In this document: piece after piece, positions 1 to 64,000 of the stretch
How positions within the stretch are numbered: the stretch's first letter is position 1
How the letters are laid out: every line of letters begins with the position of its first letter
Assembly: GCA_964642585.1 (NCBI GenBank)
Contig: CAZXPB010000001.1
Span: 3,733-67,732, forward strand
Direction of reading: 5' to 3'
DNA from: an uncultured Candidatus Saccharibacteria bacterium
Lineage (GTDB): Bacteria > Patescibacteriota > Doudnabacteria > UBA920
Length of the DNA stretch: 64,000 nt
The notes under the pieces: model-generated
Seen by the model: only the letters and a program-made list of their open reading frames with translations
What the model was told of the DNA's origin: nothing
Database searches by the model: none
Program-made: the position numbers and the translations under genes

Positions 1-886
1 ATTGTTTTGACCGAAAGTGATATTTAAATTTGCAGTATAGAGCCCAATTGCAAAATGAGAAAGTTGATACTTCGCCGCAGGGAAAAAACCTGTTGGAACC
101 GGAGAAGATATATTTGCGTTTATGTCTTCTGTTCCTCCACCAGATGTAATCCATGCCATTTCAAATCTACGGATACTTCTTGGCAGTACACTTCCTTCGC
201 TACGGTTTGCAGAAAGCACTTTTGCCTTCATGCCAATAATATTTTTGATAATGATTTCACCGCTTGGTTTAACTCTGTCAGCACCAGTATTTTGAAAACG
301 GTAGTAGAGTTCCACGGGAAGTGAGGTAAAAAATCTTTTCTTTTCTTTTGAAGCAAATTCTAATATATCCACCCCTTCTTGAATGTCACCATTAACGCGC
401 ATAAGAATTAAAGTTCCGAGTCGTGCACCAATACTGACTTCACCGCCGGATGCAGGTGGAGGTGTGGTGCGCACAAAGATAGATGCAAAGTATCCACCTG
501 GTTCTGCATTGGCAGGAATCTTAACAGAGAAAGGAATGGTTTTTTTCTCACCACCAGCAGCAGTTACAGAAGAAGCAACCTGTACCCAGATAGCAAGCCC
601 CTCTTTGCTCTGCACAAACTGAGGACTTCCGGTTTCATCTTTTGCTTCAAAATTTTCCACCTGAGTGTAGTAGGTTTGTGAAGAGGCTGACTCGTTCATA
701 ACGCTAAACTCTCCACTTACTGTAGTACCAGGATCACCTTCAAGTTCAAGTCTAGGAGGAATTACGGTGATGGCAGAGGCTGGCTTAGCGAATCCGATTA
801 ATAGGCTAGAAGCGAAAAAGACACCGCTTAGAGCCAAAAGGGCTAGGCGGTATCTTTTTATTTTTAAATTTGAGAATGAGTTGTTA
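1..886 (-). CDS. secreted cell-surface protein, partial (C-terminus lies beyond window start); N-terminal signal peptide then beta-sandwich-like region (DUF916/CARDB-like, tentative)
   Basis: Minus-strand frame is open from the window edge up to ~886 and is absent from the ORF track (no ATG, runs off the edge). Translation reads ...KIKRYRLALLALSGVFFASSLLIGFAKPASA|ITVIPPRLELEGDPGTTVSGEF...KTIPFSVKIPANAEPGGYFASIFVRTT... Candidate GTG start at 886-884; exact start uncertain. Confidence 0.55.
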
Positions 887-952
887 ATTCTCACCAGAGT
901 ATAATCAGGAAATAATAATCTACCTCTTAAGTATAACAGATTTTAGAAAAGT

Positions 953-2017
953 CTAGTAGGTAGCAGTAGCTGTATAGGTCAAGGTTGTAGAGTAAGCACC
1001 AGCTTCAGTTTCTGCAGCGATGTTACCTACGTAAGTTGCACTATATGTTGTTGAAGCAGTTGCCCCAGTTGCAGAAGCAACATTATCTTGAGTTGAAACT
1101 GTAGCCCCCCATCCATATTGGGATGATGTTCCATACTGCGAATCAACTGTACCGGAACCACCAGAAGCAGAAAGGTTTAAACCAAACTGCTCAGAACCAA
1201 CTGTGGTAGCAGAAGGACCAGCTGGAGCGGTAATAGTATTACCACCACTTGTTAGAGTTGCGCCCATAACATACATGATGTAACCACTGGTAGCATTTGT
1301 ACCCGCAGCAAGAGTATGCGCAACAGTTGCAGAGGAGTTACCTAAGGTATCTCCTGTTGCGAATCTGTCATCACCTGCACTTAAGGAACCATATCCAATT
1401 GTATTATCTGAAATTGAGAAAGTAATGCTTGGATCTACAGTAGCAGTAATGACCACTTGGTCATCAGTAATGATGTCTACTGAAATTGTTCCAGTATCAC
1501 CTGTGCTTGTAGCTAAGGCTACTGTATCATCATCGTCAATTGCACCATTTGAAATTTGGTTGGTACCAGTTGTACCAACAGTTGCGTTTGTACCAATCTT
1601 AATGCGTACACAGTTTGTGGCAGTCACAGTACCTGTACCGGAAGTTAAAGTAACCACTTGTCCTGCTGAGCCAACTCCCCAAGTTGCCCCTGAAGGTGAT
1701 CCAGCAAGAGTGACATCACTGAAACTACCCCCACAAGTTGCAGCAGTAGCAAAGTCAACGTCACCAAAAGCAATAGAACTTACTCCTGTGAAATCGGCGG
1801 AGAAAGTTAAAGTAATAGTTCCACCAGCAGTAACACCAGTTGGTGTTACAAACTTAATTTCATGGTTTGAAGCTGTGCTTGCTTTCAAACGACTCATGTT
1901 GTCTGACATACTAGTCATAGAAGCAGCCATAACCGTATGGCTTTGCACTCCAATAGCTACCATGACAAGAGAAATAGCCATGAAATAGGATATTCCCTTT
2001 CTTAGCTTGTTTTTCAT
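953..2017 (-). CDS. Thr/Gly/Ala-rich secreted surface protein (signal peptide; low-complexity beta-rich; C-terminal TTLTYTATATY resembles a WxL-like tail)
   Basis: 354 aa ORF. N-term MKNKLRKGISYFMAISLVMVAIGVQSHTVMAAS signal peptide; >40% T/G/S/A content. Upstream TTACAA-17-TATAAT promoter on minus strand near 2100-2130. Confidence 0.7.
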   Translation of the reverse strand: MKNKLRKGISYFMAISLVMVAIGVQSHTVMAASMTSMSDNMSRLKASTASNHEIKFVTPTGVTAGGTITLTFSADFTGVSSIAFGDVDFATAATCGGSFSDVTLAGSPSGATWGVGSAGQVVTLTSGTGTVTATNCVRIKIGTNATVGTTGTNQISNGAIDDDDTVALATSTGDTGTISVDIITDDQVVITATVDPSITFSISDNTIGYGSLSAGDDRFATGDTLGNSSATVAHTLAAGTNATSGYIMYVMGATLTSGGNTITAPAGPSATTVGSEQFGLNLSASGGSGTVDSQYGTSSQYGWGATVSTQDNVASATGATASTTYSATYVGNIAAETEAGAYSTTLTYTATATY

Positions 2018-2149
2018 TTGTTTTTGTTTCCTGTGTACATATACTCTGGAAAGAAATGTACTTGTTATTAATTACTTTATTATTATAGCAGGTTTTTCCA
2101 ATTTTGTAAAGCTTATCCACAGCTTTTTCCTCCCTATAATAATAAAAAA

Positions 2150-2204
2150 ACAAAAAAAAGTATTTACTACGCAGAAAGTTTAGCCGTATCTGCGTGTAAA
2201 TACT
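2150..2204 (-). terminator. rho-independent terminator downstream of rpoC
   Basis: Inverted repeat agtatttactacgcag...ctgcgtgtaaatact (~15 bp stem) followed on the minus strand by a T8 tract. Confidence 0.7.
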
Positions 2205-2218
2205 TTAATTGTTTGCGA

Positions 2219-5200
2219 TTATGCTAGAGGAAGAGTCTGTTTGCGAAGGTTTTCTTCAGCAATATCAGCGTTAAAGCCAGTTCCAGCAGGAATTAGCTTA
2301 CCGATGATCACATTTTCCTTCAAACCTCTTAAATAGTCAGTCTTTCCAGTTACAGCCGCCTCAATTAGAACACGAGTTGTTTCTTGGAAAGATGCCGCCG
2401 CTAGAAAGCTTTCAGTAGATAGAGATATCTTAGTAATACCCATTAGAAGTTGTTCCGCTTCAATTAGATTTCGGCCTTCACCTTCAAGGAGTTCATTCAT
2501 TTCTTGCATCTTGGACTTATCTATCATATCACCTGGTGCAAAGTCTGAATCACCACCATTTACTACGCGCATCTTAGAGAACATTTGACGAGCAATAATT
2601 TCTACGTGCTTGTCGTGAATTTGTTGTCCTTGAGAAACGTAGATATCTTGAACTTCTTTTACCAAATATTTCTGAGCCGCTTCTACACCTTGTAGTTCTA
2701 ATACTTGATTTGGATTTAAGTTTCCTTCAGTAAGTGGTTGACCAGGGTAAACTAAATCACCATCTTTAACTGTTAGAGAGAAACCGCGAGGAATTACATA
2801 TTCTACTAATTCATCACCTTCATGGATAAGTTTAATTTGGTTTTCTTCAACTTTCGCAATGCCAGCCGCTTGTGCTTTTACTAAAGTACCAGCTTCATCT
2901 GTGTAAAGTGCATCCCCTACTGCAGTATGTGTACCATCTTTAATGATTGTCTGCGCGCCAGAAGGGAGACTCAGAATTTCAGAAGTAACATTTTCTCCTT
3001 CAATACGAACGATTTGTTCACGAGTTGGAGCAATAGTAATAGAAACTTTTCCTGCAATTTCAGATACAGCGGCCATACCTTTTGGTTCGCGTGCTTCAAA
3101 TAATTCTTCTACACGAGGAAGTCCTTGAGTAATATCACTTACAGAAGCAGATCCACCAGTGTGAAAAGTACGCATAGTAAGCTGTGTTCCCGGTTCACCA
3201 ATCGCTTGTGCCGCTACAATTCCTACAGCTGCACCAAGGTCAACCATTTTGTTGAAACCAAGGTCATAACCGTAACATAGACGACAGATACCACGAACTA
3301 GTTTACATTTTAGTACTGAACGGGATTTCACTTCTGTAATTCCACTTGCAGCAATTTGAGTAGCTGTTAATTCATCGATACCTTGATTACGCTTTACGAA
3401 AACTGTGCCATCTTCTGCTTTTACGTCTACTGCTGCTACACGGCCGAATAAACGGTTTTCAAAAGATTGATTCATCATTTCACTTTCTGCGAGTGTAATT
3501 GCATCATAATCTTTAGTACCACAATCTTCGGCGTTAATAACAACATCTTGGGCAACGTCAACAAGACGACGAGTTAAGTACCCAGCGTCAGCAGTACGAA
3601 GCGCAGTGTCTGACATACCTTTTCGAGAACCATGAGTTGAGATGAAATATTCTAACACACCGATTCCTTCTTTAAAGGAACCACGAACAGGAAGTTCAAT
3701 AGTACGACCGCCAGGGTTTACCACCAAACCTTTTAGACCAGACATTTGAGTAATCTGTGAGAAGGAACCACGAGCACCGCTAGACACGAAGTAGTTTACG
3801 CTTGAGTGAGGCAGTACAGTACCAACCACATCCTTAGCAATTTTTTCAGAAGCATCTGCCCAAATTTCTACAACACGGCCATAGCGTTCATCTTCGGTAA
3901 GCAAACCTTCAAGGAATTGTTCTTGAGTTGCTTGTACTTCTTTATCAGCAGCATCAAGCAAAGTGTATTTGGTATCTGGAACTGTTAAGTCATCCATACC
4001 CCAAGATAGTCCAGATTGCTTCATGTAGTAGAACCCGGTACGCTTAATTTCATCAATTAGTTCTGCAGTGCGTTCTGAACCAAACAAACGATACGCTTCA
4101 CGAAGAAGTTGCTGTAATTTCTTTTTATCAAAAGCATCGTTGCGGTATCCCATTTCTTTTGGAACAATCTTGTTGAAGATTAAACGACCAACGGATGTTT
4201 CTACTAGCTCAGTACTTTCGTTACCAATACGCACTTTAATTTGCGCTTGAATATGTACATGTTTGTTGTTGTAAGCCATGATCGCTTCTTGACTATCGGT
4301 AAACACTTTGCCTTCACCCTTCAAGCCTTCACGAATTTTTGTAATATAGTAACAACCTACCACAGCATCTTTGTCAGGAGTCATAACTGGTTGACCAGAA
4401 GCAGGCTTCAGCAAGTTGTGAGAAGATACCATGATTTCTTTAGCTTCTTTTTGCGCCGCTTCAGTCAGTGGGACGTGAACAGCCATCTGGTCACCATCAA
4501 AGTCAGCGTTAAACGCTGCACAAACCATTGGGTGAAGTTGAATTGCTTTACCTTCAATAAGCACCGGTTGAAAGGCCTGGAAACCAAGTCTGTGCAAGGT
4601 AGGAGCGCGATTTAGAAGCACATAGTGATCTTTAGTTACTTCTTCAAGAATATCCCACACTTCTGTTCGGCTTTGTTCAATAAGTCGACTAGCTGAGCGA
4701 ACATTGTGAGCATACTCACGAGAAATTAATTTAGAAATTACAAACGGCTTGAAAAGTTCCAAAGCCATTGCTTTTGGAAGTCCACATTGATGCAGCTTCA
4801 AATTTGGTCCCACCACAATTACAGAACGACCAGAATAGTCTACACGCTTACCAAGCAAGTTTTGACGGAAACGACCTTGCTTCCCCTTAAGCATGTCTGC
4901 TAAAGAACGAAGCTTGCGCTTTTGTCCTGTGCTAGCCGTAACTTCTTTGCCATGGCGAACAGAGTTGTCGATTAAAGCATCTACCGCTTCTTGCAGCATA
5001 CGCTTTTCATTACGAGTAATAACTTCTGGTGATTTAATTTCCAAAAGTTTCTTTAGACGATTGTTTCGGTTAATAACACGGCGGTACAAATCGTTCAAAT
5101 CAGATGCCGCAAAACGACCACCATCAAGTTGCACCATCGGACGAAGGTCTGGTGGAATAACTGGTAAGTGAGTAATTAACATCCATTCTGGACGAAGTCC

Positions 5201-6100
5201 AGATTTAATTAAGGATTTAATTAGCTTCAAACGGCGTTGCATCTTTTTCGCTGCCTGGCCTTCAGTGTTAGCAAGTTGTGCTTCTACATCTTGTGCGAGT
5301 TCTTCTAGGTTTAATTCTTCAAGCAAACCTTTTACAGCTTCAGCACCAATTCCAGCAGTAAACACTGGACCGTACTTTAGAGAAAGATCACGGTAAGCAA
5401 GTTCAGAGATGATCAAATACTTCTTAATAGACTTTAATTCACTACGTGCTTGATCCCGAATGCTTTCAAGATTATTAACTTCTGCTTGCCAAAGATCTTT
5501 AATCTTTGTGATTTCAGCATCAATTTTAGCAGCTAGCACATCTGCATCACCCTTACCTTCAGATTGCATGGTGGAACGAGTCTTGCCGATCAACGCTTCA
5601 TAGCGAGTTTCAATCTCTTTTTTCTTTGACTTAAATTCACCTTCGATTTGCTCTAAGGTTTGTGCACGGGCTTCTTCATCTACTGAAGTAATAATGTAAG
5701 CTGCGAAATACACGCATCGTTCTAATTCTTGAACACCAAGATCTAAAATTAAACCAAGGCGGCTAGGTACGCTGCGCAAGAACCAGATATGAGCAACGGG
5801 AACAGCTAAAGTAATATGGCCCATGCGTTCACGACGAACACTGGATTTTGTCACTTCAACACCACACTTATCACAAACAATATTTTTGTATCGAATGCGT
5901 TTGTATTTTCCACAGTAACATTCCCAGTCCTTAATTGGACCAAAGATTTTTTCATCGAACAACCCATCGCGTTCAGGGCGCTGAGTTCTGTAGTTAATGG
6001 TTTCAGGCTTAGTAACTTCTCCGTGTGACCATTCTAAAATAGTTTCTGGTGAAGCCAGCTTGATTTTTACACCTTTGAATTCTTCAGTTTGAGTTATCAT
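2219..6100 (-). CDS. rpoC: DNA-directed RNA polymerase subunit beta' (RpoC)
   Basis: 1293 aa. N-terminal zinc-binding CxC...CxxC, NADFDGD catalytic motif present. Lies directly downstream of rpoB. Confidence 0.97.
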   Translation of the reverse strand: MITQTEEFKGVKIKLASPETILEWSHGEVTKPETINYRTQRPERDGLFDEKIFGPIKDWECYCGKYKRIRYKNIVCDKCGVEVTKSSVRRERMGHITLAVPVAHIWFLRSVPSRLGLILDLGVQELERCVYFAAYIITSVDEEARAQTLEQIEGEFKSKKKEIETRYEALIGKTRSTMQSEGKGDADVLAAKIDAEITKIKDLWQAEVNNLESIRDQARSELKSIKKYLIISELAYRDLSLKYGPVFTAGIGAEAVKGLLEELNLEELAQDVEAQLANTEGQAAKKMQRRLKLIKSLIKSGLRPEWMLITHLPVIPPDLRPMVQLDGGRFAASDLNDLYRRVINRNNRLKKLLEIKSPEVITRNEKRMLQEAVDALIDNSVRHGKEVTASTGQKRKLRSLADMLKGKQGRFRQNLLGKRVDYSGRSVIVVGPNLKLHQCGLPKAMALELFKPFVISKLISREYAHNVRSASRLIEQSRTEVWDILEEVTKDHYVLLNRAPTLHRLGFQAFQPVLIEGKAIQLHPMVCAAFNADFDGDQMAVHVPLTEAAQKEAKEIMVSSHNLLKPASGQPVMTPDKDAVVGCYYITKIREGLKGEGKVFTDSQEAIMAYNNKHVHIQAQIKVRIGNESTELVETSVGRLIFNKIVPKEMGYRNDAFDKKKLQQLLREAYRLFGSERTAELIDEIKRTGFYYMKQSGLSWGMDDLTVPDTKYTLLDAADKEVQATQEQFLEGLLTEDERYGRVVEIWADASEKIAKDVVGTVLPHSSVNYFVSSGARGSFSQITQMSGLKGLVVNPGGRTIELPVRGSFKEGIGVLEYFISTHGSRKGMSDTALRTADAGYLTRRLVDVAQDVVINAEDCGTKDYDAITLAESEMMNQSFENRLFGRVAAVDVKAEDGTVFVKRNQGIDELTATQIAASGITEVKSRSVLKCKLVRGICRLCYGYDLGFNKMVDLGAAVGIVAAQAIGEPGTQLTMRTFHTGGSASVSDITQGLPRVEELFEAREPKGMAAVSEIAGKVSITIAPTREQIVRIEGENVTSEILSLPSGAQTIIKDGTHTAVGDALYTDEAGTLVKAQAAGIAKVEENQIKLIHEGDELVEYVIPRGFSLTVKDGDLVYPGQPLTEGNLNPNQVLELQGVEAAQKYLVKEVQDIYVSQGQQIHDKHVEIIARQMFSKMRVVNGGDSDFAPGDMIDKSKMQEMNELLEGEGRNLIEAEQLLMGITKISLSTESFLAAASFQETTRVLIEAAVTGKTDYLRGLKENVIIGKLIPAGTGFNADIAEENLRKQTLPLA

Positions 6101-6121
6101 AGTATTAAATAAATTTCCTGA

Positions 6122-9100
6122 TTAATTCTTTTCTTTCTTCTCTTTTTTCTTCTTGATCGGTTCATCAAAGAGAGAAGGCATATTTGCAGCTTCGACTACA
6201 GCTACAGGTTGTTCGTCTTGATCATCTACAGGGATTGCATCTTGCAAGCTCATTGAGCCGTTCACTCCGAGCAGGTCTACATCTAAGCCAAGGCTTTGTA
6301 ATTCTTTAATCAAGACACGGAAACTTTCAGGAACATTTGGCTTTTTAATCGGTTCACCTTTTACAATCGCTTCATAAGTTTTACTGCGTCCAACAACGTC
6401 ATCTGATTTAATAGTCAACATTTCTTGCAAAGTGTGCGCCGCACCGTAACCTTCAAGCGCCCATACTTCCATTTCACCGAAACGCTGTCCACCCATTTGG
6501 GCTTTACCACCAAGTGGTTGTTGAGTAATTAGAGAGTATGGCCCAGTTGAACGCGCGTGCATCTTATCGTCTACCAAATGGTGTAGTTTCAAAAAGTACT
6601 TCATACCAACCATTACTGGTTCATCAAAAGCTTCACCGGTCTTACCATCGTATAGAGCGACTTTACCGTTTTCTGGAATACCAGCTTTTTTAAGTTCAGC
6701 TTTAATTTGATCTTCAGTCATCCCATCTAGAACAGGAGTTGCAACATGGTAACCAAGCTTGTGTGCTGCAAATCCTAAGTGAGTTTCAAGCACCTGACCT
6801 AAGTTCATACGAGATACAATACCAAGTGGATTCAAAATTACATCTACAGGAGTACCATCTGCCATGAAAGGCATGTCTTCCACTGGAATGATACGAGAAA
6901 TAACACCTTTGTTTCCGTGACGCCCAGCCATCTTGTCACCAACTTGAATTTTGCGAAGTACCGCAACTGAAACTTGAATAGATCGGATAACGCCGCTTTG
7001 AAGTTTATCACCTGCTTCGCGGGAGAATTCACGGATGTTTACCACTTTACCGTACTCACCATGAGGAAGAGTTAGAGAGGTATCTTTTACATCACGAGAT
7101 TTTTCACCAAAAATAACCCGCAGCAGTTTTTCTTCAGCAGTTAAATCTGTTTCACCTTTTGGTGTAATTTTACCAACCAAAATGTCACCAGCTTTTACTT
7201 GCGCACCTATACGCACTACACCATTTTCATCTAAATTCTTTAGTTTTTCTTCACCGACATTTGGGATATCGCGGGTCACAACTTCAGGACCTAGTTTAGT
7301 ATCACGAATATCTAGTTTGAAATCTTCAATATGCACGGAAGTGTAGTAGTCATCTTGTACTAATCGGCTTGAAAGCAAAATCGCATCTTCATAGTTTCCA
7401 CCTTCCCATGACATGAAGGCCACAAGAACATTTTGACCAAGAGCAAGTTCACCGCGTTCTGTAGAAGTTCCGTCTGCAAGCACATCACCAGCTTTGACTT
7501 TTTGACCCTTAACTACACGGTTAATTTGGTTCATAGAGGTACCACTGTTGGTACGGATAAACTTTAACAATGGGTATTCTTTTACTTTTCCAGAATTACC
7601 CTTCACAGTAATTTTGTCACCCACAACAGATTGTACTTCACCATCTTCTTCAGAAATAATTACTTGACCAGAGTCACGAGCAGCTTTGCCTTCCATACCT
7701 GTTCCAACAATTGGAGCACGAGGAACAATACAAGATACAGCTTGACGTTGCATGTTTGATCCCATAAGAGCACGGTTAGCATCGTCATGTTCTAGGAAAG
7801 GAATTAGAGAAGTAGTGACAGAGATAATTTGTTTTGGAGAAACGTCTACACAGTCAATGATATTTGTGTCAGCAATTGTTGGCACACCATTAACACGAAC
7901 AGAAGCACGCGCGTCTTCAAAGTAACCATCATCTGAAATATTTAAGTTAGCGGGAGCGATAGTTAGTTTTTCTTCTTGATAGGCATCCATGTACTCAACT
8001 TTTTTAGTTACACGACCACGAATACGAATTTCTGTAAGGTCAGCGATTTTAGAAAGTTTTTTACAGTCTGCTTCTGTCATAACAGTACCAGCCGCTACTA
8101 CTACATCGCCTTTATCATCTTTTACATCTAACAAACAAGTTTCACCCACTGCATCTTTGCCATCATTTTTTGCGAATTTCTTTACATGACGGTAAGGAGT
8201 TTCAATAAATCCGAAGTCATTGATTTTTGCATAGGTTGCTAAGTGAGCAACAAGTCCAATGTTTGGACCTTCAGGAGTAGTAATAGGACAAAGACGACCG
8301 TAGTGAGAACGGTGAACGTCACGAACTTCGAACCCAGCGCGTTCGCGAGAAAGACCACCAGGGCCCATCGCGGACAAACGACGCTTGTGTTCTAGTTCAG
8401 CCAATGGGTTTGTCTGGTCCATGAACTGAGACAATTGAGAAGATGAGAAAAATTCCTGCATGGAAGCCACAATTGGACGAACGTGAATTAGTTGAGCTGG
8501 AGTTACTGTTTCAAGGTCAGCTAAACTCATACGGTCTTTTGCAATACGGCTCATACGAGCAAGACCCACGCGGTAACGAGCTTGGATAAGCTCACCCACA
8601 GCACGCACACGGCGGTTTGCCAAGTGATCAATATCGTCTTGTGCCCCTTGGACATTGCTCAAACGAATAATTTCTTTTACAACAGAAACTAAGTCTTCCA
8701 AAGTTAACATGTGACTGTCTACTTTTGGATCTATATAAGCATCAAGACGTTGATTGAATTTGTAACGGCCTACTTCTGAAAGATCATATCGTTCAAAGTT
8801 AAAGAACATCGCACTGATTAAAGAACGCGCGTTATCTACAGTTGCCAAGTCACCTGGACGAATACGTTTGTAAACTTCTTTAAAGCCTTCGTCTGCATTT
8901 GTACTAGCATCTTTTTCAAGAGTGGTTGCAATAAACTTTAGTTCTGGGTTTGTATCTACATCTTTAAATGTTTCTAGAATTGCTTCGTTAGAAGAAAGCC
9001 CAAATACACGAAGAAGTGCAGTAATCGGGATGCGGCGTTTGCGATCGATTTTTACACCAATTACACCAGCATTGTCTGTATCTAATTCAAGCCACGCGCC

Positions 9101-9619
9101 ACGGTTTGGCACAATCTTTGCACCGTACAAAAACTTACCACGAGAAAATTCACTAGTGAAGAAAACACCAGGAGATTTAATCAACTGAGAAACCACAACT
9201 CGTTCAACTCCGTTGATGACAAAAGTTCCGCGGGGGGTAAGAAGCGGAAAATCACCAAAATACACATCTTGTGTTTTGGTTTTGCCAGTAACTTTATTAA
9301 TAAGTTTTGCACTTACATATAGTGGAGCCTCATAAGTTGTATTTCGTTCGCGAGAAGTGTTCTCGTCGTACTTTGGTTTATCAAAGAAGTAATCACCGAA
9401 AGAAAGTTCTAGATTTTTCGCGGTGAAATCTTTGATTGGATTAATTTCTGCAAGTAATTCCTTGAGACCTGTTTCAAAGAACCATTTGTAGGAATTCAAC
9501 TGAACCTCAATAAGGTTTGGAACTGGAGTAGTTTCGTGTTGTTTAGTGAAATATTTGCGAGAAATACCCACTTCGCTAGGCAACGAAACGCTACCAATTG
9601 GCTTTGGCTTGTTTTGCAT
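6122..9619 (-). CDS. rpoB: DNA-directed RNA polymerase subunit beta (RpoB)
   Basis: 1165 aa; canonical RpoB conservation throughout; forms the rpoB-rpoC operon. Confidence 0.97.
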   Translation of the reverse strand: MQNKPKPIGSVSLPSEVGISRKYFTKQHETTPVPNLIEVQLNSYKWFFETGLKELLAEINPIKDFTAKNLELSFGDYFFDKPKYDENTSRERNTTYEAPLYVSAKLINKVTGKTKTQDVYFGDFPLLTPRGTFVINGVERVVVSQLIKSPGVFFTSEFSRGKFLYGAKIVPNRGAWLELDTDNAGVIGVKIDRKRRIPITALLRVFGLSSNEAILETFKDVDTNPELKFIATTLEKDASTNADEGFKEVYKRIRPGDLATVDNARSLISAMFFNFERYDLSEVGRYKFNQRLDAYIDPKVDSHMLTLEDLVSVVKEIIRLSNVQGAQDDIDHLANRRVRAVGELIQARYRVGLARMSRIAKDRMSLADLETVTPAQLIHVRPIVASMQEFFSSSQLSQFMDQTNPLAELEHKRRLSAMGPGGLSRERAGFEVRDVHRSHYGRLCPITTPEGPNIGLVAHLATYAKINDFGFIETPYRHVKKFAKNDGKDAVGETCLLDVKDDKGDVVVAAGTVMTEADCKKLSKIADLTEIRIRGRVTKKVEYMDAYQEEKLTIAPANLNISDDGYFEDARASVRVNGVPTIADTNIIDCVDVSPKQIISVTTSLIPFLEHDDANRALMGSNMQRQAVSCIVPRAPIVGTGMEGKAARDSGQVIISEEDGEVQSVVGDKITVKGNSGKVKEYPLLKFIRTNSGTSMNQINRVVKGQKVKAGDVLADGTSTERGELALGQNVLVAFMSWEGGNYEDAILLSSRLVQDDYYTSVHIEDFKLDIRDTKLGPEVVTRDIPNVGEEKLKNLDENGVVRIGAQVKAGDILVGKITPKGETDLTAEEKLLRVIFGEKSRDVKDTSLTLPHGEYGKVVNIREFSREAGDKLQSGVIRSIQVSVAVLRKIQVGDKMAGRHGNKGVISRIIPVEDMPFMADGTPVDVILNPLGIVSRMNLGQVLETHLGFAAHKLGYHVATPVLDGMTEDQIKAELKKAGIPENGKVALYDGKTGEAFDEPVMVGMKYFLKLHHLVDDKMHARSTGPYSLITQQPLGGKAQMGGQRFGEMEVWALEGYGAAHTLQEMLTIKSDDVVGRSKTYEAIVKGEPIKKPNVPESFRVLIKELQSLGLDVDLLGVNGSMSLQDAIPVDDQDEQPVAVVEAANMPSLFDEPIKKKKEKKEKN

Positions 9620-9962
9620 ATGTAATACACCCCCACACCAAGACTTGGTGTGCTTAATTAATAATATTTAATTTTGCGGATCACTCTTCGTGAAAATGAT
9701 CAATTTTTAGCTTATTTAAAACGGATTTTGTTTTCACACATGCGCTCATCTAGCGCGATATAAAGCATAAAAAAGTGTAAATCTGACAGAATTCGGGTGT
9801 TTCTAGTACAAAAAAGACCTCTTTCTTGCAAATGCAAAAAAGGGCATGTTGTTTCGCCTTATTTTCCTATATATTTGTGCACCTATTTATTATAGCGCGT
9901 AATGATTTGCTGTCAAGTATTTTTCCACTTTTCTAGAAATTCCTCTGGACTACAAAATAAAA

Positions 9963-10002
9963 GTAAACAAAAATCCACAGATTTTTGAAAATCTGTGGAT
10001 TT
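9963..10002 (-). terminator. rho-independent terminator after the large surface-protein gene
   Basis: aaatccacagattttcaaaaatctgtggattt hairpin plus T-tract on the minus strand. Confidence 0.7.
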
Positions 10003-10022
10003 ATTGATCATTTAAGCTTTAA

Positions 10023-12437
10023 TTACTGGCTTAAGTAGATGTATCCCGTGTCCCCTTCAGAGAAATACCCACTGCGGGTAGCACTTGAGAATTCTTGATC
10101 GCTTGCTGTGTAGAAGTGATCGCCTATTGTTGGATTATATAATCTACGCCATGGAGTAGTTGAGGCATCATCACTACTTGCAATAAAGCCCATAATTCCT
10201 TCAAAAGTATAACCTGCGCTCTTTGCTTCTGCTTCACTTGTTGTATAGAAGTGATCGCCAATTGCACGACTGTAAGATCGGTATAATGGTAGAGAGCCAT
10301 CTTTGCGAACACCATAGATATATCCAGAGATTCCTTCTGACACATACCCACGAGTTAGTAGTGAATCTCTTTCGGAGAAGTTTGTAGTATAGAAGTGATC
10401 GCCATCAGCACTACTCCAGAGTCTAAACACTGGTTGTAATTCAGTTGGTGATGAACCTCCACACAAATGAGCGATAATTCCTTCGTCTGCGTATCCAAGT
10501 TCAACTGTTGCATTCTTTTCTTGTTCACTGGTTGTAGCAACATAGTCAAAGGTTGGAGCGCCTTTGTACAATCTAAACCATGGAGATGAACCTGTTACAC
10601 TAGAAGTGTAAGCATATCCAATGATACCCTCAGGAGTAAACCCATACTGCGCAGCATCATTTATTGTTGAATAGTAGTGAGCACCTTGGCTAGAATTTGA
10701 ACTTCTGTAAATTGGTTCTGAGTTGGCTACTTGTTCATTAAACACATACCCTGAGATTCCTTCAAATCTATATCCACTAGGTTTTTCTGCTGCACTTGTA
10801 GTATAGAAGTGATCGCTAGCAGCTGGGCTCCACCATCTGTAGATTGCTGTCAATTTACTAATGTTATTTTTAGTCATACAAGTACTTGAAGAGCTTCCAC
10901 CTCCTCCACCAGAGCCGCCACCGCCAGTTGAACAAGTCATCTCAGCTCCAACTGGAAGAGCTGCATCTTCAACGGTTGCTTGTACGATCTTATTCCAATC
11001 GTAACCAAGACAAATAAACACTTCTGCAGTAGCAAAAGGACGAATTTTTCCATTTTCTATTAAATAAACGCCAGTTGGGTTGTTTTGACCAGGTAAATTG
11101 ATAATCAAAGTTCCATTTGGATGCACTCCACCAGTTTGAGTACCCAACGCAGTTACTTTCCAGGTAAAGCTTTTTGTGCCAGTGCGCTTGGCGCCATCCG
11201 CAGGACCACATGACACAGAAACATTAACCGTATATGTCCCAAGAGTTCTTGCTCGAGCTGTAAATGTTGCCATACTTTCGCCTGCATCAGCAAAATTATC
11301 AACTCTACTAAGAGCTGCTCCAGACACTGCTGGATTCACGCTTACCAAAGTCCAACTACATTCTGATGTATCAGCGTTTGTTGTTTGAATGTTTGTAGAA
11401 TAATCAGTATTAATTTTCCCATCAGGAAAACTTCCTGAAATATCTATGGAACCCTGAACTGGGGGTTGTTTTCCATCTTGGACTGTCCAGTTAAATGATT
11501 TTGTTACAACTTTTTTCTCTCCATTTTCTGGACCACAAGATGCAGAGACTTTCACTACATAAGTCCCAACAGTTGTTGGCCTAGCTTCAAAAGTAACAGT
11601 AGTTTCTACGGGAGCAACAACATTATCTATTTTTGTTAATTTCGCATCCTTTAGCTCAGGTTTGATCTCGTTCAAAGTTAGAACACATAGTTCACTTTTT
11701 GCATTGACTGTTGAAATATTTGTAGAGTAAGCAGTGTTAACTACACCGTTTGTGAAATTCGCGGACAAATCCAACTGTCCAGGAACCGGTGTTTGTCCAG
11801 CGGCCTTTACTGACCAACTAAATTCTTTTTGACCAGTTTGTCCATCCGCACAAGTGGCTTTGATGACAATTTTATAATCTCCAACATTTGCTGGGATTGT
11901 ACTATAAATAGCTTCATTGCCTTCTAATGTTCTAGGGGCAATTGTTGCTTTAGAAATTGTCGGTGTGCTTGAGATAATTCTCCAAGTACAAGGTTTTGCA
12001 ACCACACCAGAGGTGGAAACAATGGTTTCGTAATTTTGTCCTACTGTTCCTGCAGCAAAATCTCCAGTTAAAATAATTTTAGAGATCGTACTACCAGTAT
12101 CCCCGCCGCCTTTATCATCGGGAACTAGCACTCCACCACCACAAAGGCTTCCATCTTTAACTTCGGAGTCACAATTAGCTTTGTTATACAAAGGATTTAA
12201 CTGGAGCCCAAAAAGAGAAACTTTTTGACCAGTTACCATAACAAAACTAACACTGACTAAAATACCAGCCATTATAAGCATGGCTACTGACAAAAACTTA
12301 TGGGATTTAACCCATTCCACTAACATATTTGGCTTTTTAGGCAGTTTTGGGCTATTTTGGCCCATTCCACTACCTGAAACGCCAGTACTCTTCGAGGGTT
12401 GGTTCCCCGGAGGTACAACATACTCTACTTCATTCAT
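10023..12437 (-). CDS. large membrane-anchored surface protein: N-terminal signal-anchor, two tandem ~110-aa Ig-like repeats, Gly/Ser linker, five C-terminal ~40-aa DHFYT-motif repeats
   Basis: 804 aa. TM segment FLSVAMLIMAGILVSVSFVMV. Internal repeat pairs (…VSASCGPENGEKK… / …VSVSCGPADGAKR…). GGGGSGGGGGSSSS linker. Repeated WxxxxGDHFYTTSxxExxxxGYxxEGIxGYIY units (resemble DUF5648-type repeats; assignment from memory). Confidence 0.85.
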   Translation of the reverse strand: MNEVEYVVPPGNQPSKSTGVSGSGMGQNSPKLPKKPNMLVEWVKSHKFLSVAMLIMAGILVSVSFVMVTGQKVSLFGLQLNPLYNKANCDSEVKDGSLCGGGVLVPDDKGGGDTGSTISKIILTGDFAAGTVGQNYETIVSTSGVVAKPCTWRIISSTPTISKATIAPRTLEGNEAIYSTIPANVGDYKIVIKATCADGQTGQKEFSWSVKAAGQTPVPGQLDLSANFTNGVVNTAYSTNISTVNAKSELCVLTLNEIKPELKDAKLTKIDNVVAPVETTVTFEARPTTVGTYVVKVSASCGPENGEKKVVTKSFNWTVQDGKQPPVQGSIDISGSFPDGKINTDYSTNIQTTNADTSECSWTLVSVNPAVSGAALSRVDNFADAGESMATFTARARTLGTYTVNVSVSCGPADGAKRTGTKSFTWKVTALGTQTGGVHPNGTLIINLPGQNNPTGVYLIENGKIRPFATAEVFICLGYDWNKIVQATVEDAALPVGAEMTCSTGGGGSGGGGGSSSSTCMTKNNISKLTAIYRWWSPAASDHFYTTSAAEKPSGYRFEGISGYVFNEQVANSEPIYRSSNSSQGAHYYSTINDAAQYGFTPEGIIGYAYTSSVTGSSPWFRLYKGAPTFDYVATTSEQEKNATVELGYADEGIIAHLCGGSSPTELQPVFRLWSSADGDHFYTTNFSERDSLLTRGYVSEGISGYIYGVRKDGSLPLYRSYSRAIGDHFYTTSEAEAKSAGYTFEGIMGFIASSDDASTTPWRRLYNPTIGDHFYTASDQEFSSATRSGYFSEGDTGYIYLSQ

Positions 12438-12583
12438 GAGCGTTGCGATTTAATTGTTTTTTTGTTTTGGTTTCAAATTAACGAGTAATTTTTCTCGTAT
12501 TTTGTAACATCTAAATTCATTTTAGCACATTTTCATATAAAAATCAAGTAAGATGTGTGTTTATTAATGAAAGAGTAAAAGAA

Positions 12584-12615
12584 GAACCGATGTCAATTAA
12601 AATAACTATCGGTTC
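12584..12615 (-). terminator. terminator hairpin overlapping the stop of the 12606-13448 gene
   Basis: gaaccgat...atcggttc 8-bp stem followed by a T-rich run on the minus strand. Confidence 0.5.
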
Positions 12616-13448
12616 AAGTAAAAATCAAGTTCCACCAACTCGTAAAGCTTGGCCAAGCCTGCGACTAAAGCTAATTGATTGGTAATACTGTCGGGGTTGT
12701 GTCCATGAACCAGATAACCAGTCTCAGCATCAGTCTCATTATATTTTGAGCCTTCTGGAATTAAGGCAACTCGCGATCCGACACCCAAGACTAAATAGCA
12801 AGAGTGACTGACATATGCCTCGAATCGATTAACCCCCTCAGCCTCGAATATATCTGGATACATGACGCTCTCCGACTGCTTCATGGCGCAAGCAATTTCA
12901 TTGAGAACTTCATGATTTTGATGCTTTATTGCCCATTCAACGATAATTCGAGAGTAAAACGCCTGAATTGGTGCACCACACATATCTCGTTTGGCAACCC
13001 CAGTTTCAAAAACCAGCAATTGTGGCAAGGTCTCAGGTTCAGACACTGGCAGATATTTAGTCTTAATCATCCTTAAAGCTTGAGCAAGAATAGAAATTGA
13101 TGCAGCTGTAGCATACACCAACTCATCTTCTTCCTTTTCTTGAGATGGGATATCTATTTCGTATCTCATCCAATTTTCTTCATTGCTTTCAACTGTGCGA
13201 ATAGTTTCGTTATATCCCCAAGAATTTAAATCTGGTTGACGAAAACTCTTAAGGAGTAAGTCTTCCGAATAGTCCTGTGCGGAACCAAAATTACTTGGAA
13301 CTATTTCCTTGAACCACCCCAACACATTCTCATGAACCAAAAATACTATTGTTCCAGGAGAAACGAACTTCATGCGAAACCATGCGGGAAGTAAGTACCC
13401 TTTATATTCCATTAATAACCCAGCATTTCCTAACATAGATACCTCCAT
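12606..13448 (-). CDS. hypothetical cytoplasmic protein, no recognisable motif (orphan; GC-richer than surroundings)
   Basis: 280 aa ORF. Interior ATG (MLGNAG...) is an alternative start. No family recognised by eye. Confidence 0.55.
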   Translation of the reverse strand: MEVSMLGNAGLLMEYKGYLLPAWFRMKFVSPGTIVFLVHENVLGWFKEIVPSNFGSAQDYSEDLLLKSFRQPDLNSWGYNETIRTVESNEENWMRYEIDIPSQEKEEDELVYATAASISILAQALRMIKTKYLPVSEPETLPQLLVFETGVAKRDMCGAPIQAFYSRIIVEWAIKHQNHEVLNEIACAMKQSESVMYPDIFEAEGVNRFEAYVSHSCYLVLGVGSRVALIPEGSKYNETDAETGYLVHGHNPDSITNQLALVAGLAKLYELVELDFYLNR

Positions 13449-13493
13449 AGTATTATATTTCCCTAATATACTCTCAATGTGTAGTTCTGTCTA

Positions 13494-13502
13494 TGCTACA
13501 AT
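13494..13502 (+). promoter_or_regulatory. extended -10 promoter (TGcTACAAT) 7 nt upstream of ruvA ATG (leaderless)
   Basis: ctaTGcTACAATtaagtatATG; spacing matches the recurrent pattern in this window. Confidence 0.5.
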
Positions 13503-13509
13503 TAAGTAT

Positions 13510-14088
13510 ATGATAGCTTATTTACAGGGTAAAATTCATCAAAAAACCACTCAATATATAGTGCTTTTGGGCGGTTCTGGCAGTGGTAATAGCATCGGTT
13601 ACAAGGTTTTTGTGACTCCAGAAATATTAGATTTACCAATTGGCAGTGAAACTGAGCTCTATATATATCACAAAAGTGGAGATGATGGCCAAGTCCTTTT
13701 TGGGATGCCCTCCTTTGCAAACCTACAGTTCTTTGAGATGCTTATTTCTGTCACAGGAGTGGGCCCAAAAATGGCTTTAACTATTGTTTCTGCAGCTCAA
13801 ATGGACATTTTACAACAAGCCATCGCTAACTCTGATACTGAAATCTTTACTCGTATGGCTGGTGTTGGTAAAAAAACTGCTGAAAGGATTATTTTGGAAC
13901 TTCGCAGCAAAATTACTAGTGATGGCCTCCTTGAAAGTACAAATGCAATCGGAAGTGATATTTACGATGCTCTAATTAGTCTTGGCTACAACCCAAGAGA
14001 AATTCGTGACACAATCCCCCAACTAGACTCTACTGCCGATACCGCAACTCAATTAAAGCACGCATTGAAACTACTTGGTAAAAATTAA
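13510..14088 (+). CDS. ruvA: Holliday junction branch migration protein RuvA
   Basis: MIAYLQGKI... N-terminus; HhH region (GVGPKMALTIVS / GVGKKTAERII); C-terminal domain III. The ORF-track start at 13372 is an artefactual extension that overlaps the upstream convergent gene. Confidence 0.9.
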   Translation: MIAYLQGKIHQKTTQYIVLLGGSGSGNSIGYKVFVTPEILDLPIGSETELYIYHKSGDDGQVLFGMPSFANLQFFEMLISVTGVGPKMALTIVSAAQMDILQQAIANSDTEIFTRMAGVGKKTAERIILELRSKITSDGLLESTNAIGSDIYDALISLGYNPREIRDTIPQLDSTADTATQLKHALKLLGKN

Positions 14089-14117
14089 CTTAAACTTCTT
14101 AGGAGTTTTCAACTCAG

Positions 14118-15143
14118 ATGGAAATTAGACAAGTTGCTATTGAAAATATAGATAAGTATGAAAGTTTTTTAAAAGAACAGTCGTTTTGTTCTTTTTTACA
14201 ATGTTCAGATTGGGGCGCATGGCAAGAAGCTCAAGGTCAAAAAGTTTTACGATTTATATTTGTAGAAGGCAATGATATTTTAGGAAGCGCGCAAGTTATC
14301 CTAAAAAGTACTCCACTTGGAAAATATTTTTACTGTCCTTACGGACCAGTTTTTAAAAAAGATTTACGTGGTGAAGATATAAAAAATATTTTTGAAAAAC
14401 TAATTACAAATTTAAAGCAAGATAAAAATATTTTATTTGTGCGCGTAGAGCCAACAACAGTTTTAGATTTAAATAAATTTGGTGGAGTAAAAGCAGAACC
14501 GGTGCAACCACCCCAAACTTTACTAAAAGATATTTCAGGCAGTGTTGATGATTTACAAAAAAGTTTTCACCATAAAACTCGTTACAATATTAAACTTGCA
14601 CAGAAGCACGAAGTAGAAATAAAATCTTTTAAAACACTTAACGAGAACTCTAGGTTAGTGATAGATTTAATAATGCAAACTTCAAGACGGCAGGGTTATA
14701 GAAACCATTCAGAAAGTTACATCACAAAGTTGTGGGGTTATTTTTCTGAAAATAAAAACGACGAAATTTCAGTTACAGGTTACTTAGCAGAAAAAGGTGG
14801 GCTAGCAATTGCCAGTGGTTTAGTTGTGGATTTTGCGAACACTCGCATGTATTTGTTCGGTGGCTCAAACTACGCAGGCCGAAATTTTATGGGTCCATAT
14901 CTGATGCATTGGCAAGCTATGCTAGACGCTAAAGAGAAAGGATTAGCTCTCTACGACTTTGGAGCAGGAGAGGATGCCAGTGGTAAAAGTGGGGGTTACG
15001 CGCGTTTTAAAAAGGGCTTTAACCCAGAAATAGTAGAGTTTTCTGGCACTTTCGACTTTGTTGTGAATTCCCCTAAATACACTATATTCAGAGCGCTTCG
15101 CAAAGTTAATCGGTTACGTTTACACTTGCCATTCGTAAAATAA
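14118..15143 (+). CDS. FemAB-family peptidoglycan interpeptide-bridge aminoacyltransferase (FemX-like)
   Basis: 341 aa. N-terminal SFLQCSDWGAWQ motif typical of FemAB/FemX (cf. FLQSSEWG). Adjacent to a Mur ligase gene. Confidence 0.75.
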   Translation: MEIRQVAIENIDKYESFLKEQSFCSFLQCSDWGAWQEAQGQKVLRFIFVEGNDILGSAQVILKSTPLGKYFYCPYGPVFKKDLRGEDIKNIFEKLITNLKQDKNILFVRVEPTTVLDLNKFGGVKAEPVQPPQTLLKDISGSVDDLQKSFHHKTRYNIKLAQKHEVEIKSFKTLNENSRLVIDLIMQTSRRQGYRNHSESYITKLWGYFSENKNDEISVTGYLAEKGGLAIASGLVVDFANTRMYLFGGSNYAGRNFMGPYLMHWQAMLDAKEKGLALYDFGAGEDASGKSGGYARFKKGFNPEIVEFSGTFDFVVNSPKYTIFRALRKVNRLRLHLPFVK

Positions 15144-15147
15144 ATAT

Positions 15148-16464
15148 ATGCTTACTACTTTAAAATTACTTATTAAAATGGTTGTACCGAAATTTTTGTT
15201 TCGCTTAGCTCAACCTATTTACCACGGACTTGTGGCACAAATTGCGAGTATCTATTTTGGCGCGCCCAGCACAAAACTTTTTGTTATTGGTGTCACTGGA
15301 ACAGCAGGCAAATCTACTACCGTAATGATGCTTGCAAAAATTTTAAATACTGACGGGAAGAAAACTGGATACATTACCACAGCTGGATCCTCCAATGGTG
15401 AAGACAGTAGAGTAAATAAACACGGCCTGTCTATGCCTGGTGGATGGATGTTACAAAAGCAATTAAGCGAAATGGTTTTGAAAGGTTGTAAATTTGCTAT
15501 TGTTGAATGCACTTCTGAAGGCTTAGCGCAGAACAGGCATAAAGGAATTCAATTTCAAGGTGCGTTATTTACGAACCTATCCCCTGCTCACATTGACAGT
15601 CATGGTAGTTTTGAAAATTACAGAAACGCGAAAGGAAAACTTTTTTCTAGCCTTACCCAAACTCCAGAAAGTTTTATTGGTGTAAATTTAGATGACCCAA
15701 ACAAAAATTATTTTCTATCTTTTTTGGCAAACAAAAAGTTTGGAGTTAGTATGCGGGAAGATTTAACTAAGCCTGAGAGTTTAGAAACTTTCATTGCTGA
15801 AAATATTTCTGTTTCTGACAAAATAGATTTTGATGTTGCTACAAATAAAGAAACCACGCATATTAGTTTTCAGATGTTCGGCACTTTCAATGTTGCCAAC
15901 GCGCTCTTAGCAATCGGCGCTGCAAAAATAGTTGGCACAAATTTCGCAACATCGGCAAAAGCTTTCAATAGTTTAAATTCAATCCCAGGGCGGATGGAAA
16001 CCATACAAGCTAAAAATGGTGCAACGGTCATTGTAGATTACGCCCCGGAACCCGCAGCGATGGAAAGCTCCCTGCGTGCCGTACAGATGCTTAGTCATAA
16101 AAAAATAATTCATGTGTTTGGCTCCACTGGCGGACACCGCGATGTTTCAAAACGATTTACTTTTGGAGAAATCTCAGCAAAATTTGCCGATACTATTATC
16201 ATCACCAACGATGATGTTTATGACTCAAATCCTGAAGAAATAGCAAAAAATATTGAGGAAGGTATTGGGCTCCAAGAAAATGCAAAAGTGACCACAGTGC
16301 ATTTGATTCTAGATCGCAAAGAAGCGATTAAAAAAGCATTGGAAATTGCCGGATCAGAAGATATCGTGTTAATTACCGGCAAAGGATCTGAGCAATTCCT
16401 AATTTTACCAGGAAACAAGAGAATCCATTGGGACGATCGAAAAGTAGTAAAAGAATTATTATGA
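15148..16464 (+). CDS. Mur ligase family protein (MurE-like UDP-MurNAc-peptide ligase homologue)
   Basis: P-loop VIGVTGTAGKSTT; C-terminal ...GKGSEQFLILPGNKRIHWDDRKVVKELL like MurE. N-terminal domain short. Confidence 0.75.
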   Translation: MLTTLKLLIKMVVPKFLFRLAQPIYHGLVAQIASIYFGAPSTKLFVIGVTGTAGKSTTVMMLAKILNTDGKKTGYITTAGSSNGEDSRVNKHGLSMPGGWMLQKQLSEMVLKGCKFAIVECTSEGLAQNRHKGIQFQGALFTNLSPAHIDSHGSFENYRNAKGKLFSSLTQTPESFIGVNLDDPNKNYFLSFLANKKFGVSMREDLTKPESLETFIAENISVSDKIDFDVATNKETTHISFQMFGTFNVANALLAIGAAKIVGTNFATSAKAFNSLNSIPGRMETIQAKNGATVIVDYAPEPAAMESSLRAVQMLSHKKIIHVFGSTGGHRDVSKRFTFGEISAKFADTIIITNDDVYDSNPEEIAKNIEEGIGLQENAKVTTVHLILDRKEAIKKALEIAGSEDIVLITGKGSEQFLILPGNKRIHWDDRKVVKELL

Positions 16465-16847
16465 TCTTATTTATTAACACCAGTGGTTTTGGAAACTTAC
16501 AATTTGTTTTAACCAACGGCACTGTAGTCAAACAGTTTGCAAAAGAAATTGCGTTCAACGAAAATTTTAAGACTAACGCTTTCTTAGAAATTTTCTTAAA
16601 GCAATCAAAAGTAACTCCGAGGGATCTGCAAAAAATAATTGTTTGTAGCGGGCCTGGGTCTTTCACTGGCATTCGCGTTGGAGTCAGCTTAGCTCAAGCC
16701 TTAGGATTTGCTCTACAAATCCCAGTAGTGGCTGTGGCGAAATCTAAAGTCCCAGAAGATGTGCGAAAACTTACGAAGATTAGTGGGGGCAAATCTCTAA
16801 CTCTGAATTATGGCCAAAAGCCAAACATAACTAAATCTAAAAAATAG
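16461..16847 (+). CDS. tsaB: tRNA t6A biosynthesis protein TsaB (YeaZ-like), short form
   Basis: MILFINTSG...CSGPGSFTGIRVGVSLAQALGFAL motif. ATGA overlap with the Mur ligase stop; the ORF-track start at 16428 is an extension. Confidence 0.75.
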   Translation: MILFINTSGFGNLQFVLTNGTVVKQFAKEIAFNENFKTNAFLEIFLKQSKVTPRDLQKIIVCSGPGSFTGIRVGVSLAQALGFALQIPVVAVAKSKVPEDVRKLTKISGGKSLTLNYGQKPNITKSKK

Positions 16848-16860
16848 TTTTAATAAAGAT

Positions 16861-16890
16861 AAAAGCGGATCGTTAGATCCGCTTTATGTT
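16861..16890 (+). terminator. rho-independent terminator after tsaB
   Basis: aaagcggatcgttagatccgcttt hairpin followed by a U-rich tail. Confidence 0.75.
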
Positions 16891-17113
16891 AGTAACCCCT
16901 GTTGCTGGTCAACTAACCCCTGGCTACCCCCTTGTCCCCCCTTGAAAAACTTACGAAAAACCAACCTACTGTCGGCCGTTGTAGCCGAAGAATACTTCGG
17001 CCGGCGATTTTGGCACTGGATCCATAAGGAAATGGAATAGTGCCCTTATCGTTCTGAAAAAAGACATTGGGAACCTCCTCAATAATCCTCGATCATTTTT
17101 AAACAAACTTCTT

Positions 17114-17140
17114 AATTTGGTTTCCATTGAGACCAAATTT
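17114..17140 (-). terminator. putative terminator of the ABC operon
   Basis: aatttggt-ttccattgag-accaaatt 8-bp stem flanked by A/T runs. Confidence 0.4.
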
Positions 17141-17202
17141 GAATTAACAACACTATACAGAATAAATCACCTCTTGTCAAACCTACTATTCAGTAGCTAA
17201 GA

Positions 17203-17970
17203 CTATTCTTTTAATCTAAATTTCCAAAGAGTGAGGGCTAAAATTATAATCATCCACCCAGTGAGGATTATTAAATCTATCCACACTTGTCTAGTTATAT
17301 TCCCACTTAAAAATAGGATTCTAATGCCGTCTGCTAGATATGTAATAGGTAAAATTTTTCCAACAACTTTTAGAACTGCTGGGAGAGAATCAATTGGGAA
17401 AAAAATATTTCCCAGAAAAGTTAAAGGTAGTCCTACAGCAGTAGTGATCGGAGCCGCCGCTTCATAGGTATCTGCAAACATAGAGATTAGTAAACCAACG
17501 AGCAGAAAAATTGCTGCACCAATTGCAACGAAAACAAAGACAAACAACATTGTAATATTTAAGTTTACATGGAAAAATGCTACTCCAATAATTGTAAGGA
17601 ACATAGCTTGGATTAAAGCAATTATGACGCGACTAGCAAGAACGCTAATTACTAGCTCTCCCTGTTTCAATGGCGTGACTAGAAAACGTTTGATCACACC
17701 TCGTGACTTCAAATCAATCATCCAGTAAGCTAACCCATAAATTCCGCCTTGCATAACAGTCATAGCGATAATTCCCGGCAAAACGTATTTGGAATAATTT
17801 ACTCCCGACCCTGCCCCAAAAGCAGAACCAATTGGTAAAATAGAAAGGGCCACATAAATTATGGTTGGCATCACTAATGTAAAAAACATCCCAGTGCTAT
17901 TTCTATACACCAGACGCATATTCATCAAAAACAATTGGTTAAAGCTTGAGTTTTTCATTTTATTCTTCAA
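17203..17970 (-). CDS. ABC-2 type transporter permease
   Basis: 255 aa, 6 predicted TM helices; overlaps the upstream ATPase gene by 11 nt. Confidence 0.85.
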   Translation of the reverse strand: MKNKMKNSSFNQLFLMNMRLVYRNSTGMFFTLVMPTIIYVALSILPIGSAFGAGSGVNYSKYVLPGIIAMTVMQGGIYGLAYWMIDLKSRGVIKRFLVTPLKQGELVISVLASRVIIALIQAMFLTIIGVAFFHVNLNITMLFVFVFVAIGAAIFLLVGLLISMFADTYEAAAPITTAVGLPLTFLGNIFFPIDSLPAVLKVVGKILPITYLADGIRILFLSGNITRQVWIDLIILTGWMIIILALTLWKFRLKE

Positions 17971-18907
17971 AAGTTTTTCCTGTTAAATCTAAGTAAACAT
18001 CTTCTAAGGTAGCAGTCTTTACTGTAAATGAACTAAATTGAATATTTTTTTCTCGCAGTCTTTTTACGACATCTCCCACTACATCCAAATTCGAAATTTC
18101 AACTACTACTTTTGGAGTGGTGCTAAACATTTTTTCAACACCAGCGAGGCCTTCCCACAGACCTTGTGTGATTTCTGCATCTGTGAGAAAAGAAATTTGA
18201 GTGGTGTGTGAAAGGTCTTCAATTAATTTACGAGGGTCGTTAATAGCTAAGATTTCACCAGAATCCATAATTGCTACTCTGTTACATAAGTATTCCGCCT
18301 CTTCCATATAGTGTGTGGTTAAGACGATTGTGATGCCCCGCTCGTGAATGTGCTTTACTAGTTCCCATACATCACGGCGCGCTCGTGGATCAAGTCCTGT
18401 GGTTGGTTCGTCTAAAAATAAAATCTCTGGATCATTCACTAGAGCAGAAGCCAAAGTGAATCTTTGTTTTTGGCCTCCAGACAAATCTTTTACAAGTGCA
18501 TTTTTCTTATCTACTAAATTTACAAAGCCAAGCAGCTCATCTACATTGGCAGATTTCCCGTAAAGTGATGCGAAGACCTCTAGCAATTCTGAAAGTGACA
18601 TGAGGTTCATGTATTCACTGGACTGAAGTTGAACACCAATCCGTTTTTTTATTTGATCATTTTCAGTTTCGTTATTTAAACCCAAAACCAGAACTTCACC
18701 GGAAGTTTGCTTTTTCAATCCTTCAATAATTTCTAGTGTAGTAGTTTTGCCTGCACCATTTGGTCCTAGGATTCCAAAAATCTCACCCTTCTCTACTGAG
18801 AATGATGTTCCTTTTACAGCCTGGAAAGTAGTTCGCCCTTCTTTGCGTTCTTGTTTGGGCAGTTGATAAATTTTTTGTAAATTAGTGACTTCAATTACTT
18901 TTGGCAT
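17960..18907 (-). CDS. ABC transporter ATP-binding protein
   Basis: Walker A GPNGAGKTT, signature LSGGQKQR, Walker B ILFLDEPT. True start is MPKVIEV at 18907; the ORF-track start at 19051 is an extension over the promoter/terminator. Confidence 0.9.
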   Translation of the reverse strand: MPKVIEVTNLQKIYQLPKQERKEGRTTFQAVKGTSFSVEKGEIFGILGPNGAGKTTTLEIIEGLKKQTSGEVLVLGLNNETENDQIKKRIGVQLQSSEYMNLMSLSELLEVFASLYGKSANVDELLGFVNLVDKKNALVKDLSGGQKQRFTLASALVNDPEILFLDEPTTGLDPRARRDVWELVKHIHERGITIVLTTHYMEEAEYLCNRVAIMDSGEILAINDPRKLIEDLSHTTQISFLTDAEITQGLWEGLAGVEKMFSTTPKVVVEISNLDVVGDVVKRLREKNIQFSSFTVKTATLEDVYLDLTGKTFEE

Positions 18908-18922
18908 ATTTGGATTATACCA
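18908..18922 (-). promoter_or_regulatory. extended -10 promoter (TGgTATAAT) 6 nt from the ABC ATPase ATG (leaderless)
   Basis: Minus-strand reading ...tTGgTATAATccaaatATG. Confidence 0.55.
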
Positions 18923-18923
18923 T

Positions 18924-18961
18924 AAAAAAAGCGCCCTACTACCACAAGAATAGTAAGGCGC
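18924..18961 (-). terminator. terminator of the 18982-19470 membrane-protein gene
   Basis: gcgccttacta...tagtagggcgc hairpin followed by T7 on the minus strand. Confidence 0.6.
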
Positions 18962-18981
18962 GAAGACGACGATGGTCGGCA

Positions 18982-19470
18982 TTATTTCGAGTCGGATTCG
19001 AATTTCCAACCGTTCTTTGCAAAACCCGGGGCAAGTGCAAAAGTGACCCATAGTAACCCAAGAGCTGCTGCAATTGCGATCTGCGAATAGCCTTGATCTC
19101 CAAACCTATTGATCTTTTCGAAAGATCGTAGGGTTAGCAGATTCATCAGTGAGAAAAAGACGAGGTTGCAAAAAGGTACAACAATTTTAGCAGCGATATG
19201 CTGGGCGCGATGTTTCTCGTAAGCCCTAATTACACTGTCTCCTCTCTTGGCAGAGTACGAATAACCGACATGCACAAAAAAATGACAGAGAGTGGCACCG
19301 GCAAGCGTACCGATTTGGACGTAGAGCACGTACCAACTTACTGATTGATTCCAGTAAGACGCGGCCACGCTGAGCAGAGTAGCGACCAACCACCCTACGA
19401 ACATGATGATGTACATCAAACCATTAAACAAGAGAGTTTCGCCTCTCAATTTATCATCTAAAGCAATCAT
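18982..19470 (-). CDS. hypothetical integral membrane protein (GC-richer)
   Basis: 162 aa, 4 hydrophobic segments; followed by its own terminator. Confidence 0.6.
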   Translation of the reverse strand: MIALDDKLRGETLLFNGLMYIIMFVGWLVATLLSVAASYWNQSVSWYVLYVQIGTLAGATLCHFFVHVGYSYSAKRGDSVIRAYEKHRAQHIAAKIVVPFCNLVFFSLMNLLTLRSFEKINRFGDQGYSQIAIAAALGLLWVTFALAPGFAKNGWKFESDSK

Positions 19471-19566
19471 AATTCCTCCAAAAGTCTTTGTTTAGACAAC
19501 TGTTACTTCTGTGGTAAATCCAAAAGAATTGAAACAGGATACAGCATTGTACTACTTTTGGGTTGT

Positions 19567-19595
19567 TTGGTCAAGTCCAGGTTCTTCTATATAAT
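19567..19595 (+). promoter_or_regulatory. sigma70-type promoter of uvrB (TTGGTC-17-TATAAT), 8 nt before ATG
   Basis: Hexamers and 17-nt spacer read directly; near-leaderless. Confidence 0.55.
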
Positions 19596-19603
19596 AACTA
19601 CAT

Positions 19604-21676
19604 ATGAAGTTTGAACTAAAGACCAAATACCAACCATCTGGCGATCAACCTCAAGCAATTGAGGGTCTTTTTAAGTCGCTGCAAAAAGGCTACCGCCATC
19701 AAACCTTACTCGGTGTGACAGGATCTGGAAAAACATTTACGATGGCGAGTTTAATTAACAAAATTCAGAAGCCTACTTTGGTAATGTGTCATAACAAAAC
19801 TTTAGCCGCACAACTTGCTAGTGAGTTCCAAGAATTTTTCCCAGATAACGCCGTGCACTATTTTGTTTCTTACTATGATTACTACCAACCAGAAGCCTAC
19901 ATCCCCCGCTCAGATACTTTCATTGAAAAGGAAACTCAAATTAATGAAGAGATCGACAGGTTAAGAAATGCGGCAACGACTTCGTTAATGTCACGGAAAG
20001 ATGTTTTAATTGTTGCGTCTGTTTCTTGTATCTATGGTTTAGGTAATCCCGAAAACTATTTAGAGCTTTCTTTAGAGCTTAAGCGTGGAGAAAGTTTAAA
20101 ACGCGATAAACTTCTTCGCCGCCTTATTGATATGCAGTACAACCGAAATGATTTAGATCTGCGCCGAGGTACTTACCGAGTGCAAGGAGATGTAGTTGAA
20201 ATTGTTTTATCTTCTGAAGATACAATCGTGCGTCTACAATTTTTTGGTGATGAAACAGAAAGCATAGAAAGACTGCATATGATTTCTGGTGATACAATTG
20301 AAAAACTAGATTCAATTAAAATTTTTCCTGCCAAACATTTTGTGACCCCAGAAGCAAAAGTGCAAATTGCCGTAGAACGCATTCGCGAAGAACTTGCAGC
20401 GAGATTACTAGAGCTACGAGGCCAAGGGAAAATTTTAGAAGCCGCGCGACTTGAACAGCGAACTAACTTTGATTTAGAAATGCTCACTAACACTGGCTTC
20501 GTTGCTGGTATTGAAAATTATTCACGTGTCATGGAAGGCCGCGAAGCTGGTAGTCCGCCATCTACTTTAATTGATTATTTCCCAGATGACTATTTATTAT
20601 TTATAGATGAATCACACCAGACCATACCACAAGTTGGTGCGATGTTTGAAGGTGACAAATCCAGAAAAACAACTTTAATTGATTATGGATTCCGCCTTCC
20701 AAGCGCGCTAGATAATCGCCCTTTAAAATTTAATGAATTTGAACAGAAAATAAACCAAGTAGTATTTGTTTCTGCGACCCCTGGTCCATACGAGGTCAAA
20801 AAAAGTTTAGAAGAAAACTTTTTAATCACTGACAAAAAACAAACAATTATAGATACCAGCACACCTAAAAAATTTGATTTACTCCGCAGCGAAGTGGTTG
20901 TTGAACAGATAAACAGACCGACCGGACTGCTTGACCCTACTATTGAGATCAGACCTATAAAAAATCAGGTGGACCATCTCATGACTCAAATTACAGAGAG
21001 GGTAAAGAACAAAGAAAGAGTGATTGTTACCACTTTAACAAAGCGAATGGCCGAAGAGTTAAATGAATACATTAAAGAAGCAGGGATTAAAGCTCAATAT
21101 TTACATAGCGAAGTAGAGACTTTTGAACGCTTAGAAATTTTGCGTGACTTACGGCTAGGAATTTATGATGTAATTATTGGTATCAATTTACTCCGCGAAG
21201 GCCTAGACCTACCAGAAGTTTCTCTCGTAGCAATATTGGATGCAGACAAAGAAGGATTCCTAAGAAGTGAAACTGCATTTATGCAAATCATGGGAAGAGC
21301 GGCGCGTCACTTGAATGGTCATGTAATTATGTACGCCGATAGAGTTACTGGTTCAATGCAACGTGCGATTGACGAAACTACGCGCCGCCGTAAAGTCCAA
21401 GAAATGTATAACACGGCGCATGGCATTACTCCAGAAAGTATTCAAAAGAAGATTCAAGACTCTCGCCTTGCAGGTAGCCACGAAGTTTTAGCCGGCGCAG
21501 AAATAGAAGAAGTTGATGTAACAAAACTTAACCCCGAAGGGATGCGAAACTACATAGATGAACTCAATGACCAAATGGATTTAGCCTCACAAAATTTAGA
21601 ATTTGAATTAGCCGCAAAAATCCGTGATCGCTTAATCGAGATAAAACAAGTTCAGAAGTTAAAAAAGAAAAGATGA
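19604..21676 (+). CDS. uvrB: excinuclease ABC subunit B (UvrB)
   Basis: 690 aa. GVTGSGKTFT Walker A, helicase motifs, C-terminal UvrB/UvrC interaction helix. Confidence 0.95.
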   Translation: MKFELKTKYQPSGDQPQAIEGLFKSLQKGYRHQTLLGVTGSGKTFTMASLINKIQKPTLVMCHNKTLAAQLASEFQEFFPDNAVHYFVSYYDYYQPEAYIPRSDTFIEKETQINEEIDRLRNAATTSLMSRKDVLIVASVSCIYGLGNPENYLELSLELKRGESLKRDKLLRRLIDMQYNRNDLDLRRGTYRVQGDVVEIVLSSEDTIVRLQFFGDETESIERLHMISGDTIEKLDSIKIFPAKHFVTPEAKVQIAVERIREELAARLLELRGQGKILEAARLEQRTNFDLEMLTNTGFVAGIENYSRVMEGREAGSPPSTLIDYFPDDYLLFIDESHQTIPQVGAMFEGDKSRKTTLIDYGFRLPSALDNRPLKFNEFEQKINQVVFVSATPGPYEVKKSLEENFLITDKKQTIIDTSTPKKFDLLRSEVVVEQINRPTGLLDPTIEIRPIKNQVDHLMTQITERVKNKERVIVTTLTKRMAEELNEYIKEAGIKAQYLHSEVETFERLEILRDLRLGIYDVIIGINLLREGLDLPEVSLVAILDADKEGFLRSETAFMQIMGRAARHLNGHVIMYADRVTGSMQRAIDETTRRRKVQEMYNTAHGITPESIQKKIQDSRLAGSHEVLAGAEIEEVDVTKLNPEGMRNYIDELNDQMDLASQNLEFELAAKIRDRLIEIKQVQKLKKKR

Positions 21677-21684
21677 ATTTTTCA

Positions 21685-21711
21685 GTAAAACTTGAACAAA
21701 GTTTTACTGAA
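21685..21711 (+). terminator. putative terminator after uvrB
   Basis: cagtaaaac-ttgaacaaa-gttttactg hairpin. Confidence 0.4.
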
Positions 21712-21780
21712 ACTTTAGTGTCTCTCTGTTAAGATAACATCTTGCCTTCCTGGCAAAATACAAACTTAAGGAGATACGAA

Positions 21781-22470
21781 ATGTATAAAACGATTTTTCT
21801 AGGTGTTCACATTTTTGTGTTTGTGGCATTCTTTGGAACATTCTTTGGCGCGCTGGAAACAAAAGCACAAACAGTGCGCAGTGATGGTGGATATATTGTA
21901 ATAGATAGTAGGGCTTTATCGCCGACGAACATGCAAGTTGTGTTTATTGTGGCGAAAAACTTCTTTGGTGCCACTACTCTACAATTTCAAACTATCAGTA
22001 ATGAAGGATTTGTTCATACTCACCCATCATTAAACTTTCCAAATGGTTTAACTAAAGGGCAAGTTGTTAAACTCTGGGATGGGGAGTTTAGTGTGTTTCA
22101 ATCTACTCCATGGCTACGGTTTGATGTAGAACTGCGAAACTCAGGACTAACCTATTATACGATGCACATGACCCCAATTGGTCACGATGAATTCTACAAA
22201 GAACCAATGATCTATGATATCTCAGAAACGAAAATTGATTCCAATACTTTTGTGTTAAATCTGAATGGAAATTTCGATTCATATGAAAATACAAGAATTA
22301 TAATCAATAGCCATCTAATGGTTCTTGGGAAATCTGTCATCTTCCCTGCCCCTGGGCAGATGAGATTCACCCTCACAGATGCCGGAAGAGATGTGTTTCC
22401 AACGGGAAAATATCTGATTACTATTTGTCAGTCCTATCACTGCGATACAATGGTTGGTAGACATCGTTGA
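21781..22470 (+). CDS. hypothetical secreted protein
   Basis: AGGAG RBS 9 nt before ATG at 21781. Signal peptide MYKTIFLGVHIFVFVAFFGTFFGALETKAQ. 229 aa. Confidence 0.65.
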   Translation: MYKTIFLGVHIFVFVAFFGTFFGALETKAQTVRSDGGYIVIDSRALSPTNMQVVFIVAKNFFGATTLQFQTISNEGFVHTHPSLNFPNGLTKGQVVKLWDGEFSVFQSTPWLRFDVELRNSGLTYYTMHMTPIGHDEFYKEPMIYDISETKIDSNTFVLNLNGNFDSYENTRIIINSHLMVLGKSVIFPAPGQMRFTLTDAGRDVFPTGKYLITICQSYHCDTMVGRHR

Positions 22471-22509
22471 CAAAATCTATGATTTATAGCACAATGACTA
22501 TATTAATCA

Positions 22510-22685
22510 TGGGTGCTTGAAGAGCTAACTGGAATTGATGGGTCTCTTTTAGCTAGACCCACTCCGCCCATCATTCCGAAGGAGGAATAAAGCGAATAAC
22601 ACTTGCCATAAAAAGCGCTTATTCTGTGCCTGGCCCCACTGCTCTATCTTGAACCAAACCAAGAGCAGTGGGGTTTTTTATTAAT
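22510..22685 (+). ncRNA. candidate small RNA / structured 3' region ending in a strong intrinsic terminator
   Basis: No ORF. Hairpins gggtct-cttttagct-agaccc and gaataa...ttattc. Terminator ccccactgctct-(16 nt loop)-agagcagtgggg + UUUUUU at 22632-22685, 160 nt beyond the nearest stop codon. Confidence 0.25.
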
Positions 22686-22706
22686 ACCATACGAGGGGCT
22701 TAACTC

Positions 22707-22735
22707 TTGCATTTTTACCCAGTTTTCTATATAAT
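22707..22735 (+). promoter_or_regulatory. rpsT promoter TTGCAT-17-TATAAT
   Basis: Read directly; leaves ~90-nt leader to rpsT. Confidence 0.55.
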
Positions 22736-22827
22736 ACAGAGGCTTTATTAAATTCCCTATCTTCCGTGTCCACTTTAGATAAGGGGTTAAAAAGTATTGT
22801 TAATTAAAAATTTTAAACTAAATATAA

Positions 22828-23094
22828 ATGCCAAATACTAAATCAGCGATGAAGGCTATGCGTAATTCTCGCCGCCGAAATGCAATTAACATCCGCACTC
22901 GTTCAAAGTTCAAAAGTGCAGTAAAAGAAACTCGTGAGAATATTGCCAATGGTGACGCAAAAGCATCAGCCGAAAGCTTAAAGAAAGCAATGTCAATGTT
23001 AGACAAAGCAGTTAAGAAAGATGTTCTACATAAAAACACTGCATCTCGAAAGAAATCTCGTCTAGCAAAAGCTCTAGCAAAGATTTCAAAATAA
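22828..23094 (+). CDS. rpsT: 30S ribosomal protein S20
   Basis: MPNTKSAMKAMRNSRRRNAINIRTRSKFKSAVK...; 88 aa basic protein. Confidence 0.9.
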   Translation: MPNTKSAMKAMRNSRRRNAINIRTRSKFKSAVKETRENIANGDAKASAESLKKAMSMLDKAVKKDVLHKNTASRKKSRLAKALAKISK

Positions 23095-23103
23095 TAACCA
23101 AAT

Positions 23104-23140
23104 AAAAAAAGTACTATCGTTCACAGATAGTACTTTTTTA
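23104..23140. terminator. bidirectional terminator between rpsT and polA
   Basis: aaaaaaa-gtactatc-gttcaca-gatagtac-tttttt. Confidence 0.7.
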
Positions 23141-23145
23141 TTTGA

Positions 23146-25929
23146 TTAAAGTTTTTCCATCACTCCCCAATTGTTTCCTACTTTGGCTTCGGCAATAACA
23201 GGAACTTTTAACTTGTATGCACTCTCAAGAAGAGGTTTTAATATTGAAACCCAATGTTCTACTTTATCTTCACGAACCTCAAACACCAGTTCGTCATGAA
23301 CCTGCATAAGCATTTTAATTTCATCTTCTTTATCTACAAGTTTTTCAAAAATATTTATCATCGCAATTTTCAAGATATCTGCTTGAAGACTTTGAATTGG
23401 GAAATTGATAGCAGCTCGTTCTGCACCAGCCCTAACAAAAAATTGGCTTGAACGGATTTCGGGAAATTTGCGAACCCTGCCAACTTCATTTTTTATGAAG
23501 CCAGTTTCATTTACTTCACTCTTAATATTTTCAATAAAGTTTTGCACGCCTGAATATTCTTCAAAATATTTATCTATGAATTCTTTTGCATCAGTACGAG
23601 ACACTGCGCCGATTCGACTAGCTAACCCAAAACTAGAAAGTCCGTAGAGAATTCCAAAGTTAATTGTTTTTGCATCACGACGCTGGTCAGCTGTCACTTC
23701 ACCAGGAAGACAATCAAAAATAGCGCTTGCTGTGTTTGTGTGAATATCTTCATTGTTCTGGAATACTTGCATCATATTTTCATCTTCAGACAAATGTGCG
23801 ATAATGCGAAGTTCCATCTGAGAATAATCTATAGACAACAGCTTATATCCTTTTTCAGCAATAAAAGCTTTGCGAATTTCTGAACCAATCCCTGTCCCTC
23901 GAATTGGAATATTTTGTAAGTTTGGGTCGGTGCTGGAAAGTCTTCCTGTTGCTGCGACTGTTTGGTTGTAACTTGTGTGGATCCGGCCAGTTCGGGCGTT
24001 AACCAACATTGGCAACGCTTGTAAGTAAGTTGACTCTAGTTTAGATAATTCGCGGTAACTTAAAATTTTCTCAATAATTTGATGCTCGCCAACTAATTGT
24101 TCTAAAACACCAGCTGCAGTAGACAGGCCAGTTTTGTTTCGTTTACCTGCTGTAAGTTTAAGTTTTGAATACAGAATTTCCTGCAGTTGTTTTGGTGAGC
24201 CAATATTAAACTCCTCACCCGCAAGTTTATAAATATCTTTTTCCAAGAGACTAATCTCTGTTTGAGCTTGATCAGATAATTTCTCTAATAGTCCAACATC
24301 TACTTTTACCCCGAAGCGCTCCATGCTCGCAAGCACTTGGATTAAAGGCATCTCAATATTATTGAATACTTCTTCTAGGCCTTCCGCTTTTAACTGCGGA
24401 GCAAAAACTTCTTTAAGACGAATGGTGAAATCTGCATCCTCACAAGCATACCAACTAACAGTTTCAACAGGAACATCTCGCATTGAAATCTGATTTTTGC
24501 CTTTACCAATCAATTCTTCGATTGATTGCATTTGGTAACCAAACTCGTTAAAAGCCAGAGCATCAAGTCCATGTTGACGAGTGCCTGCATTAAGTAAATA
24601 GCTTGCGATCATTGTATCGAAAAAAAGAGGACTTAAATTAACTCCGGCATTCCCAAATGTTAAATAATCGTACTTTAAGTTATGCCCGACTTTATCAATA
24701 TTTTTATTTTCTAAAATTAACTTTAGCTCTGGGCTTGCATCTAGGATTTCGCGGGTTACATAGTAAGCTTCACCTGATTTAAAACACAGCGACAAACCAA
24801 TAATTTGCGCATCTATGGCATAGAGTTGATCAGTTTCAGTATCGACAATAAATTCTTTTTGTTTTGAAAGAATTTTTAAAAGTTCTTCCAATTTTTGCTT
24901 GGTGTCTATGAGGGTGTAAACTTGTTCGCCAATATCCACTTGAGTTTCAGATTTTTCAGACAAGTTGTCATGAGGATGGATAGTATCAATTTCTTCATCA
25001 GCTCCTACAGAAGGAACAGCAGCATAGCCTTTGGGTAACTTATCTATTAAACTTTTAAACTCTAATTCTTGGAAAACTTTTAAGGTTTTATTTAGTTCAG
25101 CTCTTTTAAATTCATATGGAGGAATATGAATATCCAACGGAACCTCCAAAACAATTTTTGAAAGCTCATAGCTTTGTATGGCATCGGCTTCGCCATCTTG
25201 AAGCAACTTTAAAACGCGAGGTTTAATTTTATCACCAGTCTTTCCTTCTTTAATTTGTTTATACAAATTTTCTATACTCCCAAAATCTAAAATTAACTGG
25301 CTCGCAGTTTTTTCTCCAATCCCTTTCACTCCTTTAATATTGTCAGATGGGTCACCACGAAGTGCTTTGTAATCAATCATTTGCAACGGTTCAAGTCCGT
25401 AGCGTTCCTTGATTGCTGCAATATCGTAAACAGCAGTGTCATTAATTCCTTTGCGCATAGTGTAAATTTTCACGCACTTATTAACCAATTGCAGAGAGTC
25501 TAAATCGCCAGTGACTATCATTACATCACAGGAATGTTCATGTTTCTCACAAATATGCTTAGATAAAGTACCTAACACATCATCTGCTTCAAAACCTTCA
25601 ATTTCAAAAATTGGTATGTTTAAAGCCCTAACAACTTCTTTCACCCTTGGAAATTGTGCATATAATTCATCATCTCCTTTTACTCTAGTGGCTTTGTAAT
25701 CAGCATACATTTCATCTCGAAAGGTTGGTCCAGCAAGGTCAAAGCTACAAGCGATATGAGTTGGCTTAAGTTCTTTAATTGCCCGAAGCAAGATCATGGT
25801 AAAACCATAAACAGCATTAGTATGTTCACCGGCTTTATTTGTTAAAGGCGGAACAGCATGATAACCCCTATGGATTAATGCGTTCCCGTCTACTAACATA
25901 TATCGATTTTCTGCTTGTTTTTTAGCCAT
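23146..25929 (-). CDS. polA: DNA polymerase I (5'-3' exonuclease, 3'-5' exonuclease-like and polymerase domains)
   Basis: 927 aa. N-terminal FEN-like domain; polymerase motifs (…RRDAKTINFGILYG…, …QVHDELVFE…). Confidence 0.95.
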   Translation of the reverse strand: MAKKQAENRYMLVDGNALIHRGYHAVPPLTNKAGEHTNAVYGFTMILLRAIKELKPTHIACSFDLAGPTFRDEMYADYKATRVKGDDELYAQFPRVKEVVRALNIPIFEIEGFEADDVLGTLSKHICEKHEHSCDVMIVTGDLDSLQLVNKCVKIYTMRKGINDTAVYDIAAIKERYGLEPLQMIDYKALRGDPSDNIKGVKGIGEKTASQLILDFGSIENLYKQIKEGKTGDKIKPRVLKLLQDGEADAIQSYELSKIVLEVPLDIHIPPYEFKRAELNKTLKVFQELEFKSLIDKLPKGYAAVPSVGADEEIDTIHPHDNLSEKSETQVDIGEQVYTLIDTKQKLEELLKILSKQKEFIVDTETDQLYAIDAQIIGLSLCFKSGEAYYVTREILDASPELKLILENKNIDKVGHNLKYDYLTFGNAGVNLSPLFFDTMIASYLLNAGTRQHGLDALAFNEFGYQMQSIEELIGKGKNQISMRDVPVETVSWYACEDADFTIRLKEVFAPQLKAEGLEEVFNNIEMPLIQVLASMERFGVKVDVGLLEKLSDQAQTEISLLEKDIYKLAGEEFNIGSPKQLQEILYSKLKLTAGKRNKTGLSTAAGVLEQLVGEHQIIEKILSYRELSKLESTYLQALPMLVNARTGRIHTSYNQTVAATGRLSSTDPNLQNIPIRGTGIGSEIRKAFIAEKGYKLLSIDYSQMELRIIAHLSEDENMMQVFQNNEDIHTNTASAIFDCLPGEVTADQRRDAKTINFGILYGLSSFGLASRIGAVSRTDAKEFIDKYFEEYSGVQNFIENIKSEVNETGFIKNEVGRVRKFPEIRSSQFFVRAGAERAAINFPIQSLQADILKIAMINIFEKLVDKEDEIKMLMQVHDELVFEVREDKVEHWVSILKPLLESAYKLKVPVIAEAKVGNNWGVMEKL

Positions 25930-26028
25930 ATTATCTATATTGTAGCTGTTTTAGTATATTTAAAAAAGAGCTGGAAAACACTTGTTCATGATATAATCTA
26001 ACTAAGATAAAACATTAAAGAAACAAAA

Positions 26029-27147
26029 ATGAAAAACATCTTGAAAGGGTTAATTCTGGCTCTGACAATGATAGGGCTAGTAGTTCCTTTTGTCAGTGTG
26101 CAGGCCCAAGTTGCTTTGCAAATTACTTCACCTCTGGTACTTCCATCTGGAAGTACCAACAGCCCTTACTCCTATAAATTCACCGCCAGCGGAGGAACTA
26201 AACCTTACAAATGGGAAGTTCTACCTCAACAACTTAATGTCTACCATTGTTGTTTAATTGGACTAAGTCAAAATGGGACTTTTGCTTCTGTTGGTCCAGA
26301 TAAAAATGAGCATATGCCGTACAGTGGAACTTTCCAAATTGGAGTGAAGGTAACAGATGCTCGCGGACAAAGTGTGCAACAAATTTCTACTTACACTATT
26401 AGTGGAAACAACCATGATGATACAGGTACTGAGAAATATAAAGCCGGTCAAATTGAAACTATTTCAGCAACTAAAGTTTCTGGCTGGGCATACGACAACG
26501 ATAGAGCAGTTGAGATTATTGCCGAGATTGAAAATATTGCCTCAGGGCGAAGAACATCTTATGGGTTTAACTCAGCACCTAACGTACTTAGACCAGAAAT
26601 AGCTTCATATCTTTCAACAAAATTTGCTATTGGAGGAATTATTGTGCCGCTTGGGTTTAGTTTTGACCCTTCTACAAAAATCACTGAATCTGGAAAATAT
26701 AAAATTAAATCAATTAATTACAATGGAAATAAATTTAGTTTCACTGTAGACAAAGACACGGTTTTCATTATTGGTTCAGGCGATCCTACAACAACAGATA
26801 CTTCGATCTATGGGAAAGAAAAAGTTGTCAAAGTAAAGGGAAGCAATAAACTTTACTACATTAACACTAGAGGACAATACCTCCCATTTCTAAACAAAGA
26901 AGTTTTCGCATCTTATGGAAACAAGACTGAAAATATTGAGTCCATTACAAAGAAGGTGTTAAAAAAGTACACTTTGGTAAAATATATTAAACTTTCTTCC
27001 AGCGACACTATTTACGAAATTAAAGGAAAAATAAAACGCCCTTTGAGCGCTGAAGCGAAAACAAGATTGATTACTGATTCTTCCAAAGTTTTAGAAGTTA
27101 ATCAAGTTGAGTTAGATTCTTACAAAACAGGGAAAACTATTGACTAG
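26029..27147 (+). CDS. hypothetical secreted protein with putative Ig-like N-terminal domain
   Basis: Signal peptide. TASGGTKPYKWEV resembles the 'putative Ig' motif. 372 aa. Confidence 0.65.
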   Translation: MKNILKGLILALTMIGLVVPFVSVQAQVALQITSPLVLPSGSTNSPYSYKFTASGGTKPYKWEVLPQQLNVYHCCLIGLSQNGTFASVGPDKNEHMPYSGTFQIGVKVTDARGQSVQQISTYTISGNNHDDTGTEKYKAGQIETISATKVSGWAYDNDRAVEIIAEIENIASGRRTSYGFNSAPNVLRPEIASYLSTKFAIGGIIVPLGFSFDPSTKITESGKYKIKSINYNGNKFSFTVDKDTVFIIGSGDPTTTDTSIYGKEKVVKVKGSNKLYYINTRGQYLPFLNKEVFASYGNKTENIESITKKVLKKYTLVKYIKLSSSDTIYEIKGKIKRPLSAEAKTRLITDSSKVLEVNQVELDSYKTGKTID

Positions 27148-27152
27148 TAACC

Positions 27153-28805
27153 CTAGCCAATTACTCTATAGACTTCATCTACATCAGTAATTTTATTCAA
27201 AGCCTTAAGCAGTCCATCTTGAAGCATGGTCATAGTACCATTCTCATGGGCTGCTTTTTTAACATCTAGTATAGAAGCGTCTTTCAAAATTAATTCACGC
27301 ATTTCATCGTTTACTTCTATTACTTCGTATACTCCAACTCGGCCTTTGTATCCAAGCCCACTACACGAAGCGCACCCTTTTGCATCGTAAAATTGAAGCT
27401 TCCCTTCTTGAGTTCTAGGGACTTCAACGCCACAATTTTTTGGTAGTTCACTCAATACTTTCTCTACTTTTTCTAAGATTACAGCCGAGAGCTCTACTGG
27501 TTTCACACAACTAGTACAGAGTCTACGCACTAATCTTTGAGCGATGATTGCATTTATTGCTGGAGCAATGGTAAATGGTTTCACTCCCATTGTAATAAGT
27601 CTTGGCACTGCGCCTGCAGCATCGTTAGTATGTAAAGTAGACAAAACTACATGTCCTGTCAGGGCTGCTTGCAGTGCAGTTTCCGCTGTCTCTGGGTCAC
27701 GGATTTCACCAACCATTAAAATATCAGGATCCTGACGAAGCACTGCTCTTAAACCTTTAGCAAAATTGAAATCTACCCTATGGTCAATAGGAGTCTGTTG
27801 GATTCCTTCAACTTTGTACTCAATTGGATCTTCAAGAGTAATTATTTTTACACTTGGGCTGTTGAGTTCTCTAAGAAATGCATAAAGTGTGGTGGTTTTA
27901 CCACTGCCTGTTGGACCAGTTGTGAGAATCATCCCATTTGGTTTATGAATTTGCTCTTCAACTATTTCAAAAGCTTTGCCAAGTAATCCTAAATCTTTCA
28001 CTCCCAAATTCACTGAACCAATTCCAAGTAAGCGCATCACTACCGCTTCGCCATAATTAGATGGCAAGACTGAAACACGAACATCAAGTGGTTCGTTATT
28101 GTTTAACACAGAGAATCTCCCGTCTTGCGAAACATTTTCAACATTTAATTTTAATTTCGCCATCAATTTAATTCTAGAGATAATGGCATGATGCGAGGCT
28201 TTCGGAATTTGCGCAGCGTCATGGAGAACCCCATCAATTCTAAATCTAATTTTCACAATTTTTTCTTCCGGTTCTAGATGAATATCTGAAGAATTCTGGG
28301 TAACTGCAGATGCGAAAATATTATTCAAAACATCACTGGCACTCACCCCTTCTTTGCTGAGTAAAGTTTGTAGTTCAGATAAAGTGGAACCTTTTTCAAA
28401 CTGAACCATGTCTTGGAATTTTGAACTCGGCCTAACAACTTTATTGTAAAACTTAATAGTTGAGTTAAAACTAGACTCCGAGATAAAATAGATAATCGGG
28501 TTCCAAGCTTCTTTTGACTTCTTTAATTGCTCTATAATTACTTTTAAATTTGGATTGTCTGGATTATTAGTTCCCAAACGAAGATCATGATGGTCTTTGA
28601 AAAACGGAATAACTTCCGATTCCTTAGCTTCTTTTTCTGTAATTACTCCAAGCGCTGTTAAGTCTAATGGGAAGTTTTGCAAGTTAACATACTCTAAATT
28701 CAGTGCTTTGGCGCGCCCTTGAGCTTCCCGCTCTTCAATAGATCGGTTTTCATCGGATAGCGCTCTAGCTAAATCATTTGGGTTAGACGAAAGAAAGTTA
28801 GACAT
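27153..28805 (-). CDS. pilB: type IV pilus assembly / type II secretion ATPase (PilB/GspE family)
   Basis: T2SSE N-domain, Walker A GPTGSGKTTT, Asp box, His box, C-terminal tetracysteine (CTSC...CASC). Confidence 0.9.
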   Translation of the reverse strand: MSNFLSSNPNDLARALSDENRSIEEREAQGRAKALNLEYVNLQNFPLDLTALGVITEKEAKESEVIPFFKDHHDLRLGTNNPDNPNLKVIIEQLKKSKEAWNPIIYFISESSFNSTIKFYNKVVRPSSKFQDMVQFEKGSTLSELQTLLSKEGVSASDVLNNIFASAVTQNSSDIHLEPEEKIVKIRFRIDGVLHDAAQIPKASHHAIISRIKLMAKLKLNVENVSQDGRFSVLNNNEPLDVRVSVLPSNYGEAVVMRLLGIGSVNLGVKDLGLLGKAFEIVEEQIHKPNGMILTTGPTGSGKTTTLYAFLRELNSPSVKIITLEDPIEYKVEGIQQTPIDHRVDFNFAKGLRAVLRQDPDILMVGEIRDPETAETALQAALTGHVVLSTLHTNDAAGAVPRLITMGVKPFTIAPAINAIIAQRLVRRLCTSCVKPVELSAVILEKVEKVLSELPKNCGVEVPRTQEGKLQFYDAKGCASCSGLGYKGRVGVYEVIEVNDEMRELILKDASILDVKKAAHENGTMTMLQDGLLKALNKITDVDEVYRVIG

Positions 28806-28863
28806 TTATAAATTATTTTTGTTTCAAAAAAATGAAGGCTTTAGGCCTTCATTATACCACATT

Positions 28864-30000
28864 TTAGCGGTCTTGAATTATCTCTACTAATTTTTGTTGA
28901 ATTTCAACCAATGGTTTTTTAAATTGCACCTGGATAAATTGGTACTGTCCTAACAGTGGTTTAGGTTTTTCTAGTAACTCTCTGTCAATTAACTTCTCAC
29001 CAAAAGAAACTATATTTTCATGAGGTAGTCCCGCAATTAAAACTTCAGCATTTTCAGCGATCAGAATGATTAATGAGTAACCCGTGACAACTTCAATTAG
29101 ATCTTTAAGAGTGCTTGTAATTAATTGTGCATTACTTTTAGTTTTTTCTAAATCGCTGCTAGTTAAAACAGCAGTGAGAACTTTCTTTTCAGGATATTCT
29201 GTTAATCGCGCCAAAGCTCTCCCCCAAAGTTGGAGTTGTTGAAGAGATTTAGTTTTAAATAAATATCGAATAATGTCTTGTTGTTTTGCACCGCTGGCAA
29301 CCAATTCAGAGGATTTCATTAAAACTTGTGGGGTAGTTTTTGGATCTCTAAAACTAGATGTTTGTGAAATAATTCCAGCAAGCAAACTTGTTGTAGCCTC
29401 CTCATCTTTTAAAACATCGGGAAATTCTTTTTTTACTAGATCGTAAACTACCTCTGATAAACAAGTTGCGACAGGGTTGATAAAGTTTAGTTTGCTAAAA
29501 TATTCGTTAGTTGGGCTAATATCTATATTTATGGAAGGAGTGTCAAAGAATAGTTTTGTGTTTTGAGAGTAGAGTTGCCCAACATCTTCCAAAGATGGAC
29601 AGTTGAGAATAACAAGCAAGTCATACTGACCGGCATTTGGCACAACACTCACATCTGTTTCTTTAAAATTTCCTTTGTCGGTAGATATAGATATGCTCAA
29701 GCCTCCATCTACTTTTTCATATTTTATTTCTTTTGGTTCAGCGTTCTGGTTTGAAACTTTAATTAACAGTTCTTTACCATCACTGAGAGAGGAGTGAATA
29801 ACAGGAGAGGATTTTAAGTACTGGGTTGTTGGAATATTTTCACTACTACTAAAAATAGTGGCTTTATTACCTAGGTTTTTGATTACTTTCTCTAAAACAA
29901 TGGCGCTAGAAAGAGCGTCTAAACTTAGTTGTTTTGGCAGGATAATTGCTGTCTGACCTGCTGTTTTTATTGATTTAACTATAGTTTCAATGTTTTCCAT
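28864..30000 (-). CDS. DHH/DHHA1-family phosphoesterase homologue (NrnA-like) with degenerate catalytic motifs
   Basis: 378 aa. Layout matches NrnA (…LLVILNCPSLEDVG…, …LLAGIISQTSSFR…) but the DHH/PDGD N-terminal motif is replaced (…ILPKQLSLDALSSAIVL…). Family assignment by eye only. Confidence 0.45.
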   Translation of the reverse strand: MENIETIVKSIKTAGQTAIILPKQLSLDALSSAIVLEKVIKNLGNKATIFSSSENIPTTQYLKSSPVIHSSLSDGKELLIKVSNQNAEPKEIKYEKVDGGLSISISTDKGNFKETDVSVVPNAGQYDLLVILNCPSLEDVGQLYSQNTKLFFDTPSINIDISPTNEYFSKLNFINPVATCLSEVVYDLVKKEFPDVLKDEEATTSLLAGIISQTSSFRDPKTTPQVLMKSSELVASGAKQQDIIRYLFKTKSLQQLQLWGRALARLTEYPEKKVLTAVLTSSDLEKTKSNAQLITSTLKDLIEVVTGYSLIILIAENAEVLIAGLPHENIVSFGEKLIDRELLEKPKPLLGQYQFIQVQFKKPLVEIQQKLVEIIQDR

Positions 30001-30056
30001 GGCTTATCAATATAGCTAATTTTACTAATAAGGTCAATACAACTATAATTAGGGTA

Positions 30057-30452
30057 ATGCGAAAGATTAAAATCAGGCTAAGTCAAGCAGAAAACTACGC
30101 AACTGAAATAGCTCAAACCCTAAAAGGCGGTGAAGTTTTGGCTTTAATTGGAGAGCTTGGAAGTGGTAAAACTACCTTCACAAAAGCTTTAGGAAAAGCT
30201 TTGGGAATCAAGAGAAATATTCCCAGTCCAACTTTTGTGATGATGCAAGAATTTAAGACCAAACGAGGCTTGATCTTATATCATCTTGATTTGTACCGCA
30301 CTAAAAATTTTACCGAAGTGAAAAGTTTGGGAATCACAGAATGGTGGGGTCATCCTAAAACAGTAACAGTTTTAGAGTGGGCGGATAAAATTCAAGATCA
30401 CTTACCGAAAAAGACAATTTTTATATATTTAACAAGGGATAATGATTTATAA
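30057..30452 (+). CDS. tsaE: tRNA t6A biosynthesis ATPase TsaE (YjeE)
   Basis: GELGSGKTTFTKAL P-loop and SPTFVMMQEF motif. Confidence 0.85.
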   Translation: MRKIKIRLSQAENYATEIAQTLKGGEVLALIGELGSGKTTFTKALGKALGIKRNIPSPTFVMMQEFKTKRGLILYHLDLYRTKNFTEVKSLGITEWWGHPKTVTVLEWADKIQDHLPKKTIFIYLTRDNDL

Positions 30453-31710
30453 GAGTAATATTAATTTTAAATCAGTTACTATTTTTACAGTCACATTTAT
30501 TTCAGTGGCTGTGTTTGCAATGACTATTAACGAAGTCAACGCAAGCCCTTTTGATCAACAACCTGTTCCAACTTACAGTCCAGTCACTTCTACTGAAACA
30601 GTAACTACTGTTACTGTTCCGGAAAACTTAATTAAAGAATGGCGTGGACTTTACACTAGACCATCAGGATCCTTGCTTACATATTTAACAAAACCAAATT
30701 TAAAAGATTATTTATTTTCTTGGGCGTTTAATAAGCCACAAAAATCACCAACCAAAATTTACAAATTTAATCCAGCTGCAGTTTACTCTTGGACAGATCA
30801 AATTTCAAAAAATGTTAATCAACCTGCAAGTGAACCATCTATGAAAATCAAGGACGGTCGAGTAACAGAGTTTACTCCCCCACAAACAGGAAAACTTTTA
30901 GACAGTTACCGTAGTACTAAAAAAATTATTGACTCACTAAGTAAGGGTGAATCTACAATAGACTTAGTCGTCTATACCACAAAACCTAAAAAACCACTTG
31001 AAGAATTAAATAATTTAGGAATTAAAGAGTTAATTGGTAGAGGAGAATCAAAATTTACAGGTAGCCCTGCGAACAGAAGACATAATATTAAAATTGGTGT
31101 TCAAAAAATGACTGGAGTCATTGTAAAACCAGGAGAAGAATTTAGTTTTAATAAATATCTTGGGCCGGTAGAAGCATCCACTGGTTTTAAGCCAGAATTA
31201 GTAATTAAAGCTGAAGGGACTATACCTGAGTTCGGTGGTGGTCTTTGTCAGGTTTCATCTACTACTTTTAGGGCTGCTATGCACGCTGGCTTACCTATTA
31301 CTCAACGTCGTAATCATTCTTACGCAGTACAATACTATGCTCCTCAGGGAACAGATGCCACAATTTACCCAGGGGTGATTGATTTAAAATTTACCAACGA
31401 CACCGGAAACAGTATTCTAATTTGGCCTTATTTTAAAGATGATAACTATTTGGTTTTTGATTTCTATGGCACCTACGACAACCGAAAAGTAGAACTAGGA
31501 ACGCCGTACGCCTATGACAAGAAAAGTGACGGCTCTATGAAAGCCACTTGGAAACGCACAGTAACTCGTGTTGGAGAAGAACCAAAAAATGATGTGTTTA
31601 ACTCTGTTTACCAATCCCCTGCAAAATTCCATAAACAAGAAGAATTTCCAAAACCAAGTTCAGAAAATATAGATTTCATTCCTGTCTTAGCTCCACCAAT
31701 TGAAGAATAA
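30442..31710 (+). CDS. VanW-family protein (membrane-anchored)
   Basis: [30 protein letters not shown]...[26 protein letters not shown] is the VanW core; N-terminal TM anchor. Confidence 0.85.
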
Positions 31711-31712
31711 TT

Positions 31713-32729
31713 ATGATTACATCTAGCGACTCAGAAATAATCTTGGAGGCAAGTACTCTCCCAGAAGAACAAGGATTAGAAAATACTCTTCGTCCTCAAA
31801 CTTTAAAAGATTTCATTGGCCAAGAAGCTTTGAAGTCTAACTTAGATATTGTTATTCAAGCTGCCGCACTCCGTAAAGAAAACCTTGAGCATCTCCTTTT
31901 ATACGGCCCACCGGGTTTAGGTAAAACTACTTTAGCGAACATTATCGCTCGCGAACTTGGCGCAGGAATTAAAACTACTTCAGGACCTGCCATTGAACGA
32001 GCTGGTGATGTTGCATCTCTGTTAACAAATTTAAAAGATGGTGATTTTCTATTCATAGATGAAATTCACCGACTCAATAAAGTTGCAGAGGAAGTCCTCT
32101 ACCCAGCTTTAGAAGATGGTGCATTAGATATTATGGTTGGTAAAGGTCCTGGGGCAAGAAGTGTCCGCATGGAACTTCCGAAATTCACACTCATTGGAGC
32201 GACTACTAGAATTGGAATGATTTCCGCTCCGCTACGCGATCGATTTGGAATGATCTATCATCTAGACTACTATGACCATAGTGATTTAGAAAAAATTGTT
32301 CTAAGGTCAGCAAAAATTTTAAAGGCTGATTTAGATAAAAACGCTGCTAGTATCGTTGCTAAGCGAAGTAGGTTTACTCCTAGAATCGCAAATAGACTAT
32401 TAAAAAGAGTGCGCGACTTCGCTCAGGTTTCTGGCCATGATACAATAAATACTGAAGATGCTAACGAGGCCTTAAAATTACTTGAAATAGATGAATTTGG
32501 CTTAGACAAGCATGATCGTAAAATTCTAAGTGTAATTATTGAGACTTTCAAAGGTGGTCCTGTGGGACTTAATACAATTGCGGCATCAACTGGTGAGGAA
32601 GAAGATACTATCGCCGATGTACACGAACCATTCTTAATCCGCTCAGGTTTTCTAACAAGAACCCCAAAAGGTAGACAAGTTACAGAGCAGGCCTACGAAC
32701 ATTTAGGGTACAAAATTCCACTAATATAA
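31713..32729 (+). CDS. ruvB: Holliday junction ATP-dependent DNA helicase RuvB
   Basis: [18 protein letters not shown], sensor motifs, C-terminal winged helix. Confidence 0.95.
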
Positions 32730-32733
32730 GCTT

Positions 32734-32940
32734 ATGGATATAGATATAATAAAAACAATCACCACAATAACTTTCTTTGTTATAATAGGTTTTTTTACAA
32801 TTATTTCAATTCTTGGTGCTTTTGTGTTTATCCGATATGGAAGAACAAAAAGTATTACTGTTTTAATGAGTCTGGGTTTTGGTGGATTATTTTTCTTAGG
32901 AGTACTATCTGCTTATTTAACTCTTCAGAGTATATTTTAA
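32734..32940 (+). CDS. small two-TM membrane protein
   Basis: 68 aa, two hydrophobic helices, tightly packed between ruvB and the next gene. Confidence 0.5.
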   Translation: MDIDIIKTITTITFFVIIGFFTIISILGAFVFIRYGRTKSITVLMSLGFGGLFFLGVLSAYLTLQSIF

Positions 32941-32941
32941 T

Positions 32942-33514
32942 ATGATCAATAATTCTAAAGACTACGAGACGGTTCCTTTTGAAAAACTGTTTCCTAGTCA
33001 GCAACCAAACGAAAAAATTGTTATTGCAGTTAGAGAACATTGGTTTCGACTTGCTATTAAAATTTTTGCAGTGATTATCCTTTCTTTTTTACCTTGGGTA
33101 TTTGAAACTCTAATTATTGGAGGCTCTGTTTTAGAACGAAGTATCACCGCAGAAGCAATCTTCGCTACATTAAAAAGTGTTTACTATTTAGGTTTATTAG
33201 TAGCTCTGTTTATTATTTATATTCTTTATTATCTAAATTTTCATGTTGTTAGTGTTGAAAGAATTGTTGACATAGATCAAACTGGTTTATTGTTTAGAGA
33301 AGTGTCTGAATTAAACATTGAAACTATTGAAGATGTAACTAGTCAGAAAAAAGGGTTATTAGGAAATTTGTTTAACTACGGGACTGTGTTTGTGCAAACT
33401 GCCGGCGCAACCGAACGATTTGAATTTCATAACATTGCTAATCCAGAAGAAATCACTTCTATTATTTTAAAGCTCTATGAACAACATGGTGACAGAGAAA
33501 GACCAAAACCATAG
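32942..33514 (+). CDS. membrane protein with bacterial PH-like (YdbT/DUF304-like) domain
   Basis: 190 aa. Two TM segments after an N-terminal region; overall architecture typical of bPH_2 proteins (tentative). Confidence 0.5.
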   Translation: MINNSKDYETVPFEKLFPSQQPNEKIVIAVREHWFRLAIKIFAVIILSFLPWVFETLIIGGSVLERSITAEAIFATLKSVYYLGLLVALFIIYILYYLNFHVVSVERIVDIDQTGLLFREVSELNIETIEDVTSQKKGLLGNLFNYGTVFVQTAGATERFEFHNIANPEEITSIILKLYEQHGDRERPKP

Positions 33515-33544
33515 TTTGTTTCATCACTTTATTTCTCAAATATT

Positions 33545-34630
33545 ATGAATATATTAATTTTTGCAGGCGGGTCTGGTACCCGTCTTTGGCCAGCTAGTCG
33601 AAAAGCAAAACCAAAACAACTCTTAAAATTAGTTGATAATAAAACCCTCTTAGAAAATACTTACGAGAGATGTTCAGGTTGGGCAAAAAAGAATCAAATT
33701 TATATTGCAACTTTAAGTGAGTATAAAAATTCAATCCAGAAACAAGTCCCAGAAATTCCTAATTCGCACTATTCTCTAGAACCAGCACTCCGAGACCGCG
33801 GTCCTGCAATTGGTCTCGCAGCTTTAATAATGCACCATCAAAATCCGAAGTCTACTTTCATGACCATGTGGAGTGATCATAATATTAAAGAAAAGCCTGG
33901 TTACTTCAAAAAGTTACTTGCACAAGCCGATAAATATCTAAATGAAAATCCTGAAAGCACGGTCACTATCGGGGTAAAACCAACTTTCCCCCACACCGGC
34001 TTTGGGTACATTAAGCGTGGTATAAATATTCCTAATCCATATAAACTTCCGCTTTCAAAAGTTTCAAAGTTTGTAGAAAAACCAAACCTAAAACTTGCTG
34101 AAAAGTTTTTAAAATCTGGCGACTATCTTTGGAATAGTGGTTACTTTATTTGGAAAACTGAAACCTTACTAAAACTCTATAAAAAACATCTTCCTGAAGT
34201 TTACGAAATTCTCATGAAGATAAAACCAAGTCTTGGAACTAAAAATCAACAGAAAGAAATTAATAAGTGGTATCCAAAGTGTCCAAAAGTAGAAGTTGAA
34301 CAAGGTTTATTAGAAAAAATTACTTCTGGAATCGTAACTATAGAAGCAAATTTTGATTGGATTGATGTTGGAAGTTGGAAAGTTATTAAAGATATCCAAA
34401 CTAAAAAAGACCAAAATGTTTCGCAAGGTCTCCATTTAGATGTTGAAAGTAAAAACACTTTAGTCTATAACTATTCTTCAAAACAATTAGTGACAACTTT
34501 AAACGCTAATAATTTAGTAATAGTAGTTACAGACGATGCCATCCTCGTCGCCGACAAAGAGAACAGTACTGAACTAAAAAAGATTACCGCCAAACTAAAA
34601 GAAAATAAAAAACTAAATAAGTATTTGTAA
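33545..34630 (+). CDS. mannose-1-phosphate guanylyltransferase-like sugar nucleotidyltransferase
   Basis: MNILIFAGGSGTRLWPASRKAKPKQLL nucleotidyltransferase signature. Confidence 0.8.
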   Translation: MNILIFAGGSGTRLWPASRKAKPKQLLKLVDNKTLLENTYERCSGWAKKNQIYIATLSEYKNSIQKQVPEIPNSHYSLEPALRDRGPAIGLAALIMHHQNPKSTFMTMWSDHNIKEKPGYFKKLLAQADKYLNENPESTVTIGVKPTFPHTGFGYIKRGINIPNPYKLPLSKVSKFVEKPNLKLAEKFLKSGDYLWNSGYFIWKTETLLKLYKKHLPEVYEILMKIKPSLGTKNQQKEINKWYPKCPKVEVEQGLLEKITSGIVTIEANFDWIDVGSWKVIKDIQTKKDQNVSQGLHLDVESKNTLVYNYSSKQLVTTLNANNLVIVVTDDAILVADKENSTELKKITAKLKENKKLNKYL

Positions 34631-34634
34631 ACAA

Positions 34635-34716
34635 TAAAAAATGTTATCTATTCACTGAAGCGTCGCCTTCAGCCGTTCAGGCTTCGACTCCGAAACGTTC
34701 ATAGATAACATTTTTT
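34635..34716. terminator. bidirectional terminator with nested palindrome between manC-like gene and recF
   Basis: 16-bp outer inverted repeat aaaaaatgttatctat/atagataacatttttt enclosing inner palindrome ctgaagcgtcgccttcag. Confidence 0.6.
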
Positions 34717-34731
34717 ATTTTTTAAATATTT

Positions 34732-35817
34732 TTAAGCTTCTTCTTGTTGAGCGCTTGGGCTTAATGTTACATGTTGCCCCACCATTTCTAATGGATGGGT
34801 TGTAGTAATAAAGGTTTGAAATTTACCTTGAAGGTATTTTAATAAGAAAGTTCTACGAGTATCATCTAGTTCTGAGAGGACATCATCAAGTAGTAGAATT
34901 GGTGTATTTCCCTCTTTTGTTAAGTATTCAAGTTCCAGAATTTTTAGAGCTAAGACCTGGCTTCTCTGCTCGCCTCTGGAGGAAAAAGAGACTAAGTACA
35001 ACCCTTCGCTCTGTAAGTCAAAATCATCGCGGTGTGGACCAATTAGAGATGTCCCAGCGCCAATCTCACGGCTACCTAGCTTCTCTAAAGCTGCTGCAAA
35101 CTCAGCTTTTATCTCTTCTAAGGTATCACCAGGGATAGTTTCATAAATTACTTCGATTGTCCTGTGGAATTGTGAAATTCCTGCATACACCTCAGATATA
35201 TTTTGGTTTAAATAATTAATGAAATGCTTTCTTTCAAAAATAATTTGAGAGCCAATTTCTACCAATTGTTCATTCCACGAAGGTAGTGCCTCTGAAGAAG
35301 ATTTGCCAGCGCGAACATCTGCCAGTAATCTATTTTTTTGAGTTAGTATTTTTTTATATTGGGCTAAATTATCTAGGTACTCAATACTTTTTTGCGAAAG
35401 TACCATATTTAAATATTTGCGACGGGCTTCTGGTTGATGTGTAAATAGATCTACATCTGTTGGTTCGAAAATTACAACTTTTAAATATCCTTGTGCCTCT
35501 TTACGTTTCTTCTTAACTCCATCAATCTTAAAGTTAGCATAAATCCGATCTCTTTTTTCCAGAAATACCTCTAGGGTGTGTTCGGATTCATTACTTTCTA
35601 AATCTACTTTAATTTCAGCATTAGTGGTTCCTTGTAAAAAAATAAATTCTGCATCATCACGGAAAGATTTAAATAATGAACTAAAATAAACTGATTCAAG
35701 TAAATTAGTTTTTCCTACAGCATTTGGTCCTGAAAGAACCACCATATCACTAGTAATAGCTAAATCCAGACTAGGATAATTGCGGATATTCTTAATTTGT
35801 AAGTTTGTAATTTTCAT
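34732..35817 (-). CDS. recF: DNA replication and repair protein RecF
   Basis: GPNAVGKTNLLES Walker A, SMC-like signature; lies downstream of dnaN. Confidence 0.93.
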   Translation of the reverse strand: MKITNLQIKNIRNYPSLDLAITSDMVVLSGPNAVGKTNLLESVYFSSLFKSFRDDAEFIFLQGTTNAEIKVDLESNESEHTLEVFLEKRDRIYANFKIDGVKKKRKEAQGYLKVVIFEPTDVDLFTHQPEARRKYLNMVLSQKSIEYLDNLAQYKKILTQKNRLLADVRAGKSSSEALPSWNEQLVEIGSQIIFERKHFINYLNQNISEVYAGISQFHRTIEVIYETIPGDTLEEIKAEFAAALEKLGSREIGAGTSLIGPHRDDFDLQSEGLYLVSFSSRGEQRSQVLALKILELEYLTKEGNTPILLLDDVLSELDDTRRTFLLKYLQGKFQTFITTTHPLEMVGQHVTLSPSAQQEEA

Positions 35818-35824
35818 AAATTGA

Positions 35825-36919
35825 TTATAGCCGAATTGGCATTATTAAGTATAGGTAATTTTTATTATCTTCTGGCCTGAATACAACTGGATTCGTATCA
35901 TCAATTACATGCATATTAATTTGCTCTGATTCGGTGTTTAATAAAAGATCTAAAATATATCTGTAATTCATTATAACTGATCCAGATATACCAGTAATTG
36001 TACAAGGAATATCAATAATACTTTCCCCCACCCCTTGAGATGAGGATTTAGTTTGGAGAATCTGTTTTTCAACATCAAAATTTAAATTGATACTCCCTAC
36101 ACCCTTAGAAAAAATTCCACTTGTCTTTAATGCTGAAAGTAAATCTTTATGTTGTAATGTAATTACAGTTCCTTTTTCAGTAGGAATAATTTGAGAATAC
36201 TCAGGATATTGTCCATCAATTAATCTAGTGACTAGGTATGTATCATTAACAGAAACCGCTATTTGAGTTTCACTAATATCTAATTGTGTTGATTCAGTAG
36301 AATTTAACAGTAATCGGGATAGTTCTAAAATACTGCGATGAGGAATAATTACAGACTTATTAAAATCAGAGTTAATATTTAAAATATACTCAGATAATCG
36401 ATATCTATCTGTCGCTGTAACTGTTAACTTTCCAGAATCAAATTTAAATAAAACCCCAGAAAGTTCAGGTTGGGTTTCACTAGTACTTGCTGAAAAAACT
36501 ACTGAATCGATTGTACTCTTTAAGATATTTGAAGGGATAGAGATACTTTGAGAATCTTCAATTACTGGGATAATCGGAAATTCCTCAACTGGTATGTGTT
36601 TGATTTTAGTTTGGTATCTTGTTGTAGAAACTTTAGTTTCAACTTCACCTACTTCAATTGTAATGTTTTCGTTTGGGAGATTATTAACTAAATCAAGAAG
36701 AACTTTTGCTGTTAGACAAACACCGCCTTCAACTTCAATCTTACAACGAATGACTGTACTAATTCCCATTTCTAAATTCGTTGCTGATATCTTTAACTGA
36801 CCATTCTCGGTGTTAAGTAAAACATTGTTTAAAACAGGAAGTGTTTGACTAGAACCGACTACTCTAGATACTTGAGCTAATCCATTCTTTAAATTTTCTT
36901 GTGTACAAATAATTTTCAT
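35825..36919 (-). CDS. dnaN: DNA polymerase III beta sliding clamp
   Basis: 364 aa, three-domain clamp architecture; dnaA-dnaN-recF order. Confidence 0.93.
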   Translation of the reverse strand: MKIICTQENLKNGLAQVSRVVGSSQTLPVLNNVLLNTENGQLKISATNLEMGISTVIRCKIEVEGGVCLTAKVLLDLVNNLPNENITIEVGEVETKVSTTRYQTKIKHIPVEEFPIIPVIEDSQSISIPSNILKSTIDSVVFSASTSETQPELSGVLFKFDSGKLTVTATDRYRLSEYILNINSDFNKSVIIPHRSILELSRLLLNSTESTQLDISETQIAVSVNDTYLVTRLIDGQYPEYSQIIPTEKGTVITLQHKDLLSALKTSGIFSKGVGSINLNFDVEKQILQTKSSSQGVGESIIDIPCTITGISGSVIMNYRYILDLLLNTESEQINMHVIDDTNPVVFRPEDNKNYLYLIMPIRL

Positions 36920-37199
36920 TAGTATTGGTATTTATTTATTTAAAATTTAGAAATACATAATAATAAAGGGGGTGGAAAAGCGGATAACTTATTTATTTAG
37001 GTGAAACTAGTAATATTTTAGTTAAATTGTATCAAATTACGGTGTGGACTAACGTACTAATTATGAGTGATAAAGATTGGATAAAGTTTTTATAAACTCT
37101 GGATAAACTATTTATAAATTATTTACCTGTGTAAAACTATCTACTTATCCAGAGTTAAATATTTTTATCCATACCGATATACACAACTTAACTACTTAC
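36920..37199. promoter_or_regulatory. oriC candidate (dnaA-dnaN intergenic): clustered DnaA boxes plus AT-rich unwinding region
   Basis: TTATCCAGA, TTATCCATA, ctTTATCCA(rc), gTTTATCCAg(rc), TTATCCGC(rc) within 280 bp; AT-only stretch at 36935-36975. Confidence 0.7.
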
Positions 37200-38585
37200 T
37201 TATCCATAGATTTTTTCAAGAATTAAATCTATTTCCTGTTTAATATTATCTCCGCTAGACACCGCTGTTTCTATTTTTTCAACACCATGCATTACTGTAG
37301 TATGGTCCCTTCCCCCAAAGAAGTCACCAATTGCCGGGAATGAGCTATTCAATTCTTTCCTAGCAATATACATAGCGGCTTGTCTAGGTTTAACATACTC
37401 TTTTCGACGGGATTGTTTTAATAAATCTTCTACTGTAATCCCATAGAAATTTGCTACACTCTCCGCAATCTTAGTAAATGTAACTGCTTTTTTCTTAGAT
37501 TTAACAATATTAGCTAGGATAACTTTCGCTTGATCCAAAGTTAATGGGTTATTTTCAATTTGTTGATAAATAATTAACTTATTTAAAGCGCCTTCTAATT
37601 CTCTAATATTATTTACAACATTTTCCGCAATAAACTCAGTAACCTCTTTTGAAAACTGAATATTTCGTTTTCCCATTTTAGTTTGTAAGATTGCAATTCT
37701 AGTTTCAAGAGTTGGGGCACTAATATCCACCACCATTCCCCACTCAAATCTAGATACTAATCGTTGCTCAATAGCTGGAATATCTTTAGGAAGTCTATCA
37801 GCAGTTAAAATTATTTGTTTTCCTTTATCTCTTAATTCATTAAAAGTGTGGAAAAATACTTCTTGAGTTTGTTCTTTACCAGCAATAAATTGTACATCGT
37901 CTACAAGTAGCATATCTACATTTCGGTAAAGATTTTTAAACCCTTCCATCCTCTTTTGTCCTAAGGCAGCCACATAGTCGTTAGTAAACTTCTCACTAGT
38001 GACATAAAGAACTTTAAGGTTTGGATTAGAAGATAAATAACGGTTACCAATTGCGTGCATTAAATGAGTTTTACCAAGACCAACACCACCGTAAATAAAC
38101 AAAGGGTTGTATTGAGTGCCTGGATTTTTTGAAACTGCGGTACTTGCTGCATAAGCCAGTTCGTTATTTTGACCGACTACAAAAGTATCAAAAGTATATT
38201 GATTATTTAAGTTACTGCTATTTGGCGAAGTTTTTTGATTATTATCCTTTACTTTTAGATTTTCTTCTTCTGGGATTGCGTTAATATCTGATTTTTTATC
38301 TGAATCCGCTTTTGTTTGGCTGGTTGAGTCCGCATTTTTGAAGTGCCCAACATAGTATTTAATAACTTTTACCTCAGGGGCGATGGATTTTAACGCTTTT
38401 AGGAGGTTTGTGTGGTATTTACTAGAAATCCAGTCTCTTGTGAAGTTACTTGGTACCCCAACTACAATATAATCGTCGTTTTTCTCAATAATTCCAGTGT
38501 TTTTAAACCAAGTACCAAAGGTCATTTTACTTAATGAAACCTCTAAATCACCTATAATTGCTTGCCATAGTTGTTGGTTTGTCAT
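37200..38585 (-). CDS. dnaA: chromosomal replication initiator DnaA
   Basis: GGVGLGKTHLMHAIGN Walker A, box VII, C-terminal DNA-binding domain; -10 TAGAAT 8 nt before ATG. Confidence 0.97.
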   Translation of the reverse strand: MTNQQLWQAIIGDLEVSLSKMTFGTWFKNTGIIEKNDDYIVVGVPSNFTRDWISSKYHTNLLKALKSIAPEVKVIKYYVGHFKNADSTSQTKADSDKKSDINAIPEEENLKVKDNNQKTSPNSSNLNNQYTFDTFVVGQNNELAYAASTAVSKNPGTQYNPLFIYGGVGLGKTHLMHAIGNRYLSSNPNLKVLYVTSEKFTNDYVAALGQKRMEGFKNLYRNVDMLLVDDVQFIAGKEQTQEVFFHTFNELRDKGKQIILTADRLPKDIPAIEQRLVSRFEWGMVVDISAPTLETRIAILQTKMGKRNIQFSKEVTEFIAENVVNNIRELEGALNKLIIYQQIENNPLTLDQAKVILANIVKSKKKAVTFTKIAESVANFYGITVEDLLKQSRRKEYVKPRQAAMYIARKELNSSFPAIGDFFGGRDHTTVMHGVEKIETAVSSGDNIKQEIDLILEKIYG

Positions 38586-38760
38586 AATAATTCATTCTAA
38601 CTTAGAAGTTATCAACATGTAAAATGGGTATTTTTCCCTCATAAATAAGCCAAATTTATTTAACTCTGTTCATAACTTGTTGATAACCTGTGCTTAATAG
38701 CTAAATCCTTATAATATACATCATCCTCTACTTTATAACCCTGTGGAAAAGCGGATAATC
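38586..38760. promoter_or_regulatory. second DnaA-box cluster upstream of dnaA
   Basis: Inverted pair of TTATCAACA boxes (38611 and rc at ~38678) and TTATCCGC (rc); tggaaaagcggataa motif shared with 36971-36988. Confidence 0.6.
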
Positions 38761-38761
38761 A

Positions 38762-38790
38762 TTGACTATTTTTTTTGAATTCTTTATAAT
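38762..38790 (+). promoter_or_regulatory. consensus sigma70 promoter TTGACT-17-TATAAT of rpmH, 6 nt before ATG (leaderless)
   Basis: Read directly. Confidence 0.6.
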
Positions 38791-38796
38791 TACCCA

Positions 38797-38931
38797 ATGA
38801 AAAGAACTTACCAACCGAAAGTAAAAAAGCGTAAGCGAGTCCACGGGTTTATGGCTAGAATGCAAACTCGAACTGGTAGAGCAGTATTAGCCCGTCGTAG
38901 ACTTAAAGGGCGAAAAAGCCTCACAGTATAG
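38797..38931 (+). CDS. rpmH: 50S ribosomal protein L34
   Basis: [44 protein letters not shown] (44 aa), below the ORF-track size cutoff; classic position next to rnpA. Confidence 0.93.
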
Positions 38932-38959
38932 TTTTTTAATATAAACCAACAGGAAATAT

Positions 38960-39295
38960 ATGCTTTCTCAAAAACACCGCCTCTCTAGGTCAGCTGACGT
39001 TAAACAAACAACAGCCCGAGGGCGGAGTTTTTTTAATCCATATTTTGTGATTAAATTTAGTGCCAATCCCGAAACTACTTTGATTACAGTAATCGTTTCA
39101 GTAAAGGTTTCAAAAAAAGCTGTGATTAGAAATAAAATTAAACGAATTGTTCGTGATGAACTGCGTAAGCAAATCACTTCCTTAAAAAATGGCAATTACG
39201 CTTTCATAATCAAACCTAGCGTTTTAAAGATTGATAGTAAACAACTAAGAGAACAAATTAACTTTAGTTTAAAGAATGCAAAAATTATTAATTAA
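38960..39295 (+). CDS. rnpA: ribonuclease P protein component
   Basis: 111 aa basic protein with RNR-like motif; rpmH-rnpA-yidD-yidC order. Confidence 0.9.
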   Translation: MLSQKHRLSRSADVKQTTARGRSFFNPYFVIKFSANPETTLITVIVSVKVSKKAVIRNKIKRIVRDELRKQITSLKNGNYAFIIKPSVLKIDSKQLREQINFSLKNAKIIN

Positions 39296-39515
39296 TATAA
39301 TTAAGCTATATCAAAAAACACTATCCCCGGATCATGGTTGGTTTAGAGCTAGATGGCCAAATGGTTATTGTAGATTTCACCCAACTTGTAGCCAATATGC
39401 TGTCGAAGCAATTCAAACGCACGGTAACATAAAAGGAATATTTCTTGGGGGTAAAAGAATAATAAAATGTAACCCTTTTTCTAAGCCTGGCGTAGATCCG
39501 GTTCCTAAACTATAA
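39276..39515 (+). CDS. yidD: membrane protein insertion efficiency factor YidD
   Basis: CRFHPTCSQYAVEAIQTHG signature. Confidence 0.9.
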   Translation: MQKLLINIIKLYQKTLSPDHGWFRARWPNGYCRFHPTCSQYAVEAIQTHGNIKGIFLGGKRIIKCNPFSKPGVDPVPKL

Positions 39516-39536
39516 TAAAAGAACTAAACAAAACAT

Positions 39537-40241
39537 ATGATTGAACTATATAACACTATTATTTACGAACCAATTTTAAACCTTTTGGTTTGGCTATACA
39601 ACACAGTCCCAGGACATGATATTGGAATTGTAATTATTCTGGTCACAATTGTGATTCGTTTAATTCTTGCTCCTTTTATGCATAAATCTTTGAAGAGCCA
39701 AAAATCAATGAGCGCTCTTCAACCAAAGATCAAAGAACTTAGAGAAACCCATAAAGAAGACCAACAAGAACAAGCTAAAGCTATGATGGCTCTGTATAAA
39801 GAACATAATGTTAGCCCATTCTCTTCTTGTCTACCGTTATTAATTCAACTCCCAATTCTAATTGCTTTATACCAAGTTTTTGCTAAGGCTTTAAAAGGAA
39901 ATTTAGATGGTTTGTATGCTTTCATTTCTAACCCTGGAATGTTAAATCCAAAGTTCCTTGGACTTATTGATTTAGCAAATCCAAATATTATTTTTGCAGT
40001 TATTGCTGGGTTGGTGCAGTTCTGGCAATCTTGGATGGTAACAAAATGGCAAGGCACTGGTGCTAACGATGCAACTGCAAAAGCTTTGAACATTCAAATG
40101 CTTTATATCTTGCCACTTGTATCAGTATTTATCGCTTGGAGACTTCCTGCCGGGCTACCTCTTTACTGGATTGTAACCACCTTATTTGCTGTTCTCCAAC
40201 AGTACTACATTAACCGTACTCACAAAGTAGAAATTAAATAA
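39537..40241 (+). CDS. yidC: membrane protein insertase YidC (short Gram-positive-type)
   Basis: 234 aa, 5 TM, conserved YidC/Oxa1 core. Confidence 0.9.
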   Translation: MIELYNTIIYEPILNLLVWLYNTVPGHDIGIVIILVTIVIRLILAPFMHKSLKSQKSMSALQPKIKELRETHKEDQQEQAKAMMALYKEHNVSPFSSCLPLLIQLPILIALYQVFAKALKGNLDGLYAFISNPGMLNPKFLGLIDLANPNIIFAVIAGLVQFWQSWMVTKWQGTGANDATAKALNIQMLYILPLVSVFIAWRLPAGLPLYWIVTTLFAVLQQYYINRTHKVEIK

Positions 40242-40255
40242 TTAAATTTAATCTC

Positions 40256-40735
40256 ATGGCAGACTATCAATCAATAGAATATATTCAAAAGACAATCCAA
40301 GCTCTTTTAGAGAGTATGGATATTTCCGCTCGGATTGAATATGAAGATAGTCTCGCTTCAGGTTTAGTATTTAATATCCGCAGTCGTGATGCAAAAATGT
40401 TAATAGGTAGACAAGGTGCAACACTCTACGCTTTAGAACATTTAGTACATTCAATTGTTTCCCGAAATTTGTCTCAAACTAAATCCGAAACTGATAATCG
40501 CATTTTCTTTTCAATCGATGTAGATGACTATAAACGCAATCGGCAGTATCAGATTAAACAGTTAGTGAAAGATAGTGTTCTAGAGATGAAACGCACGGGT
40601 CAACCTATAGACTTGCCAGATATGCCAAAGCCAGAGCGAAAATTTGTTCATATGTATATTCAAGAACAATTCCCACACATTACAACAGCTAGTGTTGGTG
40701 ATGAACCCCGCCGATATATCAAACTTACTTTGTAA
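40256..40735 (+). CDS. jag: Jag/KhpB-like RNA-binding protein (KH + R3H)
   Basis: C-terminal R3H-like region; canonical position after yidC. Confidence 0.8.
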   Translation: MADYQSIEYIQKTIQALLESMDISARIEYEDSLASGLVFNIRSRDAKMLIGRQGATLYALEHLVHSIVSRNLSQTKSETDNRIFFSIDVDDYKRNRQYQIKQLVKDSVLEMKRTGQPIDLPDMPKPERKFVHMYIQEQFPHITTASVGDEPRRYIKLTL

Positions 40736-40778
40736 AAATAAAAAAACACTAGTCAGATTAGACTAGTGTTTTTTGTAG
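40735..40778. terminator. bidirectional terminator between jag and PBP gene
   Basis: aaaaaacactagtc-agat-tagactagtgtttttt. Confidence 0.8.
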
Positions 40779-40781
40779 CTA

Positions 40782-43631
40782 TTAGGGAACAGTGATTGTT
40801 ACTTTATCACTCACTACCCCATTGTTAGATTTTGCGTAGATCGTATAGCTCCCTGAAGGAGGTGGGCTTCCCCAAATAAAAGTGTATTGGTATTTACCAT
40901 TTGAGTTACTCATTGAACCAGTGCCAATTTGAGTGTTATTTCCACTTTGTTGGTAGTAGAACACCACAGATTTGTATTGTGCCGCACTCTCAGCTGTTAG
41001 TTCTAAAGGAAAGTCATTCCCTCCTCCTGATACTGAGAGGTTCAAGCTTCCGTTCAAAGCGTAGATTACATTCACGCTGTCGGTGGCCGATGTCCCATCA
41101 CTGTAAATAATTTTTGCAGTAACTGTGTGTTCTCCGTCGGAATATTTTTTACTGATACTGACTTTGTAAGGAGTAGACTGAACACTCTCAACAAAACTTC
41201 CATCTATAGAAACATCTATACGCACAATATTTTCTCCTTGAGCACCTATACTCACTACTAGTGGAGTTTTGGTAATTATCGCACCGTCAGTTGGACTAAG
41301 AATATTTACTTTACCACTCTCTTGGGGATTTTCAATTCCACTTCCTGGTGGATATTTATAGCCATTGGCAAGTGCCCAGGCAATTACTGGGTTTTCCCAA
41401 GCAGGAACTTTTGGTCTCTCACTGTGAAGTACTTTATATACTTCAGTAATGATTTGATCCGGTGGAGTTAAATCAGTTGCTGGTTGCCCAGTTAGTGAAT
41501 CAATTTGTACAGGAATATGGATGTCATCATAAGTGGTTGGAACAGACCACTCTGCGAATACCTCAGAACGAGTTTCTTCGGTGTACTGAGTTGGTAATTT
41601 TCCAGATAGCGCATCTACTGTAACTGTTTTAATTCCTTCTGGTTTTTGGAACTCTTCAATCGGTGTTCCTGCCAGAGCTTCTTTCATAAATTGATTCCAA
41701 ATTGGCCCGGCCATAATAACCGCATCTTTTTTCATTGGGGCGTTGTTGTTATTTCCTACCCAAACCCCAGCTGTTAGACTTGGGGTGAAACCCATGGTCC
41801 AACCATCTTTAAAGTCTTGTGTGGTGCCAGTTTTCGCTGCTACAGGGCGGCTTCCAAGTTGAAGTGGAGAAGATCCCCCAAACACATAAGAGCGTGCATT
41901 GTTGTCAGACATGATATTAGTCAAAAGATATACAGCTTGTTCATCTAGAACTTGTTCGCTTTGTTCTTTATATTCTTCTAGTATTGTTCCGTCCTGGCTT
42001 TCCACTTTTAAAATTGCAGTTCGTTCATTTTTCTTGCCTTTGTTAGCGAGGGCAGCGTAGGCTGTAGTATGGTCAAGTAAAGTAATATCACAACCACCAA
42101 GCACGAGAGCTAAACCGCAATCATTAAACTTTGCATTGATGCCAAGTTTTCTTGCAGTCTCAACTACTTTTTCTGGACCAACAAGTGCAATTGTTTTTAC
42201 TGCTGGTACGTTCAGAGATCCAGCCAACGCTTTTCGCATTGAGACTGGTCCGTTTGAGGCAAGGTTAAAGTTGTTTGGTGAATAACCATTTCCAAAATCT
42301 GTTTTCACATCTACCAGCATACTTGCTGGAGCATATTTAAAATCTTTCCCAAAAGCTGTTACATAAGCATATGGTTTGAAACTACTACCAGGTTGTTGTA
42401 GTGTCGTTGCAATATTTACATTTGGGCTAAATAAACAAGTTTTTGGATTACAATCTTTTGGATAATTCTCTCCAAAGTAATCTTTGCTACCAACCATTGC
42501 TAAGACTTGGCCATTCTTTGGATCCATCGCGACAAGTGAAGCATTAAAACCGCCATTGGCTTCATTTTTCTTTGCACCATCTGCCACAGCTTTTTCTGCA
42601 ATTTCTTGAAGCTTAGGATCAAGAGTTGTATAAACTTTTAAACCACCTTCTTCTAAAGTTTTTTCACCATACTTTTCAGCTAAGTAATCCTGAACATATA
42701 GAACAAAATGAGCTGCTTTAATTGAGTTAGTAATTTTTTCAAAAGCCACCTCTTCATCCATAGCTTTTTGGTATTCTTCTTCAGAAATGTATTTCAACTC
42801 TTTCATTTGGCTTAAAATATATTGTTGTCTACCTACAAGCGCATCAAAATTTGGTCCGCTTGGGTTGTAGTAACTTGGCGCTTGGGGAAGAGATGCTAAG
42901 TAAGCACTTTCAGCAATTGTTAAGTCAGAAGCGTTTTTGTTGAAATAGGTTTCACTTGCCGCCTGCACTCCGTAGGCATTACGACCGTAAGGAATTTCAT
43001 TTAAGTACATCTTAAAAATTTCATCTTTACTAAATCGCGCTTCTAGTTCAATAGAAAGAATAATTTCTTTTACTTTTCTTAAGTATGATTTTTCATTAGT
43101 CAGCATCGCGTTCTTAACAAACTGTTGCGTGATGGTACTCCCTCCTTGTTTCTTTTTTCCAGCAAGGATGTCTACTACTATAGAACGAGCAAGTCCTGAA
43201 ATTGAAATTCCAGCGTGATTATAAAAATTTCTATCTTCAGCAACAAGCGTCGCATTTTTTAAGTTAGGATTGATCTGATCAAGATTTACCAGCGTTCGTT
43301 TAAACTCACCATGTACTTCGTAAAGTAGAGTATTGTCGCGGGCATAGATTTTTGTACTTTCTGGAACATCACGCCCTAGTAATCGATTCGGATCTGGTAG
43401 TGCTTGGCTGTAATAGATAAATAGAAAAGCCACGAACAACACCCCAGCTGCGCCAACTCGAAAACCCCAAGTGGCAATTAATGTCCAATTAAGTCCTTTC
43501 ACCCAAGCTTTCCAGTTCTTCAGGCTAAATTTTTCTGAAGACAGTTTTTGGTTCTTCAATCCTTTGATCCAGCTCTTTTTTGTATTATTTTCAGAACTGG
43601 TTTGCTTTGTTTGATAGTTGTAAATTTTCAT
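40782..43631 (-). CDS. class A penicillin-binding protein (transglycosylase + transpeptidase) with ~200-aa C-terminal Ig-like extension
   Basis: GT51 motif AEDRNFYNHAGIS; TP motifs SSFK, SLN, KTGT; signal-anchor TM. Confidence 0.93.
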   Translation of the reverse strand: MKIYNYQTKQTSSENNTKKSWIKGLKNQKLSSEKFSLKNWKAWVKGLNWTLIATWGFRVGAAGVLFVAFLFIYYSQALPDPNRLLGRDVPESTKIYARDNTLLYEVHGEFKRTLVNLDQINPNLKNATLVAEDRNFYNHAGISISGLARSIVVDILAGKKKQGGSTITQQFVKNAMLTNEKSYLRKVKEIILSIELEARFSKDEIFKMYLNEIPYGRNAYGVQAASETYFNKNASDLTIAESAYLASLPQAPSYYNPSGPNFDALVGRQQYILSQMKELKYISEEEYQKAMDEEVAFEKITNSIKAAHFVLYVQDYLAEKYGEKTLEEGGLKVYTTLDPKLQEIAEKAVADGAKKNEANGGFNASLVAMDPKNGQVLAMVGSKDYFGENYPKDCNPKTCLFSPNVNIATTLQQPGSSFKPYAYVTAFGKDFKYAPASMLVDVKTDFGNGYSPNNFNLASNGPVSMRKALAGSLNVPAVKTIALVGPEKVVETARKLGINAKFNDCGLALVLGGCDITLLDHTTAYAALANKGKKNERTAILKVESQDGTILEEYKEQSEQVLDEQAVYLLTNIMSDNNARSYVFGGSSPLQLGSRPVAAKTGTTQDFKDGWTMGFTPSLTAGVWVGNNNNAPMKKDAVIMAGPIWNQFMKEALAGTPIEEFQKPEGIKTVTVDALSGKLPTQYTEETRSEVFAEWSVPTTYDDIHIPVQIDSLTGQPATDLTPPDQIITEVYKVLHSERPKVPAWENPVIAWALANGYKYPPGSGIENPQESGKVNILSPTDGAIITKTPLVVSIGAQGENIVRIDVSIDGSFVESVQSTPYKVSISKKYSDGEHTVTAKIIYSDGTSATDSVNVIYALNGSLNLSVSGGGNDFPLELTAESAAQYKSVVFYYQQSGNNTQIGTGSMSNSNGKYQYTFIWGSPPPSGSYTIYAKSNNGVVSDKVTITVP

Positions 43632-43755
43632 AATTTGTTTGTTACGGTCTTTCTTTATTATACTGATTTCCGGCTAAATATGGAAATATGTTATACTCTT
43701 ACTATAATAATACGATAGATACTGGCATCAGTAACTTAAATTTAAAACTAAAATT

Positions 43756-44952
43756 ATGGCCAAACAAACTAAAGAAGAAAGAATCCAAAGTATTTTGCAT
43801 CGCGGGGTAGAAGAAATTATCCATGCTAAGCACTTAGAGAAACAGCTTCGCAGTCGTAAAAAACTACGCGTGAAGTTAGGGATTGACCCAACTAGCCCAA
43901 ATATCCACATTGGTAGAGCGGTGGTACTATGGAAGCTGAGAGCTTTCCAGGATCTTGGTCATAAAGCCGTATTCATTGTCGGCGATTTTACGGGTCAAAT
44001 TGGAGATACTTCAGATAAAGACGCCGAGCGCCCAATGTTAACAGAACGAGAGATTGAAAAAAATGTTACAAACTATCTTGAGCAAGCCTTTAAAATTTTA
44101 GATAAAGATAAAACAGAATTTCATTATAACTCAACATGGTTAAAAAAATTAGGTTTTGCAGAAATCGGGAAACTAGCGAATCTTTTTGGTATGCATGAAT
44201 TCTCAGCGCGTGATAACATTGCAAAAAGATTAAAAGCGGGTAAGCGTGTTTCTCTTCGCGAGCTTCTCTACCCTATCATGCAGGGGTACGACAGTGTAGC
44301 AGTTAAAGCAGATGTTGAACTTGGTGGAACTGATCAACGATTTAATTTACTTGCTGGTCGAACCATCCAAGAAAATTCTGGCTTTGAACCACAAGATGTT
44401 TTGATGACCACTTTGATTGAGGGAACAGATGGTAGAAAGATGTCTTCCTCTTGGGGTAACACAATCAATTTAACTGATGCGCCAGAAATTATGTTTGGGA
44501 AAGCAATGAGTATCCCCGACTCGTTAATGGATAAGTATTTTTTGTTAACCACCAATATTCCTGAAGCACAGATTGAAGTAATCAAAAAAAGTTATAGTAA
44601 TCCAAGAGATCGCAAATTAATTCTCGCGCATACTATTGTTGAACAATACTACGACTCGCACAAAGCAAGGACTGCCCAAGAAAGTTTCATCTCACAGTTT
44701 AGCAAAAAAGAATTACCTACTAACATTCCCGAAATTAAATTAAAGTCTGGTGAATATCTTGTGGTAGATATTCTCACTCAAACTAAATTAGTAGCAAGTA
44801 AAAGTGAGGCAAGGCGCTTGCTTGAACAAGGCGGGGTGAAGGTTAATCAAAAGGTGATTAGCTTACAAGAAGCCAATAAACCGCTAAAAATAGGTATAAA
44901 AAACAACTTGATAATACAAGTTGGGAAACGCCGCTTTATTAAAATAAAATAG
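43756..44952 (+). CDS. tyrS: tyrosyl-tRNA synthetase
   Basis: Class I HIGH-like PTSPNIHIGRAVV, KMSSS, C-terminal S4-like domain. Confidence 0.85.
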   Translation: MAKQTKEERIQSILHRGVEEIIHAKHLEKQLRSRKKLRVKLGIDPTSPNIHIGRAVVLWKLRAFQDLGHKAVFIVGDFTGQIGDTSDKDAERPMLTEREIEKNVTNYLEQAFKILDKDKTEFHYNSTWLKKLGFAEIGKLANLFGMHEFSARDNIAKRLKAGKRVSLRELLYPIMQGYDSVAVKADVELGGTDQRFNLLAGRTIQENSGFEPQDVLMTTLIEGTDGRKMSSSWGNTINLTDAPEIMFGKAMSIPDSLMDKYFLLTTNIPEAQIEVIKKSYSNPRDRKLILAHTIVEQYYDSHKARTAQESFISQFSKKELPTNIPEIKLKSGEYLVVDILTQTKLVASKSEARRLLEQGGVKVNQKVISLQEANKPLKIGIKNNLIIQVGKRRFIKIK

Positions 44953-44973
44953 TTTAGAAAAATTACCCAATTT

Positions 44974-44998
44974 AAAACCCTCAATCAATGAGGGTTTT
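44974..44998. terminator. bidirectional terminator
   Basis: aaaaccctcaatcaatgagggtttt. Confidence 0.75.
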
Positions 44999-45001
44999 AA
45001 A

Positions 45002-45133
45002 TTACATTTCAGCTTGAGCTTCGTCAGCTACAGGAGCTTCTTCTGTGTGAACTTCTTCAGCACCTTCAGTAGGAACTTCAGTTGTTTCAGCTTCAGAACC
45101 TTCAGCTGTTTCTTCTTCGTCGTTAAAGAACAT
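45002..45133 (-). CDS. small highly acidic protein (43 aa), hypothetical
   Basis: GAGGAG RBS 7 nt upstream of ATG; MFFNDEEETAEGSEAETTEVPTEGAEEVHTEEAPVADEAQAEM; below ORF-track cutoff. Confidence 0.4.
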   Translation of the reverse strand: MFFNDEEETAEGSEAETTEVPTEGAEEVHTEEAPVADEAQAEM

Positions 45134-45267
45134 AGTGTTCTCCTCATCTACACAAGTGTAGACATTAGTGAATAAAATACCAGTCCAAAATTTGCTGAAC
45201 TGTTATCAACACTATACCATTATGAAAAATATTTGTAAAGGGCAAATTTGGAGAAAATTTACACTGA

Positions 45268-45747
45268 CTATTTTTTCCAGACTGCAGCACATAGGGCAAT
45301 GGCTAGGGCGTCGGCGGCATCATCTGGTCTTGGTAAAGTTTTTAACTTGAATGTTTGCTGGACCATTTTCTGAACTTGTTTTTTGTCGGCTTTACCGTAC
45401 CCACACAAAGTATTTTTTACTTGTAAGGGTGTGAACTCTAGGACCGAAAGATTGGCCTGACTCCCTGCTAGTAGTGCCACTCCCCTAGCTTGAGAAACGG
45501 TCATTACAGTTGTTTGATTAGAAGTAAAAAATAATTTTTCAATTCCGAGGAAGTTTGGTTTATGTTTTTTAATAATTGCCGAGAGATCTTCAAAAATGAT
45601 TTGCAGTCTTTCCGCATCACTCTTAGTTTTAGGAGTTTCAATTACACCAAACTCTAGAATTTCATATTCCAGATTTTTAGTATTTGATTTTCTTATTATG
45701 CCAAAACCAGTTGTGGCTGTTCCTGGGTCAATTCCCAAATATATCAT
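45268..45747 (-). CDS. ruvC: crossover junction endodeoxyribonuclease RuvC
   Basis: MIYLGIDPGTATTGFGII... RNase H-like fold with catalytic D/E residues. Confidence 0.93.
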   Translation of the reverse strand: MIYLGIDPGTATTGFGIIRKSNTKNLEYEILEFGVIETPKTKSDAERLQIIFEDLSAIIKKHKPNFLGIEKLFFTSNQTTVMTVSQARGVALLAGSQANLSVLEFTPLQVKNTLCGYGKADKKQVQKMVQQTFKLKTLPRPDDAADALAIALCAAVWKK

Positions 45748-45781
45748 TTTGTTTTACTTGCAATTAAATAATAGTAAAAAA

Positions 45782-46324
45782 CTAATTAATGTTTGTATAG
45801 ACGGCTGTGACATCTTCATCGTCTTCTAGGGCTTCAAATAGTTTGTGAGCTTTTTCTAGGTCCTCATCGGTTAAATCTAGTGGGGTGTTACTCTCAAGTT
45901 CTCCTGCCTCGTTTTTCTTAAATTGCCATGCCACGCTGCCCTGTGATCCAAGGTTGCCATTGTTCTTCATAAAGATGGTTTTGACTTTTTGCACAGTACG
46001 GTTTTTATTGTCAGTAATAGCCTCAATCAGAAAAGCAGCTCCTCCTGGGCCATATCCTTCGTAAATCACTTCTTCAAGGGCAGCAGAGCCATCTTTCCCT
46101 AATCCCTTCTTAATAGCGCGTTCTATGTTGTCGTTCGGCATAGATAGCGCGCGAGCCTTATCAATTTCCACACGAAGCCTAAAGTTTAGAGTGGGGTCGC
46201 CATTGTTACCCTCTTTGGCAGCTACAGAGATTTTTTTAGAAAGTTTACCAAAAATAGCTCCTTTTTTGGCATCGGCAGCACCTTTGGCTCGTTTAATTGT
46301 TGACCATTTAGAATGTCCTGACAT
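45782..46324 (-). CDS. yebC: YebC/PmpR-family transcriptional regulator (short)
   Basis: [39 protein letters not shown]... family signature. Confidence 0.9.
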
Positions 46325-46337
46325 TTTGTTCTATAAA

Positions 46338-47003
46338 TTACTTGAATGATAGGAGAAAAGTGATCTCCCCTTTTAGGGCAGAGCGTGGTTTCAAATTAGC
46401 AAGGATTTCGCTAGGAGTACCCCGTAAATATTCCTCATGCATTTTAGTAAGCTCTCGAGCTACGACACAATTTACTTCCGGAAAGCTCTTGCCTATATAT
46501 TCTAATGTCTTTGTAATTCTTTGGGGAGACTCGTAAGCTATCAAAGTACTTTGGGTTGTCTCCGCCATTTTTACTAGTTCGCAGACCTTATGCTCTGTCT
46601 TTGGAAAAAATCCTACAAAAATATATCTGTCAGTGGGAAGTCCTGATGCAGAAAGAGCGGTAGTCGCAGCGTTAGCTCCAGGAAGTGCAACAACTTCTAA
46701 ATTAACTTCGCGAGCTGCGCGTACCAAACGAAATCCTGGATCGGAAATTGCTGGAGTGCCTGCATCGCTCACTAGACATGCAGTTTCATTTTGCAAACGA
46801 TCTAAATATTTTTTCAAAACAAGACGTTCGTTGTGATCTGCAAATTGTACCACCGGCTTTTTTGGTAATTTCAAAAGTTGTAGAAGTTTGTGAGTTGTCG
46901 CTGGATTTTCGGCAATGATAAAATCGCAGTTCTCCAGAGCAAGTTTACTTCGCTCGGTAATGTCTCCAAGGTTACCAAGTGGTGTTGGAACAATATATAA
47001 CAT
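46338..47003 (-). CDS. rsmI: 16S rRNA (cytidine1402-2'-O)-methyltransferase RsmI
   Basis: MLYIVPTPLGNLGDIT... tetrapyrrole-methylase-fold signature. Confidence 0.88.
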   Translation of the reverse strand: MLYIVPTPLGNLGDITERSKLALENCDFIIAENPATTHKLLQLLKLPKKPVVQFADHNERLVLKKYLDRLQNETACLVSDAGTPAISDPGFRLVRAAREVNLEVVALPGANAATTALSASGLPTDRYIFVGFFPKTEHKVCELVKMAETTQSTLIAYESPQRITKTLEYIGKSFPEVNCVVARELTKMHEEYLRGTPSEILANLKPRSALKGEITFLLSFK

Positions 47004-47024
47004 AAAATATATTTAAATTTTGCT

Positions 47025-47297
47025 TTAGCGATCTTTTAGTTCTAATCCAAAAAGCTCTTCAATGATATCGTAATCAAGTTTTAATCTTTCGCGGTACTCT
47101 TGCAGTTCTTCTCGTCTGTCGCCTTCAGCATCAAACCATTCGTCATAACTTTCTTTTAGTTCATCATCAATCTGTTGGCATCTAGCAAAAGCTTCACTCT
47201 CTGTTGCCGGAGCAGTTTCAGCCCATTCCTCATAGCTTAAGCCCAGTTTGCGCTCGAACTTGTCTTCAAATAATTCTTGTCTATTTTCTTGGTCCAT
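47025..47297 (-). CDS. small acidic hypothetical protein (90 aa)
   Basis: Start re-set to MDQENRQ...; the ORF-track N-terminal extension to 47369 overlaps tRNA-Ile. Confidence 0.45.
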   Translation of the reverse strand: MDQENRQELFEDKFERKLGLSYEEWAETAPATESEAFARCQQIDDELKESYDEWFDAEGDRREELQEYRERLKLDYDIIEELFGLELKDR

Positions 47298-47335
47298 ATG
47301 AATTTTGTTTAAATTTAAAGCCCAAATGGGCTTGC

Positions 47336-47412
47336 TGGTGCGCGTGCATGGATTCGAACCATGGACCACAAAGGTATAAGCTTTGCGCTCTAACCAACTG
47401 AGCTACACGCGC
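47336..47412 (-). tRNA. tRNA-Ile with UAU anticodon (reads AUA), CCA encoded
   Basis: GCGCGTG/CACGCGC acceptor stem, D-arm GCTC-AGTTGGTTA-GAGC, anticodon stem CAAAG/CTTTG with loop CTTATAC (U33, anticodon TAT, A37), T-arm CATGG-TTCGAAT-CCATG, discriminator A, CCA. Confidence 0.85.
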
Positions 47413-47521
47413 ATATTGAAAGATTACTTAGGTATTATAGATAACAATCGTTTTTGGGGCAATAAAAAAGAACCGTCTTTGTAAAGACGGTCCTGTAGGT
47501 TAAACTCTGAGATTAGTTCAA

Positions 47522-47983
47522 CTAGTCTTTCGGTTTCGTTAAGAAAATCCCCATTTTCTCATTTTTCCAAACTATAGTGCAAGGTAAGCCAGTCTTTTTT
47601 AGACTTCTTTTTACACTTCCCTTTATGGTATGGACGATGAGATAATTGTTCGTGGGGTTATTAACACCGATTAAGGAATTAGGTATTGATATCCATCGCT
47701 CTCCGAACAATTGGCTTTCTTGGAAATTCGTAAGGAATATTTTTTGATTTTCGCTCCAGCAATCTAGAGACAAAATTCTGTTCCAAAATTCCTGCGGAAT
47801 CACCTCATAAATAATGTCGCAGTCGCGTCGGTTCGTTGGATTAATTTTCCGTACGACCAACCTTACTTCGAGCTTTTCGTCATCTTTAATCCTAGCTCTT
47901 AATCGCATCTTGGTCAGCAGTTCTTGAACTTGCTCATCACGATTGAGCTCAATTTGCAGCTTCTCCATTGTTACTTTACGCAC
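47522..47983 (-). CDS. hypothetical protein
   Basis: GGAGG 8 nt upstream of GTG at 47983 (alternative ATG at 47968); the ORF-track start at 48046 is likely an extension. No recognised motif. Confidence 0.5.
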   Translation of the reverse strand: MRKVTMEKLQIELNRDEQVQELLTKMRLRARIKDDEKLEVRLVVRKINPTNRRDCDIIYEVIPQEFWNRILSLDCWSENQKIFLTNFQESQLFGERWISIPNSLIGVNNPTNNYLIVHTIKGSVKRSLKKTGLPCTIVWKNEKMGIFLTKPKD

Positions 47984-48117
47984 CTTTGTTTCCTCCCCTT
48001 TTGCATTAGAACACATCACTATACTACAAAAAGCAATAACTGTCAAGGGAAGTTTTAAGTTAAAAAAGCTGTGTTGATGGAATCAACACAGCTTTAATTA
48101 TTTTTTATATATGGAGC

Positions 48118-50589
48118 TTACACCACAGTTGCGCTGGCAACGGTGTCGTCTCCAGTTAGGCTCATCACTTTCACACCTTGAGTGGCGCGGCCTAGTGTAG
48201 AGATTGTTTTAATCGGAGTTTTAATTGTTTGCCCTTGCTTTGAAATGATTAATAAGTCTTTTGTGTCGGCATCTTCTGGAGTAAGGATACTCATGGAAAC
48301 AATTTTTCCAGTCTTCGGTGTAATCTTCACGGTTTTAATTCCGCTTCCACCACGCTTTTGAACCTTGTAATCTTTTACCGGAGTTTTTTTACCAAGACCA
48401 TGTTCGGTAACAACTAGTACTTCACGACCTTGTCCTTCCATGTCTTTTGTTATGATGTCCATAGAAATAACATGATCATCTTTCTTTAAACGGATACCAC
48501 CCACGCCTGCGGCTGCTCGACCCATCGCACGAACATCTGATTCTTTAAAGCGAATTGCTTGACCATCTTCTGTGGAGAGCATCATTTCGTCACTACCTGA
48601 GCTCGCGTTAACCCAACGAAGTTCATCATCACCTTTTAGGCCGATGGCAATCATGCCGGACTTACGAACTTTGGCAAATTCGTCTATGGAAACTTTTTTA
48701 ATAAGTCCATTGCGAGTAGCCATGACAAGGAATTTTGCGCCACTCTTTTTTGATATAGCAAGAACGGCTGTGGCAAATTCGTTGCTACCGAGTTGGAGGA
48801 AGTTTACAAGGGCTTGTCCTTTGCTGGTGCGTGAGCTTTCTGGGATTTCGTAAACTTTAGTTACGAACACACGGCCTTTGTTTGTAAAGAACATGATGTC
48901 GTCGTGAGTTGTTGCAGACAACACGGAGTCAATAATGTCCTCATCTTTTAGGCTTTGACCAATAACTCCTTTACCACCACGAGCTTGTGAACGGTAAGTG
49001 TCTGGAGATTGGCGCTTAATGTAGCCAGATTTAGTGATGGAGATGATTACATTGTTTTCAGGAATTAAATCTTCAGCGTTAAATTGGCCAATGCCTTGTG
49101 GCACAATTTGGGTACGGCGTTCATCTCCAAACTTTTCACGAAGTTCAATTACCTCTGTTTTGATAATTCCTAAAATCTTCTTTACAGAACTTAAGATTCC
49201 TTCTAGTTCAGCAATAAGTTTTAGTTTTTCTGCTAGTTCATCTTCAATTTTCTTTCGTTCAAGTCCAGCCAAAGTTTGAAGACGCATGTCTAAAATTGCG
49301 TTGGTCTGAATTTCAGAAAGTTTAAACTTAGCAATCAATTTCTTTTGCGCTTCATAGCGGTCGGCACTTGCGCGGATAATTTTGATTACTTCATCAATAT
49401 GATCAAGCGCAGTTTTCAAACCTTCTAAAATGTGCGCACGGTCTTTTGCTTTTTGAAGTTCAAAAGCTGTACGGCGTCGAACAACAATTTGACGATGCTT
49501 TAAATAATTTTCAAGAATAGTTTTAAGGTTCATCACTTGTGGCTGGATTCCTTCTTCCAAAGCCAAAGTGTTCATATGAAAAGTTTCTTGAAGTTGTGTG
49601 TAAGAAAAGAGTTGGTTCAAGATTTTGTTTGCAAGCGCTTCTTTCTTTAAATCGATAACTACGCGCAAACCATCTTTGTCGCTTTCATCGCGGACATCTT
49701 TTATTCCCTCTAGTTTTTTGTCGCGGACTAAATCAGCAATGCGTTGCAGCATTGTTGCTTTGTTAACTCGGTAAGGAATTTCTGTAATTAAAATTCTTTG
49801 CGCACCTGTTTTAGTTTCTTCAATTTCAGTACGGCCACGCATAACAATTCCGCCCTTACCGGTTGTGTAAGCAGTTTTAATTGCCGCGCGATCATAAATA
49901 ATTCCACCGGTAGGAAAGTCTGGACCAGTGATAATATCTGAAAGTTCATCCATAGAAATTTCTGGATTTTCAATCATAGCAACAATGGCGTTGGAAACTT
50001 CTGTGAGGTTGTGAGGAGGGATATCTGTTGCCATTCCTACTGCAATTCCCAGTGTCCCGTTTAAAAGGAGGTTAGGAAGTTTGCCAGGAAGCACGCTAGG
50101 TTCTTTTTCAGTAGCGTCGTAGTTATCGCGGAAATCTACGGTATCTTTATCTATATCTTCAAGTAGAGCTTCTGCTAAAGCGGACATTTTTGCTTCAGTG
50201 TAACGCATGGCAGCTGCGCCATCACCATCCATTGAACCAAAGTTCCCCTGCCCAATAATTAGTGGGTAGCGAAGGGCGAAGTCTTGCGCCATGTGCACCA
50301 TGGAGTCGTACACAGCAGTGTCGCCATGAGGATGATACTTACCTAGAACTTCACCGACAACCGTTGCAGACTTACGAGTCTTGCCATTGTGGCGTAGCCC
50401 TAGAGTATTCATCGCATGGAGGATTCTACGGTGAACTGGTTTTAGTCCATCGCGTACATCAGGAAGAGCGCGGCCGACAATTACTGTCATCGCGTAATCC
50501 AAATACGATTCCTGCATTTCTGTTTCTAGGAATCGTTGGTTGATTACTCCAATATTTTGACTGAGTTCTTCTTTTGCGTCTTTCGGCAT
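48118..50589 (-). CDS. gyrA: DNA gyrase subunit A
   Basis: 823 aa. Active-site region AAMRYTEA, QRDR, GyrA-box containing C-terminal beta-pinwheel. Confidence 0.95.
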   Translation of the reverse strand: MPKDAKEELSQNIGVINQRFLETEMQESYLDYAMTVIVGRALPDVRDGLKPVHRRILHAMNTLGLRHNGKTRKSATVVGEVLGKYHPHGDTAVYDSMVHMAQDFALRYPLIIGQGNFGSMDGDGAAAMRYTEAKMSALAEALLEDIDKDTVDFRDNYDATEKEPSVLPGKLPNLLLNGTLGIAVGMATDIPPHNLTEVSNAIVAMIENPEISMDELSDIITGPDFPTGGIIYDRAAIKTAYTTGKGGIVMRGRTEIEETKTGAQRILITEIPYRVNKATMLQRIADLVRDKKLEGIKDVRDESDKDGLRVVIDLKKEALANKILNQLFSYTQLQETFHMNTLALEEGIQPQVMNLKTILENYLKHRQIVVRRRTAFELQKAKDRAHILEGLKTALDHIDEVIKIIRASADRYEAQKKLIAKFKLSEIQTNAILDMRLQTLAGLERKKIEDELAEKLKLIAELEGILSSVKKILGIIKTEVIELREKFGDERRTQIVPQGIGQFNAEDLIPENNVIISITKSGYIKRQSPDTYRSQARGGKGVIGQSLKDEDIIDSVLSATTHDDIMFFTNKGRVFVTKVYEIPESSRTSKGQALVNFLQLGSNEFATAVLAISKKSGAKFLVMATRNGLIKKVSIDEFAKVRKSGMIAIGLKGDDELRWVNASSGSDEMMLSTEDGQAIRFKESDVRAMGRAAAGVGGIRLKKDDHVISMDIITKDMEGQGREVLVVTEHGLGKKTPVKDYKVQKRGGSGIKTVKITPKTGKIVSMSILTPEDADTKDLLIISKQGQTIKTPIKTISTLGRATQGVKVMSLTGDDTVASATVV

Positions 50590-50602
50590 AGTTTTCTAGA
50601 GA

Positions 50603-50830
50603 TTAATTTGAAGATTGATTGGCTGGATCAGCAGGAACAATATTTTTCCCGCTCTGAACTTCTTGTTGAAAGTTTTGAAAAAAGTTTTCATCGGGAGTTG
50701 TCTTACGCCCGTTACCGACAATCATCCAAATAATTAGGAGGAGTGCAACTGCAACACCGGCGCTAATCCAGACAATTCTATTTTGATGGTGCACTGGACG
50801 AGAACGAATATTTTCAATAACTTTTTTCAT
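50603..50830 (-). CDS. small membrane protein, hypothetical
   Basis: 75 aa, single TM; 14 nt upstream of gyrA. Confidence 0.45.
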   Translation of the reverse strand: MKKVIENIRSRPVHHQNRIVWISAGVAVALLLIIWMIVGNGRKTTPDENFFQNFQQEVQSGKNIVPADPANQSSN

Positions 50831-50846
50831 GACTTTGTTTTTTATT

Positions 50847-51491
50847 TTAACGAAGTGGTTCTAGAGTAATGATTTGCATTTTCTCTGGATCCAAATCTTT
50901 TTTCTTGATAATTAATTTTTCCATTGATTCAGACTTGCCACCCATTTCTTTAATGAAGCCATCTGCTTTTTCGTAAGGAAGCTTGAGGCCGTCAATAGCG
51001 TAGTGGGATGGTATCACAATTTTAGCTTCAATCTCATGTGCAACTTTGCTTGCGTCCTTTGCAGTCATTACACTGTTGCCACCAACTGGCAAGATTAGAA
51101 TATCAATTTCACCAAGGTCGTCTAGATCGTCTTCTTTCATGTTGAACTCACGAATGTGGGTGAGGTCTAAAATACGGATATCTTCTGCTTCAATTAAGAT
51201 TGCTGAGACATAGCGGCCTTTGCCATCTTTGCCATCGTCTTGTTTCAAAGGGATTCCGGTAACAGTTACGCCTTTCAGGTCGTAGTCGCCTGGATCGCTC
51301 ATTAAGAATGGCTCCCCTGAGAAGCCAGAAGTGGCGGTGTAAAGCTTGTTGTTTTTCTCGGAAAGAATGATGATATCTGCTGCTCCGCGAGGCGGAGTGA
51401 GGCCGGATTCTTTGTCAAAAGGGTCAGTAATTACAGTAGCGTCTTTAGTGACAATCTTGAAGCTAGATAGGCCGAAATAGTGGATTTGCAT
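50847..51491 (-). CDS. metallo-beta-lactamase-fold metal-dependent hydrolase (UPF0173-like)
   Basis: MQIHYFGLSSFKIVTKDATVITDPFD N-terminus typical of this family. Confidence 0.7.
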   Translation of the reverse strand: MQIHYFGLSSFKIVTKDATVITDPFDKESGLTPPRGAADIIILSEKNNKLYTATSGFSGEPFLMSDPGDYDLKGVTVTGIPLKQDDGKDGKGRYVSAILIEAEDIRILDLTHIREFNMKEDDLDDLGEIDILILPVGGNSVMTAKDASKVAHEIEAKIVIPSHYAIDGLKLPYEKADGFIKEMGGKSESMEKLIIKKKDLDPEKMQIITLEPLR

Positions 51492-51578
51492 AGGTAAATT
51501 ATAGCAGTTTTAGGGGTGGTAAACAACTGAATTTTAGACTATAATTTTATTGGTTATGATAGATTTTATGGGGGAATT

Positions 51579-51872
51579 ATGCAAGAAAATATTAATTTAG
51601 ACTACAGTCACAAGCTTGTAAAGCTTATAGTTGAGATGTTATTAGAATCTTCTCCTTGTGTCGTTTGTGGCAATTTGGTGGGGTGCTTTTCGCTTTATTG
51701 CAGCCATTGTGGGACCAAAAACTCTAACTTTGACCATTCCCAAATAGGAGAAAACAGTGCTAATTTGGAAATTGATTGCAATGACAATCATGTAGAAACA
51801 ATAGAAATAGGTTTAGTAGACCAAAATACTCCCTATTGCTCAGTTTGTGGTTTAAAGATAATTCAGGGTTAA
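51579..51872 (+). CDS. Cys-rich double zinc-ribbon protein, hypothetical
   Basis: CVVCG...CSHCG...C...CSVCG spacing. Confidence 0.5.
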   Translation: MQENINLDYSHKLVKLIVEMLLESSPCVVCGNLVGCFSLYCSHCGTKNSNFDHSQIGENSANLEIDCNDNHVETIEIGLVDQNTPYCSVCGLKIIQG

Positions 51873-51891
51873 GGTAGAGGACTTTGGGTGA

Positions 51892-51920
51892 TTGACAAAT
51901 CGCCCTATTTTTTTTATAAT
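51892..51920 (+). promoter_or_regulatory. perfect consensus promoter TTGACA-17-TATAAT driving a ~170-nt structured leader of rpsA
   Basis: Read directly; leader contains ggcgcacgcgcc and ggagtctcgtcgctcc hairpins. Confidence 0.6.
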
Positions 51921-52099
51921 TCCCTTACTTACTGGCGCACGCGCCCCTCGGAGTCTCGTCGCTCCAAAGACTAAATTTTAACCCCCAGTAGGTCCAAGTA
52001 ACGGGCGTGTTTAATAATTAATATATAAATACTGTTTTTAGATTTTTATACAATGTCTAGGCATTGTTTTTGTTTTATATATTAGGAAAGATTAATTAA

Positions 52100-53347
52100 A
52101 TGGCAGAAGAAAATGTAGTAGCTGATGCTACAGAAGAGCAAGAAGTTGTTAGTCAAAAAGTGACTGGCGATTCAAATGCCCAAAGCATGACTGATTTGCT
52201 TGAAAGCGGCGCAGAGATTCGCGTGCTTAAAACTGGTGACATGGTTGAAGGAACTATCATTTCTGTAACAAAGAATGAAGTTTACATTGACCTTGCTGGT
52301 TATGGTGTTGGTGTAGTTCGCGGTCGCGAGCTGTACGATGACCAAGCTACTCTAAACTCGCTTAAAGCTGGTGACACAATCACCGCTTCAGTTGTTGAAA
52401 GTGAAAACCGTGAAGGTAATGTTGAACTTTCCCTTCGTGTTGCAGGTCAAGAACGTGTATGGAGCAAACTCCGCGAATACATGGAAAGCAAAGATATTGT
52501 TTCAACCAAAATTTTGGCTGCAAACAAAGGTGGTCTTATGATCGAGTTGAACAATGTGACTGGTTTCCTTCCAGTATCTCAACTTTCACTTGAACACTAC
52601 CCTCGTGTTGAAGATGGAGATAAGAACAAAATTCTTTCTATCTTGAACAGCTACGTTGGTACAAACTTCAATGTTCAAGTTATCACTGCAGATATGAACG
52701 AAGAAAAACTTATCGTTTCTGAAAAAGCTGTACATGAAGAAGAAATGGTAAGCAAAATGTCTGAACTTAAGATCGGCGATGTTATTACTGGTAACATTAC
52801 TGGTGTAGTAGACTTTGGTGTATTCGTGAAGTTTGGTGAACTAGAAGGTTTGGTTCACATCTCTGAACTTGCATGGCAACGCATTGAAAATCCAAAAGAC
52901 CTATTCAAAGTTGGTGATACCGTAAAAGCAAAAATCATCGCTATTGAAAAAGGCCGTGTTTCTTTGTCTATCAAGCAATTACAAAATGATCCTTGGGTAG
53001 AAGCAGTAAAGAAATTCCAAATTGGTCAAATTGTAAAAGGTACAGTTTCAAAAATTATGCCCTTCGGTGTATTTGTTGAACTAGATAAAGATATTCAAGG
53101 ACTAGCTCATTTGGTTGAACTTTCTCACGAAACTGTGAAGCAAGCCGAAGATGTAGTAAAAATTGGTAGCGAATATGAGTTCAAAGTGATCTCAATTGAG
53201 CCAGCTGAACATCGTCTAGGTTTGTCTATCAAGCAAATGACTGAAGCTCCTAAGAAAGCTGAAGCTTCCCTTGCAGCTGAAAAAGTTGATGCTCCTGCTG
53301 AAGAAGCAAAGACTGAAGAAGCTCCTTCTACAGAAGAACAAGCTTAA
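52100..53347 (+). CDS. rpsA: 30S ribosomal protein S1 (four S1 domains)
   Basis: 415 aa, repeated S1 OB-fold motifs. Confidence 0.92.
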   Translation: MAEENVVADATEEQEVVSQKVTGDSNAQSMTDLLESGAEIRVLKTGDMVEGTIISVTKNEVYIDLAGYGVGVVRGRELYDDQATLNSLKAGDTITASVVESENREGNVELSLRVAGQERVWSKLREYMESKDIVSTKILAANKGGLMIELNNVTGFLPVSQLSLEHYPRVEDGDKNKILSILNSYVGTNFNVQVITADMNEEKLIVSEKAVHEEEMVSKMSELKIGDVITGNITGVVDFGVFVKFGELEGLVHISELAWQRIENPKDLFKVGDTVKAKIIAIEKGRVSLSIKQLQNDPWVEAVKKFQIGQIVKGTVSKIMPFGVFVELDKDIQGLAHLVELSHETVKQAEDVVKIGSEYEFKVISIEPAEHRLGLSIKQMTEAPKKAEASLAAEKVDAPAEEAKTEEAPSTEEQA

Positions 53348-53368
53348 TAGTTTTTCAGCGCACTTATT

Positions 53369-53396
53369 AAAAAACACCTCGCGGGAGGTGTTTTTT
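53369..53396 (+). terminator. rho-independent terminator after rpsA
   Basis: aaaaacacctc-gcgg-gaggtgtttttt. Confidence 0.8.
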
Positions 53397-53456
53397 ATAT
53401 TAATTGCGGCTGAACCACCTATTCATAGGAAATTCCGGAAATATCCACATTCTTGC

Positions 53457-53485
53457 TTGACAGCTTCACTTTAGTTTGCTAAAGT
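53457..53485 (+). promoter_or_regulatory. promoter TTGACA-17-TAAAGT; predicted TSS coincides with ATG at 53492 (leaderless)
   Basis: Read directly. Confidence 0.5.
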
Positions 53486-53491
53486 ATGTGT

Positions 53492-53806
53492 ATGAATTGG
53501 AATGAATCTAAAAAAACTAAATTAATATCAGCTTTTCTTGCTCTAGAGAACCCAAAAGAGTGTCAGGCTTTTTTACGTGATTTAATGACTGAAAAAGAAA
53601 TTGAAGAATTTTCAAACAGGTTAAAGGCTGCTGAAATGCTTGCTGAAAAAGTTTCATATGTTGAAATAGTGAAAGCTACAGGCTTGAGCTCAACAACAGT
53701 TGCGCGTGTTGCCAAATGGCTAAACGGAAAAGAACAAGGGTATAAATCAGTGCTTTCTAAATTACATCACACTAACTCTATTCAAAAACGGAAAGGGTTG
53801 TCTTGA
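53492..53806 (+). CDS. TrpR-like YerC/YecD-family DNA-binding protein
   Basis: …VSYVEIVKATGLSSTTVARVAKWLNG… HTH region. The ORF track starts 2 codons earlier (53486). Confidence 0.7.
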   Translation: MNWNESKKTKLISAFLALENPKECQAFLRDLMTEKEIEEFSNRLKAAEMLAEKVSYVEIVKATGLSSTTVARVAKWLNGKEQGYKSVLSKLHHTNSIQKRKGLS

Positions 53807-53833
53807 TGTAGTTAAATTTACATAAGGCCAGTC

Positions 53834-53858
53834 CTCCCCGTTTTTGACGGGGTTTTTT
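53834..53858 (+). terminator. rho-independent terminator
   Basis: ccccg-tttttga-cgggg-tttttt. Confidence 0.8.
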
Positions 53859-53882
53859 AGTTTTGAATTTTACGGAGGTCAA

Positions 53883-54488
53883 ATGACAAAAACAATCACC
53901 AATCAACAACCCAATCCTGACGATTTAATTAAAATCGCCATTGTTTATAAAAAGTCTTTCGGTGGGGAGCCTTGGAACGAAGGTTTTAAGTGTCCTCGGT
54001 GTGAAGAAGTTTACCCTCTTAATTTTGAAGATAAGTTTTGCAGCTCTTGCAGACTTAATTCAAAAAAAGTTTTATTGGTTGAGTTTTGGCCAATTGAAAC
54101 AATCATCTCTGACTTTAAATCTCAGATGGAAAAATCGGGGGCGGTTTACGTTACTACTGGCGATGCTGATAATATATATGGTTTCGCTTGGGGTTATGAT
54201 ATTTCTTCTAATCCAGAAATTGATTCGTATCTTGACGCCCCTGGGTTGAGTAGTCTAGTAGATGGTCTTTACTTTTATCTTGATGAATGTGCGGTTTCGC
54301 CTGATCGTCAGGGCGAAGGGTTAGGCAAAGAGTTGGTTAAACAAATTTTTGCCAAACAACTTCGTGATCAAGTATTGCTGCGTACGAAAGATAACTCTCG
54401 AATGTGCAATTTAATTAAAAGCATGGGAGGAGAAACAATCCTTAGTATTTCTGATGATCGTGTGATTATGAAGCTAAAAGTTCGTTAG
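53883..54488 (+). CDS. GNAT-like acetyltransferase with N-terminal Cys4 zinc-ribbon insertion (tentative)
   Basis: GGAGG RBS 5 nt before ATG at 53883; CPRCEEV...CSSC; ...SPDRQGEGLGKELV resembles GNAT motif A. Confidence 0.5.
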   Translation: MTKTITNQQPNPDDLIKIAIVYKKSFGGEPWNEGFKCPRCEEVYPLNFEDKFCSSCRLNSKKVLLVEFWPIETIISDFKSQMEKSGAVYVTTGDADNIYGFAWGYDISSNPEIDSYLDAPGLSSLVDGLYFYLDECAVSPDRQGEGLGKELVKQIFAKQLRDQVLLRTKDNSRMCNLIKSMGGETILSISDDRVIMKLKVR

Positions 54489-54504
54489 AACGATTTAGCA
54501 TAAC

Positions 54505-54540
54505 AAATGACCCGTGTAATTGATACACGGGTCATCTTTT
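54505..54540. terminator. bidirectional terminator
   Basis: tgacccgtgt-aattgat-acacgggtca + T-run. Confidence 0.75.
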
Positions 54541-55354
54541 ATATTGCAACTCCAAGTAGAAAAGCTTCCTCACCAATCTTATCCCTGTTTCTTGCAAATA
54601 AAATTATACTATCTTTTTGAGCAATAATTTGCTCTCCACCGTCTACCCCTATAAGCATACCTTTTGAGATTATTTCAAAGTCTCCAAATTGTTTGCTTAG
54701 TTTGAAATTATCCGTTTTAGTTTTGTATAATTCATACATCTGGAACTTATCTTGTTCTATTCCAACTATGTTATTAGGAATATTACCAGCTGCTTTCAGA
54801 AAACTCATAATTGTATTTTCTGCAAAACTAGAATATTGTTTATCATCAAGGAATCCACACTCAACACATATCCCAATTTTGCCTACACTATTCATATAAT
54901 AATCGGTACCACCAGGTTCCACTTCATCAAATCCATAGACAACCTTCTTAACAGGTAGGAACTTGGTGATGCCGTCTGAGTTTGGCTCGCAAATTGCAAA
55001 AGGTACGCTTTGTGGGGTAAAGCTGTTGTGAAGATCTAAAAGTATATCCGCTCTATCTAATAATGATTTTAAGATTCCTGCTCGGTTAAATTCATAACTA
55101 GTTTTCTCTTTGCTAGTCAATTCTTGGACAGGTCTAAATAAACGGTTTAGGTTTGAGTCAATAAATCGTTTGTTTGTTTTAATAGCTGCGGGGTTTCCAT
55201 AAACAAAGATTACCTTTCCGCTATTCACCGTAAGGATTGGGATAATTTTAGCAAATGCATTAATTCCACTTCTTTCGTTTCCATGAACTCCAGTTAAGAT
55301 AATGCTTGTCGGACCGCTATTTTTACCAACTATTTCAAATATATTTTCATACAT
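54539..55354 (-). CDS. succinylglutamate desuccinylase/aspartoacylase-family zinc hydrolase
   Basis: …LTGVHGNERSG… zinc-binding motif. Confidence 0.7.
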   Translation of the reverse strand: MYENIFEIVGKNSGPTSIILTGVHGNERSGINAFAKIIPILTVNSGKVIFVYGNPAAIKTNKRFIDSNLNRLFRPVQELTSKEKTSYEFNRAGILKSLLDRADILLDLHNSFTPQSVPFAICEPNSDGITKFLPVKKVVYGFDEVEPGGTDYYMNSVGKIGICVECGFLDDKQYSSFAENTIMSFLKAAGNIPNNIVGIEQDKFQMYELYKTKTDNFKLSKQFGDFEIISKGMLIGVDGGEQIIAQKDSIILFARNRDKIGEEAFLLGVAI

Positions 55355-55392
55355 ATTATCACTTTAGCAAACTAAAGTGATAATGTCAAGCA

Positions 55393-56619
55393 TTAGAATT
55401 TGGTTTCTTCCAAAGTTGCAGTGACAGTTTTTTCTACTCCCTTGCTCAAAAGTTTAAGACTAATGCTATCCCCGACTTTTTTCCCAGCAACTACACTCTG
55501 TAGAGATGTTTTGTCATCAAGTTTTTTACCATCAATTTCTAAAATAATATCATTTGCTTGCAAGCCTGCTTTGTCTGCCGGTGAGCCAGGAATTACGGCA
55601 AGGTCTGCATCAGTTTCTCCGTTCACAACAAGCACTCCATAATCAACAGACAGATTATTTTTTTGCTTCACATCGGCAGTGATTGGGATATAGCGAACAC
55701 CTAAATATGGACGAACAATTTTCCCAGTTTTCTTTACTGAGTCAACAACATTTTTTACGCTGTTTGAGCTGAGCGCGAATCCAATACTATTAGCATCGGC
55801 TACTGCAACATTTACACCAATTACTTCACCAGACAAATTCAGTAGTGGACCACCTGAGTTTCCAGGATTAATTCCCGCATCTGTTTGTATGAGTTGATCT
55901 AAATTTTCTCTGCCACCCATGCTGTCTGAGGCAGTAATTGAGCGCGCAAGTCCAGACACTACTCCAACAGAAACGGTGTTGCGAAATTCTGCAAGCGCGT
56001 TCCCAATTGCAATGGCGGTCTGGCCTACTTCAACTTTGTCGGAGTCTCCAAATTTTAGGCTTGGAAAACCTGAGCCATCAATTTTAATTACGGCTAAGTC
56101 TAAAGATGGATCGCGCGCCACCACTGTCGCGTCATACTTTTTACCATCGTTTGTAAATACTGCGTACTGCGCAGTTGTATCTGCTACTACATGTTTGTTC
56201 GTAACAATGTAACCATCCTCAGATACTAAAAATCCTGATCCCCCGCCAACCTCTTTTAGCTCAGTGCCGTTTTGTCTTAGTTGGGGAATTTGAAATCCTC
56301 CAAAAAATCCAGGGACGTTTTGGATGTATCTTTCATATGTTGGGACGTTTTTAGAAATTGTAATTGCAACGACAGCAGGATTAGCTCCTTTCACTGCATC
56401 TACAACAGCATTTTCAGACTGGCTTAAATTACGCAGTTCATTATTTTGCTTTGAACTATTCCCTAGTTGATCTTTGTAGACATTGGTAAAAATCGCCAGA
56501 CTGGCAACCGTGGTTATTACCGCTGTCACAATACTAGTGATAATTATTTGTTTTGTTTCCTTACTAAAATTGATAATTTTTTCAGGGTTATTTTGAGTGC
56601 TGTTTATATTATTTTCCAT
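55393..56619 (-). CDS. htrA: HtrA/DegP-family serine protease with PDZ domain
   Basis: TNKHVV (His), D, GNSGGPL (Ser) triad; C-terminal PDZ; N-terminal TM. Confidence 0.92.
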   Translation of the reverse strand: MENNINSTQNNPEKIINFSKETKQIIITSIVTAVITTVASLAIFTNVYKDQLGNSSKQNNELRNLSQSENAVVDAVKGANPAVVAITISKNVPTYERYIQNVPGFFGGFQIPQLRQNGTELKEVGGGSGFLVSEDGYIVTNKHVVADTTAQYAVFTNDGKKYDATVVARDPSLDLAVIKIDGSGFPSLKFGDSDKVEVGQTAIAIGNALAEFRNTVSVGVVSGLARSITASDSMGGRENLDQLIQTDAGINPGNSGGPLLNLSGEVIGVNVAVADANSIGFALSSNSVKNVVDSVKKTGKIVRPYLGVRYIPITADVKQKNNLSVDYGVLVVNGETDADLAVIPGSPADKAGLQANDIILEIDGKKLDDKTSLQSVVAGKKVGDSISLKLLSKGVEKTVTATLEETKF

Positions 56620-56715
56620 ATATTTTCAATTAATTCCTAGTAATAGTGTACTAATATTGCAGAAATTTTTTCAAGTGGAAAAATCTTTTTTGTTTATATA
56701 TAAGCAGGACAAATT

Positions 56716-56744
56716 AAAAACACAGTTATATAACTGTGTTTTTA
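56716..56744 (-). terminator. terminator after tRNA-Leu
   Basis: aaaaacacagttata|taactgtgttttt perfect palindrome. Confidence 0.75.
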
Positions 56745-56745
56745 A

Positions 56746-56832
56746 TGGTGCCTAGGGAGGGACTTGAACCCTCAATCCCTTGCGGGCCCAGGATTTTAAG
56801 TCCTGTGCGTATACCAATTCCGCCACCCAGGC
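56746..56832 (-). tRNA. tRNA-Leu (UAA), type II with long variable arm, CCA encoded
   Basis: GCCTGGGTGGCGGAATTGGTA...CAGGA-CTTAAAA-TCCTG...GGGTTCAAGTCCCTCCCTAGGCACCA. Confidence 0.9.
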
Positions 56833-56843
56833 AAAGCACTCGT

Positions 56844-56918
56844 TGGAGGTGCAGATGGGAATCGAACCCATGCATAGTGGTTTTGCAGACCACGGCGTTT
56901 CCACTTCGCCACTGCACC
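56844..56918 (-). tRNA. tRNA-Cys (GCA), CCA encoded
   Basis: GGTGCAG acceptor, 3-bp D-stem, anticodon loop CTGCAAA, discriminator U. Confidence 0.9.
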
Positions 56919-56988
56919 ATGTTTGAGCCACCGCGGTGTGAAATACTCACTCATTTTAGCTGAAATACTTAGTTTGTTCAAGGTACAC

Positions 56989-57016
56989 AAAACCCCTACC
57001 TTCCGGCAGGGGTTTT
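56989..57016. terminator. bidirectional terminator
   Basis: aaaacccctacc-ttcc-ggcaggggtttt. Confidence 0.7.
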
Positions 57017-57030
57017 GATTGAGTTTAGAG

Positions 57031-57720
57031 TTATTTGACTAAGGTAAGTTCAGCTGTTGCTGTTACTACATTAGGGATTTGAACTGGGTGGCTTAAGAAA
57101 GCTACTCGTTCATTTTTGGCTTGTTCAGTAATCGCAAGTAAATCATTACTTACGCTGTTACAACCATTTACCCATCGTGCACTACCAGGTACAACATAAA
57201 CACCTTTCATCGCGTTACAGTTTGTAAAGCGTTCTTTGTAGATAGGTTTTTCTAGAATACGGTTCATATCTACGAACCAATCTAGTTTAGTAGCGTAGCG
57301 TCTCCATGAAGGATGGCTAGGGGCTACACCAATACCACTACAGTTGTTATCGGCACAACGCTTACCAAAGTTACTTTCTACGTAACTAATAGCAAGGGCG
57401 CGTTGCCATTGAGGTTGTTTTACAATTTCTTCCGCATATTCTGCAAGCGGAGATCCTTTCGATTCAAGATAGGCTTTAACTTTTGGAGCAAGAAAAACAT
57501 TGATGTTTGTCGTTGCTTCAAAACGGACTACTTCATCGTAGGTCAGTAACTTTTGTGTTGATTTTGAGTCGATCTCAAAAACTAGAGCTTTGTTCCTGTG
57601 ATTCTGAGCAACATAAGCTGCTGCCACGGATTCAGGATAAATCATGAATACGAGGGGTAAGAAAGCAAGTACTACTACCGCTTTCTCAATGACAGAATTT
57701 AGGACTAAAGGAGCTTTCAT
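57031..57720 (-). CDS. hypothetical secreted protein (Cys-containing; ISYVESNFGKR motif hints at glycoside-hydrolase/transglycosylase-like fold, tentative)
   Basis: Signal peptide MKAPLVLNSVIEKAVVVLAFLPLVFMIYPESVAAA; 229 aa. Confidence 0.6.
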   Translation of the reverse strand: MKAPLVLNSVIEKAVVVLAFLPLVFMIYPESVAAAYVAQNHRNKALVFEIDSKSTQKLLTYDEVVRFEATTNINVFLAPKVKAYLESKGSPLAEYAEEIVKQPQWQRALAISYVESNFGKRCADNNCSGIGVAPSHPSWRRYATKLDWFVDMNRILEKPIYKERFTNCNAMKGVYVVPGSARWVNGCNSVSNDLLAITEQAKNERVAFLSHPVQIPNVVTATAELTLVK

Positions 57721-58081
57721 TTTTTAAATATCAACTCCTTATATCTATGGTAATAATCGCGAGGGGTTCAATCTTGGGTGCTATTCCCTGACTTTTACGA
57801 CCTAGATTTAATATTCTTAAGCTTTGACCTTGTTGGGGTTACTGCGATTAACAGCTTTTTTAGTCTAGTTTTGCCTATATTTGGGCTAAAAGCTCGCATA
57901 TAGGCTATAAAAAAGACTGCTCAAAGCAGTACCTTACAAATACATTATAGCAGTTTTGGGGGGTAAATACAAGCCATTTTAGGTCGTTTTAGGCTTAAAT
58001 AAGCCAAATAACGTTTTTTTAGGCTTGGGAATGGGCTGAATTGGCATACAACTCCGCTTATTTAAAAGGGGTTTGGTTTTT

Positions 58082-58112
58082 GATGGTGTTCCAAAGTACA
58101 GGATGTTAGGAT
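58082..58112 (-). repeat. 31-nt conserved element (copy A) immediately 3' of the Nudix-1 stop codon
   Basis: Minus-strand reading TCCTAACATCCTGTACTTTGGAACACCATCA followed by AAAAAC; matches copy B at 58551-58584. Confidence 0.6.
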
Positions 58113-58507
58113 TTATCATTTGCAAAGTTTTTAACCCATTCGCCACGTAATTTTAAATTATTAAGTTTTTCAACAGGAAACCACTTGGCATCAAGAAGGT
58201 CATCTCCAGGAATTAAATTCCCTGAAGTGATCTTGGCTTTAAAAATAGTTAAGGTTACTTGCTTGTTGTGGAATTCACTCAAGCATTTTAATTCCTTGCC
58301 TGTCATTGTTAGAGTATATTTTTTACCCAGACTTACGATGTAGCCAGTTTCTTCTTTTGTTTCTCTACTAGCTCCTTCTGCTAATGTTTCATTCTTTTCT
58401 AATGAGCCTATTGGTAATGACCATAACCCGTTCGCGGCAGTGTGCGATTCCTGAACTAATAATACCTGACTATTTTTGTTAACTAATGTTCCTGCAAATT
58501 GCATCAT
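58106..58507 (-). CDS. Nudix hydrolase
   Basis: Nudix box GSLEKNETLAEGASRETKEETGY; leaderless start with extended -10. Confidence 0.85.
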   Translation of the reverse strand: MMQFAGTLVNKNSQVLLVQESHTAANGLWSLPIGSLEKNETLAEGASRETKEETGYIVSLGKKYTLTMTGKELKCLSEFHNKQVTLTIFKAKITSGNLIPGDDLLDAKWFPVEKLNNLKLRGEWVKNFANDKS

Positions 58508-58549
58508 AAACCTAGTATAACAAAAAACTCCCCTTTAGGGAGAGCTTTT
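58508..58549 (-). promoter_or_regulatory. terminator hairpin (ctccc-taaa-gggag + T6) immediately followed by extended -10 promoter TGtTATACT, 6 nt from the Nudix-1 ATG
   Basis: Minus-strand reading ...aaaaagctctccctaaaggggagttttttgttatactaggtttATG. Confidence 0.6.
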
Positions 58550-58550
58550 T

Positions 58551-58584
58551 GATGGAGCTCCATAGTACAGGACGTTAGAACGTC
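58551..58584 (-). repeat. 31-nt conserved element (copy B) immediately 3' of the small Zn-ribbon protein stop codon
   Basis: Minus-strand reading (GACG)TCTAACGTCCTGTACTATGGAGCTCCATCA + AAAAAG; ~80% identical to copy A. Confidence 0.6.
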
Positions 58585-58886
58585 TATTTCACAATATCAG
58601 CAGATACAATTTTCTTAGTAATAGCTCCTACGAATACTCTGTAAGCTGGTCTACTTTCTTTCTTATAGATAATCTTACTACCTAGCACTTCTTTGCACTT
58701 AGTGCAGATTAAGTCATTACTCTTAGGCGCAGTTGGGTAAATACGGTCTAAATATAAACGTTTGATTATTCCTGGGCCATCTTTCTGATAATAGAATAAA
58801 TGATGTCCCGCTCTTTCACATTTAATATCCAACAACCTAGATGTTCCACCTCTATTCTTTCTGTATTTGTCCTGTTTAAGTTTCAT
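58584..58886 (-). CDS. small basic zinc-ribbon protein (C-x3-HH...C-x2-C), hypothetical
   Basis: 100 aa, 11-nt overlap with upstream Nudix-2 gene; K/R rich. Confidence 0.55.
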   Translation of the reverse strand: MKLKQDKYRKNRGGTSRLLDIKCERAGHHLFYYQKDGPGIIKRLYLDRIYPTAPKSNDLICTKCKEVLGSKIIYKKESRPAYRVFVGAITKKIVSADIVK

Positions 58887-59418
58887 TAACCAATTTAGTT
58901 AATAGTTCTTTGATCTCTTTAAATCCTGTTGGTCTGCTTGACCATTGATCGGGCTTTTCTTCTATGGAGTTTAAGACATCATCCAAAGACATCCATTTTA
59001 CTCCTTGCACTTCTCCGTCATTAAAGATTAAGTCATTCGTGTCGCCTGTAAAGTTGTAGAAGTATACATTAGTAAATTCTCTATTTGGTAACTTATCTCT
59101 TTTGTGAATAGGTCCCACGGTGACTTGTTCGGTAGAGATATCAAGACCTGTTTCTTCTTTCAGTTCATTTTTCAGGGCTTCTTCAAGGGTTTCTCCAGCC
59201 TTTACATGACCACCAAACCTAGTATCCCACTTATCAGGATTTAAGTCCTTGGTTTTGGAACGATGATGTACTAACAATTCAATAACTTCGTTATTAAGTC
59301 GGTAGAAGTAAATATGTACAGTTCGATGCCATAATCCTTGGGTATGAGCTTCAGAACGTAGTCTTTTCTCACCGGTTAAATTGCCCGATTCATCTAGTAT
59401 GTCAAAATATTCTTCCAT
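58876..59418 (-). CDS. Nudix hydrolase (second copy)
   Basis: Nudix box GGHVKAGETLEEALKNELKEETGL; extended -10 TGtTATACT 6 nt before ATG. Confidence 0.85.
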   Translation of the reverse strand: MEEYFDILDESGNLTGEKRLRSEAHTQGLWHRTVHIYFYRLNNEVIELLVHHRSKTKDLNPDKWDTRFGGHVKAGETLEEALKNELKEETGLDISTEQVTVGPIHKRDKLPNREFTNVYFYNFTGDTNDLIFNDGEVQGVKWMSLDDVLNSIEEKPDQWSSRPTGFKEIKELLTKLVNET

Positions 59419-59475
59419 AAAACTAGTATAACAAAAAAACTTTCTTTAAGGTTTAATCAGCTTTCCCATTAATGA

Positions 59476-61779
59476 TTAAGAAGAAGTAGTTGAGGTGCAA
59501 ATTGTCTCAAGCCGTGAATAATGATCTTCATCAGCCAACTCAATAAATTTTAGTACATTTAGCGCAATGGGTTTTGCTTCGAGCATTGATGCAGATATAC
59601 CGCGAGAGAAATCTTGACCGTGAGAATATTCGTGCAAAAACTTCACAATAAAATCTCCAGTTCCTTTCATTCTATCATCGTTACTCGTTACGAATCTACT
59701 CATTACAATACTATTAAATTCTTCAGTTGTTGCACATGACCACTTAAACCCAGCAAAATATTCTAAGATCTTTCGAGCTATATTCGCAACAAGTGGTTCG
59801 TCGAGCTGTCGTGTACCCTTAGCGAATTGATAAAGTCTACAGAATAAATACTGATACTCACTTTTATATTCTTTTAGTAAGTTAGGCAGATTTTCTATTT
59901 TGACTTCTTGGACTTCGCTTTCTTTATCGTGAGTAATCAGAAACATATTAGACTCATCTTTGTATTGTCTACTCATAAGCCAATCCCGAATAAGATTAAA
60001 GAAATCGAAGTTGTGAGTAAGTACTATTAATTGACCCACATCCTTTAAATGTCTTTTTATTAAACCCGCTGTGCGGAACAAGAATATACTGTCTTGACTG
60101 TCGACTGGATCATCTAAAACAACAAGGCAATTAGCTTTATCGCTATCATTTTCTTCCAGTTTAATTAAGAAATAAACTAAAGCTAAAACACTTTCCTCTC
60201 CCTCGCTAAGATGTTTGGCATCTTTTCCTCTTCTTTTCAGAATGTAAGATATTTCTCCGTCATCTGACTCATTTACCTCCAGATAGATAAGTGATTCCCC
60301 GAAAAATTCTTTTAATAGTGAATTAATTTTATCCACCGCATCAGATGCGTTTGTCAAAGACGCTTTTAAGACTTTAATATCTAGGAGTGTTTTGTTTCGT
60401 TCTTCTTTAGCTTTTTCTATTTCTGCCGTTAGTCTAATTACCTCACTTTTATTTTTAAAGTAGTTTTTGTTCTCTAGAATAGAAGCAATTGTATGAAGTT
60501 CAATACTTTCTGCAGCCGCTTTCACCTCTTCTGATATAGATTGCACTCTAATATTGTGCTCACTAACTATCTTTTCTATTGTTTTAAGAGATTCATTCGC
60601 TTTTTCTATATCTTCTCTGGGATATTCAATTGGTTCGTGCTTCTTCTCGTGATTGTGTAAATCAACCTGCTTATCTTTCAACTGCGTTATGATTAGGTTG
60701 ATTTGGTTTTGTATATTTTGAACGTGTTGTGATAATTCTTTCTTAGCAGCAGCACATTCTTTGCTTGGCTCGGGAAACAAAAGAGATGGTTCTAGTTCTG
60801 GAAGTTTCTCATTATTATCATTTCCAGCTAACAAATTAATAGTTTCTTGTATTTGTAATTTCGCTTTTTGTAGTTCGTCGGTAAAGAAACCACCTAACTG
60901 TACTAATAGATCATCTGGTAAAACGCCTTTGCAAAATTGGCATTCTTTTAACCCTCTTTGCTTATGTATTTTGTAACCAGCTTCTATCCAATCCTTTAAC
61001 TCACCATCTTCCTTTAATCCTTCAATGTTTTGAAAAGTAATTGAAGTGTTTAATAAACCATTGGCACTATCGAACAATTCTTCAAAATCCTCAATAGTGT
61101 TAAATTTAATATTTATCTCGGTCTTCTCATTTTTTATTACTTCTTTTTTAGAATCAACTTCGCTAGGTTCAGCAATAATAAGTGAGTTTAAGTTAGCTTC
61201 TGTGATAACCCCAGTTTCTAAACGTTTGTCTACCTTTAATTTATTATAACTTCGTCCGTAATATGTATCATCCCCTAATGGTGTATTGGTAAATTGTTTA
61301 GGAACTTCTCGGCCAGCTTGAGTTAATACATCGTCGGGATTAGGTATTTGTTTAAGTTGTTCTTCGAGTGTTTGTATTGTATTTTGATTAGTCTGGTAGT
61401 TTGATTCGTGTTGTTCAATTTGTTGTTGGGCTGTTACATTCTCTTTACCTAATATTACAATCTTTTTTGCTTGGGAATCCTCAAAGGATAAATTTTCTGT
61501 AATAAAGTCTTCGTTAAATACCTTAACGTTAAGTCCATTAGAAGTTATGTCTGTTTGCTTAATTGGAGATGCGTCTGTTTCTATGGAAAATTCAACTGAT
61601 TTCAAATCATCGATGTGAACATCCTTTCTTTCAAGAAAATTAAAGATTCTGGATATAGTAGTTTTTCCAGATCCGTTCCACCCATAAATTAGACCGTACT
61701 TCTTAAAGTCGTCCCCTATCCATTTAAACGCATCGAATGCGTCAATGTGTGTTATCTGTTTTATCTTCTTTATTAGCAT
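59476..61779 (-). CDS. RloC/PrrC-like ABC-type ATPase with coiled-coil CxxC (zinc-hook-like) insertion and C-terminal putative anticodon-nuclease domain
   Basis: Walker A GWNGSGKTT; ~350-aa coiled-coil insert containing CQFCKG; Walker B/D-loop LVVLDDPVDS; H-loop LTHN. C-terminal ARKILEYF...(≈40 aa)...H fits the R-x3-E...H anticodon-nuclease triad pattern (recalled from memory). Start taken at first ATG (MLIKKIK); GTG at 61809 is an alternative. Confidence 0.65.
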   Translation of the reverse strand: MLIKKIKQITHIDAFDAFKWIGDDFKKYGLIYGWNGSGKTTISRIFNFLERKDVHIDDLKSVEFSIETDASPIKQTDITSNGLNVKVFNEDFITENLSFEDSQAKKIVILGKENVTAQQQIEQHESNYQTNQNTIQTLEEQLKQIPNPDDVLTQAGREVPKQFTNTPLGDDTYYGRSYNKLKVDKRLETGVITEANLNSLIIAEPSEVDSKKEVIKNEKTEINIKFNTIEDFEELFDSANGLLNTSITFQNIEGLKEDGELKDWIEAGYKIHKQRGLKECQFCKGVLPDDLLVQLGGFFTDELQKAKLQIQETINLLAGNDNNEKLPELEPSLLFPEPSKECAAAKKELSQHVQNIQNQINLIITQLKDKQVDLHNHEKKHEPIEYPREDIEKANESLKTIEKIVSEHNIRVQSISEEVKAAAESIELHTIASILENKNYFKNKSEVIRLTAEIEKAKEERNKTLLDIKVLKASLTNASDAVDKINSLLKEFFGESLIYLEVNESDDGEISYILKRRGKDAKHLSEGEESVLALVYFLIKLEENDSDKANCLVVLDDPVDSQDSIFLFRTAGLIKRHLKDVGQLIVLTHNFDFFNLIRDWLMSRQYKDESNMFLITHDKESEVQEVKIENLPNLLKEYKSEYQYLFCRLYQFAKGTRQLDEPLVANIARKILEYFAGFKWSCATTEEFNSIVMSRFVTSNDDRMKGTGDFIVKFLHEYSHGQDFSRGISASMLEAKPIALNVLKFIELADEDHYSRLETICTSTTSS

Positions 61780-61818
61780 AATTGAGCTTATCTTAGCAGT
61801 TTTGTTCACTTATTAGAA

Positions 61819-61828
61819 GTGGTATAAT
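61819..61828 (+). promoter_or_regulatory. extended -10 promoter TGgTATAAT; predicted TSS ~61835
   Basis: Read directly; divergent from the RloC-like gene. Confidence 0.5.
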
Positions 61829-61835
61829 ATACGTA

Positions 61836-62024
61836 CAATTAAATGTCCTAACCCCACCTAAGACGTGGGTATGGAAACTAAAACCAATGAAGAATACTGA
61901 ACCCTGCGTTCAGCTATCTTCATTGGTCATGTCTGGAAACGGGCATGGGATCTCACGATCCGGCTGGCGTGGGGCTTTGTGTTAAAGAACCCATGTCGGC
62001 TCTAACTAATTAAGATTGTCGATC
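61836..62024 (+). promoter_or_regulatory. GC-rich highly structured 5' leader (~190 nt): candidate riboswitch or cis-regulatory RNA, class unassigned
   Basis: Long irregular helix ccaatgaagaata[ctgaac-cctgc-gttcag]ctatcttcattgg; ggatc-tcac-gatcc; catggg...cccatg closing helix. GC content far above the flanking DNA. Confidence 0.4.
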
Positions 62025-62453
62025 ATGGAAAAAGAAAACAAGATAGTATATTGGTTACGTTGGTTCGCTGTATTCCCTGGAGCTCTAATCGGTGGTTTTA
62101 TATCTAGTATGATTGCTAGTTTCCCGATACATTGGATCCTAGTCCTGAAAGCGTCATCTAATCCTGATGGAGCAACTGCTAGCAATTTTGAAACAATTGA
62201 GTTAGCTATTACATCATTTGTATTTACTGCTCTGTATATACATTTAGGAACTAAAATAGCACCTACAGGTAAAAAGTATATAACCGCCTTAGCACTTATT
62301 GTTGCTTTAATAATATTGGTAATCATACTAGCTACATCTTTCCATTTGGGAATGAGTAGTATTTCAAGAATGATTGCTGCGATATTAGGCCTGATGTATG
62401 CTACTTGGCAAGCTAAGATTGAAGAAAGAAAAATTACTAAGGATAATTCATAG
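62025..62453 (+). CDS. small 4-TM membrane protein, hypothetical (strand ambiguous with antisense ORF 62006-62467)
   Basis: ATG at 62025 (ORF track used TTG at 62016). Chosen over the antisense ORF because of the promoter/leader context and 6-nt coupling to the next + gene. Confidence 0.5.
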   Translation: MEKENKIVYWLRWFAVFPGALIGGFISSMIASFPIHWILVLKASSNPDGATASNFETIELAITSFVFTALYIHLGTKIAPTGKKYITALALIVALIILVIILATSFHLGMSSISRMIAAILGLMYATWQAKIEERKITKDNS

Positions 62454-62459
62454 CTAACA

Positions 62460-62879
62460 ATGAACATCTATCTAGATATTGACGGTGTAATTATTACTAA
62501 AGACAAAAAGATAGCTAATGGCTTAGTAGAGTTTTTAGAATACGCTACACATAATCACACATGTTTCTGGCTCACAACTCACTGTAAAAATGATGCAAAT
62601 CGTGTCGAAGAACATATTAAACCCATACTACCAGAACATGTTTTTAAGCTAGTTCAACGGGTGAAACCAAACTCATGGACGGACTACAAAACTGACGGCA
62701 TTAATTTTGACGAAGATTTTATGTGGTTAGACGACAACCTATTTCTCAAAGAAAAGGATGTTTTACTTAAGAACAACGCTTTGTCCAAGCTAGAACTGAT
62801 CGACTTAAGAGCGAATCCAAATCAGTTGTTAGATATACTAAAAAAGCTGAAATCAAAAACTCGGATAACGTCATATTAG
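62460..62879 (+). CDS. mini HAD-superfamily phosphatase (NT5C/PNKP-phosphatase-like)
   Basis: Motif I LDIDGVI, motif IV WLDDN; 139 aa. Confidence 0.6.
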   Translation: MNIYLDIDGVIITKDKKIANGLVEFLEYATHNHTCFWLTTHCKNDANRVEEHIKPILPEHVFKLVQRVKPNSWTDYKTDGINFDEDFMWLDDNLFLKEKDVLLKNNALSKLELIDLRANPNQLLDILKKLKSKTRITSY

Positions 62880-63030
62880 TGCATATTTGTTGAGCAGGTT
62901 TGGGGTCATAAAAGGTCATATTTTTAATATTGCTGGAAATAGTGATCTCTGAATTAATGTAATCGCTGTGTATTTCGCGCAAAACTCGCTCAAATTTAAG
63001 CGTTTCCGTCGGATCCTTACAAATACCTAT

Positions 63031-63059
63031 TGACTAGCAAAATTCGCTAAAGTACAATG
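63031..63059 (+). promoter_or_regulatory. promoter TTGACT-17-TACAAT with ~140-nt hairpin-rich leader ending in aacaca-ctcga-tgtgtt-UUUAUU just before the wHTH gene
   Basis: Read directly. Confidence 0.45.
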
Positions 63060-63206
63060 CTTTTAATGGAATAAGTAAATCCGAGAAGCCACCTCAGATT
63101 TCGGCATCAAATGCCCCAGGTAAAAAACTCGTGCTAACCAAGGCACCACAATTAAGTTTTTTATCGGGGTGTTATTTATTAACAACACACTCGATGTGTT
63201 TTTATT

Positions 63207-63554
63207 ATGCCTAAAATTAAGCACAAATTTATAAGAGTACACTGGGTAAGTTTAAAAACTTTTAATCTTACACCTACCGAAGTACTGCTATTAAACCTTG
63301 TACAAGGTTTATCTAATAACAAACATAAAGCTTGCTACGCCTCTAAGAAAGCATTGGGAATAGAATTAAATGTGGCTACAAGTACGATTTATAACACTAT
63401 TGATAGTTTGCAAAGGAAAGGACTTTTAAGATCTAAAAGAATTTCTATGAAAGAGGCTCATTTGCAGACCACAAGTAAATGGCAAAGTCATTTAAATCAG
63501 GTTCGATCAGATAATGAACCATTACCAGATGAATGGTCAGACATTGATAACTAA
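63207..63554 (+). CDS. winged-HTH DNA-binding protein resembling phage/plasmid replication-initiator or DnaD-like N-terminal domains
   Basis: …TPTEVLLLNLVQGLSNNKHKACYASKKALGIELNVATSTIYNTIDSLQRKGLLRSKR… typical wHTH pattern. Confidence 0.5.
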   Translation: MPKIKHKFIRVHWVSLKTFNLTPTEVLLLNLVQGLSNNKHKACYASKKALGIELNVATSTIYNTIDSLQRKGLLRSKRISMKEAHLQTTSKWQSHLNQVRSDNEPLPDEWSDIDN

Positions 63555-63570
63555 TTTTCTAATATCCAAA

Positions 63571-63621
63571 TTCTAGAATTAACAGTCTTAATTCTAGAAA
63601 ATTACTCTCCATAATCTAGAA
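63571..63621. repeat. three phased palindromic TTCTAGAA-type repeats (iteron/operator-like)
   Basis: aaaTTCTAGAAtt (63571), aaTTCTAGAAaa (63592), aaTCTAGAAta (63615); spacing 21-22 bp. Confidence 0.55.
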
Positions 63622-63726
63622 TATTAGCATCCAGATTTTAGAGACAATATATATAACAATACAAATAATTAATATTTATAAGTAATAGCTTTACGAAATC
63701 AATTCGTAAAGAACTCAAACTAATAA

Positions 63727-63888
63727 TATGCAATTAACAGATAAACAAATACAAGAATATATAGATCTACATAAAAAAAAGTTTGGAGAAACTATAAGTC
63801 GTGAAGAAGCTATTGTCCAAGCTACTAAATTATTGGATTTAGTTAAACTTGTTTATAAACCAATTAAGAAAGATTCTGATAAAAGATA
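63727..63888 (+). CDS. small hypothetical protein (53 aa)
   Basis: MQLTDKQIQEYIDLHKKKFGETISREEAIVQATKLLDLVKLVYKPIKKDSDKR; below ORF-track cutoff; weakly supported. Confidence 0.3.
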
Positions 63889-64000
63889 GTTTGTCCCCCG
63901 TGCCAAGAGGAATCGTATCGGTGATAATTTAAATAACAACTATCCCGTGCCTAAGTAACAATTTGAGTTGATAATTCCTTTATTGGAATAGTCTTTATCT

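Follow-up and report, generated by a model that had tools for sequence, protein, structure and literature searches.

LOOT RNA as a candidate transcription attenuator with a terminator-like 3' extension in the Candidate Phyla Radiation

Near the end of the window (the whole stretch of 64,000 nt that was analysed), a leader of ~190 nt lies between a predicted promoter and two genes on the same strand. The promoter, an extended -10 element located 17 nt before the first helix, agrees with the original prediction; a consensus scan omitted it because its -35 is poor. The first ATG lies at 62025, which bears out the predicted leader length of ~190 nt. The features of the locus are as follows.

61820-61828, + strand: extended -10 promoter-like TGgTATAAT, hexamer at 61823-61828, read from the sequence
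61846-61875, + strand: helix P1, with internal loop CCUAAC (61847-61852) / UAUGG (61870-61874)
61884-61926, + strand: helix P2, with lower stem 61884-61893/61917-61926 and upper (tip) hairpin 61897-61902/61908-61913
61900-61915, + strand: segment A, the part of the P2 tip that pairs with the 3' extension, overlapping the tip hairpin (RNAalifold, covariation)
61928-61947, + strand: helix P3, 8 bp with a GAAA tetraloop (61936-61939)
61948-61961, + strand: P4, a 5-bp hairpin, GGAUC UCAC GAUCC
61962-61974, + strand: segment B, the 13-nt 3' extension GGCUGGCGUGGGG, outside the Rfam model and partner of A (RNAalifold, covariation)
61975-61983, + strand: U-tract CUUUGUGUU, immediately 3' of the A:B helix and terminator-like (U count)
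61990-62002, + strand: segment C, CCCAUGUCGGCUC, predicted to pair with B and form the last hairpin of the leader, 61962-62002 (MFE fold)
62025-62453, + strand: gene 1, an ORF for a 142-aa hydrophobic orphan with about four TM segments (TM-length segments read from the sequence)
62460-62879, + strand: gene 2, starting 6 nt after gene 1, for a 139-aa capless HAD-like protein (homologues, motifs, model)

The product of gene 1 is hydrophobic with about four TM-length segments, in keeping with the membrane protein that had been proposed. It has no homologue among 5.8 billion proteins, only itself, and belongs to no Pfam, PADLOC or NCBIfam family; its sole database match being itself, it offered no route to related loci. 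Gene 2, which had been read as a small HAD phosphatase, is a genuine HAD-like ORF. Across 47 homologues all four HAD motifs are conserved (D6xD8, T39/T40, K77 and D91D92), the structural model is confident (pLDDT 93.6), and its top fold matches, with TM ~0.55 and weak E-values, are the capless HAD phosphatases SCP/FCP, TIM50 and Lem4. The protein has 248 homologues and no Pfam domain, Pfam Hydrolase_6 reaching only E 0.08. Its catalytic motifs, all four of them, and the Rossmann-like fold of the predicted structure place it in the HAD phosphatase superfamily.

Scanning with cmscan identifies positions 61845-61961 (+) as the Rfam family LOOT RNA (RF03000), at 71.0 bits against a gathering score of 46.4 and E 2e-11, and the match spans model positions 1-121 of 121. 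The leader had been described as riboswitch-like and of unassigned class, a description meant to be given up on an Rfam hit. Because such a match exists, the leader is not an unassigned class; it is one more copy of an already catalogued family, and the claim of novelty is not supported. The P1 CCUAA/AUGG loop, the long P2, the P3 GAAA loop and P4 are all present and nothing essential differs; the P4 loop of the window is UCAC where the consensus has GNRA, and there are two deletions relative to the model. LOOT RNA is treated in the work of Weinberg et al. 2017 (PMC5737381), the Rfam 14 paper labels it a 'metagenomic-based RNA' (PMC7779021), and its Rfam type is 'Gene; sRNA'. A literature search on LOOT returned mentions confined to Rfam papers and one structure-prediction paper. 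A distant DNA similarity search with 61800-62900 found no match in phage genomes.

That the leader is highly structured was borne out. The region 61830-62030 folds with an MFE of -78.6 kcal/mol, versus -48.9 +/- 4.2 for shuffled sequences (z = -7.17), and 0 of 200 dinucleotide shuffles were equally stable. The predicted long interrupted helix with its CTGAAC/GTTCAG cap is P2. The GC content of ~60% did not hold for the leader as a whole (0.45-0.50; window 0.376) and is approached only by the last hairpin (61962-62003), which reaches 0.57.

The internal loop of P1 bears on the tertiary fold. The 11-nt GAAA-tetraloop receptor has the sequence CCUAAG/UAUGG (PMC11381326). The LOOT loop, CCUAA / (C/U)AUGG, appears in upper case in the Rfam consensus (CCUAA...GCAUGG); its form in the window, CCUAAC/UAUGG, matches 10 of the 11 receptor nucleotides, and the same RNA has GAAA in P3. 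Across the family the sixth receptor-loop position is coupled to its partner (A with C 77, C with U 28, G with U 1). Judging from these sequences, the P3 GAAA loop probably docks into the receptor-like P1 internal loop. Outside this tetraloop-receptor pair, few conserved unpaired nucleotides are able to make a ligand pocket. A leader peptide beginning at the conserved AUGG was considered and rejected: the paired CCUAA partner and the covariation of the helix account better for that conservation.

We gathered 109 further LOOT copies, giving 110 sequences with the window. The collecting pattern fixed CCUAA, AUGG, GAAA and the P3 length, and the sample therefore holds canonical LOOT members only; ORF calls in the relatives' loci are crude. 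Of 20 collected genome loci, 19 were confirmed as LOOT, and so were 4 viral contigs; genomes of the ultrasmall Patescibacteria/CPR bacteria are the source of ~81% of the genome-derived copies. Similarity of positions 56-64 kb of the window to all fetched loci is restricted to LOOT itself. Tandem or cassette arrays were rejected, as the 20 loci scanned carry a single LOOT per 8 kb. In the alignment of 110 sequences the P3 pairs covary (alignment A1, columns 105-113 with 118-127).

In LOOT, the part covered by Rfam's 121-nt model is followed by a 3' extension, the pairing partner of the P2 tip, and then by a U-tract. The extension was found in every one of the 110 sequences, and RNAalifold picked the A:B helix unguided. 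A:B is 92.9% paired with 232 double-change cells, and its covariation is 0.642, versus at most 0.21 for slid controls (0/500 shuffles). The original prediction had pointed to covariation among homologous leaders as a check on its reading, and for this helix the covariation is strong. The duplex of B with the locus's own A reaches -25.5 kcal/mol, and with A from other loci -15.3. The 9 nt after A:B contain on average 5.8 U (110 sequences; background U 0.25), at least 5 of them in 99 of the 110. Thus two traits of an intrinsic terminator, a GC-rich helix and a U-tract at once after it, are present, and a third, the short simple loop, is absent: A:B encloses the P2 3' strand, P3 and P4 (~46 nt in the window). 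A consensus terminator scan of the window reported none on the + strand.

The same helix bears on a faint resemblance to the ZTP riboswitch that had been noted and is not supported. No Rfam family besides LOOT, ZTP included, was matched at E <= 1 in 56000-64000. All that LOOT has in common with ZTP is a string resembling GGCUGGCG, together with pairing of pseudoknot type to a 3' segment; in LOOT the P2 tip covaries with this string, which is thus no ZTP core.

A:B formation has a competitor. In 110 of 110 sequences the tip hairpin of P2 shares at least 4 nt with the segment that pairs with B, so that A:B and the tip hairpin exclude each other, and family-wide the tip hairpin is stabler than shuffles (mean z -2.2). 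In nested MFE predictions the two competing folds stood at 58 versus 46 of the 110 sequences up to the U-tract and at 25 versus 59 with 70 nt more. By computation, LOOT thereby has a trait of riboswitches, a predicted expression platform exclusive with part of the conserved domain. A:B is far stronger (~-25 kcal/mol, tip hairpin ~-5), and because of this termination could be constitutive, with the downstream gene merely leak-fed.

The position of LOOT relative to genes argues for a function in cis. Hexamers resembling a -10 element cluster 10-33 nt upstream of P1 (108 LOOT loci). The next gene is co-oriented with LOOT in 95 of 103 loci (binomial p = 5e-20) and its start codon lies a median of 37 nt past the U-tract; upstream genes are oriented at random (48 versus 52). 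LOOT is thus a conserved structured domain in the 5' UTR of its downstream gene, another riboswitch trait. Together with the choice between a terminator-like helix and a local hairpin, and with a repeat at the ribosome-binding position in a quarter of the loci, these data uphold the riboswitch-like cis-acting architecture of the original prediction, and they suggest a role in cis rather than that implied by Rfam's 'sRNA' label.

The repeat copies the P2 5' strand. Exact copies of at least 9 nt occur in 26 of 110 loci, compared with 35 of 1087 swapped pairs (p = 6e-13), and mostly end 1-6 nt upstream of an ATG, which is the ribosome-binding position of the next gene. Because the RBS region of these relatives copies the P2 5' strand, the P2 3' strand could mask it. 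A target-site duplication or attB was rejected as the origin of the repeat: P1 lies outside it, and in locus L037 a tRNA comes first, then the recombinase and then LOOT, an arrangement that puts LOOT inside the element. The window lacks the anti-RBS repeat and any clear Shine-Dalgarno sequence, and carries segment C, whose duplex with B is calculated at -22.1 kcal/mol. B:C pairing lies beyond 2 sd in 17% of family loci versus 3% of swapped controls. Neither C nor the anti-RBS repeat is a universal feature, each being clear in only about a fifth to a quarter of loci.

The downstream genes, putatively for very varied membrane or secreted proteins, have little in common. The 105 downstream proteins fall into 91 clusters, almost all unrelated, so LOOT has no coherent downstream pathway or transport theme, and any one Pfam family is limited to at most 3 of 94 proteins. 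Their sole common trait is an N-terminal hydrophobic segment, found in 71% versus 22% of control ORFs (p = 1.5e-20); they have a median of 181 aa and varied extracytoplasmic domains. The suggestion that the window leader is the cis-regulator of a small transporter fails here: the 4-TM protein is without homologues, the family's downstream genes are unrelated, and LOOT was found near gene 2 homologues in none of four other distinct genomic contexts (six loci), so that it is not conserved upstream of gene 2 orthologues either. A conserved transporter is not supported. With the same protein lengths and domains and no recurrent endolysin neighbour, a holin-endolysin cassette was rejected; likewise a type I toxin, the proteins being too long and too varied. 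About half of the loci carry serine recombinases, terminase-like genes or a ParB-methylase fusion, restriction-modification genes often adjoin, and an HTH_3 repressor-like gene is often adjacent. No conserved protein partner or target gene of LOOT was found across the family loci.

We consider it reasonably probable that LOOT is a cis-acting 5' leader with a built-in transcription attenuator. Transcription would start ~10 nt upstream of P1, and the RNA would fold into P1-P4, with the P3 GAAA probably docked in the receptor-like loop of P1. The P2 tip would then choose between its own small hairpin and pairing with the 13-nt extension after P4. Pairing would create a long GC-rich helix with the U-tract at once after it, leading to termination; otherwise, read-through RNA would continue into the next gene, ~40 nt on. 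In the window, the third segment (61990-62002) could then capture the extension, and in a quarter of the relatives the P2 3' strand could in addition mask the RBS region. The genes under this control would be those of variable envelope proteins on integrative/phage-like elements and in defence islands of CPR bacteria. Both termination and read-through would occur, the choice would be regulated, and the trigger might be a small ligand, an ion, a protein or temperature. Counting against an attenuator are the sRNA label in Rfam, a terminator 'loop' holding P3 and P4, unlike textbook terminators, the dominance of A:B, the few conserved unpaired nucleotides and the lack of a shared metabolic theme downstream; in the window itself, so are the missing anti-RBS repeat and Shine-Dalgarno sequence.

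The Rfam type would fit a stand-alone small RNA, terminated by an unusual structure of its own and active in trans, with the downstream gene as a passenger. The universal A:B helix and U-tract, thermodynamically dominant over the tip hairpin, would serve such an RNA well, as would its setting in integrase- and terminase-bearing elements, often beside the HTH_3 gene, and its targets in trans could be the short downstream copies of LOOT segments, namely C and the repeat of the P2 5' strand. One form of it might be an immunity or regulatory RNA of a mobile element, by analogy with the CI RNA of phage P4 or the c4 RNA of P1. We regard this reading as unlikely. With 92% of next genes co-oriented and their start codon ~37 nt past the U-tract, a promoter of their own would not fit in between; the repeated segment is part of one and the same RNA and occupies the RBS of the gene directly downstream; and the family loci revealed neither conserved protein partner nor target gene.

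The reading of the original prediction, a new riboswitch class for a metabolite or second messenger, is a special case of the attenuator, in which a ligand would stabilise P1-P4 including the P2 tip and so block the terminator. It is consistent with the complex conserved fold and likely tetraloop-receptor contact, the 5' UTR position, and the mutually exclusive terminator with RBS masking in a subset. Heterogeneous sets of envelope/pilin-type genes are what second-messenger riboswitches typically control, an example being c-di-GMP-I (GEMM-I), which precedes very heterogeneous genes including pilins and secreted proteins and has a GNRA tetraloop-receptor contact between two helices. The likeness of LOOT to c-di-GMP-I is a resemblance only; there is no Rfam match and the helix layout differs. 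Few conserved unpaired nucleotides besides the tertiary contact, no coherent pathway in 94 downstream proteins, no known riboswitch family at E <= 1 and no ligand-binding report in the literature search on LOOT speak against a new class, which we hold to be rather unlikely; a ligand cannot be inferred from the downstream genes.

A constitutive structural leader without sensing, acting as 5' stabiliser or insulator with a fixed attenuator for low expression of mobile-element accessory genes, would explain the indifference to gene type, the location in mobile and defence islands, in which promoter-gene-terminator units that stand by themselves are frequent, and the strength of A:B over its competitor, but seems improbable to us, since a fixed attenuator needs no conserved competing hairpin, tetraloop-receptor fold, RBS copy or C, and for a passive element the conservation of ~150 nt of structure in distant CPR lineages comes at a high price.

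The attenuator model places LOOT beside known terminating riboswitches and attenuators, with which it shares the 5' UTR position, a conserved domain, a terminator 5' arm shared with a domain helix and, in some members, RBS masking. Unlike them, LOOT has an incoherent regulon, the segment in common is a hairpin's distal tip and not the closing helix, and two hairpins lie within the terminator, or else it makes a pseudoknot with the lower stem of P2. Phage morons or lysogenic-conversion cassettes and the RNA-based immunity of P4 and P1 are further systems for comparison. Morons resemble LOOT units as self-contained promoter-leader-gene sets for envelope proteins, beside integrase, repressor-like and terminase genes; no moron family is known to have a conserved structured leader in common. 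The analogy to P4/P1 immunity RNA may extend to the internal complementary segments of the LOOT leader.

More speculatively, and with low confidence, we propose that LOOT serves CPR bacteria and their mobile elements as a sensing RNA not recognised so far, either a riboswitch or a leader that responds to a protein, with a terminator stem built from the tip of an aptamer helix and the 3' tail. Surface or envelope proteins of high variability, such as superinfection-exclusion or host-contact factors, would be switched on by a common signal, e.g. a nucleotide second messenger or an ion.

By itself, the window adds one further copy to a catalogued RNA family described from metagenomes only. With its terminator-like helix, competing hairpin and RBS copy, LOOT is open to direct experimental study. 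A recent review sees promise in riboswitches as inducible expression systems, which are still missing in Patescibacteria (PMC11665869), and a native switchable leader would serve as a genetic tool. If our analysis holds, LOOT would join the small number of conserved regulatory RNAs known from the Candidate Phyla Radiation, and it would be linked to what varies most in these genomes: envelope proteins on integrative/phage-like elements and defence islands.

The leader that lies between a promoter-like hexamer and the first start codon is strongly structured. The minimum free energy of 61830-62030 is -78.6 kcal/mol, compared with -48.9 +/- 4.2 kcal/mol for dinucleotide shuffles (z = -7.17), and none of 200 shuffles was equally stable. 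The predicted fold contains the helices of the original prediction, including a long interrupted hairpin with a CUGAAC/GUUCAG cap, and the placement between promoter and start codon holds as described. Its GC content, put at '~60%', was overestimated: we compute 0.45-0.50, against 0.376 for the whole window. A scan of the entire window with Rfam 15 at curated thresholds, one of the checks proposed, assigns the supposedly unassigned class: LOOT RNA (RF03000) is the sole non-tRNA match, scoring 71.0 bits where the gathering score is 46.4 (E = 2e-11) and covering model positions 1-121 of 121. In a permissive scan of 56-64 kb no other family matched the leader at E <= 1, and the suggested likeness to ZTP found no match at that level. 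Together the results show that the leader RNA has a genuine, non-random structure and joins a known family, not a new class.

Elements of the leader in the window:
61820-61828, TGgTATAAT, promoter-like, read from the sequence
61845-61961, plus strand, LOOT, helices P1 to P4
61900-61915, segment A, the tip of P2
61962-61974, segment B, GGCUGGCGUGGGG, the extension 3' of P4
61975-61983, U-tract
61990-62002, segment C, downstream partner of B (B:C -22.1 kcal/mol)
62025, first ATG after the leader

LOOT originates from Weinberg et al. 2017 (PMC5737381), is named a 'metagenomic-based RNA' in the Rfam 14 paper (PMC7779021), and was described by Rivas 2020 as having ~43 base pairs, six helices and many cross-covariations (PMC7657543). 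Our literature search, which did not reach the original descriptive supplement, found no functional work on it. As an Rfam family exists, the class is already known.

We collected relatives with a DNA pattern that encodes the upper-case residues of the Rfam consensus; it matched 18 stretches in IMG/VR and, in GTDB species genomes, at least 120. When a sample was checked with Rfam, 19 of 20 genome loci contained LOOT, as did 4 of 16 viral contigs. Among the matches listed, 110 distinct copies were retained after filtering, including that of the window; 83 of the 103 genome-derived copies come from Patescibacteria/CPR-labelled MAGs, 12 from other named taxa, mainly on short MAG contigs, and 8 from unclassified bacteria. 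Non-LOOT matches to the pattern belong to ordinary phyla, so the order of the database does not explain the bias towards CPR. Because the pattern fixes CCUAA, AUGG, GAAA and the length of P3, invariance of the alignment at these positions is by construction; this bias touches neither the sequence 3' of P3 nor any of the context statistics. When 56-64 kb of the window was compared with all fetched loci, LOOT was the only similar DNA shared. Two pairs of loci (L048 and L129, L113 and L122) are different copies on separate contigs of the same MAG, indicating that LOOT can be multi-copy in one genome bin; within one of these pairs the sequence downstream of the U-tract is identical.

All 110 copies carry a 3' extension beyond P4 (consensus UGGCGGnGGGCUUUUUGU), which unguided RNAalifold pairs with the tip of P2. 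This A:B helix (columns 72-82 with 171-181 of the alignment of the 110 sequences) has 92.9% standard pairs, and 10 of 10 pairs vary on both sides, giving 232 double-change cells. Its covariation score of 0.642 was reached by none of 500 shuffles and fell to at most 0.21 when the partner was slid by 1-3 columns. Likewise, the mean duplex energy of tip and extension is -25.5 kcal/mol with their own partner and -15.3 kcal/mol with swapped ones. The helix is followed by a mean of 5.8 U in 9 nt (background 0.25 per position), with at least 5 U in 99 of 110 copies. A:B and the U-tract form a terminator-like helix, and the extension with its helix is a part that has no counterpart in the Rfam model. 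Geometrically, A:B is either a pseudoknot with the lower stem of P2 or, with P2 opened, a stem around P3 and P4.

In the Rfam model the P2 tip is paired with itself, and in stability this tip hairpin exceeds shuffles (mean z = -2.2; 91% of the set below -1). At least four of the nucleotides that pair with B are paired within the tip hairpin too in every one of the 110 sequences; tip hairpin and A:B are mutually exclusive folds. Nested minimum free energy folds of sequence up to the U-tract contain A:B in 58 and full P2 in 46 of the 110; with 70 nt more, A:B appears in 25 and P2 in 59, and B is paired downstream in 64. The B:C pairing is clear in about one sixth of loci: 17% lie more than 2 sd out, compared with 3% of swapped controls.

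The arrangement of LOOT relative to genes resembles that of a leader. Among the matches listed, 103 loci have an ORF of 60 aa or more downstream, and in 95 it lies on the LOOT strand (binomial p = 5e-20), starting a median of 37 nt beyond the U-tract; between U-tract and start codon there is no space for a separate promoter. Upstream genes are evenly oriented (48 co-directional vs 52 divergent), and -10-like hexamers concentrate 10-33 nt upstream of P1. Furthermore, 26 of 110 loci contain an exact repeat (at least 9 nt) of the strand that forms the 5' side of the P2 lower stem, found in 35 of 1087 swapped pairs (p = 6e-13). In most cases its end lies 1-6 nt upstream of an ATG, so the 3' strand of P2 can mask the ribosome-binding region; the window locus lacks it. 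Together, co-orientation, spacing, hexamers and repeat are what a cis-regulatory leader usually shows, despite which Rfam types LOOT as an sRNA. The riboswitch-like impression was reasonable, and comparison across the family strengthens it.

No conserved regulated gene lies behind LOOT. The 105 downstream proteins fall into 91 clusters, and the commonest Pfam family occurs in at most 3 of 94. The families are of envelope type: DUF4352, zinc ribbon plus TM, PG_binding_1 and SH3_3, along with trypsin-like and subtilisin-like proteases, signal peptidase and pilin N-termini. A strong hydrophobic 19-residue segment occurs within the first 90 residues in 71% of downstream proteins, compared with 22% of 632 other ORFs of the same loci (Fisher p = 1.5e-20). 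The 142-aa hydrophobic protein of the window has no homologue among 5.8 billion proteins, and with downstream genes this diverse the proposed link to a transporter was not borne out. The second gene does encode a real capless HAD-like protein; in four other contexts of its homologues (loci L140-L145) there is no LOOT. This family of ~135 aa has at least 248 members, two of them named as CPR bacterial, and no Pfam model. In those four contexts the gene adjoins restriction-modification or defence genes (MmeI, GmrSD, Vsr/MutH/methylase, PLD, NERD), which makes it a possible defence-island gene in its own right.

We consider it fairly probable that LOOT is a cis-acting attenuator leader. While the P2 tip is held in its own hairpin inside folded P1-P4, the extension could not build the terminator and transcription would proceed, with C, where present, capturing B. 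A free tip would allow A:B to form and transcription to halt at the U-tract; at loci with the ribosome-binding-site repeat, opened P2 would additionally mask translation. The large energy advantage of A:B means that termination may be the default, and LOOT might in addition build up as a small RNA; a stand-alone sRNA is a possible but rather unlikely reading. A true ligand-binding riboswitch would suit the elaborate fold, but conserved unpaired sequence is scant and the regulon is not coherent, and we regard it as unlikely; it is a sub-case of the attenuator reading, so the likelihoods given here are not meant to add up. A constitutive leader, a fixed attenuator that senses nothing, draws on the same A:B energy advantage and seems improbable.

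The LOOT fold probably includes a tertiary contact. The P1 internal loop, CCUAA(A/C)...(C/U)AUGG, resembles the 11-nt GAAA-tetraloop receptor CCUAAG/UAUGG (PMC11381326), and GAAA is present in P3; from this likeness, the GAAA likely docks into the receptor-like loop. The sixth loop nucleotide (alignment column 8, window 61852) is coupled with the first nucleotide of the opposite strand (column 32, window 61870) as A/C 77, C/U 28 and G/U 1, with non-Watson-Crick combinations in place of the canonical G-U.

Among the 89 proteins encoded immediately upstream are 8 large serine recombinases (6 in divergent and 2 in co-directional orientation, 26-150 nt from LOOT); a tyrosine integrase, a Zeta toxin, OLD-like ATPases and several restriction-modification enzymes also occur there. 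Recurrent families emerged when the full set of 1030 ORFs from the 110 loci was clustered.

Recurrent families, by number of the 110 loci:
serine recombinase, 39
ParB-N6/N4 methylase fusion, 15
terminase-small-like HTH protein, 14
terminase-large-like protein, 9
HTH_3 repressor-like protein, 6
tyrosine integrase, 4

One or more of the recombinase, terminase-like and ParB-methylase families is present in 53 of 110 loci. The six LOOT-bearing IMG/VR contigs carry recombinases, type I restriction-modification, AbiEii-like and OLD-like ATPases and one terminase. These recombinase, terminase, restriction-modification and defence neighbours place LOOT units among the accessory, mobile regions of CPR genomes, with which the window is consistent. 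At one locus (L037:2490-4564) a tRNA gene, a large serine recombinase and LOOT follow each other; the 3' end of the recombinase gene overlaps the tRNA and its start is 94 nt from LOOT, which suggests an element integrated at the tRNA with LOOT as its second feature.

Neighbours of LOOT in the window:
56749-56918, minus strand, two adjacent tRNA genes, 5 kb upstream of LOOT
57031-59418, minus strand, unannotated 229-aa ORF, two NUDIX hydrolase genes and a 100-aa ORF, before the defence ATPase
59476-61809, minus strand, 777-aa AAA_13 ATPase, upstream of and divergent from LOOT
62460-62879, plus strand, HAD-like gene
from 63207, HTH_36 gene, downstream of LOOT
63728-63889, plus strand, 53-aa ORF of a small-protein family of five other LOOT loci

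The ATPase matches the PADLOC candidate single-gene defence system PDC-S06 over its full length (E = 7e-135) and presumably resembles RloC; a CxxC motif lies within its predicted coiled-coil region. The region 56749-59418 may be the edge of an island. The window contains no integrase, and its remainder is chromosomal (GyrA, S1, HtrA). The 53-aa ORF, which has no Pfam family, is the only protein common to the window and other LOOT neighbourhoods (L105, L094 and L084 among others; tblastn E 1e-8). Upstream of the HTH_36 gene, 63030-63206 holds a candidate sigma-70-like promoter (TTGACT, 17 nt, TACAAT; a good match, 10/12) and then a moderately structured 145-nt leader (z = -2.9) with a 15-nt inverted repeat (63115-63129/63155-63169) and no Rfam match. 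On its 3' side, AT-rich 63552-63625 (GC ~0.21) holds several copies of (A)ATTCTAGAA(T), direct and inverted, at 63569, 63590 and 63613, and resembles the operator or iteron clusters of mobile elements.

The window element itself is an already catalogued RNA. New, as far as checked in the literature within reach, are the 3' extension with its terminator-like helix, the position in cis, envelope proteins as cargo and the link to mobile elements of CPR bacteria; through them the function of LOOT becomes testable.

Follow-up and report, generated by a model that had tools for sequence, protein, structure and literature searches.

An uncharacterised module, made up of a small winged-helix gene and the phased repeats that follow it, recurs beside unrelated serine integrases in uncultured bacteria. 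One copy lies near the right end of the 64,000-nucleotide stretch of DNA analysed here (the window), within an island for which the sequence comparisons given below point to mobilisation by a large serine recombinase (LSR; Table 1). The reading that we favour, at a probability of roughly 0.47, is that this region serves the island as its control module, in which an iteron-binding protein would act as a switch on the integrase operon.

Table 1. Features of the putative island and its winged-helix module, in window coordinates. L034 is the closest related locus.
Feature	Position	Strand	Remarks
Degenerate second att-type copy	58077-58109	.	TGGTGT tccaaagtacaggatgttagga; blastn-short 88% over 33 nt to 58546-58578
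attL-type junction	58517-58588	.	Left arm; core TGGAGC (58553-58558); right arm, P' half-site tccatagtacaggacgttagaacgtctat
100-aa ORF, cargo	58584-58886	-	No family match (Pfam, PHROGs, PADLOC)
Nudix hydrolase, 180 aa, cargo	58876-59418	-	Pfam NUDIX 2e-17; PADLOC PDC-S07 9e-8
AAA_13 ATPase, 777 aa, candidate anti-phage defence	59476-61809	-	Pfam AAA_13 3e-114; PADLOC PDC-S06 7e-135
LOOT RNA (Rfam RF03000)	61845-61961	+	Full model, 71 bits against gathering 46.4; head of rightward operon
145-aa probable membrane protein	62016-62453	+	No significant Pfam family
139-aa protein	62460-62879	+	Weak HAD-hydrolase resemblance; Pfam Hydrolase_6 E = 0.08, below cutoff
Promoter-like site for winged-helix gene	63030-63058	+	TTGACT-17-TACAAT; 10/12 consensus positions
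Structured leader of winged-helix gene	63059-63206	+	Fold, inverted repeat I3, conservation in L034
Winged-helix gene	63207-63554	+	115-aa stand-alone winged-helix protein, HTH_36, acidic C-terminal tail
Array of four phased sites	63566-63643	.	Order TTCTAGAA, TTCTAGAA, ATCTAGAA, TTTTAGAG
AT-rich tract	63644-63688	.	-35-like GAGACA (63641-46), -10-like AATAAT (63664-69); promoter score just 9/12
Palindrome/hairpin	63689-63711	.	CTTTACGAA-atcaa-TTCGTAAAG, 9-bp stem
53-aa ORF	63728-63889	+	Conserved in L034
~160-nt leader ahead of LSR gene	63890-64000, on to window-equivalent 64049	+	92% identical to L034

The winged-helix gene and its product

The promoter and structured leader that an earlier note on this DNA had placed ahead of the gene are both borne out. 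Both promoter hexamers are conserved in L034, and the leader (63056-63210) folds better than shuffled sequences (z = -2.6). It contains a long hairpin (63115-63169) and a small hairpin with a U-run directly before the ATG, and its 63110-63206 part is ~90% identical to L034.

The 115-aa product is a single winged-helix domain and belongs to neither the Rep nor the DnaD family. Profile searches of the protein, which the earlier note had proposed, place it in Pfam HTH_36 (PF13730; 26.9 bits against a cutoff of 25, E = 4.3e-6, residues 20-74) but not in DnaD_N (PF21984; 14.5 bits, E = 0.041, against a cutoff of 27) or MarR (PF01047; 16.5 bits against 24.6); neither Rep_3 nor RepA_N gives a Pfam match, and all remaining Pfam HTH families score under their cutoffs. 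The DnaD N-domain structure 2vn2 reaches only E = 0.06 against the family profile. An AF2 model (pLDDT 88) consists of one winged helix and one C-terminal helix. Because the ORF ends at residue 115, there is no C-terminal domain of the kind that recruits a helicase or loader; the same holds for the 105-130 aa relatives, whereas every long homologue has a C-terminal organiser/loader domain.

Profile comparison makes the winged-helix domain a homologue of the N-domain with which phage O-like initiators bind their origin, as represented by phage lambda O and PHROGs 270, 428, 345, 186 and 391. The PHROG matches of the 115-aa protein itself are weak (9e-6 to 7e-5); the family profile, A1, matches proteins of 200-310 aa from viral contigs at E-values of 1e-13 to 1e-21, and PHROGs classes these as O-like/DnaD-like replication initiators. 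A search of solved folds places the N-domains of RepA_N plasmid initiators (4pql and 4pt7) at the top, with TM scores of 0.51-0.56 and 18-21% identity, no better than the scores to MarR regulators. Among the viral fold matches, at TM 0.65-0.77, are proteins that bear the name replication initiator or replisome organizer. RepA_N N-domains are winged helices that bind iterons; unlike those initiators, the 115-aa protein lacks a second domain. The earlier description of the gene as Rep/DnaD-like is therefore right as to kinship with initiator N-domains, seen in PHROG, viral and PDB fold matches, but not as to membership of DnaD_N or of the two-domain Rep proteins, which are about 250-350 aa long.

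Among solved structures, the family sequence profile matches MarR/SlyA-type regulators best (E = 5e-5). These repressors are similar in size and have palindromic sites overlapping promoter-like hexamers, but their N- and C-terminal dimerisation helices are not evident in the 115-aa protein, and a MarR operator is single and upstream, whereas the window has an array of four sites with a 21-22-bp period downstream of the gene. The MarR resemblance is at the level of the fold only.

Phased sites, AT-rich tract and palindrome

Three near-identical palindromes 21-22 bp apart had been reported 3' of the winged-helix gene; they are present, and a degenerate fourth site follows them. Sites 1 (63571-78) and 2 (63592-99) are exact copies of TTCTAGAA, site 3 (ATCTAGAA, 63614-21) has one mismatch and site 4 (TTTTAGAG, 63636-43) has two, with centre-to-centre distances of 21, 22 and 22 bp. 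Sites 1 and 2 jointly span a mismatch-free inverted repeat (63571-63599) whose 12-nt arms are separated by 5 nt, and a direct repeat, TCCAnnnTyTAGAr, is also legible in three of the four sites. The array is unlikely to have arisen by chance: a phased triple at no more than one mismatch was found in 0 of 300 Markov-1 simulated windows, and among 751 stretches of the window the 170-nt one that starts at 63496 comes top for 9-mers with a 21-23-nt period (9 against a mean of 0.17), figures that are descriptive only because the pattern was picked after it had been seen. Sites 1 and 2 were considered as an intrinsic terminator, which is ruled out by an AT-only stem and the lack of a following U-run.

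The surroundings of the array are conserved in layout. At 8 of 9 loci (not at L035) a -35-like hexamer directly adjoins the last repeat and is followed by an AT-rich tract; in the relatives the hexamer has the form (T/A)(A/T)(G/T)ACA. A hairpin is found at the equivalent relative position in all nine loci, and lies 36-55 nt farther along in the six that were measured. A promoter scan of the AT-rich tract gave no match at the 9/12 threshold in L034, L022 or L035. The promoter-likeness of the tract in the window is also weak (9/12 against an AT-rich background), an observation that counts against a switch.

Recurrence beside serine recombinase genes

Relatives of the 115-aa protein number 93, most of them 105-130 aa long. 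An LSR gene lies 190-530 nt downstream of the small homologues, on the same strand, in 7/7 independent contexts with enough sequence (L016, L019, L021, L022, L034, L035 and L037); the amino acid identity of these homologues is 30-46%. The LSRs in the relatives have Resolvase and Recombinase domains (with Zn_ribbon_recom in some). Those of the seven contexts fall into four clades with no more than 29% identity between clades, so that the module is linked to LSRs in general and not to one lineage. It is not essential for integrase function, since the three LSRs nearest to that of L034 do without it, and this weighs against a switch.

Repeats with a 21-23-nt period 3' of the stop codon are a feature of the whole family (49 against ~2.7 expected); three related LSR loci without the winged-helix gene have 0, 0 and 2 matches. 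The motif is TTCTAGAA in the window, AAWTTCAGAR in L034, CTAAAAATTCTTTAG in L019 and L035, and CCACTATGAAA in L037, so the repeats vary between loci alongside the diverged proteins, in keeping with the earlier view of them as iteron-like. In the comparison with L034 the winged-helix coding sequence is only 57% identical (41% at the amino acid level) and the repeats 48%, between conserved flanks of 81% (promoter and leader), 82% and 92%. At the sequence level, this diverged coding sequence and repeat array between conserved flanks is a mosaic like that of an immunity region.

Between the winged-helix gene and the LSR gene, two loci carry a small conserved ORF. The 53-aa ORF of the window has no family match in Pfam or PHROGs and is 78% identical to a 54-aa ORF of L034; over the 49 codons compared there are 7 synonymous and 9 non-synonymous differences. 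The LSR-gene leader that follows ends in a long hairpin (GGAATAGTCT...AGACTATTCC) and T6, 8 nt ahead of an ATG. In E-value mode, Rfam matched only LOOT in 61700-64000, so neither conserved leader is a known RNA family.

Other searches gave little. With the protein or alignment A2 as the query, no relative was found in the 185,579 GTDB species-representative genomes that were scanned. Viral contigs scanned with the single 115-aa protein yielded none either, and tblastn gave no match in records of cultured phages and plasmids. A metagenome scan returned mostly the long phage forms. The 31-sequence family alignment is too diverse for pattern scans.

An island apparently mobilised by a serine recombinase

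The earlier note suggested that the last ~6 kb of the window belong to a mobile or defence island running past position 64000, and proposed looking downstream for an integrase and for att repeats. This view (for the last ~5.5-6 kb) is supported by an att-type junction at 58553, by the PDC-S06 match and by a putative LSR-gene start at window-equivalent 64050. The last of these comes from a search for exact copies of the 115-aa and 53-aa proteins, which returned only two short contigs. The longer, L001, is from another sample, is identical to the window over their overlap (1304/1304) and continues for 68 nt past its end. There it reads ATG AAT GTA TCC AAT CC (MNVSNP), 19 nt of the gene being visible, and aligns with the start (MKVSNP) of the 557-aa L034 LSR inside a 444-nt block that is 82% identical. 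The integrase gene of the island thus appears, from this alignment, to start 50 nt past the window end; an LSR from the source contig was not among the best 120 relatives of the L034 LSR, which counts against the switch reading. A lack of mobility genes nearby, which had been named as grounds against a mobile element, does not apply here because of this apparent recombinase-gene start.

The left arm of the attL-type junction consists of an A-run, a hairpin and a T-run (aaaaaactcccctttagggagagctttttga). The junction is 95.8% identical to L034 539-610 over 72 nt, with unrelated flanks on both sides, and a junction of the same architecture is found in L041. In LSR systems the distal motif is shifted by 5 bp between attP and attB half-sites (PMC3783163). 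When the P' arm (58559-58588) is compared with the B' arm of tRNA-Gly, 13 of 25 positions match at +5 nt against 4-9 at other shifts, and the same +5-nt shift is obtained for L034 and L041. A Nudix gene (58106-58507) sits between the degenerate att copy and the main junction. The right junction lies at the 3' end of a tRNA-Gly in 4/4 loci of the L034 LSR clade, and we predict that the island extends from ~58553 to a tRNA-Gly ~1.7 kb past the window. A circular junction would then read P arm - TGGAGC - TCCATAGTACAGGACG..., and an empty attB would read terminator - TGGAGC - GGCCAAGGGG... A search of viral contigs for the att core gave no match. The tRNA-Leu and tRNA-Cys genes at 56.7-56.9 kb are ruled out as the integration site, as their 3' ends face away and the junction is at 58553.

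Within the island, the AAA_13 ATPase is a candidate anti-phage defence protein, its PDC-S06 match being full length (residues 11-770 against 1-737 of the 740 profile positions). Of the 9 related LSR loci that were scanned, 7 carry LOOT as well; the texts searched gave no description of its function. The GC content of the island, 0.342, is mildly below the 0.379 of the rest of the window, but another part of the window is equally low.

Two parts of the earlier interpretation do not hold. The winged-helix gene and its repeats are not the edge of the element, which on the left is at ~58553, and would instead form a control region inside the element, directly ahead of the integrase gene. Nor does the island look like an integrated plasmid or phage; it looks LSR-mobilised, and structural genes of a plasmid or phage were not seen. 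It resembles the LSR elements A118, phiC31 and SCCmec in the LSR of its relatives, the 5-bp attP/attB shift and the apparent placing of the integrase gene at the end of the element. Unlike theirs, its predicted target is the 3' end of tRNA-Gly, and in its relatives the LSR ORF runs into the opposite-strand tRNA gene, giving a C-terminal WSG. Its cargo is a defence candidate rather than phage genes, and its backbone adds the LOOT RNA and the winged-helix/iteron module.

Possible roles of the module

In a plausible scenario, the N-domain that binds the origin in phage O-like/DnaD-like initiators gave rise to the stand-alone, DNA-binding 115-aa protein. Judging from the array, the protein quite probably binds the four sites 3' of its own gene, likely as dimers on palindromes two helical turns apart. 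The downstream operon (the 53-aa ORF, the structured leader and the LSR gene) would be expressed from, or read through, the hexamer and AT-rich tract. Since the array abuts these, its occupancy would set integrase expression, by repression, roadblock or activation, and the integrase level would in turn set whether the island is integrated or excised. The odds that the module controls integrase transcription, and not replication, are about even at best. In favour of a switch are the linkage to LSR genes of four clades, the family-wide repeats that vary alongside the proteins, the mosaic with L034, the hexamer and AT-rich tract beside the last repeat, the MarR/SlyA profile match and the lack of cognate sites in the gene's own leader. 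Autoregulation through the gene's own leader was also considered and is ruled out, because no cognate sites were found there and the leader is kept where the repeat motifs differ.

The strongest alternative, though a distinctly less likely one, is that the module is a minimal replication origin for the excised circular island, composed of a cut-down O-type initiator, its iterons, an AT-rich unwinding element and the palindrome. Helicase loading would fall to the host or a helper phage, perhaps recruited through the acidic C-terminal tail. The profile A1 matches to viral-contig initiators favour this, as do the RepA_N and viral initiator folds. So does the order of the parts: the phage O-like genes and the window both have phased repeats of ~21-24 nt, often dyad-symmetric, and an AT-rich tract 3' of the sequence coding for the domain, as in ori-lambda; in the window a palindrome comes after them. 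A replication origin has just this anatomy, with iterons, AT-rich tract and palindrome lying 3' of a winged-helix domain of initiator type, and that counts against a switch. In the long phage genes the repeats and the AT-richest 40 nt come just past the winged-helix domain, mostly at nt 340-420; the repeats are intergenic here and intragenic there because the window gene stops after the domain. The setting differs as well: those genes belong to a phage replication module, the window gene to a chromosomal island, where it lies next to what appears to be a serine integrase gene. The nearest relatives outside the family are phage initiators whose genes contain both 21-24-nt repeats and an AT-rich tract, a further observation that counts against a switch. 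SaPI origins lie 3' of rep, SCCmec elements carry replication genes beside their ccr serine recombinases, and diverged initiator/iteron pairs would yield the L034 mosaic equally well.

Against an origin, the protein has one winged-helix domain and no C-terminal helicase-loader/organizer domain, and neither this island nor the related ones, where many ORFs are unassigned, contain a recognisable helicase, primase or loader. The RepA_N fold scores are no better than those of MarR, and an origin has no need of a constant position directly upstream of the integrase gene. A more elaborate form of the idea, which we consider unlikely, is that the module is a minimal helper-dependent origin within an undescribed backbone of integrase-mobilised defence islands of uncultured, probably CPR/Patescibacteria, bacteria; such a backbone would also hold the orphan LOOT RNA and serine integrases that end inside their tRNA-Gly target.

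It is improbable that the 115-aa protein or the 53-aa ORF is a directionality or architectural factor that aids LSR excision in an Xis-like manner, with the sites as a loading or bending platform. Such a role would suit a gene that adjoins LSR genes of four clades, a small protein whose acidic tail could contact another protein, and a small conserved ORF ahead of the LSR gene in two loci. The sites, however, lie ~5 kb away from attL and ~2.1 kb from where attR is predicted, and are therefore not arm-type, and the closest LSR relatives have no homologue of the protein. Known LSR directionality factors, as covered in part by two sources (PMC3783163, PMC5499577), work via the integrase coiled-coil and not through DNA arrays.

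Very improbable is a partition centromere with its binding protein, serving an excised plasmid-like form: phased repeats adjoining a small DNA-binding gene do resemble parC/ParR-type centromeres, but this and related islands contain no ParA/ParM-type NTPase, and it is LSR genes and not partition genes that accompany the family. An ordinary host transcription factor beside chance repeats, with no mobile element, might be suggested by the generic MarR-like fold and the only mildly lowered GC content, but is already contradicted by the LSR linkage, the att junction with its LSR half-site shift, the family-wide periodic repeats and the absence of relatives from GTDB species representatives.

Implications

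The module offers a concrete and testable unit of control or replication for the serine-integrase islands of a part of the bacterial tree that has received little study. Its naturally diverged pairs of protein and site (TTCTAGAA, TTCAGAG, CTAAAAATTCTTTAG and others) could show how specificity evolves in a winged-helix family, and the associated LSRs provide a serine-integrase clade with a defined tRNA-Gly target and recognisable attP and attB half-sites. The orphan LOOT RNA gains a genomic context, inside LSR islands and at the head of an operon, through which its function becomes approachable.

The winged-helix gene and its site array

The winged-helix ORF near the window end (table) is followed, right 3' of its stop codon, by four sites with centres 21, 22 and 22 bp apart, confirming the phased palindromes that the earlier note described there. 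Sites 1 and 2 make up a perfect inverted repeat with 12-nt arms, and a direct repeat, TCCAnnnTyTAGAr, is also readable in three of the four sites. A phased triple of sites occurs in 0 of 300 simulated windows, and the array stretch ranks first of 751 within the window for 21-23-nt periodicity; the second-strongest signal (36976-37230, 7 hits) is intergenic, between ORFs 35825-36919 and 37200-38585. The consensus-type promoter and structured leader noted 5' of the gene are likewise present, the leader folding above shuffled sequences (z = -2.6). A hairpin and U-run lie immediately 5' of the ATG.

Features of the window island and related loci. Positions are window coordinates unless a locus is named; L034 is the closest related locus, L001 a sequence-identical contig from another sample, and the others are compared loci.
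Feature	Position	Strand	Details	Nucleotide identity to L034
tRNA called tRNA-Ile	47336-47412	-	anticodon TAT	
tRNA-Leu, tRNA-Cys	56.7-56.9 kb			
Degenerate second att-type copy	58077-58109			
First Nudix gene	58106-58507			
Aligned block	58517-58588		L034 539-610; A-run/hairpin/T-run, core TGGAGC (58553), arm tccatagtacaggacgttagaacgtctat	95.8%
LOOT RNA (RF03000)	61845-61961	+	71 bits	
Aligned block	62952-63221		L034 9745-10015	81.5%
Promoter + 150-nt leader	62952-63206		~90% within 63110-63206	81%
Promoter	63030-63058		TTGACT-17-TACAAT; 5' of winged-helix gene	
Winged-helix ORF	63207-63554	+	115 aa	57% (CDS)
Repeats				48%
Site 1	63571-78		TTCTAGAA	
Site 2	63592-99		TTCTAGAA	
Site 3	63614-21		ATCTAGAA	
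Site 4	63636-43		TTTTAGAG	
Aligned block	63637-64068		L034 10438-10877	82%
AT-rich tract			~45 nt; 3' of site array	59% (with hairpin)
Palindrome	63689-63711		9-bp stem; 3' of AT-rich tract	
53-aa ORF	63728-63889		3' of palindrome	82%
Pre-LSR leader	63890-64000, on to 64049 in L001		~160 nt; L034 10701-10858	92%
LOOT RNA, related loci	L034 8720-8834; L037 8283-8402; L021 3220-3339; L041 7055-7173; L016 1-120; L019 6367-6480; L039 2718-2843			
tRNA-Gly overlapped by LSR	L034 12470-12543; L039 7069-7142; L040 11588-11661; L041 11582-11656			

Such repeats are family-wide: across nine loci, the 170 nt surrounding the stop codon hold 49 9-mers that come back after 21-23 nt, where about 2.7 would be expected. 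Chance is an unlikely source of the array. The repeat sequence is TTCTAGAA in the window, AAWTTCAGAR in L034, CTAAAAATTCTTTAG in L019 and L035, CCACTATGAAA in L037 and TATTGKAAAYCTCCA in L022.

Association with large serine recombinases

Word-indexed searches with the 115-aa protein return only the self-match, and an exhaustive phmmer search finds 93 relatives, mostly stand-alone, of 105-130 aa and 30-44% identity. Tandem winged-helix domains occur in the relatives P0013 (8 copies in 587 aa) and P0037 (6 in 408 aa). Seven independent small homologues have recoverable genomic context, and each of them has a large serine recombinase (LSR) gene 3' on the same strand, 190-530 nt away; the linked LSRs form four clades with mutual identity of at most 29%. 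Truncated comM (Mg-chelatase-like) adjoins LSRs of two other clades in L019 (8997-12031) and L035 (1671-3975), and these islands are therefore inserted in comM; housekeeping genes lie 3' of the LSR in L016 and L034. The winged-helix/LSR pair thus takes a terminal position in an integrated element, and restriction-modification genes are cargo 5' of the winged-helix gene in L034, L037 and L019. The three loci whose LSRs are closest to that of L034 carry neither the winged-helix gene nor periodic repeats, so the module is accessory to the integrase.

The putative integrase of this genome

L001 shares 1304 identical nt with the window and reaches 68 nt past its end, with ATG AAT GTA TCC AAT CC at window-equivalent 64050. 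The downstream search for an integrase that the earlier note proposed yields a putative start, MNVSNP, whose few nucleotides align with the start of the 557-aa LSR of L034 (MKVSNP...), into which the rightmost of the three aligned blocks runs. The full LSR of this genome was not recovered, none of the best 120 relatives of the L034 LSR coming from the 69,419-nt source contig; either this contig stops near the window end or its LSR gene is broken, and the missing full LSR is the main gap in the island argument.

The winged-helix proteins of the window and L034 are 41% identical. Conserved flanks surround the diverged CDS and repeats (table), and thus a diverged protein and diverged sites are enclosed by conserved sequence. 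A cognate DNA-binding pair, repressor/operator or initiator/iterons alike, should show such a pattern when selection is diversifying. The pre-LSR leader, which has no match in Rfam, ends with a long hairpin and T6, 8 nt 5' of the ATG, and the 3' half of this hairpin has a complement farther 5', AACAACTATCC (63934), which suggests an attenuator. A C(C/G)GTGCCAA motif about 150 nt 5' of the LSR start is found again in L039 and L040.

Regulator or replication initiator

The 115-aa protein belongs to Pfam HTH_36 (26.9 bits, cutoff 25), and scores to MarR, DnaD_N, TrmB and other HTH families in Pfam are all below the respective cutoffs. In its AF2 model (pLDDT 88) a winged helix leads into a single C-terminal helix, and the tail is acidic. 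Among solved structures the RepA_N initiator N-domains 4pql and 4pt7 and MarR regulators match the fold with similar modest scores, and MarR/SlyA proteins lead the sequence-profile matches to the family; viral fold matches are stronger (TM 0.65-0.77), some being named replication initiator or replisome organizer. Homologues of 200-310 aa from viral contigs are O-like/DnaD-like initiators in PHROG, and their genes contain, just past the winged-helix domain, repeats with a 21-24-nt period together with their AT-richest segment, as in the lambda O/ori-lambda design. The shared layout makes the module homologous in arrangement to the origin-bearing N-terminal half of initiator genes, whereas the 115-aa protein stops after the DNA-binding domain. 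Of the description Rep/DnaD-like, the relation to initiator N-terminal domains is upheld; the protein itself lies outside DnaD_N, MarR and the two-domain Rep families. It is predicted to act like an O-type initiator N-domain or a MarR-type operator binder.

We consider it probable that the protein binds the array. What this binding would achieve is more tentative, and we rank first, at a probability of about 0.47, a switch in which the array-bound protein would control the integrase operon. The module keeps its place directly 5' of the LSR in four LSR clades, as would suit control of the integrase gene, and LSR expression would have to begin in, or cross, the array/AT-rich region. At most loci a -35-like (T/A)(A/T)(G/T)ACA hexamer and AT-rich tract adjoin the array, and the hairpin would sit where a transcript from this tract begins; this promoter evidence is weak. 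A minimal replication origin for the excised circle, to which homology to phage initiators and the tripartite anatomy would point, is more doubtful and ranks second, because a helicase-recruiting domain is missing from the protein and replication genes are not recognised in the window island or related islands. The switch and origin roles are compatible, not exclusive. A directionality factor or a partition role is unlikely.

Island boundary and components

The window is chromosomal, as it carries rpoB, rpoC, gyrA, a class A PBP, ribosomal protein S1 and HtrA. Past tRNA-Leu and tRNA-Cys the order is a 229-aa ORF, a Nudix gene, a 100-aa ORF, a second Nudix gene, an AAA_13 ATPase, LOOT RNA, two small ORFs and the winged-helix module. 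The ATPase (777 aa) matches PDC-S06, a candidate defence family in PADLOC, along its entire length (7e-135), and GC is 0.342 in the island against 0.379 in the remaining window.

The flanks of the 72-nt block at 58517-58588 are unrelated between the window and L034 genomes. Four loci of the L034 LSR clade carry a tRNA-Gly on the minus strand whose 3' end is overlapped by the LSR frame; TGGAGCGG, complementary to that tRNA end, encodes the terminal residues WSG. Many relatives in this clade end ...WSG, read from the strand opposite the tRNA acceptor end; those whose sources give an organism are assigned to Moranbacteria, Parcubacteria or Patescibacteria. The arm 58559-58588 matches the tRNA-Gly body at 13 of 25 positions at exactly a 5-nt shift (4-9 at other shifts), and the L034 and L041 arms have the same best shift. 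Attachment half-sites of attP and attB type are related by a 5-nt shift in serine integrases (PMC3783163), and on this basis 58553 is read as a putative attL-type junction, its left arm being either host sequence or an older-element remnant; we predict attR at tRNA-Gly about 1.65 kb beyond 64050. With this junction, the PDC-S06 cargo and the LSR-like start, the mobile or defence island proposed for the final ~6 kb is largely upheld. The degenerate second att-type copy and the 58517-58588 block bracket the first Nudix gene, and the L034 island likewise contains another P' arm (4062-4086); such copies may represent tandem element accretion at the tRNA-Gly site. In the host flank of the L041 island a group I intron (RF00028, 87.9 bits; 18922-19150) adjoins tRNA-Ala.

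LOOT RNA is present in the window island and in seven of nine related LSR loci scanned, in every case as operon head, 0.6-2.8 kb from winged-helix or LSR genes. This placement is constant across unrelated LSR clades and extends to islands that lack the winged-helix gene. Within limited literature coverage, we found no account that places LOOT RNA in serine-integrase islands, or that reports an O-type winged-helix domain standing alone, with external iterons, beside serine integrases. The window island is probably an LSR element, unusual both in its target and in the overlap of reading frame and target, and LOOT looks like a backbone component of this LSR-island family.
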